Assembly: GCF_963853765.1 (NCBI RefSeq)
Contig: NC_088857.1
Span: 31,558,001-31,622,000 of the forward strand
Source of the DNA: Magallana gigas
Lineage: Eukaryota
Length of the DNA: 64,000 nt
Direction of reading: 5' to 3'
The number at the start of each line of letters is the position of its first letter. The first letter of the stretch is position 1. The notes beneath the pieces were generated by a model that had not been told where the DNA came from, ran no database searches, and saw nothing but the letters and a program-made list of their open reading frames with translations. This document shows positions 1 to 64,000 of this stretch, in pieces. Made by a program: the position numbers and the translations under genes.

Positions 1-60
1 TTGAAATTGGAATAGGAATAGGCGAGTGAAATTCTTTAAAAATCAGCTATGTATATGCAG

Positions 61-355
61 AGTTGATAAAGGCATGTTTCGCGATGCACATTCTTACCCA
101 AGGTGTCGTGCAAAACTGTAAGTTTCCTTGTGATCACATCCTCTGAATCAATAGGTTTACGTCGATTACTAAGTTTTAAAGTCACCTAAAACATCCAAAG
201 TTTCTTATTAAATCTGTTATCAACTTTAGTTGATTATGCAGTAAATGAAATATTAACGAAAATAAACTTTCTCTTACGGCAGGTCTGCAAGTTGGAGCCA
301 GGCACAAGCATATTGTAATGGTCATTATAAAAAGACAAATGGTCAGCACAGATGA
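61..355 (+). CDS. Possible last two coding exons (61-117, 283-355) of a gene starting upstream of the window
   Basis: AG|61..117|GTAAGT and a pyrimidine-rich AG|283 join in phase to give ...VDKGMFRDAHSYPRCRAKLSASWSQAQAYCNGHYKKTNGQHR*. The first acceptor is weak and no homology was recognised. Confidence 0.3.
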
Positions 356-2850
356 GATAAAAACGACATCCGAGACACTGAACGTACCGCCATTCAACCT
401 GAAATTAAAACAGAAAAGCAAAAAAATCAAGGTTCAAAGGAAGTGAAACAGTTGATTAGCACCGACGGTCTCTAAGACGGCAAGTGTTCACATTTTGGTC
501 AAAATATTTATATCCACCGAGCATTTTCTTCTCTTCTTAAAAGTATCATACAAGCAAATTGTCTATGAATACACAAATTGTTTTAAAAATTATAAAACAA
601 ATCACTCATACTATTGATTAAAACAACGTTTAGCAATATTGAAAACTCGAAATGCACAGACTACCATTAGACTTCAAAATAATTTTAGTCGTAGTAAATT
701 TTGATATGGTATCATTATTCAATGCAACATTGTGATCAACAATAACGATAGTTATCGAAATAGTTGATTTACGAAAGATTAGAATAGAGATGTAAAAATG
801 AACAATAAAATGCCATTTTTTGTCGGTTCACACGGGCTGTTGAGGTAGCCATCATTGCAGAATATTATTTTAACATAAACCGCTAACGCAGTTTATGCAA
901 TGTTTTTGCATGATTCGTTATGTTTCATATACCTACCTCAAAAGTTGCCTTTTAACAAAAATAAAATAGAAAGTAAAATTTTTGGTTATTTTCGTTTTCT
1001 TTCGTGTTCTTTTTCCATTGATAAACTTACGCATGTAATATTAGGCAAAAGACGAACATTAATAAAGCAGCTAACTCCAGGCACAAAAAACTACACAAAA
1101 GTTTTCCGGAGCATTCCATATTTTATTTTCATTCCATAGAGGTAGGTTACACCTGCTTGTTCTATATATAGATCTTATAAAAACTTATTATTTAAAGGTT
1201 TTTCCAACCATGCTAAATCGGAACAGACTCAGGCTGTTTCGAAGATCAATTTCAATAGAATAAAAACTACCACCACATCATTGATTTTCAATTTATTTTT
1301 TTAAAGGCATATATAACACACGTATCTCAAACTTTGTATATAGAAAAAACACAATGCATCTTCAGTCATTCAGGAAGTGTTACGCCTAATAAACATTTGA
1401 CAATTATTGGTATAAAAAAGATACTATTCTAAATAAAGAATTTGCAATGAAGACAATACTGCATGTAGCATTCTCATATTATATTAAACTTGATATTATT
1501 CAACTAATGATATACATGTTTATCTTTATAAAATATCTGAATACATATATTTGCATGAATAAATATTCAATAGAACTACATCATGTATGCATTATGACAC
1601 TTATTTTATAGAAGGGCCCAGAAACGCCTTCATGGTATAAATTAAAGTCCGGGTCAGTGTTTAATTGTTTTTTTTTTTTAAATTTTCACTTGTGCTTTAG
1701 TTTGAGTGATTCTTCCCTCCACAAGTTTTTGACCACTTCGTGGTAAGACCTAAGCACTGTATTTTACATGTATGTATGAAATGTTAGTTACATGCACAAG
1801 TTATCTCTCTTTGTATGAATTAAGGCAACTTTAATATATATCGATTGTATAATAATTGAAGTATTTGTAGTACAGTACATTGTCATTACCGTATCAAATG
1901 CTTATGATTATTATTATAAACCTATAAATTACCATGAACTCTAATAGTTTTGTTGTTTATCGTATTAAATCTGTTACTGTGACAAGATGGATAAGGAATT
2001 GCTGAGTATAATTGAATTATATTAGCGGTGATAATCGATTGATATCATGAAATAATTATGTATATCACATTCCAGAAACTAATGTCGAGAAACTATATGT
2101 TTACAAAACCTTTACTGCATAAATTCCGCCAGCATATAGATATAATGATAATAATGAACAGTAACTGCAGGATGTCCCAGAATATCTGATAGCATTTGAA
2201 ATCGTATCAATTAAATAATTGTCAAGAATGTGCAAATTGTGACTCAAATAAAAGTAAATTTCAATAACAACATTTAGGAGAACAGCGTACTTTTATTAGA
2301 ATTATGATGTTACAAAATAGCATCATATTTCTTTCGTTGAATTAAATTTTTATCTAGATAAATCGTACAAGAGAGCAGTCATCTTCCGGTTTAAATTGAA
2401 TTATCAAACACATACACCTGATAAAGTTGTATGAATAATGAAAAAATAATACCATGGGGAAAACCAACTCAACAAGCAACAGAGTCTTCAAATTGTGAAA
2501 AGATTTGAGAAAATGGGATACATACAGTGGCTGTTGTTAGGAATTTTAATAATCGACTTGACGTTGTCATTGATAAATCAAAGTACTGAAGTACTGACGG
2601 GAGTTGATTTTATCGATTATCATTTATTTTAAAATCAACTTATATTGCGTGGCAATTAGTTTCTAGTCTGTATTTTAATTACGTACTTTTTTGTTATATG
2701 AATTTTAATTAGACTTTTCAAACAAGAATTTAGAGAAACCCCATATGAATCATGTTGTGTAATATTTAAAGATAGATTTCAAACTATGTATTAGTAATCG
2801 AAACAATTCTAAAAATTGTATGGATCCAAGCACTATTGATATTGAACTCC

Positions 2851-2937
2851 AGTCTCGTTCAACCAGACGCTCAGCTGTCTCCGTTCATCTCCGACAAGCA
2901 TTTACGGAGACAGCCGAGCTTTTGGTTGAACAAGACT
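2851..2937. repeat. Short imperfect hairpin (MITE-like), ~34-bp arms and 19-nt loop
   Basis: agtctcgttcaaccagacgctcagctgtctccgt ... acggagacagccgagcttttggttgaacaagact. Confidence 0.7.
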
Positions 2938-3827
2938 ATATTAAACTCTGGCGTATGAATACATGCGACTACATAAATATCTAAATTTTCGTATTATATA
3001 AAATCTTACTATTTTCAAGGTGTTTATAGATAAGTTTCCTTGAAAAAGCAATGCTTCAGCATACATTACATCGAATTTTTCTATTATATTCAAGAATAAG
3101 ACTTTGTCAGCGGTGATGATTTGTGCTTAGGTCCAAACACTGTTTCACTTTCGGTTTGCCAGAGTGACTGCATAGGAGAGTTAATTAAAATCAACTCCCA
3201 AAAAGGACATCATTTATGGCACTCTCTTTAAATTTGTTGTGTTTTAATAAACAATGTTCAATTTGTCATAAACTTATGAATGTTTGTAAAATTTATTGAG
3301 TGAAATTTTACATCATATACATTTTTTGGCTAAATAAATTTAATCAAAATTATTCAAAGAGCAGATGGAACAGATATTCTGGGACACAGAAAAAATCCAC
3401 ACCTTCTGAGTCTTTTTATTTATTTTTTTCCAGATAATTTTGAAACCTTTGTGGATCACTTAAGCATTGAATGCTTATTTTTGGATATCGTCGCAAATTG
3501 AATACCGCGCTAACGTGCAGTATTCAATTTGTCTGCGCCGCTTGGTGTGTTATAGGACCGACGACATTCATAAATAATGCCAGAAACTTTGTAGAGAAAA
3601 ATCTTTTTATTAACGAGTGTATTTATTTGTAAAATTGAACGTCGCAGATTTCTAATGTAAACACAAGGGGAAATATACACTGAATGTAAATATAAACTGT
3701 ACAAGACTAATACACATCTCTAAACGTCATCAATAATAAAAGTCAGGAACAGTACTAAATAGTATGCACTCATTGCAACGTAAGCAATAAAGACAAACAA
3801 CTCAAAGGAAGCCATCAATTATTAAAG

Positions 3828-3828
<1 letters not shown>

Positions 3829-3875
<47 letters not shown>
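3829..3875 (+). repeat. (CT)n microsatellite
   Basis: Uninterrupted ctctct run. Confidence 0.95.
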
Positions 3876-3882
<7 letters not shown>

Positions 3883-4159
3883 AAATCTCACAGATCATGT
3901 TTTCTGTTGGGCTATATCTGTATGGGTTTTTTTGGTGTACGTAACAGATCATACACAGATCTTAACAGGAATTGGATACGGTGCGATTCCATCCAGCAGA
4001 TCTCTGCCCATTTCAGCTTCCACCTTTTCTATGCGCATTGGCTTTCAATTACTGTTGATCCTGCCTTCCTTTAGTTAGCTCTTCTTTCATTTGACGCCAC
4101 ATATACATATAAGTATGACTAAGGGCTAGCTTTCTATGTAGAGCCCGATCTTGATTTAA

Positions 4160-4940
4160 GGTGGAATAACACATCATCACAACATGGCTGACCTCTGATC
4201 GAAACGACATTCGTTTTATTAATACGAATTTATCGACGGTAATGTGTAACTAACTACATAGCCGAGTGCTTAAAGTGTCGTACTTACAAAATGAAGATAT
4301 TATACATTTATTTATTGGCTGTAATGAACTACATGAATTTATAAACAAATTTGTTGTGTATCATTTAGAAACATTATTTAAAGATGTAGATGTAAATATT
4401 TTCAATACTTTAAGATTTAATGAGATGTTTTTTTATCAATGTCAAAGGGTATGAAAAATGTAAATACACTTTTTGTTAATTGATTTTTATCAATATGTAG
4501 ATAAGTATATACAAACGACGACAATTGTTTATCAAAAGTCAACAAAAGATGGATGTTACTAAATTTTGTAAAAACATGTTAAGACACTTTATTTCATACA
4601 ATCATTATCAATTATGTGTCAAGAAAAACAGAAGAAATATTTTCTCCAAATTATTTTTATAGATAAACCCTCTAGTTAAAGAAACGGATGGTGTGTTGAT
4701 ATTCATTTTTTAATACTTGTCCTTTTGTATAAATTCATTTGTTTATTAGTTTTTTTAATTATTCATTTGTATAAATTCATTTGTTTATTGGTAAAGTTTT
4801 TTTAATTATTCATTTTTTTATCACCAAACTGCAAACGTTTCGCTTATTTGACATATGTACAGTCTAATTATTATTATTTTTTTCATAATAAAAAAATTAC
4901 TGTTAATTTGAATGACTTTTTCCAGATGTGTTATTCCACC
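4160..4940 (+). mobile_element. Kolobok-like non-autonomous DNA transposon with a tRNA-like segment, interrupted by a ~450-bp insert
   Basis: TTAA at 4156-4159 and 4941-4944. Perfect 16-bp TIR ggtggaataacacatc/gatgtgttattccacc. Internal sequence is homologous to the copy at 30325-31111. TTAA target and RR...YY ends are Kolobok hallmarks. Confidence 0.75.
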
Positions 4941-5142
4941 TTAAAATGCCTTTAGTCAAGTTTTAAATCCTTTGCTTGGTTGATGTACATGTGATGTGGA
5001 TGTTTGATATATCATGATGAAGAATAGTATGATAATGCTTCAGATGATGTTTAATAATCATATGATAATTACAAATTTAATATGATATTGTGTCATCTTT
5101 GACAAAATGTCGTTTCAAGGAATTTTTTTTCCAGTCATGCTA

Positions 5143-5512
5143 TAATATATAAATAGTGCCTGTTTGGGAGGGTAACCGTTGAAATTGACACCCCTCAAAA
5201 ACCATTGTCAACCGACGCGAAGCGGAGGTTGACAATGGTTTTTGAGGGGTGTCAATTTCAACAGTTACCCTCCCAAACAGGCACTATTTATTTTATTATT
5301 CTGAATGTCTTATTTTTAAAGAGAGTTTTACTGCTTTTATATAGAAATGAAGTGAATTCAACGGAAAACCGTACGCGCATAATTTACGCGCATGTATTAA
5401 TTCGTTGTGTTACCCGTTGCTAAGTGTGTTGCTAACGCAGAGGGTAATAGAACGGATTACCAACTGCGTCTTAACCAATCAGATTTCAGTATTTAACATG
5501 AAAGTATAATAA
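5143..5512 (+). mobile_element. Long-hairpin repeat family, copy A (non-autonomous, possibly Crypton-like)
   Basis: ~65-bp inverted arms around the loop gacgcgaagcgga, then a tail ending aaccaatcagatttcagtatttaacatgaaagtataa. Other copies at 10777, 53543 and 56814. Confidence 0.8.
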
Positions 5513-5779
5513 TATATTATGATAGGAGATTTTATCACACTACAGAATTTGTTATTTGTTATTGCATTTAATATTATGCGATTGAATTAAAATACAAGTC
5601 AATATCTAAAAAATAAAATTTAATTGTATTGTATAACATTTCTCATAATATGATGTTGGATTTTGTATATTATATTATATGTTATATTACATTTATTATA
5701 GATCCATTCGATATGAAATTTTAAAATGAATATGTAACATGGTAACATTGTTTATTTGAGAGATTTTGAAAAATGACAC

Positions 5780-7450
5780 CTGGTCAACACTCGATAGGTG
5801 TCATTATTCGTCTTTACTTCAGCAGGTTTTAAAACTTGTTTTACACTTTAAAAAAATCCAACCTTTCATCTTTACACATAAAAAAAGTCCACAAACGATG
5901 AAAACTTCTTCTATTTATACATATTTGTCCAAACTAATGGCGTCCATCCGTCAATATTGATTTTTGATCAAGTGTTCTATAATGCTCCTGCATTTAAAAC
6001 CAACAACAATGCATCGACATTCCGGTGAGAATTTAGCACGACTATATTCATCATTATGACACTGGGCTCTTTAATCGCAGATCTGGTGCCCAAGATATCG
6101 AGTAGACCATTGTCGCTGGAAAGTGAAAAGAAATCCTTTGTACTTAGATGACTTAATTTGAAGACAAGTATGGTATATAAATATTAAAATGTAATGGCTG
6201 AGATCAATGTAAATTTATGTTTTTGCTTGACTGGGTAACACAGCAATTATAGAACTCTTTAAATCCATCGTTTTAATATGCAATAATTTAAGAACATTCT
6301 TAAAAGACTTTTTGTTAATAATAAGTTTTAGGTATTTGAGTTTGTGCATTATTTTACGACAGGCTATAGAAGTTATCAATGTAGCCTTTGTTATTTGCAT
6401 TGTGTATTATTGTTGCTGCTTTCGTTGTTATGACATTTGGTTCTAATATTGTTATTGTTATATGGTGTTAGTTTCATTTATGAAAGCTTGGTATTGTTGT
6501 TGTTATGGTGTTTTTATATAAAATCATTTGTAAATGTTACCTTATTTCGTCTTGTTTTTGTCATCCTTAACATAAGTTTTGTGATACTCAATGATGTTGT
6601 CAATGTTGTCAAACATCGTCGTGTTGTCATGAAATATGGTGGGTTTTTGGTGTTAGTGGTTTTCTTGTTGTAAGTAAATTTGGATTTGATTATTAGATTG
6701 TTGTTACACTAACTGTTGTCCTGCTGTAGTTGTCATTGTTGTAACACTTGGTACGCTTTTCCTTTTTTCAGTTATTGATGTCGATAATGTAACTTAACTG
6801 AGTATTGCTGTTGTTATTTGACTTAGTGGAGATTTTGGTGTTATTGTTTCACTTAAGTGTTGTTGCTTGGTGAAGGCCTTGGTGTTGTTACAACACATAA
6901 CGGGTAATTTTGCACACTTTGATGTTGTTGTTAGTGATCTGCTGTTTGTGTTATATTTGATGTTTTTTAAACAGATAAATGATTATAAAAGCTATTTTAT
7001 CTCTGTTTTTCCTCACCTATCTGCTGTTTAAATGGTTATTCGTATTTATTTGAATAATTGCTATTGGTCCCAATGTTAAAACGTACTAATTTTGATTCTG
7101 TTGATATTAAAATCCTTAATGTTGTCACTACTCTCGTCCTTAACTCTTATTTCCGACTGTGCCTATTGTCGTTCTTTGAATTTAAAACCATTATAAATGC
7201 CTTTTTTTTTTTGGGGGGGGGGGGGGGGGCTGAAGGCTGATGTTTACAGTTTCTGACACTGAAATACCAATTCGTCGTTGTTTAAATTCATTTTACTTTC
7301 ACATTTTTAAAACAATCGTTGTTGTTCTCTTTTTGATTTTCAGAATATGTTTACACCGTAAACAAGAGGTCGTCTCTGTTTAACTTTCGATTATTGATTC
7401 TGTTCAGACATTAATGTTACTGATAGTACATCAGCAATATATTTGTTTCA
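5780..7450 (-). pseudogene. Possible decayed Thr-rich (mucin-like) coding sequence
   Basis: The minus strand is rich in ACA/ACT/AAC triplets (TTTSK, VTTMTTTAG, STSITEK), but every frame has stops or frameshifts. Confidence 0.25.
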
Positions 7451-10400
7451 ATAATCCACATCATGAAGTTGCTTAATTAATTTATCTTGTAGCATTATAT
7501 CAACACTTCCTATATACCAAGCTTCAGGGGCAAAAAAAAACCCCAAAAAAATATGTCACAGAAGCCATTCAACAAATGAACTTACTCACCCTGTTACAAT
7601 TCAAACAGGTACACCTGATGCGCAAGGCAATAATCAAAGCATGTATCCTTTCAGTCGGTTTGTGTAACCTCTTACAGTATGTAAATCCATGATGGATTTG
7701 GCGGATTCTAGTTGCGAGTCGTGTGCCCTTGAACGGCGTTTATTGCTACTTCAGGTTGTAGACAAACGACTTTAAATGCATTTAGTCTTTCTAAACTCCA
7801 AAGTGGTTGATGGATTACTATTGACTCTCATTTTTATTTCCCCAAAATCTGGAAATGTGAACCACTTGGATGTGTTTGCAGTTCTGTTGTTAAATATTTA
7901 TCTGTCAAAAGCTACATTGCATGTTTCTAAGTCTACAGAGACTATCCGTTGGTCTTCAGTGCGTTTAATCAAGTTATGAATTAAAATACATCTTTTAATT
8001 CATGGCGTATTTCGTACTCGATCTAAGTCTAGAAATGCTGGCTTTTGCAATGAATGTTCAAGTTGTAGATTTATTCGCAATATACCCGATAATTACAGAC
8101 CGTTTAAAATGTTTTGAACACGTACTCTTTGAAATGTCTGAAATTATTGACAACTTAATTACTGTAGTTATGAAATGCAAAGATTAAAGGTTTGCATTGA
8201 AAGTTTGTATTAGAGCAAACTTCAAATACAATTGTATACATTGTGATATTATGTAATATTGAGCCTGCGTCATTGTGTACCCACCGTGAAGCTTAGGGTC
8301 AAGCAAGCTGGGTCACAAGGGGTGGGGGGTTGGGGCTGTCAGACAACGAAAACAAAATTGTCTAGACTGAAACCATAAAACATTTGTTGAATATAAGACA
8401 CATTATTATCAAATTTTTTAGTTCATATGGAGTAATTTAAATTGCTGTTTTAATGTTCGTAAATTAAAATTTTGAAAGGTAACTTATGTACATACTCGTG
8501 ATAAAAGAGCTGTTGAACGTTGAATGGTGAATGGAAGCCAATTTTGCTGCTGTTAAATATATAACATTTAATTCAAATCACTTGAAAGATGGATTTGATA
8601 TTAAATTGTATATAACGTTTGCATTACGGAATAAAAAGAAAGGAAAAATGACTCATTTGTGTTTCAGTATAAATGAAAGAAACCACGTATCATTACTTTT
8701 CTTCAATGGACTATTACTTGTTCAAAATATGTAATTTCAAGAAACATAAGCACACCCCACTAACAAAACACACTTCAAATCGAGAGTATGTAATGAGTTG
8801 CATTGTTAAACCCACAGATTTAGATCTTAATTTGACGACACCCAGAAAAGAGACTGAATAGAATCTCGTTCATGGGGTTTACTAATGGCACATTTCAACA
8901 AATAAATTCGTATGTAAGAATTTAAATCCCGGGTACATGATTGAAAAAAAAAATTGTGTGGTTTACATTCTATAGATTTTGTACGATCTCAACCAATTAT
9001 CCCGCATGGTTCCGTCCAGGGAATAGAAAGCTTCTCAGCTCGTATAGCAATACAGTGGTAATAGGATTTTAAAAATTTAAAAGGATAAAAACCGAATAGA
9101 TAGTTTACAAGAGATCAGTTGTGGGTAGATATTGAAAGGTGGCATATTGGGATTACTGGTACGATTGTGATGTACGCCCAAGGATCCATAGCACCTCGTG
9201 TTTGGGGGTAAACACTGGCGTGCTGAAACTGTTTGCGGATTCTAGCGACTAACAAACTGTAAGTTTGCTCTTCCTGTTTAACAACATTTTAAAAAAACTG
9301 TTACAGTTAATAATTCATTTATACTTTCATCACAAATAACAGAAATTGCAAAATGAGCAATATATACATCTAAAAATGATGTCAACTAGTTAATATTCTA
9401 AACATTTTTAGATAACTATAATAAAATATTAAATACATGTAATAACAGGCTCTGCCGTCACCAACTTTGCTCGTCTTAATTTACAGCCTCAAATCTAGTT
9501 TTTACCTTAAATTTATGCACTGTTCCTTTCAAGATTTGAATAATATTAAAATACTGGTCTGAAAAGAAATGTATAACATTTATATCTTTATATTGCTATC
9601 TTACACATGTTCACAATTTATAGTGAAATATGCCATGTCATAATTCATAAACTAGCAAGTTGGAAGTTCTTTGACAGTAACAACATAAGAATTATTAATT
9701 TCGCATGTTCAATTTATTTCCCCCTTAAACATGGACACGGAATTACAATATCTGCGCGTGAGAGAAGCGATTTCATTCAATGGTCTTTTTCATAAATAAA
9801 AAAAAAATGAATTAATATCTTCACTGGAATGAATAAGAAGTCTAGGTATAAATACAATACTCCAATTCAAGTAAAGACAATGATTTAGCGATTGCCCGTC
9901 CCCTTATTAGAAAACACAGATGATCAACCAGAGAATTTTAAGCCGATGGTAAGCCATTGTCAACATTTCCACGGGCCCTGGCGGTCGTCAGTCTCCATCT
10001 CGACAATGGTCATTCGTTATTGGCACCGCTCACAGAAATGGCCAGATTTTACTTAGAAATCCCTATCAAAGATAACAGAATTGTAATCTCTCTAGATGAT
10101 TTTAATCTGCGTGAAGCATGTTTGTTTGTGTTTGAGACGGTTAATTTGTAAAATATTGACACCTGGCATGTGTAAACGAAAATCTTGAACATAAATCTCA
10201 AAATGACGGACGCCAGCGTGTAGACACAGGAGGCGCATTTACGAATATCAAAATCTGTAAAATTTAATAAAATCAGCAATAGAAGTGATAAGAAATTTTA
10301 AATTCACCATTGTATCAAAACGGAACCCCGTGGAGAGAATTTGAATTCTTTAAAAAATTTCGTTATATAAGCAACAAATGCTTTAATCAAACATCTCTTT

Positions 10401-10776
10401 CATGAGTAATTCTTTTAAAAAGGGAGGGGATCTAGTCCAAGAGATTATGATGCTTATGAAATATGTTGTGATTTAGAATTGATTTTCAATCAAAAAATGA
10501 TCCGTGGTCCAATACATGTGATTGAGTCTATTTCCTTTCCTTCAATCAATACGCTTAATTGTACGTTGAGTCAGACGATGTTAGGAAACTCTTGTTTGAT
10601 TGAAAAAAAATATATATAAGACAAGTTTCAATTCATTTTTTCTACAAGCTTACTAACTTTATGAAGCTATTACTGAATACCGTAATTACTAGTACTGTTG
10701 CTATATTTGAAATATTAGTCAACCGTAGATTATGAACAGTATACACAAAATACCGGTAAGGCCACACCAATATTAT

Positions 10777-10938
10777 ATAAATAGTGCCTGTTTGGGAGGG
10801 TAACAGTTGAAATTGACACCCCGAGGAAACCATTGTCAACCGACGCGAAGCGGAGGTTGACAATGGTTTTCGAGGGGTGTCAATTTCAACTGTTATCCTC
10901 CCAAACAGGCACTATTTATTTTGTTATACTGAATGTCT
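10777..10938 (+). mobile_element. Long-hairpin repeat family, copy B (5' part only)
   Basis: Same hairpin as copy A followed by ttgttatactgaatgtctt, after which similarity is lost. Confidence 0.8.
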
Positions 10939-11746
10939 TAAATAAAAAAATCATTTTTATTTGTATGCAAATTTTTTTAGACGGTACATAAATAAATTTG
11001 TGTGGACGATTATATTTTTTCTGCTTCTTTTGGATTTATATTATAAAACTATTTAAACTACGAAAAATAGAGCGAAAATAGAACATAAAACACCGCAGAA
11101 TTTCCTGGATGCGGGGAATTGATATTAACATTATTTGTACAGTATTATTAAAATACGAGCGCGTGGGGTCCGAAGAACAAGAAATTATATTAGTGTGGCC
11201 TAACGAAGATATGATTTTTTTTATCATACATCTTCAATGGGGCAAATAAATATCCCGATCGGGTGAAAACTACGGTGAACCAACGCGAAGGGATCATAAA
11301 TCGGTTAGAATTCCCTCTGTCACTTGATATTTGCTATCGTGTATTATACTTGAAAAGATAACATAGCGTAAAGTAGCACATAAAAGTATTCAAACTGTCT
11401 TAGTTGCAACTGTAACAGGAAGATAGAGAGGACAGCCTGGTATGTCGTCTGCATGCGTTGATTTAAGAATTTGATATGCGAATGAGGTTAAAATACAAGT
11501 ATCCCAGGACAGCAGAGGCATATATGCTTACACGTCTGGGAGAACAAATGTTCAAATGATTTATAGGCCTGCCAAATTAAAGAAGAGTACCCCATTATCA
11601 CAGTAGTAATGCTAGGTAAATATGGAGGGGAATGTTATTTCATATCAATAGGTTGACAAATGTTTTGTTAAATTATTCATGACAGTGTGTATAGTTAAAA
11701 AAAAATATGGTAATTTGTTTTGATGTTTTGATTCAGATTTGCTCAA

Positions 11747-12508
11747 ATGGAAGGTAATTCAGGATCAGTGGCACAAAAATCGCCTCGTCCGCATCAGAAT
11801 GGAGCGCAAGCAGACGACAAGAAAGAGACAAAGCCCAAAGGGTTCAACTTGAACTACATGCACAGTCCTCCAACAATCATGCCTAATTTGGGGAAGAAAA
11901 GAAAAAGTGCTCTACCGAAAACCAACGTATCACGTGTCCTGTTATACGACAACGTCACACAGCAACAAATGCTTGACGTTAAACTCTCTCACATTAAGGT
12001 GGAGCAACATCGCTCCTGTCGTCTGCTGGACCTTCATAAGAAATCATTTATAACGCGTCAGAGGAGACGTCACCAGAGACTGCAGGACGCAGGACTGATA
12101 CTTCCAGAAATTGAACCAAAACCAAAACCAGCACCGTCTCCGCCGAAATCTCCGGAACGACAGCGAACGGAAATCACCGAAGATCTAGAGACATTGAAGC
12201 TTCCGTCAATCGAAGAAGATGAAAATGGCAACAAACGTCACGTGATATTCAAACTAAAGGACGCTAGTGGAAATACTCAAGTATTTCATACATTTGACGA
12301 GGAAAATGGCATATTTTCTGAAATTGTCCCATTACATTCTTTCTATGCAAAAACTACCGATGATCCACGTTTTCAAGGTCTGGAAGGCGCTTTAGTTAAA
12401 TCAACAGCACCTTCTGAAGGATTTAACGAACTGAGTCCCAGCTTCCGACGGGAAAACACGAAATATCCGGAGCATCTAATAGCTTTGATACAGATGAATC
12501 AACCTTGA
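11747..12508 (+). CDS. Uncharacterised 253-aa protein, single coding exon (basic helical segment, Pro-rich linker, DDPRF motif)
   Basis: 762-bp ORF with higher GC than its flanks. Splice acceptor ...gattcag about 10 bp before the ATG, and a candidate 5'UTR donor cctg|gtatgt near 11440. Confidence 0.8.
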   Translation: MEGNSGSVAQKSPRPHQNGAQADDKKETKPKGFNLNYMHSPPTIMPNLGKKRKSALPKTNVSRVLLYDNVTQQQMLDVKLSHIKVEQHRSCRLLDLHKKSFITRQRRRHQRLQDAGLILPEIEPKPKPAPSPPKSPERQRTEITEDLETLKLPSIEEDENGNKRHVIFKLKDASGNTQVFHTFDEENGIFSEIVPLHSFYAKTTDDPRFQGLEGALVKSTAPSEGFNELSPSFRRENTKYPEHLIALIQMNQP

Positions 12509-13315
12509 TTACTCTTTTGTTCCAGGGCCTTATTATTACTTTGAAGTTGCGATTATTCCACACGAGTTCGTTTGAGTGTTTCCACAGATTAGCAAAAATG
12601 GGAATTCAGTTAAGCAGAAGTGCAAACATTTTATTGCCTACCAACATGTATCTGGTTTTTAATTTGTAACAACAACTTTAAACAACAACCATATATCGGC
12701 TTTGTTGCTAAAGCGTATTACACTGGGGTCTAAATTGAAATGTGTGCAAATATTTACTTTTGATTAAATGAAAGTACATTAAACCTTATCCATGAAAATA
12801 AATCCAATGTAATTCTGCATAAAAGTATATCCTGGGCAATTAAAAAATCCGCGTCACCTTTCTAAAAGCATTTCTGTTGCAAAAAGGGTTTATTTTGTAA
12901 AACGAGGTACGTTAATGAATGATAAAAACACTCTCTGTGGTTGGTTTTTTTTTTTATTTCAGTTTTTCGTTTCTACTGATCACTTCATGTTCAACATGCA
13001 TATATATCTTGATACAATATTAGTATATACTTTATACATTTGCGAAAAAAAAATTACCTGAAAAGCAGGATATGACCTCTAAGCAAATTTGCATGTATAC
13101 ACGTTTTATTTTGAAAGAAATCTTTTTTTGTAAATGCATATTGGTAAAAATAACATAAATTAAACAAAACTTCAGCAATACATTTATAAAGTATGAGAAA
13201 AAAAATTGTATACTTTTAAAAAGTCTTCAAGTATACTTTAGTATATAAATGTGGACTTCAGGGATGTGGAGAAATAGTCAGTACTTAGTTCAGTCTCTTT
13301 CATGGTTTCTAATGC

Positions 13316-16300
13316 TCATTTAAGACTTCTCACATCAAATTTCTTCAGATCTAACCATTTATAGTCCGAGCGTTTAGCCTCCATGTATTTTTCCACAAAA
13401 GCCAGAAATTCTTTAGACTGGACTTTCGGGACTGTCCGGGCGCCGGATTTAGAGGGAGGGATTTTGAAGCAGCCAATATTTATCTTATCCACTGTGACGT
13501 ATTTTAGCTTGGCAACCACTCTCATACAACCGGAAAAGGAAGTGGAGTTGACATTCAAGTTGTAGAATTGTAAACAAATGCTGGCCAAATCCTTCAGTCC
13601 TGGTATGGCGGCACACAATGGAGGAGGATTTCGAGCTAAACGTATAGTAAAATAAAAAAATAACAATAAATGTAATTTTGAGCCAAAGATAGTTAATTAA
13701 TAAAATAAAATAAATGAATGCAAACTTACAACAAATATGTAGTACATGACCGATTTGAAACAATATGTTCAAATATTTATTTCACTAAATACTGACTAGA
13801 TCATCTATGTACATTAGTATAAACAGTAAAAAAAAAATCAGTTCAATTAAAAGAGGCGTAATCTATTGAAGCATATTATACATGTTTGTCCAATGAAGAG
13901 TGTTTACCTGAAATAGAGGCGTTGATGTAGACGTGTCCATCCACGCTGAGTGTGACCTCTAACCCGTAATCCTGGTCCAGGTACTTCACGTTGATACACA
14001 CTGTCATGAAATATAAACAGTAGGTAAAAAGTTCACAAAAAATCAGAATAAACCTAGCTTGCAAATGGTAAAAAATCAACACATTGACCATTAGAAAACA
14101 TGTCGACACTCTCTGTATAATTATTTTGCTAAAAATTCCTTGCAGTTCCATTTGATGAAATAGATAAAATTGCAAAATCAGATCTATTTGAGTACTAGTA
14201 TATTTGGGTCCAACACATTTTCCCTTTTAAGACCCAATTAATTAACAAGTCGTTTTAAACATTTTCTAACAAAACTCAAGCTTGACCTGTAGTTTCTCAT
14301 TATCAAGTTACTCAGCAAGTTTGAAATTAATTCTCCGAACCATAATGGGGGGAAAGTTGCACAAAAAACCCGACAGCTACTGAGCTAGAGACATCGACAA
14401 AAGACATCTCTAGCTACGTAAATAATAAGACATAGAATACTCTTCTTCAGCTCTTACCGGTGTCGTTCAGACCTATCTTGTCCACCTCTAAATGCTGACA
14501 ACATCCACACGTGTAGCCCACACAGCTACACCCGTTAGGTTCCTCCTCTACATTCTGTGGTTTGTGATCAAATACTGCCAGAAAAATGAAACCAAAACTG
14601 CTTTTATATAAAGAATAATACTAAATATATCGATTTATAATGTTTTAAATACTCAATGTTTTCACATTAATGAAATCCTAAATTGTCACTGAAAACGGGG
14701 ATGGTCAAATTACATCAGAATAACTGTAGTTAAAGTTTTCTTCGATGAAACGGTTTTCTAGACCATCGTATTCCTGTGCAAATGCATCAAAATTACAGAA
14801 CATGGGCAAAAAAAGAGTGCACAAATGTTTTATGCTTTAACCTTAAAAAATCATTTTAAAATTCTAAAATATTTTATTTGAACGTACGGTAAAAAAAAAA
14901 ATGTTTTAGTTCTCAAGCACCGCCACATCTGGATAAATGCTGCCGCGTTGATTAATTTTTTTGCCATATGGAAAAGGGGAATAACCCATTTTTCAAGTCA
15001 AACATGAAAATTAAGTTACTCCCCTTTGCACATCCACCTAGTATCTGAAGCATTACTAGTATACTTTGAAGTTAATTGGGTCCGAGAATCAAATTTTTTT
15101 ATTCTTTCCTTCAAATTTTAAAACATTTTATTTAAATTTATATTCTAGTACATGTAACAAAATGAAATCATACAAATGTCATGTTGTAAATTCTGAATTT
15201 ACCGGGTGGCAGTAAATACAAAATTTACAAAAGTAAAATCATCAACAATAGCCTACGTCCTAATATTTTTGTCACAGGTTAATGTTTTCGTCACTTTTTC
15301 ACAATTTAAAAAAATACACATACCTATCCCTCAAAGAAGAACAATTGATATCGATGAAAAGAAACAAATCCAATTTTTTTAAGACTTCTTTTTCATATAT
15401 CATCTATTTTTACCCAGAGAAAACACGATCGAAAATTAATTTCTTACGGAGATTTATAATGGGAAACGTTAATATCATTCTTTAATCATTCGGAAGTCAC
15501 TCGAAACATCTCGCATAATTTTTAACGTTACCATCTGGGTACTTTCATGTCTCTTGTAATTTAAAATTCCCGTGGGCCGTGTGTTGAGAAATCTGACAAG
15601 CTAGAGGGGTGTCTCAAGGGAGACGTCTTCAGTTTTTTTCGTATTATTGATTAACATCGTTTGATTACTAGGGTATTTGTAATTATTGAATAATTCAAGA
15701 AAATGTGCTGCATAACTATCTTGGGACAGAGTTAAACACAAATGAATTGGTCTATTAGTATTTCGTTTCTGCATGATTCTAGTGTTCCTATAGTTAACAT
15801 TTTAAACTTAAGTATAATGCACTATCCTTTGCAAACCTGTTTCATGCACAAGCGTAGAGTACTTATACATTTTTGTTGTTTAAACAAACACAAAGAAAAA
15901 ACAAAATATGTCACGGTGGCTTAGAACCCTTACATTATAAAGTGCAGTTTACAAAGCACTTAGCCATTTGAGGCACAACAATTGAAGTCTAACATTTAAA
16001 TAATATATTACTGTATTTTTTACCACGAGTTTAAGGACTTCATTACTTTTCTGAAACAACAAACGTTGTGCTTCAAATTAATAGTGTTAATGTATTATAC
16101 TATACTATACTACAATACTATAACAAAAATATAGAATACAGACCGACTCAACAAATTAATAAGCCCCTTATAATATAAAAGTCCCTCAGCATGTGTTTTC
16201 TTCATCAGTACTTTAGCATGTTTAGACTTGACTGTTAATTCAATTTCACCGACTTCTCTCCTTCACTGTTTTCTATGGCCCTGCCCATCTGATTCCAAAG

Positions 16301-16938
16301 ATGCATAATGTCTAAAGCCATGACCCCCAGTCCACCCCAGAAGGGTGAGGACCGCAACGTTGCAAATTGGCCGTGGTTTGCAATGATGCACGCAATAATG
16401 CGAATAGGGAAAAGAATTAAAGTAGTCCTGCCACAATCCCATATTTATCCTATTTTGTAAATAAAATGTCGTTTTAAAGAATGGCAGTAAACACTTCAAC
16501 TGCCGTTTTTCGAAAGCTAAAATGTATTATTTGAGTGCAACTCTCGGAGGGGATGTAGATAAGACTGAGTTAAAAAGCTGTTGAAAAATTCTACTATATA
16601 TAGGCCTATATGTGTCTTTAATCTCGGCGAGATTCGTCGAGACTGAAATTTTTTGACTGACGTCTCTTCTTCGGAAGAGACATCAAAATTTTCAGAAATA
16701 TCAGTCACATTTTTAGTCTCGACAAATCTCGCTGAAATTAACATATTTTTGAGAGTCACACTTGGACAACGAATTAACAGATAAATAACTCTACTTTCAC
16801 TTTCAATATGCTCATGTTTCTCAGCATTTTACCTCGGATACTCGGCAATGAAGACGGATGGACAAAATTAAATGTAACAGCAAGTAATGCCAAGCTTAAG
16901 TAGCCTAACATGATAAAGCTGTCTCTTTTAAATCCCAT
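13316..16938 (-). CDS. Secreted Cys-rich DUF4773-type protein
   Basis: Exons 16938(or 16911)-16833, 14574-14458, 14000-13908 and 13635-13316, all phase 1. Signal peptide MLGYLSLALLAVTFNFVHP. Motifs GCSCVGYTCGCCQH and SARNPPPLCAAIPGLKDLASICLQFY...SGC. Extra exons between 16833 and 14574 are not excluded. Confidence 0.8.
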
Positions 16939-19900
16939 CACAATATCCTTCCGCTGAAGTAACAAATGTTTACATGAATGAACTACAATAGGAAATGTCG
17001 ACTGCTTTGTAAATGCAAAAATACGCACTGATTTTCTCCGGATTTTTCATCTTCAACAATCGACCTTATTTTCTCCAGGGTTCAATAAAATGACTCAAGG
17101 AACTGTCGAAATCTGCCCAGTCCTAAGTGAAAAAATAAACTGACTCAAGATTTTTGAATTATTTGATGACAGGTTAATGATGTTATAGATATAAATATTG
17201 CGTTTAAATTGTATCAGCAGGCAAAAAAAAAGGGGGGGGGGCAAAGCCTCCCCCCCCCCACTTTCTCTCGCAGCAAACATAATTTTAATATATTAGATTT
17301 CACCATATTTTAAAAAAATAAAAATTGAAGTATCAGGGAGCTACCGCCTCTTGCCCCCGCATTTTCGGTAGAATGTAAGGAATTGAAATGAAAATAAGGA
17401 AATATTAAGAGTGATGTTGAAAATTTCAGTTACAGGAATACTACGCCCCCCCCCCCCTTTGTTTTTAACTTGTCAAGATGATGATTAGTCGAGCTCCCCC
17501 CCCCCCCCCTCTTTTTTTTTTGCTTTCGACGCCACTGCATAATAACAAAAACTGATTGACTTTCCTTTTCTGTAGTTCTACTATTTTAAAAAAAATAAAT
17601 TTTGATCACAAAAGGATGGGGACTGTCACGCGGGACCCCGGCCCCCTCTAAATCAGCCAATGGCTATTTGCCTTATCAAAAATGTTCTGTGGTCGATTGC
17701 CGTTAATTTATATAGTCACTTACATGTATTGCACAAAGTGTACACGTATTGTGTTCATGGTACCACTGATAGGAAAAAATAATTTCAAGTGTATGTAGAT
17801 ATTGAATAATATACGTAATTTACCGTTCATTGGTGATCATTCAATGGACTTTCTGGGTCACATGTATATGAATGACGTCATGACCCCGTTAATTCTCACC
17901 AACGCGGGTCAGTAGTTCATCCAACGATAAGTCAACGGCAGCTGTACATGTACTTGTAAATGTACAACATATATATAAATCCATATATGAAATTACGCCG
18001 GCGTGAAGCGATCTGAAGACCTTGCGAGGAACTACTATAGAAATGAAATACATTTTATATACTTATTCTCCCTTACTATAATGATATACATGTGTAAGTT
18101 CTTCTACATATCTACATGTAGATACGTTATTTGTGTTATTTACAACATGTGTAATATCGGTGCATCAGTTTGCATTCTTCTATACTCGTAAATGCAAAAG
18201 TTTCAATCATTTTTCATTTTAGCCTACGATACTTATCCACCTTTTGAACAACCGGCCCCTGAAATATATTGTCTCATTGAGAGAACTTAAAAATACTATA
18301 TCTGAAGGAATTCGGTGTCCTGCATCGGACGATAAATTGTCCAAAAGAAAAAAAACCCTGTTAATAAACGCTGTTTTGTTCTCATGTAAAACTGTTAAAG
18401 CCAATTACAAATCTGGCAACTGCTTTCGGCTTTATAAAAATAATCACTTGTTTAATATCTTATTTTAGAGTGAGTGAGTGAGTACATTTCTAATTTCATA
18501 ACCCAAACAGAAGTCTGGTATCGTAATCGTATCAGAATGTGCGTCATCGGGGGTTATCAATTGTCTTTATATAGAATATTGGCGAAAGTTTCTCTGTCAG
18601 AAGGGAATTTATAGTGACATACAAGGTTTACATTACAGGATTAAACACCAGTCCACAATTCAAAGGTAACTTTTGACAACGTCACAAAAAAACCTGTATA
18701 CAAATATGTAAATTATCAATTTTGATCTCGGGGCATAAAAGTCCTTAGTCAGAATTTCATGTCTACATTATAATTGTAATCATTATGTATCTTTATATTG
18801 ATGTGTCTATTTCACATAGTTTTAGTATACTAGTATGTATATAATTATGTGTGTATATTTCATATAGTTTTACATATTATATGACACATTTTAGTTGAGG
18901 GTTTGTTTAAAAAGTCAGCTACATGTGTTACATGTATTTGATATTGACCAAGATAACACACATTTTAACACTTTTATATAACCAGGTAACTTACTTACCT
19001 GAAAGGTTACCAGGTAATAAATGCAATATTTTCCTTTTCTGTCCAATATTACACACCATTCCTCAATACATTTTAAAGATTTTTGATAATATGTACAGCT
19101 AAAATTCTATAACACGTTTTTTTTAATGCATTTGTCTCACTGACACACGTCGGTGTAGTTTTGAATCAAGTAAAATGTAGCTACATATCAAAAATACAAT
19201 TTTTATTAAACAAATGCACGAGGAGGTCAGATCATTATAAGGCATAGTTTTTGAAGTGATATAATACGGGGGGGGGGGGGAAATTTCTTTGTTCATCTCG
19301 CAATTTATTCATCATTTTCATATCCTGTGAAATAACTGAACTCACATACAAGACAAATCTTTTTTGTCATTATAAACAAATTCATTCATATTCTTATAAT
19401 TTTAGCGCTATATAATCATTTCGTAATTATCGTACTTTCAATAAGTAAAAAGTCACATGCTGAGACGAAATATTTTACGTCATATCTTGAAATTGTGTCA
19501 TCATGTGGACATACATGGTGTACTCATGGCGCAAATATAGTATTTATTCATATGTGACGATTTTGTGGGAACAAAGGACAATTATACTCGTAATTACACG
19601 AACTAATCAAAATAAAGCAGAAAAAAGGATCGCCAATCATGAAATCATGTTTTTTTCATACCATTTAAATCATAGCTGGTTTATCAGAAAGTCATTTTCC
19701 ATTTTGCTGCTCGCTACATGTACGTTCTGTCAAGAGAAAAACCGACACTAAAGATAAGAACTTATACAGTGCACCATCCCTAATTTTATGTTTCATACAT
19801 TAATACATTCAAAAAATTACATGCATGTAAGGATTCTGTTCTAAACAGAGTAAAATTTAGAAAATTGTTATATATTACAAAACATTACAAAATTTTGTTT

Positions 19901-19944
19901 TCTGATATTAATACTATCATAATGCTATTTCGTGCAGATACAAC

Positions 19945-21151
19945 ATGCAAACCACTTTCCTTATCATCGGTCTTGTGACGACAGCTCTACAAGTCCAATC
20001 AACGGCCATCCCTGGCAAAAAAGCTTCATTTTTATCCATGTGTAAGCATCGCATACAAACCATTCGTTCATGTTAACTTCATAGCGGGGTAATTTCAGGG
20101 TCAATGTATATGCATTGATTGGTTAGCGTCTTTTGGCAATTTTTCTGAAAACACCCCCCCCCCCCCCAATAAAAACCAAAAAACCAGACAACTTTTAAAA
20201 ACATTAAAAAATACAAAAGTAGTAAATATATTACTGTTTAAAAAGTGTACGAATAAAAAATTATGCTCACATACTGTACACATGTATATAACATACAGGT
20301 ACATATGGCTTAAGGAGAACAAATCCCCGCCGTGAGGAAGTATCGTTTATGAATTGCATGTGAATCTCTTGTTTCAGTGGAGAACACCGTTAAATCCACG
20401 CTAGAAAAGAAACTGTTGACAGAACTGGAAAAGAACGTCGACTGGAAGAACAGCCCCAAGTAAGTCCATCAAACGGCAATGCTTCGAAATTTTAATTTCA
20501 TCACATTATTGAGGCACCTTGTAAGAATAGATATCCGTGACATATTGTTTGTACAGGTTTTACGAAGAGGCCTTACAGCTGATCAAGGAGAATGAGGGCC
20601 AAATTCTGGGTGGAATCATGAGGATGGTCATTGACAAATCAAACGGCACTGGAGTAAGTACTTGAATACAGGTGGAATATTATATAAAGGGAGGGGGCTT
20701 TATGATACCATGGGTCGGCCCGGAAATTTCTAATTAATATACTGAAGAATAATAAAATTCAGGAGTACTGGCATCTTTTTAGAAAACAAAGGTTTTGCTG
20801 GAATATTCGTACCCCACCTCTAAGATTGTCTTATGTAATATTGTAAGTTCGCTCTGATGAAAATGACCATGAATTTAGTCCTTCTTTTTACTTTATTTTT
20901 ACAGAAACTTTCCATCAAAACGGCTGAGGAGGTAGTCTCTGACTTCCTGACCTCCAGGACTCACCACAAGAGAGACGAGGACGATCACATGATGCCCAAC
21001 TACCTCAACATCAAGTTTGGCGGATTTGGTGAGTATCTAAAAAATTACTTCAACGTGAAAATTTATAAAATGGTATACCTTTAAAATTGAAGTTGACATC
21101 TTCATGTTGTTTAATGCTGCAACAATTTTTTTTTAATTTACAGGCAAATAG
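19945..21151 (+). CDS. Putative neuropeptide precursor, 135 aa, with a single C-terminal amidated peptide DEDDHMMPNYLNIKFGGF-NH2
   Basis: Five phase-consistent GT-AG exons: 19945-20041, 20378-20459, 20557-20653, 20905-21028, 21144-21151. N-terminal signal MQTTFLIIGLVTTALQVQSTA, dibasic KR site, terminal G-K-stop, and AATAAA near 21200 and 21283. Confidence 0.85.
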
Positions 21152-22029
21152 CTTGTTGGAATGTTACCACTTGCTAATAATTGCTGACAGAATTATGTGC
21201 AATAAAATTCACGGGAAAGGGCGGCTACTCTTATATATACACCATATGTACATATTATCATCTTGACTTGCAGTTCTTTATAAATAAAACATGGACTGTG
21301 ATACCATTATATACATATCTCTTAATGCACTTTGTTTCCATTGATAACTGAAGTATTTTGTTTCATCAAATCTCAAAATTGATGTTTTGTGTATAACGAT
21401 GAAAACTAAATAAACGGTTCTGGCACACGATGAGCTCAAAGCATTTTAAGCCCATACTTTCTTACCTACAAAATATATTATAAAATAGGTTAACTTGGGG
21501 CTTGGTGATCCCCAGTAAAACAATCTGATAAAAATACGATCTTGATTTGCTATTATAGAATGCTACATGTACACACTCCGCTTTTGTTGATTGCAATAAA
21601 GTGTGTAGCAATCAAATTAAGCAGATCAGGAATCTGATTTCAAACCAAATGAAATAAATAGCAATGCAATTTCCACTATAAGTACACTCATATCTTTATA
21701 AGCATGAAATTTTGTTTTAAAAAAAAATTCAAACACATAATGTACAAAACCATATTCATTTACCAGTATACATACAGATGCATTCATCGTCAATTTCAAT
21801 ATCAAAATAAAATGTATCAACTGCACACGCACCTTGCAACACATTGCACTGTCAACAACAGTTTTCCTGAAAGACCTTGACTGTTATGAACACAACGGGA
21901 CCATTATCATGTCAAACTACGCTGTCAATATCACAGTTTATACATGTACTCCCGAACAGCAAGAAAGAAGCTCTAGATCCGGCTAGCCCTGTCTGAACAC
22001 AGCAAAGATGTTACAGTAGCATAGCACCA

Positions 22030-22450
22030 GTGGTGGAATTTGAGGTTTTTTCAGTAGCAAAAAGTGTACCAGATATTCCTCAACACCAGCATTAATCATA
22101 AGATTGGAGTACCAGATATTCCTTAACACAACTGGTAATCACAAGATTGAAGTTCCAGATATTCCATGACACAACTGGTAATCATAAGATTGAAGTAACA
22201 GATATTCCATGACACAACTGGTAATCATAAGATTGGAGTACCAGATATTCCATGACACAACTGGTAATCATAAGATTGGAGTACCAGATATTCTTCAGCA
22301 TCAACGGTAGATTCTGAGGTTTTTCTCCATAATCACAGGTGGTAGATATTACTCGGCACCAGTGGTGGAATTTCAGGTTTTTTCAGTAGCCACAATATCA
22401 AAGTACCAGATATTTCTCAGCACCAGCGGTAGACTTTGAGGTTTTTCTCG
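22030..22450 (-). repeat. Tandem ~39-bp repeats and degenerate copies of the RFWD3 terminal codons in the 3'UTR
   Basis: Repeated cagatattccatgacacaactggtaatcataagattggagtac, plus 4 variants of caccagcggtagactttgaggtttttc. Confidence 0.8.
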
Positions 22451-25400
22451 GTGAGGGCAGCGAGGTAGGTTTGTTGGTTGAGCCTCAGGGTACATGTGTC
22501 CACCACCACCCCTCCTGCAGGCAGGCGCTGGACTAGCTGACTGGACGATGTGTCCCAGATGTGGACCTGAAATTGGTCATCAGGAAATATCAAAGAATAT
22601 CTTAAAGTTTGATAAAACATAGTTACCCTCTAGAACATGACAGCAAAAGAAATTGAAAATTTTCTCAAATTTTGAAGGACAATAAATTAAAAATTGGTAA
22701 CGGGTTCAAAATGTCATCTTTATTGAATCCATAATCTGACTAATTTTTAAGAGTTATACTATCTGAGTACCATCTACCGGTATACATGTATATACTATGT
22801 TCAAAAACTTCAGATTATTTCTAATCTGACATATATTTTGAAGAGTCGTACCCTATGAATTTATTCTCATTCTAACTATAATCTGACTTATTTTGTAAAG
22901 ATACACAGTACTGTAACCTATGGACCAATACTTATTTTAACTATTATTAGACGTATATTTTGGGGTGTTATACTCTATTAACCAACACTAAAACCAACTA
23001 ACCCCTGATGAAGTTTCCTCCCCGGCACACACCAGCATCCTACTGTCCTCTGCTGGATGAGTCATCAGAAGAGCTCTGGTCAGCACTGTCTGTGTCTGAC
23101 TGCCATGAAAGGTGTGGACCACGTGACAGCTACATCCGTTGTCAATGACAGCGGGGTCAACACTCAGGTTCACACAGGTCATCTCACACAGCTTCAAAAA
23201 GGTCAAGGTCATTAACAGCAAAACAACCATCCAGTCTAATATATATCAAATTTAGAGTATTGTTGAATACATGTATGTAAAATAATTAAAAATGTCATTA
23301 ATGATAAATTGATGTCATAAATGATTTGTTGTTTTTTGGCCATTATAAAAGTAGAATCTCAAAGTAACATATACATTGTTCAAAATATCTTTTGCACAAT
23401 TGATGTTAGAAATTAAACAACAAAATAATCAAGTCTGCATAAATTTTCAAATCCCCTCCATTTAACGACTGAATTCAATTGTATTTATCTGATTTTATAT
23501 TATAACTTAATAACTGACCTATATAATCATTGACTACTTTTACCTGATGTCTACTGGTGGGATGTTTAGAAGTAGGTCTGAAACTAGCTAACAGGTGTCT
23601 GGTGTGGCTCTCGAAGCACAAACTGGTCAAGTTACCTAGAGATCAACAGCACAAAGAAATGTTCACTGCATATATGTACCGGTATATTGTACCCTTGTAA
23701 TATACTGTATAGCATGTAAATGTGAAATGAATAGTATCATTAATGGTTTATATCCAGATTTCATCCAACAATAAATTGACATGTGTTTCAATACTGCCCA
23801 CCACGGAGGGTAATATATGTAAACTTAAAAGACTGAATCTTTTTATAGAAACACTACACAAAAATGTCAAATCCTAAGTATTTTCATCCATCTTTACCTT
23901 CTAGTGGCAGCATGTGCAATCTGTATTGGTTATCCTGTTTCTTCTCATAGAAGCTGATTTTATTCAACTGGCCCACGACTAAACCTCCTGGCCTAAAAAC
24001 ATAAAAAAATATGCCTAAAATACTTAAAAAACTCAATTTTGAATATTAAGCAAGCCCATCATACTATATGTATTCCATAGTAATTATAAGTGAATCTGTC
24101 CTCTCTGTTCAGTTTGAATTTTTCCATCAGAGGGACTGTCAGAAATGAAGAGCAAAACACAAATTAAATTGATAAGATAGTAAAATTTTAGTTGTTACAT
24201 GTGTATGCATATGTATGTATAATAACCTAAAGCCAGCTTGAATGTCTTTTGGAATGTACTGTAATGATACCACTGGTGACCGTATACCCTCAGTATTCAA
24301 TTCCTGGACATGCTCAGAGGTGTTCCGAATGTCAAACTCCATTACATTCCCATTGGCTTGTCCAGCATAGAAAAAATTCCTGTCATCTGTGTTCCACACA
24401 CAGCTCCAGACAGGATTGGAGAGATTGTATCTGTAAAAACAGAAAGGTTAATTTGTGTCAGTCATTTTTTGCAATTTTAAAAGTTTCTTATAGAAAACAA
24501 TACAGAATACAATTTCTGCATTTTCAATATTTTGCGTTTGAAAGAGATTGCGAAAAAAAGCAAGAAATGGCAAGAATTAAATCATCGCGAAAATTACTGG
24601 ATAAAAGGTAATTTTCTAATCAGTTGTGCTGCACCTGACCATCGTTACTAGCTAAGTTCAATACATACACTAGCTGATTTTGCACATTAATGGCTGAAGA
24701 ATATTATATGTTTGAAGGTAAAATGTCAACTACCTGTAATATCTGTTATAAACTAACTTCTATAAGCAACTGCTTTATTGCTGGATATAACAGTGCAATG
24801 TGGATGAAAAGGGCAATGCTATATATGCATTTATGTTAACAACCAGTGATTTGAGACTATAAATAATGATGACCAAGAGGTACTGATAAATGCTGGAAAT
24901 ACAAATGAAAGTTGGAAATATTTCACAAATGATTTACCATACACCATTCAATGAATGACCTTTAAATGAAATTTTCAAAGTTTTAATACAATGTTTAGAA
25001 GTGAAACTCTTCCTTATGATTTTATCTTTATTACTTTTCCTCATCAATAATCTTACGTCTGTACAACAGTATTGCTGATGACACTTGTCATCTTGGCTGT
25101 TTTATCCAATCCACAGCTCAGGAGTATTCCGTCATCCACAAACGGGTGGAAGCAGCAGTCGCGGATAGCTTTACTGTGAACAGTTAAGTACTGGGAGGTT
25201 TTGAAATCCATACAACTAATCTGTTTGGAATAGAATATACGAGTCATTGACAAATTAATAAAATTAAAACAAAGTTTTAGATTTCCTTGTGATAATAAAC
25301 ACTCCATATGCTTTTTGCAAGAATGAGACACATGATTATAACTATTAAAGATAGCTGGATAAAGAAATAATTACTTGAAGAGCATTATAATTATATAACA

Positions 25401-28322
25401 AAAAAAGATAAACAAATTACAAGGCCGTTGTGTTTTAAAGATATAAACACTGAAAATTTGGACCCGCAATGCATCTACATGTATTAAAAACTTGCCTTTT
25501 TGAAACCAAATCCTGGAAATAGAGGACTTGATGAGGGCTGGGAGACAACCAGAGTGGCCAGGGAGGGGGAGTAGGACATGACCCTGCAGTTTCCAGCCTG
25601 CAGAGACCATATCATAAAACCATACACATCATACAAAAACATGGTTCATAATAACTGTTGCTCTTCTTACTTTAAGGAGAATGGCTGCTTATATAAACCA
25701 TCAGCAGCAGATGGGAATAATGTTGTTACCGGTAATAATAACTATTGTAACAGTTGTAATTATTTATATAAAATAAAGATTTCCTTGTATTAAAAGTTAA
25801 AGAAATATATTGGTTTTTTACTTTCTTGAAAGTCTTACCTCCCAGATCTTGATAGTTTTGTCCAACACAAAGTGACCGTTAACATCTCGGACTTGCGATT
25901 GGGATGGCGCTGAACCAGAGCTAGCATCAGATCTACCAAGTTTAATTTGTATAGTAATCATAAATGCATACATCACATTAAATTCTAAATCAGGCTATAA
26001 ATACAATAAAATTAGCATTTAATTCCTCGTCAGTGAGAGGAAATGTTAATTCAGGGTCATACAACTCTTGCAATCGAAGTCAAAACCCTCTTACCCTAAA
26101 AAGCTAACGAATCATTTCAGCTTAGGTTAACTTTATACTTTGATGACATTTATAACAGAATCACAAAAAAGTATTTTTTGCTTCAAATAAAATACCAGTG
26201 AGAGATTTATTTGAAAATGTCAAAAAATAGCATTTAAACACTTTCAATGATAATAACTGGTATTACCTTTGAATCTCATTGCACAATTTTCATTTTCCAA
26301 TGTGACTACCCGGTAATTACCTGCTAGTTTGTAGCTGGCGTTTGACTTTGTCTAGCTCTGTCTTCAGTCTGTTACACTCCTCTATGGCTAGCTGGTACTG
26401 TAAACGACACTGTGCAGCTTCCATTTCCACCTTTCTTCGAACTTCTCTCTCTTTCTCCAACTCTTGTAATGCCCTGTCACGCTCCGTAGTGTCGACAGCC
26501 TGTTAAAATATTTGTACATTATGTAGTTAAATTGTTAAACTCTTTGCATTCAAAAATAGGAGAAAATACAATTTTGAAGTAACTGCACATTTGTCATTGA
26601 GTTTTTAAAAAAATATTTCACTATTCTATATATGTAATATTTTATTCAATACCAATCTCACACCTCCCAATTTCTTTCTATTCCATCAAAAACATTTAGA
26701 ATATAAACTCAAACGCATGGCTCACCTTCAGTGATTTGGCATAAAGAACCCTGATGTCTTGTCTCTTGGCTTTACAGTTACATTGGGGACATTTACCACC
26801 CTGACCCTTCAGCCATTTTTCAATGCAACTGAAAATAAAAGTTCATATTGAATACATGTACTATATAAACTGATACCAAGTCTTTGATGTGCAGGATACC
26901 TTTTGTAATATAATATAAAGCTACAATAATTGATGTATCAATTTATCACATGTAATTCATAAATTATTTGATTTTTTCCAGCTATGAAAAACATGCCAAC
27001 CTTTGTCCAAATAAATGACCACATCTTAAAGATGCAAGTCTGTGAGATCCAGAGGTGGACCATTCCTCAAAGCAAATTGGGCAGCTCTACAATATTCAAA
27101 TTTATACTGAGTAAATTTGTCAGGAAATGTATCTCTTATTAGCAAAATGATTAATCAGTTAAACCTACATTTAAAAGTCATGTTATAAAAAACACATGTA
27201 AAGCCTTAAGAATTTTTTTTCATATAGTTCCCTTCTGAAAAAAAAATTATCAAAAACTAATTGGATTATCTTACATTTCCGTCTTCATCATCATTTTCTT
27301 GATGATCACTTGCTCCTTTAGGCTTGTCTGGAGTAGACATCACTCGTCGACGCTTTGGAGTTCTGAAGTCTGAAGGGGAACTGGTTGAAGCCTGAATTAG
27401 CTGTATATTGGAGGCTGCAGGTGTTTCAAGCTGCGGACCCGGGGAGGTTGCTTGAGCACTACCGGTATTCTGAACATCAGTCACAGGTAATTGAGGTATA
27501 GCTTCTTGCCCAGGAACCTCTGCATTTTCCACTACCAGAGGAGCAGCTACTGGTGGGTTGGAGTTTTCTTCTTCAGGGTCAGAAACAATTTCCTGAAAAT
27601 TACAAAAATTCATATTGTATTTTATTATCTTCCTAAGTCAAGGATTTCTGACACTTGCTAGGGGAGGAGCAGATCAGAAACTTTTGACTTTGGAAGATGG
27701 GATTTTATTACTGGGTAAATCTATAGTTGGATTATGAAATTGAAAAAAAATTGTTATTTCAGATTTTCCCTTCCATACCACGTCTTGGTTTGATGACCTT
27801 GAATCTTCCCCCTCACTGGAAATCACTTCAGGTGACCTGTCACCTCTGTTCTCAGAAATCTCTCCATCTCCTCTATCCAAATTCTAGAAAAAAAGAGAAA
27901 GGTTATGGTGGAAAACCTCATATAGAAATATTTTCCGTAAATCAAATACATTAAATTCTTTAAATATCCAATGGTGTTAGAAGAGATTTGAACTAAAGCA
28001 TAAAAATTACCACTATACTTGAAGGACCTGGGTTTTCTGAGATATTGAACACAGGTAAAGGTGGGGCTGGTCCTAAATGTACTGGTGCAGTACGGTGAGA
28101 GACATCACTTCTTCCAGCTCCTCGACGGCTGCCAGTGAAGAATCCAGCCAAAGTCTGCTGATTTAATGAAGTAGATGGTGATGCTAGGTCATTATGAATG
28201 AACACCCTACTCCCACTTGGCGACGTTTGAATCGTATCTGTTATACTCCCTGCCTGTAGAGAGGGGCCAGTCTCAGATACCGTATTTGATTCATTATCGT
28301 CTCCATCACTCGCAGCAGACAT
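22417..28322 (-). CDS. RFWD3: E3 ubiquitin-protein ligase RFWD3 (RING, coiled coil, WD40)
   Basis: 14 phase-consistent exons: 28322-28011, 27883-27779, 27592-27275, 27086-27001, 26828-26726, 26499-26321, 25932-25839, 25597-25496, 25220-25057, 24430-24227, 23992-23898, 23635-23544, 23191-23003, 22566-22417. [50 protein letters not shown]40 segments HSKAIRD, YAGQANG, VHIWD. Confidence 0.95.
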
Positions 28323-29214
28323 TATTCCAATAACTATTTGTATAATATACTTTCATGCATTGTTGGAGAACCAATAATATAGTTCGCCATTAATTTCACA
28401 TTATGTTGCGAATTCCCCAATAGAACATCGTATACATAAAGCATCGGTATGATTTTCAAGTATTATGTAAACTATATTACATAACGTTCATTAGATCGTA
28501 CCGACATTTCCTTGAAAAAAAGTAAAACACATGGTTAGCTACTAACACGACATAATGTCAAATTTTGCGCCAATCAAGTCTCCCATTTTGGATTTGGGTA
28601 AAATTAGATACCACTTGCGACAAGAGTTGTCGTTCATTGTTATCCCAATGAATACACTACATGTACAGTATAATCTTGATTTGAGTAAATATCGTTCATA
28701 AACTTGTTTCTAAATATATTTATAATGAATAATTTTTTTCAAAAGATTTGTTGATTCATTTTAACACACAAGCGCGCGACTACATACATGTATGTACATG
28801 TATATGTGATATATGTGCTGTTGTAATTTTGCATGGAAGAAAAAGGAACTGTGAAACATTATGCAAAAGTCTTTTGTTTAGTATTAACAAAAACTTTCCT
28901 GTAGATACTAAACATCATATATGAAGAAAAAGAAATCGTTTGAACAGTTTTAAAATTTAATATTGGTTTCAGTAAAGATCCGATAATATTTAAAAAAAAA
29001 AAAAACTATCTTCTGATAGATTAATAATTGTCCCACAAGGTAGTATAAAGACGTAGCAAAAATTAATGGACGTGTAAATCATTCAATCAATCAATCGATC
29101 GATCAACTAATCAATCAATCAAATATGTAATGACAATGACAATTTCTTTATTCTCTTTTATTTATTATTTTCTTAAGAAAAATCAATTGAACAATAATAC
29201 ATATAATACATACA

Positions 29215-29556
29215 TTGTATGCATTGGAGAGTGACAATATTTTAATATGTCCCATATACGAAGGCTATCGCAAAAAATACATTGAGCCTTATTACTGGAA
29301 AAAAAAACCTTCAATGTGTAAACTTCTGCAACTTTTTAATGTTGAAAATGTAAAGGAACTATGTAATCTGGGTAAATTTATTCACTTTGGTTTGAAATTA
29401 AGAAAAGATTTACTTAATGCAAATTAGATGTTGATATCATAGTATGTACACTTCTGCCACATTCTCCTGTTAACCTACCTGTACGTGTATATTGTTTATA
29501 TTTATTGTACTGATGAGCTGTATAGCTTAAAGTTAATAAAGAACTGAACTGAACTG
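29215..29556 (+). mobile_element. LINE (CR1/L2-like) 3' remnant
   Basis: ILICPIYEGYRKKYIEPYYWKKKPSMCKLLQLF matches the ORF2 C-terminus also seen at 45029. Ends aataaa(gaact)n. Confidence 0.7.
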
Positions 29557-30324
29557 ACAATACAAAAGTGAAAAAAAGGAAAAAGTATAATTAGCAATTA
29601 ACCTAGAGAGCTAACTCTCTGAGTCTCATCGATCAATTACAACTTTGATGAATTTACACAGATTAATCAACAATTTTTTATTATTAGTATTAAAGAGTTG
29701 TTGAAATTTATAAACATTTGGTTGTGTGTATAAGTATGAAAGTATGTATAAAACTCTCTTATCTTTAATTGTTATATCTGTACAATGAAAGAAATAATGA
29801 AATTCATCTCCTATCTGGCTATCTCAATACAGTTACATATGGTACAAGAACATTCGCAATAAAAGTGAGGGTTATTTTTTGATACGGAGGAGACTTGCTT
29901 TTGGTTTAATCTATGTGAAATATATGCAGATATAACATAAGTATAACATATGTATAAGTCAACTCCAACCGAGAAAATAAAGCTGAACTCTGAATAATAT
30001 AATAATGATAGAAGGAAACTGATATCGTTGTCTTAAAGTTTGCATTAATATACAATGTTCGCTTACGATTGAATTTTAACTTTTTTCTGCATTTTATGAG
30101 AGAATTTATCTAGCTGATATATAAAAATAGACCAACAAAAAAAAAATGGAAGAAATCTTTAAACTTTTTTGTACGCATAAATTAAAATTATGTCAGTGCG
30201 CAATACAGTCACTTGATGCACTTAATGATAACTTCTATATAATAACCGAAGATATCAATATCCAATGCGGACTGTATCCAAAACAATCATAGCATGAACA
30301 CAATTTTTAAAAAAACATTTTTAA

Positions 30325-31111
30325 GGTGGAATAACACATCACCACAAAATGACTGACTGCTGATCGAAACGATATTTCGTTTTATTAAAAGGATTTTATG
30401 GACTGAAACATGTAAGTTACTCCATAGCCGAGTGGATAAAGTGTCGGACTTGTGATCTGTACATCCCGATTTTGAATCCCGCAGGGGCTATTGTTGTTAC
30501 TTATTGAAATAATTATCTTAGATATTCATTTTTTTTATCCCCAAACTGCAAATATTTCGCTTATTTGACATTTGTACAGTTTATTTATCATTATATCTTT
30601 CATTATCAAAAAAAATTCTGATAATTTAAGGTCAGACGACACGTTCCTCGAGAATCTTTTTTGTATCTCCTCTTAATAAAGAGTTCCAATAAAAAATATT
30701 AATTTTATAATTATTTTAAAAATGATTAAAATTAAATTGGATGTGGTTATGTGTCTAGATGGCCGAGTGGTTAGAACCGTGGCCGCTCACCGCCAAAAGC
30801 GTATAGGTTCTAGAGGTCATGAGTTCAAAACCCCGCCCCGGCCGAGATAGAATTCCAATATAGTGAATTTTACTGTGCTGTATATGAATTTATTTTTTTA
30901 TACGCAATTCAAGTGTATTTTCAAGAAGATTATATAGGAAATTGCATACTCTAGTATTTTGCAGAAATGCCTGGTAAGGTACCCTAATTTTTTGCAAGAA
31001 AGCTTGTCAAGATAGTAGTAAACCATCATCAAATTCCTGGAAAAGGTTATATAAAATTGAGGAACGTGTCGTCTGACCTTAAGTGACTTATTCTAGGTGT
31101 GTTATTCCACC
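30325..31111 (+). mobile_element. Kolobok-like non-autonomous element (outer), same family as 4160-4940
   Basis: TTAA at 30321-30324 and 31112-31115, 14-bp perfect TIR ggtggaataacaca, tRNA-like segment at ~30422-30487. Confidence 0.8.
30630..31078 (+). mobile_element. Kolobok-like element (inner, different family) nested in the outer element
   Basis: Perfect 20-bp TIR ggtcagacgacacgttcctc/gaggaacgtgtcgtctgacc, TTAA duplicated at 30626-29 and 31079-82, tRNA-like segment at ~30752-30845. Confidence 0.85.
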
Positions 31112-31605
31112 TTAAAATGAAATTTCTACAATTTCTCATAAACAATTGCTATTATTGAGGAGAAATATAAATTTTCAGGTTTACAGTTAGTGATAAGGCT
31201 GGTAGTATTTTATTTTTATTTTTTTGAAAATATTTGAAATTCAGGAAACCTTGACCCCCATGGAGCTTAAAATTAACCCTAGTTCTATTGCGCCCAGTAC
31301 CTAATCCTTTTAACCCCCTTACCTTCTCTGGATCCGCCTGGCATGAATTTATACTAGTTTTACCCTGCTCTAATTCAACTCGATCCCGATGTAAATTCAA
31401 AATGGTGATATAACACTATTGACTGATAATTCAATCCCATATGCATAATAAATAAATAAATGATAGGTTTTATTTCTCTTTTATCATAAGGCAACAAAAT
31501 ACAATAGATATAGAAAGATTAAGCTTTGTTTCTTCCGTTCAAAAATCTAATTTTACAGTACATACATAACATAAAAACCACAAGTCTATAGATAATGTTT
31601 GTTCA

Positions 31606-32046
31606 TTATCCATACAAAGGTGGCTGAGTAATTCTGCAATCCTTGTCTTTATTTTTTGCATGTTCCTTCAACAAGTCCATAATTTCACTCTGATATTCCT
31701 CTGGTGTGGGTTTATTTCCTGTAGCCCAATAATAAATCTCCCAATCGTTACTGGGTTTATTTATAAGATTGTCATACAGCTCAACTTGACGTTCAGTCAT
31801 TCCATTCAAATATTTCGCAGCAAAGGTACTTAATAACAGTCCATTTTCAAGCATGCCCCTTTTCCTACTCTGGTAGAGAAGCCTAGCTTTCCTCACATCC
31901 ATGGTTTCATCTGGTCGCATTGCATACTCGGGAATCGGGATAAACTCTGGTTGTTCACCTTCGTTTCCAGAACTCAAAAGCCGTGGAAAGTTACGCACAA
32001 CTCTTCTTGTGATCGCTGAATTCAGACGCTGTGAAAGACTGTACAT
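31606..32046 (-). CDS. SDHAF2: Succinate dehydrogenase assembly factor 2, mitochondrial (intronless CDS, 146 aa)
   Basis: Sdh5 motif [29 protein letters not shown]...[20 protein letters not shown], with an Arg-rich presequence-like N-terminus. Confidence 0.97.
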
Positions 32047-32650
32047 CTTCGACTTTGACTAGAGTAAACTTTGGTTACGCAAGTGTCGAGGAGTTCCGAA
32101 AGGCAAAATTTGGTTTTCTCTTTTAGTTAGCAATTTGCAACTTCCGACTTCAGAAGGCAGGAAAAAATCTGAGAGGAATACATTATGATTATGGTTTTGT
32201 GTTTTGGTTATATATGATTAAGTATGTGCATCAACTGTCCTTGGTTTTTGCCAGCTTTAAGAATGGAACAGTAAGTTTTGAGTTATGACTTTGTATTGAA
32301 AAAAAATACTGCATACAATAAGCTAAAGAGTGTAACTGTTATTACTACAACCAAAGTTATCCAACATAACGTTACCATTGGTTAGTGTACATTTGTTTGC
32401 GATATGATCATTATGTAAAAACAATAATTTTCATGTCAACTGCTTGATTTTGATTATTGCAAACTGAATGATTACATTATAAATTAACAAATTTAATTGA
32501 AACGTGGTATTATTTTCATATGGCATAACCATTTATGTCTTTAATACACAAGAGACAACTACAGATATCTATCTACTATAAATTCCTTCGTACTAACTAC
32601 AATGTTAATTTTCCAGATCCTGTTGTTAGTCTTGTGACATCTTTATGATC

Positions 32651-35600
32651 ATGTCAGATGAGAGAAACTTCAGAACATACTATTATGACAAGTTTGGAAT
32701 TGGTGGAGTGGAGGAAAGGAAATCTTTGGAAATTCTACTGAAAGAGAAACCAATCAGTGTGGAAAAACTAAAGCAGTTCTGCTTGCGATTTGCGATGCCA
32801 GCAATGTATCGTAACTATGTATGGAAATTGACACTAGGTGAGATATACCGGTACATGTACATACATGATGTGTACTCACTACTGTAGATTCCTAATTAAA
32901 CGCTAGGAGTTAATATCCACGTAAAATCGCGAGGAGCACCCTTTGCGAATTTTAAAATCTCGCCATTATTCTGTCAGAGTTAAGAACTATGATAAATAAG
33001 GATAAAAGTTCCGCATTCGCGATTTTATATTCTCGCGATTTGATACAAAACAGCGGGATCCCGGAATTAAGTACTCGCGTAATATATAAGGATTAATTTA
33101 CAGTAAATATAAATGTTGTGTCTGGATGGATAAAGCCATTAAACTTAAACAATAAACCGGAACTATAACTGTTTAATTAGGTCAGAACCAAACATGATCA
33201 ATACTTATTAATCTGGATAGTACAAATACTTGACAAAAGTGTCAGTTGTAAGGACTTTATATACTTTTCTCAACACATTTTCTGAAAATTATAAAACAAT
33301 ACATGTATAAAACTATTCTTAACATTTGGATTTGCATTTCAGAAACAGTCTAGTGGAATTTTCTACATGTCATTCCCAGTGATTTATTTTCATTAGAATG
33401 ACTTGTTACTATATTTAAAATTGATGCAAGTTTTATAAAAACATAAGGATAACATTTAATGACAAGCAGTTTTATAATAGATAACATCATTACACAAGTA
33501 TATTGTATATCTCACCAGACAGGCATAATCTTTAAAAAATCTAACAGCTTTCAACAGAACAATAATTTTGAATTCAGTGTATTAAACCCCATTGATAAAA
33601 AGATTTTTATGTTTGCTAATTCTTTTCTGTACTTTGTTAATTTCAGATATAATTTGTGCAAATCCAGACTCTCATGATTTTCAAATGAAACAACGCACAC
33701 AGAAATACAATGACTTGAAACATGCTGTGCAGATATTGCGATATGCTAGAGAAGATTCGCCAATAGGGAATGTTTTTCTCAAAATGTACCTTCTTGAATC
33801 AGGACAGATCAAATTTGAACAATATAAGGTAAAGATTTTATCATTTCTTCATGCAACTTGATCCATGGGGGATATTGCATTGCTAACTGTGTGTATGTGA
33901 ATGTTTGAGTGTTATAATGTATATATATTGTTTACATATATTGTGTATCTTAAGTACTGTGTTTCCAAATCTATTGCTAATATTTGAGATACCTTATAAT
34001 CGAGTGTATACACTATATAACCCAAATTTTGTGTAGCAATTACAATAGAATACAATAAACAAATGTGCTAACTTGATTCACAACACATTCACAAAATAAT
34101 TCCAATGGCAAGGGCACTAGGCGTTCCTCTTGTTTAACTGTGTTTTATTGTTGACAAAGTCAAATACATCTACTTATTAGCAAGTGCAAAGAATTATCAG
34201 TACCAGTATATCTTTTTTGAGCAGAATATTTTAGATTCATTTTTGGAAAATGTACAAGGAAGTTTAAAAAGTTGATTTTTTGGAAGAAAAACATAGATTG
34301 TGTTGTTCTTGAACATGACTAAACAAGTACTAAACAGTGCTTAATTAAAACAATCAATTAAATCACTTAAATAATAAATTAATAATGAATATGAGTATGT
34401 GACTAAAAGAAAAACATAGAGCAAGAAAGAAAAAAAATTGTAAAATTGTGTTTTACTTAGCACTTATAGTAGTATGAACTGAACTTTTAATTTTTTTTCT
34501 CTTTTCAGTATGATTGTGAGTTTGAAGACTTTGTCTTAATAGCAGCTACAATGGCAAATATCTGTGAAGACATGACAGATGCTTACCTTGTCTCTGTAGA
34601 ATTTTACAAAATGTTTAAAAAGTCCAAGGACAGTAATGAAATTCTGGTGAGTTGTTTTCCATTTCTAAGGATTCTAAAATATTGTTGTATTACAAATTAT
34701 TCATACGGTATTCCACTTTGTATGATAAATTATTCGTATTCCTCTCTTAACCTCTACACATTAATATTATTTAGGCACCTTTTGGTGCCAAGGGGCTGAG
34801 TAGACCTTATCATAAAGGTTCCATATACCGGTATTAAGATTTAGTCTCTGATCATCCATTCAAATTTTTTCAGCAGTTAAAAGTTGATAAGATTTGCCTA
34901 AGTATCAATTTTTAATGTTCTCATTCTTAAAGTTTACAATTAATTTCCCTTTTTTTATTGTTTAATCTAGAGTTTTCCCCCCGTTAAACATCAATTTTAT
35001 TCACCAATTAGGTAGCATATATCGGTACATGTATACCAACTTTTTCCACATAATTTTTTTAAAAAACTTACGCTGTTTTCATGTGAAATTTGTATAAAGC
35101 AATTAATGCACTTTAAAGCACTTCATTGACTGTGTAGGTACATGATTGTACAATGCAGAATTTCAGCATTAGACCAAGATCTAAAATTGAAGCCCTTCTT
35201 TGGAAGTGGAAGCATCTCAACATTAATTAAAAACTTTTTGAAAGAATGTTAATCAATAAACAGTATGTGCAAATCTCCTTCACTTGAAGGTTCAGAAAAC
35301 ATCTCAATGCCTAAAGTCTGAGGATGGAGATAGAAAACTGTTTGACCTCTTTCACAAACATGACCTTTGGAATTCTCTGCCCCTGCACTTGTGGTTTGAG
35401 AGCTGTTTTGCCGGTGTGCTTCCCGAGACTTCCATAGAAAGGTACGTAATTGCAATGTACTTGTTACATGCTGAAGTGTGTTCTTATCATTTGTTTAGCA
35501 TTACAATCTATTATTTGAAACTGTTATATTCCTAAATATTTATATAATTGTCAGGAACTGCATGCTGTTATCAATAATTCTCCAAAATGTCATATTTTTT

Positions 35601-36551
35601 CACATTTGATTAGATAATTTTTGCATGCAGTCTTATTTACTCAAACCTATACCTAAGAAATTTAGAAGATGCATTACAAAGTACAGATTAGAAATGTATA
35701 TTTTGTTGATGAAATGCAAATACAAGTCACTGTTGCAAATACGATTTCGGAACATGTTTACATGTACTGTGAAACTATTATATTATTGGTGTCCCAATAT
35801 TTGTGAATTAGTTCCTATGCATATTGAGATACCGAACATTTACGTACACGGGGAAATATATTTTCCCACATTTTATTTTCCTCAGCTGACAATTTTAAGA
35901 CTGAATGAATTCACATGTCTCAAATCATCTCTCTTTTAACACAATCGTATCTGAGCAAATTAAAAACTGTTGGCAAGTGTAGAAGGGAAAAAAAAACCAT
36001 GGGGCAAAATAACCCTGTATACAGTATACCAGATAAATATTCATTTAAGAAAATCATTCATCCACAAGTTTTATCTGCTTGAATTGGTACATTTTAGATT
36101 ATGAATATTTGTCCCTTTTAACTTTGAATGATTCCACATTTAGAAGATATGTACATGTAAATGTCAACTTTATTTTTTGTTCCTCATTAGGATCTGGGAT
36201 AAGGTGATAGGAGGAGCCCATGGTATAGTTGTGTTTGTAGCAGTTGCCATTTTTCAGACTTTTAAGCGCCCCCTGTTAAGCATGAAAAGTAAAGATGAAA
36301 TGGTTCAATATTTGATGGAGGTATGTTATTTGGTTTTTGAACCAGGATGATAATTTTTCTAATATAAACATGTATTACATTCTATTTATCAATTAGTAGG
36401 ATTTCCTGTAAAATTAAAAAATTACGGTTAGAAAATAAAAATCTTTTTGTATTTGTCTTATAAAATAGCAGTTCATTTATTTTTGTGATATTTTTTCCAG
36501 CTACCAGAAGACTGTGGTGACATTATTGTGACTAAAGCCTTAGATATATGG
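32651..36551 (+). CDS. TBC1D7: TBC1 domain family member 7 (TSC complex subunit); 3' end falls in the N gap
   Basis: Exons 32651-32837, 33647-33828, 34509-34646, 35290-35441, 36191-36320, 36501->36551. Motifs [67 protein letters not shown]. Confidence 0.95.
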
Positions 36552-36714
36552 NNNNNNNNNNNNNNNNNNNNNNNNNNNNNNNNNNNNNNNNNNNNNNNNN
36601 NNNNNNNNNNNNNNNNNNNNNNNNNNNNNNNNNNNNNNNNNNNNNNNNNNNNNNNNNNNNNNNNNNNNNNNNNNNNNNNNNNNNNNNNNNNNNNNNNNNN
36701 NNNNNNNNNNNNNN
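36552..36714. other. Assembly gap (163 N)
   Basis: Run of N that hides the last TBC1D7 codons and stop. Confidence 1.
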
Positions 36715-37400
36715 TAGAAATGTGTATGTTTATGATACACAATGGACCCTTTAAGTACTAATAATGTTGTTGAACATTGACACTGAATTTTGTTGTAAAA
36801 GATGCTAAAATTAATTGTAATAAAAAATGTGTTAGAAATATTTTGTTGTTGCAATAACAGGGACATTTTATTCCAGTTACATACTATAGATAGGAAAGAG
36901 TTGTTGTATTAGTGACAATTATCATCAATAATGAGGAAATTATTTTGAGGACTTCTGAAGGGTTTTATTTATAATAAACCCATGACTGACAAGTTTTCAG
37001 CTTGCCTGGGCTAGAGACCTCAATTAATGACTTTCATGTACATGTACATATACTTTAAGGACGCTCTTAGTATACACTGCTCAGTACTCTGACCAAAATA
37101 AAATATTTGTGAACTTATTGTACATGCATTTTACCAAATGAAGTATGGTAGTAAAAGGCATTTTTTTCATTCAGTAGGAAATTTTGTCTTCAATGCGTTT
37201 TCCTGGTTTAGATACTTGTATGCTTATAAAGCACACTTTTGTGTGACAAACAAACTAGTTTTCATTTCTGTACAGAGGGTCCATAAACTTTTTTCTGCAG
37301 AACAAATGAGCCAATTTCTTTCAAACTTTGTTCAAAGTATCCTTTGGAATAGAGGTTTTACGTTTGTTGATCAAAGGAAGCAGTGGTCTAAGACTACTTT

Positions 37401-51700: not shown

Positions 51701-52805
51701 TCCGCCATTCAACAGATTCCATTGTTTCTGACAGACCTTCGCATGTCTCTGATTGTTGGTAGAGAGGGCTATGAACAAACGGAATGGAGCAATTACATCC
51801 ACTCTTTAAACGAAATTTGCAATAACCAGATACAGTGTGATAATTACTTTGGAAATCCAGGTAAAATAGACAGTAATCCTTTCATATCAGAATCTAATTT
51901 TATCATGACATTTTAAAAAAGAAGAAGGTAAAATCAGTGTTAATTGTTCGTTTTTGCCTGCAGATATAGCTCTCTACGCTAAAGAGGATGGAGATTTTGA
52001 TGCCACAGTTCAAGTACCGCAAGTTTATTGCACGTTACATGATTGTCTCAATGAAGCAGATGTGTACCAAACGCTTACTGGGTCAAAACCAGAAAAACGT
52101 CGCCCAGATGAGAACTGTGACACGTACGAAGTGATCGCTTCATGTACTAGAGAACAGGCGCCATCTTGTTCTGAGGATACAAAACCAAAAATCCCACCTA
52201 AGCCTCAGTACAAGTCTAAATCGATGCATCGGTCAAGATCTGCTGATGATTCAGCTAAAAGTGGAGGCGCCCTTCCCGGCATCCCCCCAAGAAGAGGAAC
52301 TTGCGTCACTCGAACAAATAAGGTCAAAGGTCAAGCATCCTTATTGGGACTTTTTAAGAAACACCATGACCATGATGACACTGGTGAAACATCTTCAGAG
52401 TTGAAGGGCGTATATGAAGACATTAGTGAAACTTCGAGAGATAACATGTACTCTCCGAGTAAACTGATCAGCCAATCTTCGTTTTCTGCCAAAACTGACC
52501 CCAAGGACGTAAACAGCCCCGTGCTACCCGCAAGGAATATAAACCCTAGAGGTAAAAACATACGAAATAAACCAGTAACCATCGATGCGAAGAAAGACTT
52601 GCAAAAAATGAATGTTGCGGATGTAGGTGCTCTGTTGCAGAAACTGAGACTTGAAAAATACGCTTCTGTTTTTGAAAAACAGTGGATCGACGGTGCTATT
52701 TTGAGCGAACTGACTGCCGACATTCTTCACACGGATTGTGGAATGACAAAATTGGAGGCTGTGAGGTTAATGGCCTACGTGGAGAAAGGTCATATACCTG
52801 GTTAG
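41884..52805 (+). CDS. GAREM-like adaptor: CABIT domain, Pro-rich region and C-terminal SAM domain (495 aa)
   Basis: Exons 41884-42021, 47731-47869, 48628-48825, 51690-51860, 51964-52805 are phase-consistent. CABIT-like start YSPKDFHEQFSNYLPRLIQVTKGYYG...GQVLFI and LSIPLDY. PxxPxR/K motifs PKIPPKP, PGIPPRR, PVLPAR. SAM VADVGALLQKLRLEKYASVFEKQWIDGAIL. Confidence 0.85.
42051..42080 (+). repeat. (CT)n microsatellite in intron 1 of the GAREM-like gene
   Basis: ctctct run 30 bp downstream of the exon 1 donor. Confidence 0.95.
42387..43660 (-). mobile_element. HINE/satellite copy in reverse orientation, internally deleted near its 5' end
   Basis: Starts aacaagaggcccatgggccacatcgctcacctgagg (reverse of the 3' end of 37401-40046), has ~5 reverse monomers and ends ctcaggtgagctaaaaa. 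Confidence 0.9.
44500..44713. mobile_element. Small MITE-like element
   Basis: TIR ggtaaaatgggta/tacccattttacc and an internal hairpin ggattggcagat...atctgccaatcc. Confidence 0.55.
44780..45777 (-). mobile_element. HINE fragment interrupted by a LINE 3' remnant
   Basis: Ends gacggacggacagacggac...tagctcacttgagctttcagctcaggtgagctaaaa. Monomer-like sequence lies on both sides of the LINE insert. Confidence 0.7.
44997..45586 (+). mobile_element. LINE (CR1/L2-like) ORF2 3' end with zinc knuckle
   Basis: KYRLSSHRLLVEQGRY...RICKYCNLGEVEDEFHFILICPFY, an (att)n tract and an aataaa(caata)n tail. Confidence 0.8.
46797..46926. mobile_element. 130-bp MITE with 26-bp perfect TIRs
   Basis: ggccccggggccataaaacttagacg ... 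cgtctaagttttatggccccggggcc. Confidence 0.75.
49098..49841 (+). mobile_element. Diverged HINE copy in the GAREM-like intron
   Basis: tttagctcatctgagccgaagtctcaattgag at the 5' end, degenerate monomers, and tcgcccatgggcctcttg at the 3' end. Confidence 0.7.
50680..51000 (+). mobile_element. LINE ORF2 C-terminal remnant
   Basis: NYDLCKRNMINNPLCLCGQTEDVYHFFFSCKKY...LFLYGNNNL...FASVQKFIDESLRF zinc-knuckle terminus. Confidence 0.7.
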
Positions 52806-53542
52806 AATACCTGTTCTATGACGTAAAATAACAGGTTTACATTCGTCATCGTGGATTCTCTTTAAAACTACAGCGTGATAAAACACGTGCGATCATTACA
52901 TAATCTTGAGGTGAGGTAACCAAAATGGGAACTAAAGAAATTCAATAGTCCATAGCAGTTCTTTGTCCTCTGGAGAACAAAAATATTCTTTTTATTCGTC
53001 TTCTTCAACAAAAATAAAACATTTAGTCACGTAAAATAAAATTATCCATCAAATCGAGGAATAAAAGAACTTGGAGGAAAATATATGACATATATGTATA
53101 TTTAAACATGCAGACATTATCATGCGTTTTAACAACATCCTTCATATAGGAAGGTTGAACGTATTAAGTGGTATGGGGCACTTGTCGAAATTAATGTACA
53201 TAAAAATCAAAATATTTTCACCGATTTTTTTTTAAAGGACAAGGGACATTATTGGCCAAAATATGCAGTGTTTCAAATATGCACATATTCAGTAGGTTAT
53301 GGTAATAAACTTGCACAAGTATAAAAAATTGTATTCTTTTTGCAACATGATTTTCAATGAACTTTTTGACAATTAATATCCAAGGTCACATTCCAAAATT
53401 GAAATGAATATTATGTACGAAATACAATCATTACGACTGAATAGGGGACATGTAGAGGTAAATATATACCTCAATAGAGTAATCTGACCTGGAGTTTGAT
53501 ATCATTGGAAATAAAAGTAAAAAAAAATCATGAGTTGTCATT

Positions 53543-53905
53543 ATATAAATAGTGCCTGTTTGGGAGGGTAACAGTTGAAATTGACACCCCTCGAAAACCA
53601 TTGTCAACCGACGCGAAGCGGAGGTTGACAATGGTTTTTGAGGGGTGTCAAATTTCAACTGTTATCCTCCCAAACAGGCACTATTTATTTTGTTATACTG
53701 AATGTCTTAATTTTTAAGAAATTTTACTGCTTTTATATAGGAATAACGTGAATTCTACAGCGAACCAGACGCGCATAATTTTCGCGCATGTAACAATTTT
53801 TAATGTTACCCGTTGCTAAGTGCGTTGCTAACGCTGAGGGTAATAGAAAAAATTATGAACTGCGTCTTAACCAATCAGATTTCAGTATTTAACATGAAAG
53901 TATAA
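53543..53905 (+). mobile_element. Long-hairpin repeat family, copy C
   Basis: ttatataaatagtgcc hairpin and a tail ending catgaaagtataa. Confidence 0.85.
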
Positions 53906-54169
53906 CAAAAGTATTTATATTGAAAAGTGGACTAGAAACTTTATATAAAATATATTTGAATAAGAAATATGTTTTGATTTTTTTTAATAAGTAGAATTTT
54001 AAAAGCCCAAGCGGATTTGAACTTATGAGATACAGATTGAATTTCGCTCTTTGCGCTACCCTCTTATGTAACAATTTTGGGAAAGAAATAAAATTATTAC
54101 ATCAAATTGTAAATGTATAGTTTATTTCGATAGAAAGTACTCCACAATATGAAGATGTCCTATTCCACC
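53906..54169 (-). mobile_element. Truncated Kolobok-like element with a degenerate tRNA-like segment
   Basis: The minus strand begins taaa|ggtggaataggacatc (related to the 4160 TIR) and contains ...cataagttcaaatccgcttgggct, a B-box-like sequence. Confidence 0.5.
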
Positions 54170-54709
54170 TTTAGAAAGTTCAGTTTCGTTTTCGTAAAAG
54201 GGTAAACTTATCACTTTATTGATTTATAATCCTTGTCATTTTTCATATACATTTAAATATTTGTTCTTTTTGGAGAAAAAAAATTTCCTCCTATACTTGC
54301 ATCTGGCATTTGTGTGTACTTGTCTGTATTGCATCCAAAAAGAAGGCAATAGTTTATTTCAAAGGAATGCTAGTACAAAGCTCCTATTGTCTTATCAAAG
54401 AATATTAAAAGTCATTAAGTTGTTTTCATAACGCTTAACTTCTGTTTGCAATGCACAATACCAGGTAAATCGGCTTAATGAATTATTTATACACAATTTA
54501 ATGAAAGGAAAATTATTCATACACAATTTAATCAAAGGAAAAAAAATTAATTTGATAGCAATTTTAAAATTCTTTTTATTTAAAATTAAGAATATAATTT
54601 ACTTCACACTTTCTAATGGGTTTTTTTCATACTCCAATTGTTCGGACTCTGTGAAACAAGGCTTTTATTTTGTAATATCTATAAACAGTGCAGAGGAAAA
54701 ACAAAATTC

Positions 54710-55345
54710 ATGCAAGATAGTTAGGTCAACATGCAACATAGCTATGTTGACATGCAGGAAAATTGCAATCAAAGAAGAGTTATAAAAAATCTCGAATATC
54801 GCCAACATGTGACATCCAAGATGCTAGATACGCTGTACCTATTGATGTCAACATGCAACTTATTTATGTTAACATGCATCTTCTTAATGTCGACATGCAA
54901 CTTATTTATGTCGACATGCAACTTTGTTATGTTAACATGCAAGATAGATATGTTGACATGCAACATATTTATGTCGACACGCAACTTAGTTATGTTGACA
55001 TTTAACTTATAAGTTGCATGTCAAAATATTTATCTCGCATGTAAACATAACTAAGTTGCATGTCAACATATTTATCTCGCGTGTCAACATACGTAAGTTG
55101 CACATTGACATAAATAAGTTGTATGTCGACATAAATAAGTTGCATGTTGACAGAAATAAGTTGCATGTCGACATTAAAATGTAACATCAAGCATCTTGGA
55201 TGTAACAGGGGGGCGATATTTGAGATTTTGTATAATTCTCATCTGATTGCAATTTTCCTGCATGTCAACATAGTTATATGTTGCATTTTGACATAATTAT
55301 CTTGCATGTCAACATATTTATCTTGCATGTCGACATATTTGATAG
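54710..55345. repeat. Foldback element built of ~21-bp atgtcgacatgcaacttattt subrepeats in mirror orientation
   Basis: The left half (caggaaaattgcaatc...tcgaatatcgcc...catccaagatgc) is mirrored on the right (gcatcttggatg...ggcgatatttga...gattgcaattttcctg). Centre at ~55000. Confidence 0.8.
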
Positions 55346-55490
55346 AAAAATAACTTGCACACAAAGGGCAGAGATATGCCACCATAGATAATAGGTTTAT
55401 TTGAGAATATTTTTTAAAATAATTAGATGACAAATAATCGGTTGGTCAGAGCAGCTATTCATTCTCAAAACCATAATCTGACTCATCCAT

Positions 55491-56203
55491 ATGGTGGCAT
55501 AGATCTGCCACCACTTGTCAGATAATCATATCGACTTGTCAGATCTTGATGTCGACTTGTCAGATAATTATGTTGACTTGTCAGTTCTTTAAGTCGACTT
55601 ATCACTTATCCACGTGTTTAAAAATTTAACACTATAACCTTTCCACGCCCAATTTGTGCCATCCAGTTGTAATAATAATTTCTGACAAGTCAACATAAGG
55701 ATCTGACAAGTCAACATAAGCATCTTTAAAGTCGACACAATTATTTGACAAGTCGACATAATTATCTGACAAGTCGACATAATTATTTGACAAGTCGACA
55801 TAACTATTTGACAAGACGACATAACATCTGACAAGTCAAGATCATTATCTGGCACTCGACTTATAATTTGAATGATAATTTTCTTTAAACTAGAGGCCAT
55901 ATTATTTTTTCTGTCTGATAATTATGTTAACTTGTCAGATCTTTTTGTCGACTTATCAAATAATTATGTTAACTTGTCAGATCTTTATGACGACTTGTCA
56001 GATATTATAATGCCAAGTAAATAGCAGTTAGTGGCACTTACACGCTTTAAAACAAAATAATGAGTTTCTAGTCAAAATGGTTATTTTCTGACAAGTCAAC
56101 ATAAAGATCTGACAAGTTGATATAAATATCTGACAAGTCGACATAATCATCTGACAAGTCGACATAATTATCTGACAAGTGGTGGCAGATCTATGCCACC
56201 ATA
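55491..56203. mobile_element. Foldback/MITE element with ~33-bp TIRs and four alternating blocks of 21-bp acttgtcagataattatgtcg repeats
   Basis: tatggtggcatagatctgccaccacttgtcaga ... tctgacaagtggtggcagatctatgccaccata. Confidence 0.85.
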
Positions 56204-56813
56204 CATCCAAGAAAAACCCATCCAACTTACCAAAATCATGAAAATCATAATTTGACATGATACAGTCATTCTCACGAATCCCCCCATTCTCTCCCCCACT
56301 CTCCATTTCCGACTTTCCCTCTTTCTCTCTCCCTTAAAAGTGTTGAAATTGATCTTGTCAACGGTTTGTCAATTGTGCTAAATATGCCTACATGTATATA
56401 TTGTATGTGCAAAAGAAATTTATATAAAAAAAAATTACAAATAAAATATGAAAATCATAATCCTTGTGCCCCCTCCCCTTTACACGGATTAGGATTTTCC
56501 TGATAGTATGCATGCCTAATATACCTGTAACTTCAATTTCACTGTTAATTTCCTTATTTTCACTTGAATTTTTTACATGCTGCCCCCCCCCCCCCCCCGC
56601 CCGAATGGTACGTGCCTGCATTATTCAACATGTGGCATGATTAACAACTTGCAGTGTCCATCAGCTAACATTCAGCTAACGACGGCAACTAAGCAATTCG
56701 TACATGTATGTTTTGACATCTAAAAGCAAACAAAAGTAATTATTCAAATGCGGCAGATTAAACTTTCTCAGTATTTATATTGTTCCGTTCTTAATCTTTA
56801 ATAATATATATTG

Positions 56814-57262
56814 TTATACTTTCATGTTTAATGCTGAAATCTGATTGGTTTAGACGCAGTTTATAATCCGTTCTATTACCCTCAGCGTTAGCAACACACT
56901 TAGCAACGGGTAACATTATATAAATAGTGCCTGTTTGCATGGTTTGGGAGGGTAACTGTTGAAATTGACGCCCCGAGAAAACCATTATCAACCGACGCAA
57001 AGCGGAGGTTGACAATGGTTTTCGAGGGGTGTCAATTTCAACAGTTACTAGTACCCTCCCAAACGGGAACTATTTATTTTAGTAAAGAAAATTTTACTGC
57101 TTTTATATAGAAATGAAGTGAATTCTACGGCAAACTGTACGCGCATGTAACAATTCGTTGTGTTACCCGTTGCCAAGTGTGTTGCTAAGGCTGAGGGTAA
57201 TAGAACAGATTACCAACTGCGTCTAAACCAATCAGATTTCAGTATTTAACATGAAAGTATAA
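56814..57262 (+). mobile_element. Long-hairpin repeat family, copy D, with ~100-bp inverted outer arms
   Basis: 56814-56914 is the reverse complement of 57161-57262, with the central hairpin between them. Confidence 0.85.
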
Positions 57263-57990
57263 TAATACGAATTGCCCCCCCCCCCCCCCCCCCCCCCCCC
57301 GCTACAAGCCTGATATAAGTGATAAACATATTGTAATTGTACAAACGTTGATCCAATCGCAATCGCGGTTTTATTTGTCATGCATTCCAATGTTTTAAAT
57401 CATTCGGTGTTAACTCAATACATTTATCCAATCAATACAATTTTATCATACCAGTATATGAACTTAACTCATTTAAACAAGTGATTTCTTTATATAGATA
57501 AACATGAGATATTTTACATGCAAATATTTACACAAATAATAGCCCACGTTGCGATTTCAAGTGAATAGTATTGTCCAAAAAAGCATCAAATTAAATTAAA
57601 AATGTACAAAAACCTAGGTCACTTAACAGTCAGAAGGACTGAGGCTTCACATCCTTTCAATTCTTTTTCATTAACTTCAATATGTTGCGGTTCCCTTAAA
57701 TACAGATGCATGAATATGTATGTATTTTTTTTTATATTTAATAAATAAAAAAAACTTTTATAAATAAAATACACGCATATTTATGCATCTAAATCAATAG
57801 AATTGATAATCTAAATCCTTATTTAAATGTTCTCTTTATTTAAAAATATCATTTCCATACACATTGAAAAAATAGGTGTAACGAGATTTTTAATACATGA
57901 CAATATTAATGCCCTTTTCAGTCAACAGTCATCATTAGGTTAAAAGTCTAGTCAACATTTGAGATAATTCACACTACACCCAGAGTCTTG

Positions 57991-60900
57991 CTAAACTTGT
58001 ACATGACTTGTTTGCTCCTTCACCATCAGTTGAATTAATTTAGACACTACTCGGACATTCAAGCTGTTACCAAGTGTTCTGTATAGCTGAATTTTAGATA
58101 AGTCTTGAGGGAAATCTGAAAATATAAATCATAAAGCTCTCTCTTTGTATTGAAATACGTTATATTTACAATATTTTTACGGATAGAAACATGTTATACA
58201 GACATTGGACTGAGGTACTGGATAAACATACTGTAGGTTGCTGGAAAACACAGGAAGTTGGCGATTTCCCTCGGAGTGAAGTACCGCAGTCTTAACCTTG
58301 ACAACACCTGATAATCTTCATCAGACCATTGATCTCTGTTCTTCAATTCCAGAGTTCTGTCTTTCAATTCACTAGCTGCAGTCATTTCCTAATTGATAGA
58401 GCAAAATTTTTAATGAGCAATCCATTAGATGAATCATTAAGGATTTGGTTAACATTAAGGATCTGGCAAGCTAACATAATTAGACTTGCACATTGTAATT
58501 AACGACATGTGCATTTGTGTCAATGCAAGCATAGATTATTGGAACTTTGTTAACAATCCATATATATCATTTTCAGGAATGTATGCTCGAAAGATGTTTT
58601 CAATTCAATCATTTCATGAGTTAAAAAATATTTCAAAATTAACCAGACTTTATGTTTATAATTATGCTGGACCCAACCCTTGAAAATTAAAATTTCTTAA
58701 ATTTTAATTTTGATAGCCTTGGACCCCCCCCCCCCCCCTCCCCAATAAACTAAATATTCCTCTGACCAGCTCCCCTACACCACCCCCAACCCTGAAAAAT
58801 ATGTTCTAGATCTGCACATTATAAAATTAATCTCTAAATAAATCATGATTTTTAATAACTTCTTTATGCATCAATTCATAGTATTACATGTACAACTTAA
58901 TACTTACAGATATACTGTGAGACATTTGGAAAATAGAACCAGCTCCTTCCATAAAATGACCATACCTTAAAAATATCAAGATCTATATAAATCTGTCAAA
59001 GGTCAATGATGAATACACTATACAGAAGTTAGGAATGTAATACTTTTTTATAATCATACATGAGAATGAAATGATGTCTGCATGCAAGTTTGATCCATCT
59101 GAGCACCTAAGTTTTTTCAAATTGTCATAAAAATTAATGTCGTTTATGAAACATACAATGTACCTCTTGGTAAAACATGTAGTTTTTTGCAAGCAGGGGA
59201 AGACAATGTCCATGACGATAAATCTTTTGAGGTCTTTCCTGGTCAACATGAAGGGCTGGAAGTACTCCGGGGGCTGGTCCTCCAAGAAGTCCTGCACTAA
59301 ACGACAGAGATATTTATCCTCCTCCTCCTCTCCCTCACTCAACTGTCTCATGTTGTAACCTGCTGACTGGAGGCAGCTCTCCCTGCAGATCGGACAGGTG
59401 GCTGCTGGGATATCTGGAGATTTCTTATCAGTTGCATCACTGTTATTAATAGATTTTCCCAGCATTCCATGCTGTGTCTCTTTTTTTTTTGCAGGTTTAG
59501 CAGGGCTACTTTGCATATGATGAGATGATGAGATATGTGATGAATTTTTGCAATGATCATTTGTCCGAGTTGATTCATCACTTATACATGCTGTAGAAGG
59601 TTGACTTATATTTGTTGCATTTGTTGAGGAACTATTTTCTTCCGAATTGATTGATGGTAATGAAGTCATTATCTACAAAAATGAAAGAGAACATTTTGTT
59701 TCCCATGGATTCTTCAAACGATAACATTTTTTTCCACATAATGATTAATAAACAATGATAAAGCTACATACCTCTGTGGTGTTAGCAAAGCTAAATTTCA
59801 GTGGACTTCTTTTGGCAATGAGGTAATATCTTAATCTGGAGTTTGGAATTCCAAACTGGAGTGGTGTCAGCAAAAATTCCTGAAACACATGGGAATGAAA
59901 AACAACTTCCAGTGACTAAACAGATAGCAGAGATATATTAATGGGACAGATATTAAAAACTCAAGAGATACTTAAGATTAAAATGAATACATGTACCTGA
60001 TATGTAAAGTTGCACTTCATCAAAGTTTCACGCAACTTCAAACAAGTCTCAGAATCTTCAAATCCTTTTACATTTTCCACAAGAATGTATTTTGGACAAT
60101 TATTCAACCTGAATTAAAAAATATCTTCAAATTTTAAGATGATCGAATCAATATTTTGTTCAAACATGCTCCTATCAATTCATTCTAGTATTTTTATCTT
60201 TATTTGATTTTTTATTTGACTCCATGTATCAACTACTGGGTATTTCATACAAAAATCTTTCTTTTACATGCATTAAATGAAATTTTTCTTTTACTGGTCA
60301 TGAGGTAGATAGACATTTTATTTCATGTTGTTACTAATCCATGTATAAACCAAACTGAAGGTAAATTTACCTGGGCAGAAGAGATAAGAGGTGAAGGAAA
60401 GACCTGGTTCTGATGTCTTCAGCATCTAACTTCTTACCAACCCTGGTAAACGGTTGACAAGGTGGACTCATCACAATCATATCTATTTTCATCTCATCTA
60501 GTTGCGTAGCAGATAATGACTGAAAAGAAGAAAACACCAAGTTGGAGAAAAATTCAGGATATAAAATATAACACTTTTTGTTAAATATTGATAAGTTATA
60601 ATAACAATAAGAAATACAAGTTTAGAATGCATCTCTTATTTAACTGAACAAAATGAGCTATTTGTTATCTGGTTTACAAAAGGAAATAGACCATTTATTA
60701 TCACGGACTGTAATTCATTATTTACTGAAAATTTTAAAAATGACAATTTCTATCCTAATCTTAATAATTTTATTTTAATTTTTATTTTAATTTTGACAAT
60801 TTCTATCCTAATCTTAATAATTTTATTTTAATACAGAATGTCAGAAAATTAAAATGTTCAGGTTTCTTACAGATGTATACACATATCATGTATCTGGGTT

Positions 60901-62453
60901 AAAATTTTTGATACGAGTTTGATAACAGACCGATGTTATGAATATCTAATTTAGACTTTGCATCCAGTGCACTTGACCCCAAAACATGTTTTATACCATG
61001 GACTTTTAATCTTTTCTTTATTAAAAATAATGTGACCAGTTTGGGCATAGCTATTACAAGTATTCACATTTTTTCAAATTTGGGGGGAAAATCATGTGAA
61101 AAAAACTGTACACTGCTCATCAAAAAACGGTACAAAAAAATGTACAAAATATTGCTTAAACTCTCTTGATAAATCACCTTATTTCTAAACCAACAAATGT
61201 ATATTGTCGCAAATGCCACATTTAAAATGTTGTAATAAAGTTTTCTATGCTTTTAAATTTCATATTGTGTTTTATAATCACAGTTTTTTCACAAATCATA
61301 TGAATTGAGCAAGTTAAGATGATAGTTTGTTTACCAACTTTATATAGCATAACACGAGAGTCAATGTCTGCAATTTACATCTTGTTCATTAATACATTAC
61401 TGATATATATATATACACCAGCAATGTAAATAACAGCAGCAAATGCAACCTTAGTAATACATAAATTTCTGCACATAAAAAATTCTTTCTTCCAGCGTAA
61501 GGATAATAATAAATATGTCTATTCATCATATACATTAAAGACGGAGAGCTGGTTCAGATTCATGTATATTTCTAAAGTTGGCTAATAGTTTTTTGATCAA
61601 GTTACAAAATATTTTAAAACACCGCTACCTAAAGGGGCTTTTTGATACGGATGATTATCCCAATACCAGCAGTTCACACCTTCACATTTGATGGTTTGTG
61701 TACACCACACAAGAATCAATAGGTCACGTGTTAAACACAGGTGATGTTTTCCATTGTCTCGGGAGCAAGAATGAGAGGAAATGGCGGCATTTAGCAATGA
61801 ATTTCAAAACTGTACAAATTTTCATATTCCATGAATTTTGGTGTGCCACTGACCAGTATATGGGGTTGAAAAAAACCAGTATATTTTGCATACCGCCGGT
61901 ACATATCACATGTATAAACTAATTTACCTCTATTCCACAATCCATCAAATTACTCTCTGGAAAATTGTGCTTGTATATTTTGTTGGCCGTTGTATTGACA
62001 TCAATTGCTGCTATTATCTCATACGATATTCCACATTCTGTAATTGAGATTGAACACTCATGAGAGGCAAAAAACAACTTCTTGATATAGAAGCTTCATA
62101 TATTCAATCAAGTGTGTTTGTGAGGCTATAACATTAGCCTGATTAAGCAGTAAAAACCCCTTTATCAGTTTATGCTCTATGAAATTGTTTAAAATATAAT
62201 ACATGCATTTTCCTGAATAAGTTTGGACCAATCGCCCAAATGGGATATAAGCCCGTTTGGGATATAATAGCCCAAATGGGATATGTTTCCTATTTGGGCA
62301 ATTGGTCCCGTATTGATAAATGTTTATCCCGATGTTTTGGCAAACAAAACTTAATGAAGGGAAATTTCCATTTGAAAAATGTATTATTTCTTATTTACCC
62401 TTCACTGCACAGTGCATTCCACCGATTCCACTGTATAATTCCAAAACCCTCAT
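57991..62453 (-). CDS. TRDMT1: tRNA (cytosine-38-C5) methyltransferase DNMT2 (460 aa)
   Basis: Nine phase-consistent exons: 62453-62399, 62037-61928, 60519-60371, 60108-59997, 59879-59772, 59672-59164, 58965-58908, 58388-58232, 58115-57991. Motifs [64 protein letters not shown]. Confidence 0.97.
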
Positions 62454-62781
62454 ATTCTTTTAAAATGTCATGTAGTCACAGTAGTGAGAAGTCGGTGACT
62501 ATTTTTTTCCGAGCCTAAGGAAGGCATGTAGCCTACATTTCTACTTTCAATTTCAAGTTTTATGTATAACGAACCCGATTTGAAAACGAAAGGTATTTGT
62601 AAAATCAGAAATTTGCGGAAATCGCCGGAATCATATCAAAATCTAAATGTAAACATTTAAATGAGTACAAGTTACAATTGTTACATATCTCTGAAGAAAT
62701 GCCATCATTCGTTAGTAAAATTTGACGTTGTGGTGTTAATAACTGAATGCAGACAAATTGAATAACGCGTGTTTATATTTA

Positions 62782-62981
62782 CTGTATACAGGGTTATTTT
62801 CGCCCCGTGTAATTTTCAACCTTCTCCACTTGCAAACAATTTCGCTTCGTGTTAAATTCACCCATACACAGTTGTGTTTAAAGAGACATTGAAAGTTAAC
62901 CCAGTCCTAAATGCGCCCGCTGACAAGGAGGGCGAAAGGGGCGAAAATATAAAACGGGGGGAATATTTCCCTGTACTAGTA
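62782..62981. mobile_element. MITE with tactgta...tacagta-type ends (related copies at ~35845-36027 and ~32880-33105)
   Basis: tactgtatacagggttattttcgcccc ... atttccctgtactagta. The reverse of the left end appears at 36001-36027. Confidence 0.55.
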
Positions 62982-63521
62982 CATCTGTCTTTTAACAAAT
63001 TAATAAACTACTTGTAAAAATAAGTATAATTCACTAAAAAACTGTTAATATACACCAGTACGTAAGCTAAAAGAAACAGCCAAATTGTCTCCTGTTGGAA
63101 ATTGAGTTTGACATCATCGCGGTTATATCGTGAAGCCCGTGAATTTTCTAATGTGCTGTAGGTTTCGACCAATCTAGTTTCCTGTCAGCTTCAGTCGCTT
63201 TATGTTTCAACCAATCGATAAACGGGAAGTGTAGATTTTAGTCTGTCTGTTTTTATATAGAGTTATGAATTTAATGTAAGTTCCCGTAAGAAATAGAGGG
63301 AATCATACTCGGTAAATAAAAAAATCATGTTGAAACCAATGAAACTTTAATTGACATTTCAGTGCAAGGGGAAAATATAAAGCATTGAATCATTATTTTT
63401 CGAAAGATGTGGTCTCATAACTGCAACGGCGTGTGCATATACAAATTGAATAACGCACGCCAGCGCGTTATGAAAAACTGTTCGCACAAAAAATCGTGCG
63501 CACAAGATTTGGTATTTTTAA

Positions 63522-64000
63522 GGTACCTCACTACACTTTCACTTATACTTTTTGAGACACTTCGTCACAAGATGGCGATTTAAATGTTTTGTTAAACTGT
63601 TTATATCGTCCGATTAGGTTGTATGTCGTCGTAGCTCAGTGGCTAAAATATTGGGCTTCTGAACCGCAGATCATGAGTTCGAATCCGCCTGGAGCTCTTG
63701 TTCATTTTAACTACATTAAATTTTTGAAAATGTAACTTTTCATCCAAAATTGCACTTTTTTTTTGCCTTTTAGACTTAAATACTTCTTATCCAATCAGCG
63801 ATAAACTGAATCTACCAATATAAGAAAGTTTGTGGCTAAAGCTTCTTTCACAATTGGCGGAAGCGACAAAATTTTCGTGCGAATGAAAATAGATATGGTT
63901 GGTAAGTTTATGCCAAAATACTTGCATATGGAAAAGTACTCGTACTAACTACATGTAGCATGATTCAGAGCGCCCGTTTGCACTGTAAACGCGTTGAATC
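63522..64000 (+). mobile_element. Probable Kolobok-like element (right end outside the window) with a tRNA-like segment at 63625-63696
   Basis: TTAA|GG start, A-box tagctcagtgg and B-box gagttcgaatcc. There is no acceptor-stem pairing, so this is not a functional tRNA. Confidence 0.5.

Follow-up and report, generated by a model that had tools for sequence, protein, structure and literature searches.

LOC105333446 of Magallana gigas, an oyster-restricted candidate precursor of a C-terminally amidated secreted peptide

The window analyzed here is a stretch of 64,000 nucleotides from Magallana (Crassostrea) gigas (contig NC_088857.1, positions 31,558,001 to 31,622,000), and all coordinates refer to it. 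It contains a gene, LOC105333446, whose coding sequence, established by direct reading and recomputation, consists of five plus-strand exons that join into 408 nt and encode 135 amino acids and a stop codon. Every intron is of the GT..AG type, and the exon phases match. A 5' untranslated region (5'UTR) exon at 18606..18665 (at least 60 nt supported, donor GT at 18666) precedes the start-codon exon at 19938..20041, which comprises 7 nt of 5'UTR, the ATG at 19945 and codons 1 to 32 plus one nucleotide. The coding part of the latter (coding exon 1, 19945-20041) specifies, over about residues 1-19, a predicted signal peptide and, at residues 25-26, a dibasic pair that is conserved. Coding exon 2 (20378..20459) covers residues 33-60, with both end codons split, and coding exon 3 (20557..20653) covers residues 60-92, including an Asn89-Gly-Thr sequon at 20642-20650. 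Coding exon 4 (20905..21028) carries residues 93-133 and the first base of Gly134. It includes a predicted convertase site, Lys114-Arg115 (20968..20973), and, directly behind it, the predicted 18-residue peptide DEDDHMMPNYLNIKFGGF (20974..21027) with the conserved core MPNYLN[IT][KR]FGGF. The last intron splits the Gly134 codon between G and GC, so that the last coding exon consists of GC AAA TAG only. These 8 nt (21144-21151) complete Gly134 and add Lys135 and the stop; the remainder of the terminal exon (21144..21372) is 3'UTR, with AATAAA at 21201 and 21283. The short form of the 3'UTR ends at about 21340-21372 (transcript contig L004 reaches 21372), and a long form extending to 22122 was seen in run X4, which carries a second species label. 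The 135-residue product is free of Cys and contains dibasic pairs at residues 25-26, 43-44 and 114-115.

A previous reading of the DNA, made from the letters alone and referred to here as the sequence-only reading, had presented this gene as a hidden five-exon precursor. Its splice model was correct to the base, as judged by recomputation, by the four junctions in RNA and by identity to XP_019924949.2. The gene is hidden with respect to the list of open reading frames (ORFs), which recovers none of the exons intact; ORF 20857..21084, for example, continues past the last donor into the intron. It is not hidden with respect to annotation, since RefSeq already carries the identical 135-residue model XP_019924949.2 as "uncharacterized protein LOC105333446". 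The gene model is thus public, and only its interpretation would be new.

Upstream of the gene, on the minus strand, is a DUF4773 (PF15998) gene with a secreted, Cys-containing product (13057-13637, 13908-14004, 14459-14581 and about 16834-16893), and downstream, in convergent orientation, an RFWD3-like RING/WD40 gene (about 22417-27400, minus strand) that shows exon-by-exon conservation with Crassostrea virginica. The long 3'UTR end at 22122 is located some 300 nt from the nearest conserved RFWD3-like block (about 22417). The same arrangement, with DUF4773 and RFWD3-like genes flanking the gene on the opposite strand, was found in C. virginica and in both Saccostrea species. At the Ostrea locus, a 717-residue gene occupies the RFWD3 position and the upstream neighbor is different: the DUF4773 gene was not seen there, and a PAN-domain gene was called. 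In two contigs from two runs (L005 and L016), of which one run belongs to a related Crassostrea-type species, antisense DUF4773 mRNA continues directly into the 5' end of the gene (18575-18665); the L016 join passes through the homologue of the 18.6-kb 5'UTR exon. This suggests first exons that overlap head to head or a shared bidirectional promoter, and an assembly chimera is also possible. Contig L005 furthermore contains an alternative far-upstream 5' exon, 13908-14019, spliced to 19938. Elsewhere in the window, 163 N at 36552-36714 mark an assembly gap or a masked stretch.

RNA was placed on positions 17500-22500 and came from three contig runs belonging to different studies, one of them with the second species label, and from raw poly-A reads (run X21). 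All four coding joints (20041>20378, 20459>20557, 20653>20905 and 21028>21144) were present in each of the four RNA runs. The 5'UTR joint 18665>19938, also of the GT..AG type, was observed at a depth of 982 (side 60) in run X1, at 650 in X4 and in one read of X21. In accordance, transcript contig L004 covers 18626-18665 and continues from 19936 onward. Loose read ends behind 21029 correspond to CAAATAGCTTG, which confirms the spliced Gly-Lys-stop end; together with joint 21028>21144 they bear out the split Gly codon and the Gly-Lys-stop exon that the sequence-only reading had described. The first mates of X21 map to the minus strand, so the RNA is of the plus strand. Unspliced contigs amounted to less than 1% of the spliced depth. 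Furthermore, 14 runs from several studies, for which an RNA origin is on record or was guessed, contained 25-44% of the words sampled from 19700-21500, the share that the exons alone would give. At position 20040 the reference has G (Met32), whereas the four RNA runs, the one labeled as another species among them, all have A (Ile32); this A is an allele, and position 32 is Thr in other oyster genera. In intron 1, a poly-C stretch of some 14 nt (20154-20167) draws low-complexity poly-C reads; in the raw-read run, it leads to joints with 17500 of the "goes back" and "opposite strands" kinds, which are spurious.

Contig depth reached 1000-3000 in oyster metatranscriptomes that carry no tissue label. 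This exceeds the depth of most neuropeptide mRNAs outside ganglia and counts against the reading as an amidated-peptide precursor; however, the contig runs were chosen because they hold the gene, so their depth is no measure of its expression. In the poly-A run X21, the level of the gene was close to that of its neighbor.

Orthologues are present in M. angulata, C. virginica, Saccostrea echinata, S. cucullata and Ostrea edulis. The ORF of exon 4 as query returned genomic ORF fragments only, and full-length proteins were obtained with a longer fragment as query. C. virginica contains two identical loci, and the O. edulis orthologue is 52% identical. The structure of five exons with an 8-nt last coding exon was found in five of five genomes (M. 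gigas and four others with exact models), and exons 2, 3 and 5 measure 82, 97 and 8 nt in each species modeled. DNA and six-frame protein searches of the whole 564-Mb M. gigas genome retrieved the gene itself and no paralogue; two other matches of 45-50 nt, both to intron 1, are chance or repeat hits.

Outside oysters the searches remained empty. Among 1.84 billion representative proteins, the profile search credibly matched oyster sequences and genomic ORF fragments only, and matches in the word-indexed searches were likewise confined to oysters. In Pfam, nothing scored above E = 0.018 or reached any gathering score, among PDB sequences a profile search found no match at E <= 10, and the best ESM Atlas scores (0.76-0.77) were below the lead level. 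A match to a named family, which the sequence-only reading had listed as an outcome that would remove novelty, was therefore not found in the Pfam, profile or PDB searches. One apparent non-oyster homologue, P0026, was rejected as spurious: it seems to be a piece of an unrelated enzyme that is not secreted and by eye resembles pyrroline-5-carboxylate reductase, and the shared words are limited to PQFYEEVL..IKE.

The C-terminal end is the most conserved part of the product. The sequence-only reading had proposed to check whether orthologues keep the KR site and the terminal Gly-basic end, and all six oyster species do: the predicted convertase site is KR in five and RKR in Ostrea, and the core MPNYLN[IT][KR]FGGF followed by Gly, Lys or Arg, and stop is present in each. 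The codons are GGC, GGT or GGA for Gly134, AAA (Lys) or AGA (Arg) for the last residue, and TAG or TAA for the stop, which directly follows the last basic residue in all five genomes. These codon changes, like the replacements K135R at the last residue, with C-terminal Arg instead of Lys in Ostrea, and K129R inside the peptide, are all of a kind compatible with an amidated peptide. Among Magallana, Crassostrea and Saccostrea, the core has undergone no non-synonymous change at saturated dS. For the same three genera, dN was 0-0.02 in residues 114-135, compared with 0.19-0.31 in residues 21-113 (dS >1). The comparison of M. gigas with S. echinata revealed non-synonymous changes at none of 52 tail sites and at 52 of 215 pro-region sites (Fisher p = 6e-6). 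As dS exceeds 1 between genera, the conservation of the tail reflects selection and not a lack of time. These comparisons demonstrate selective constraint on the KR site, the core and the Gly-basic-stop end, just as the RNA demonstrates the transcript and its splice structure.

Variation in the predicted peptide is found at its N-terminus, which reads DEDDH, DEDDR, DEDDN or DDDR and is followed by one or two Met. Amidated peptides with a receptor-binding C-terminus usually vary at the N-terminus. The pattern of the tail would thus fit a peptide that is released at KR, loses its basic end to a carboxypeptidase and is amidated at Gly, with a C-terminal pharmacophore. Judged by its sequence, the near-invariant stretch formed by the last 20 residues bears every hallmark of a cleaved, amidated signaling peptide across oyster genera.

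The N-terminal part appears to have the layout of a secreted protein. By eye, residues 1-19 comprise a short polar n-region, a hydrophobic core of 13-15 residues and Val-Gln-Ser before the predicted cut. The signal-peptide-like layout (Val-x-Ser at -3/-1, by eye) and the start at Met1 are common to all orthologues, which agrees with the secretory N-terminus that had been proposed. Two longer products, P0013 (187 aa) and P0018 (189 aa), in which alternative 5'UTR exons, read in frame, add 52-54 N-terminal residues, were considered as the main product and rejected because the signal peptide would be buried and the models of other species all begin at Met1; these N-termini are probably annotation artefacts. 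The dibasic pair 25-26 (20017-20022) is located 5-6 residues past the predicted signal-peptide cut and is present in all species as KK, KK, KR or RK. A Gly precedes it in Crassostrea (TAIPG-KK), whereas Saccostrea and Ostrea lack this Gly. The pair may be a site at which the pro-region is trimmed N-terminally.

The pro-region itself evolves under purifying selection (omega 0.13-0.18), is 52-73% identical across genera and contains the invariant blocks VKST, W-x-N-x-P-x-FY, SNGTG and VVS-x-FL. The N-glycosylation sequon formed by N89, G90 and T91 is invariant in all seven aligned sequences. An AF2 model built on an alignment of five sequences predicts four helices over most of the chain and places the C-terminal tail outside the helical part, at a low confidence (pLDDT 43.6). 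Constraint, sequon and predicted helices make it a serious, if unlikely, rival explanation that the product is a helical glycoprotein of about 13 kDa, secreted without being cut at KR, whose Gly-Lys end is no amidation signal. The acidic and then hydrophobic tail would in that case be a docking or sorting motif, and the high RNA depth in runs without a ganglion label would find a ready explanation. An uncut protein, however, leaves unexplained the joint conservation of KR, of Gly134 through three synonymous codons and of a basic last residue, as well as a tail that is far more constrained than the body, and no fold or family match connects the weakly modeled chain to a known protein type.

A further explanation is suggested by the charge distribution. 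The pro-region has a net charge between -1 and +1 and the tail one of -3, so that a cut at KR would part an acidic tail from a helical body, as in a host-defense precursor from which an antimicrobial domain is freed. The mytilin and myticin precursors of mussels are host-defense analogues of such a cleavage, and the nearest named language-model neighbor of the oyster protein is a cluster of amphibian bombinin precursors. The score of the latter (0.76) is nevertheless under the threshold for a lead. The body is nearly neutral, which argues against a cationic antimicrobial domain, and it has about 90 residues and is glycosylated. Moreover, the tail of a host-defense precursor is expected to be less conserved than its body, and the opposite was observed. 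We consider this explanation the least probable of those weighed here.

We thus favor the reading of LOC105333446 as an oyster-restricted candidate precursor of a C-terminally amidated, secreted peptide of 16-18 residues, to which we assign a probability of about 0.58. Removal of the signal peptide (about 19 residues) would be followed by a prohormone convertase cut after Lys114-Arg115, a carboxypeptidase would take off the C-terminal Lys (Arg in Ostrea), and peptidylglycine alpha-amidating monooxygenase would turn Gly134 into the C-terminal amide. The predicted product is DEDDHMMPNYLNIKFGGF-NH2, with a calculated monoisotopic mass of 2140.93 Da; receptor binding probably resides in its invariant C-terminal dodecamer. 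The pro-region of about 90 residues, predicted to be helical and N-glycosylated, would form a co-product that is conserved and acts as a carrier or sorting domain or has an activity of its own. We infer all of these processing steps, as well as secretion and a signaling role. That C. gigas makes amidated peptides from precursors of the KR...G-K/R type is known from mass spectrometry (PMC4200219). As to the cells that would produce the peptide, "neuropeptide" is one possibility beside an endocrine, epithelial or haemocyte origin.

A shorter product, FGGF-amide, would result from monobasic cleavage at Lys129, a position at which a basic residue (K/R) is conserved. Monobasic sites usually have a basic residue at P4, P6 or P8; none is present at these positions here, so we judged this cleavage unlikely.

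The amidated-peptide reading can be extended in a more tentative manner. In this doubtful but possible case, a family of peptide hormones would have arisen within the Ostreidae, with this gene as its founder and a bifunctional precursor giving rise to both an amidated, receptor-activating peptide of 16-18 residues with an invariant MPNYLNxxFGGF-amide pharmacophore and a conserved, glycosylated helical co-product. Under this extension, the peptide gene may be co-regulated with its divergently transcribed DUF4773 neighbor.

The precursor was not found in the main text and supplements of oyster, scallop and pan-mollusc neuropeptide surveys, and the peptide is not in the lists of PMC4200219, PMC8398477, PMC12564202 and PMC5996578, in which databases of known precursors were searched. 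A literature search with the peptide strings, the LOC and XP identifiers and the two SRA runs that hold full-length contigs gave no match. Absence from the 2021 oyster ganglion survey weighs little, since that survey was driven by homology and an orphan would be undetectable in it. Oyster peptides have been cataloged mostly by homology, and lineage-restricted precursors therefore escape; LOC105333446 is plausibly such an unpublished, lineage-restricted candidate. Oysters are major aquaculture species in which peptide signaling bears on spawning, feeding, settlement and stress. The candidate is concrete and can be tested at low cost with a single mass, a synthetic peptide and a probe. If confirmed, it would provide an oyster-specific ligand for receptor deorphanization and show cleanly, in a peptide gene of recent origin, that selection acts on the amidation signal; should no such peptide be produced, LOC105333446 would still encode an ordinary taxon-restricted secreted protein. 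Taken together, what the sequence-only reading had observed was confirmed in full, and its interpretation is supported in part.

The closest resemblance to a known family concerns the end of the peptide. Copies in the Aplysia precursor NP_001191625 and in a Siphonaria precursor carry ...GFGGFGK(R/K), matching the FGGF-Gly-Lys end observed here, a Pinctada precursor fragment ends in ...SSFGGFG, and the Limax peptide GFDRISGASDFGGFamide shares the FGGF-amide end with the predicted oyster peptide. The repeats of C. gigas pedal peptide 1 (EKC18589) read ...GSFGGFS-KR, with Ser-Lys-Arg in place of Gly and a basic residue. The earlier statement that the peptide matches no molluscan family consequently holds for the rest of the peptide and for the precursor layout but not for the FGGF-Gly-basic end, which occurs in pedal peptides. 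On account of these molluscan members, the gene might derive from the pedal-peptide/orcokinin family as an offshoot that has diverged strongly and holds one copy. The head x-(F/L/M)-D-x-I of this family is, however, missing from DEDDHMMPNYLNIKFGGF, and the 10-30 tandem copies that dibasic sites separate in pedal-peptide precursors contrast with one C-terminal copy in the oyster precursor; with neither FDxI head nor tandem copies, membership fails. Pedal-peptide precursors, moreover, are without a long conserved helical pro-region and differ from LOC105333446 in architecture and exon structure. The likeness extends over 4-5 low-complexity residues, and the profile search made no connection and gave no statistical homology. 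We consider such an offshoot improbable; the similar ends, short, Gly-rich and aromatic, are best explained by convergence.

Two other resemblances had been put forward by the sequence-only reading. The enkephalin-like appearance of the end is superficial, since the opioid motif is an N-terminal YGGF and the oyster peptide has a C-terminal FGGF. The predicted peptide resembles oyster peptides of the cholecystokinin (CCK)/sulfakinin type in its acidic residues, its single Tyr and the Gly-rich stretch that precedes an amidated aromatic end. Peptides of this type are characterized by a D-Y pair and a C-terminal R-F/W-amide. The predicted peptide has no D-Y pair, and its end is G-G-F instead of R-F/W-amide. 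Sulfation of the Tyr, which had been considered, is unlikely because Tyr125 is embedded in P-N-Y-L-N and has no adjacent acidic residue, the acidic residues being 6-9 positions away.

In its overall organization, the oyster precursor compares best with those of arthropod PDF and molluscan cerebrin, which give rise to a single C-terminal amidated peptide. There is no sequence likeness to them, the oyster pro-region is longer, glycosylated and well conserved, and the oyster family is confined to oysters. The order of elements, however, is matched throughout: predicted signal peptide, pro-region, Lys-Arg, a predicted peptide of about 18 residues, and Gly followed by a basic residue at the C-terminus or close to it. 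The oyster precursor also shares with the PDF/cerebrin type a peptide that is far more conserved than the pro-region preceding it.
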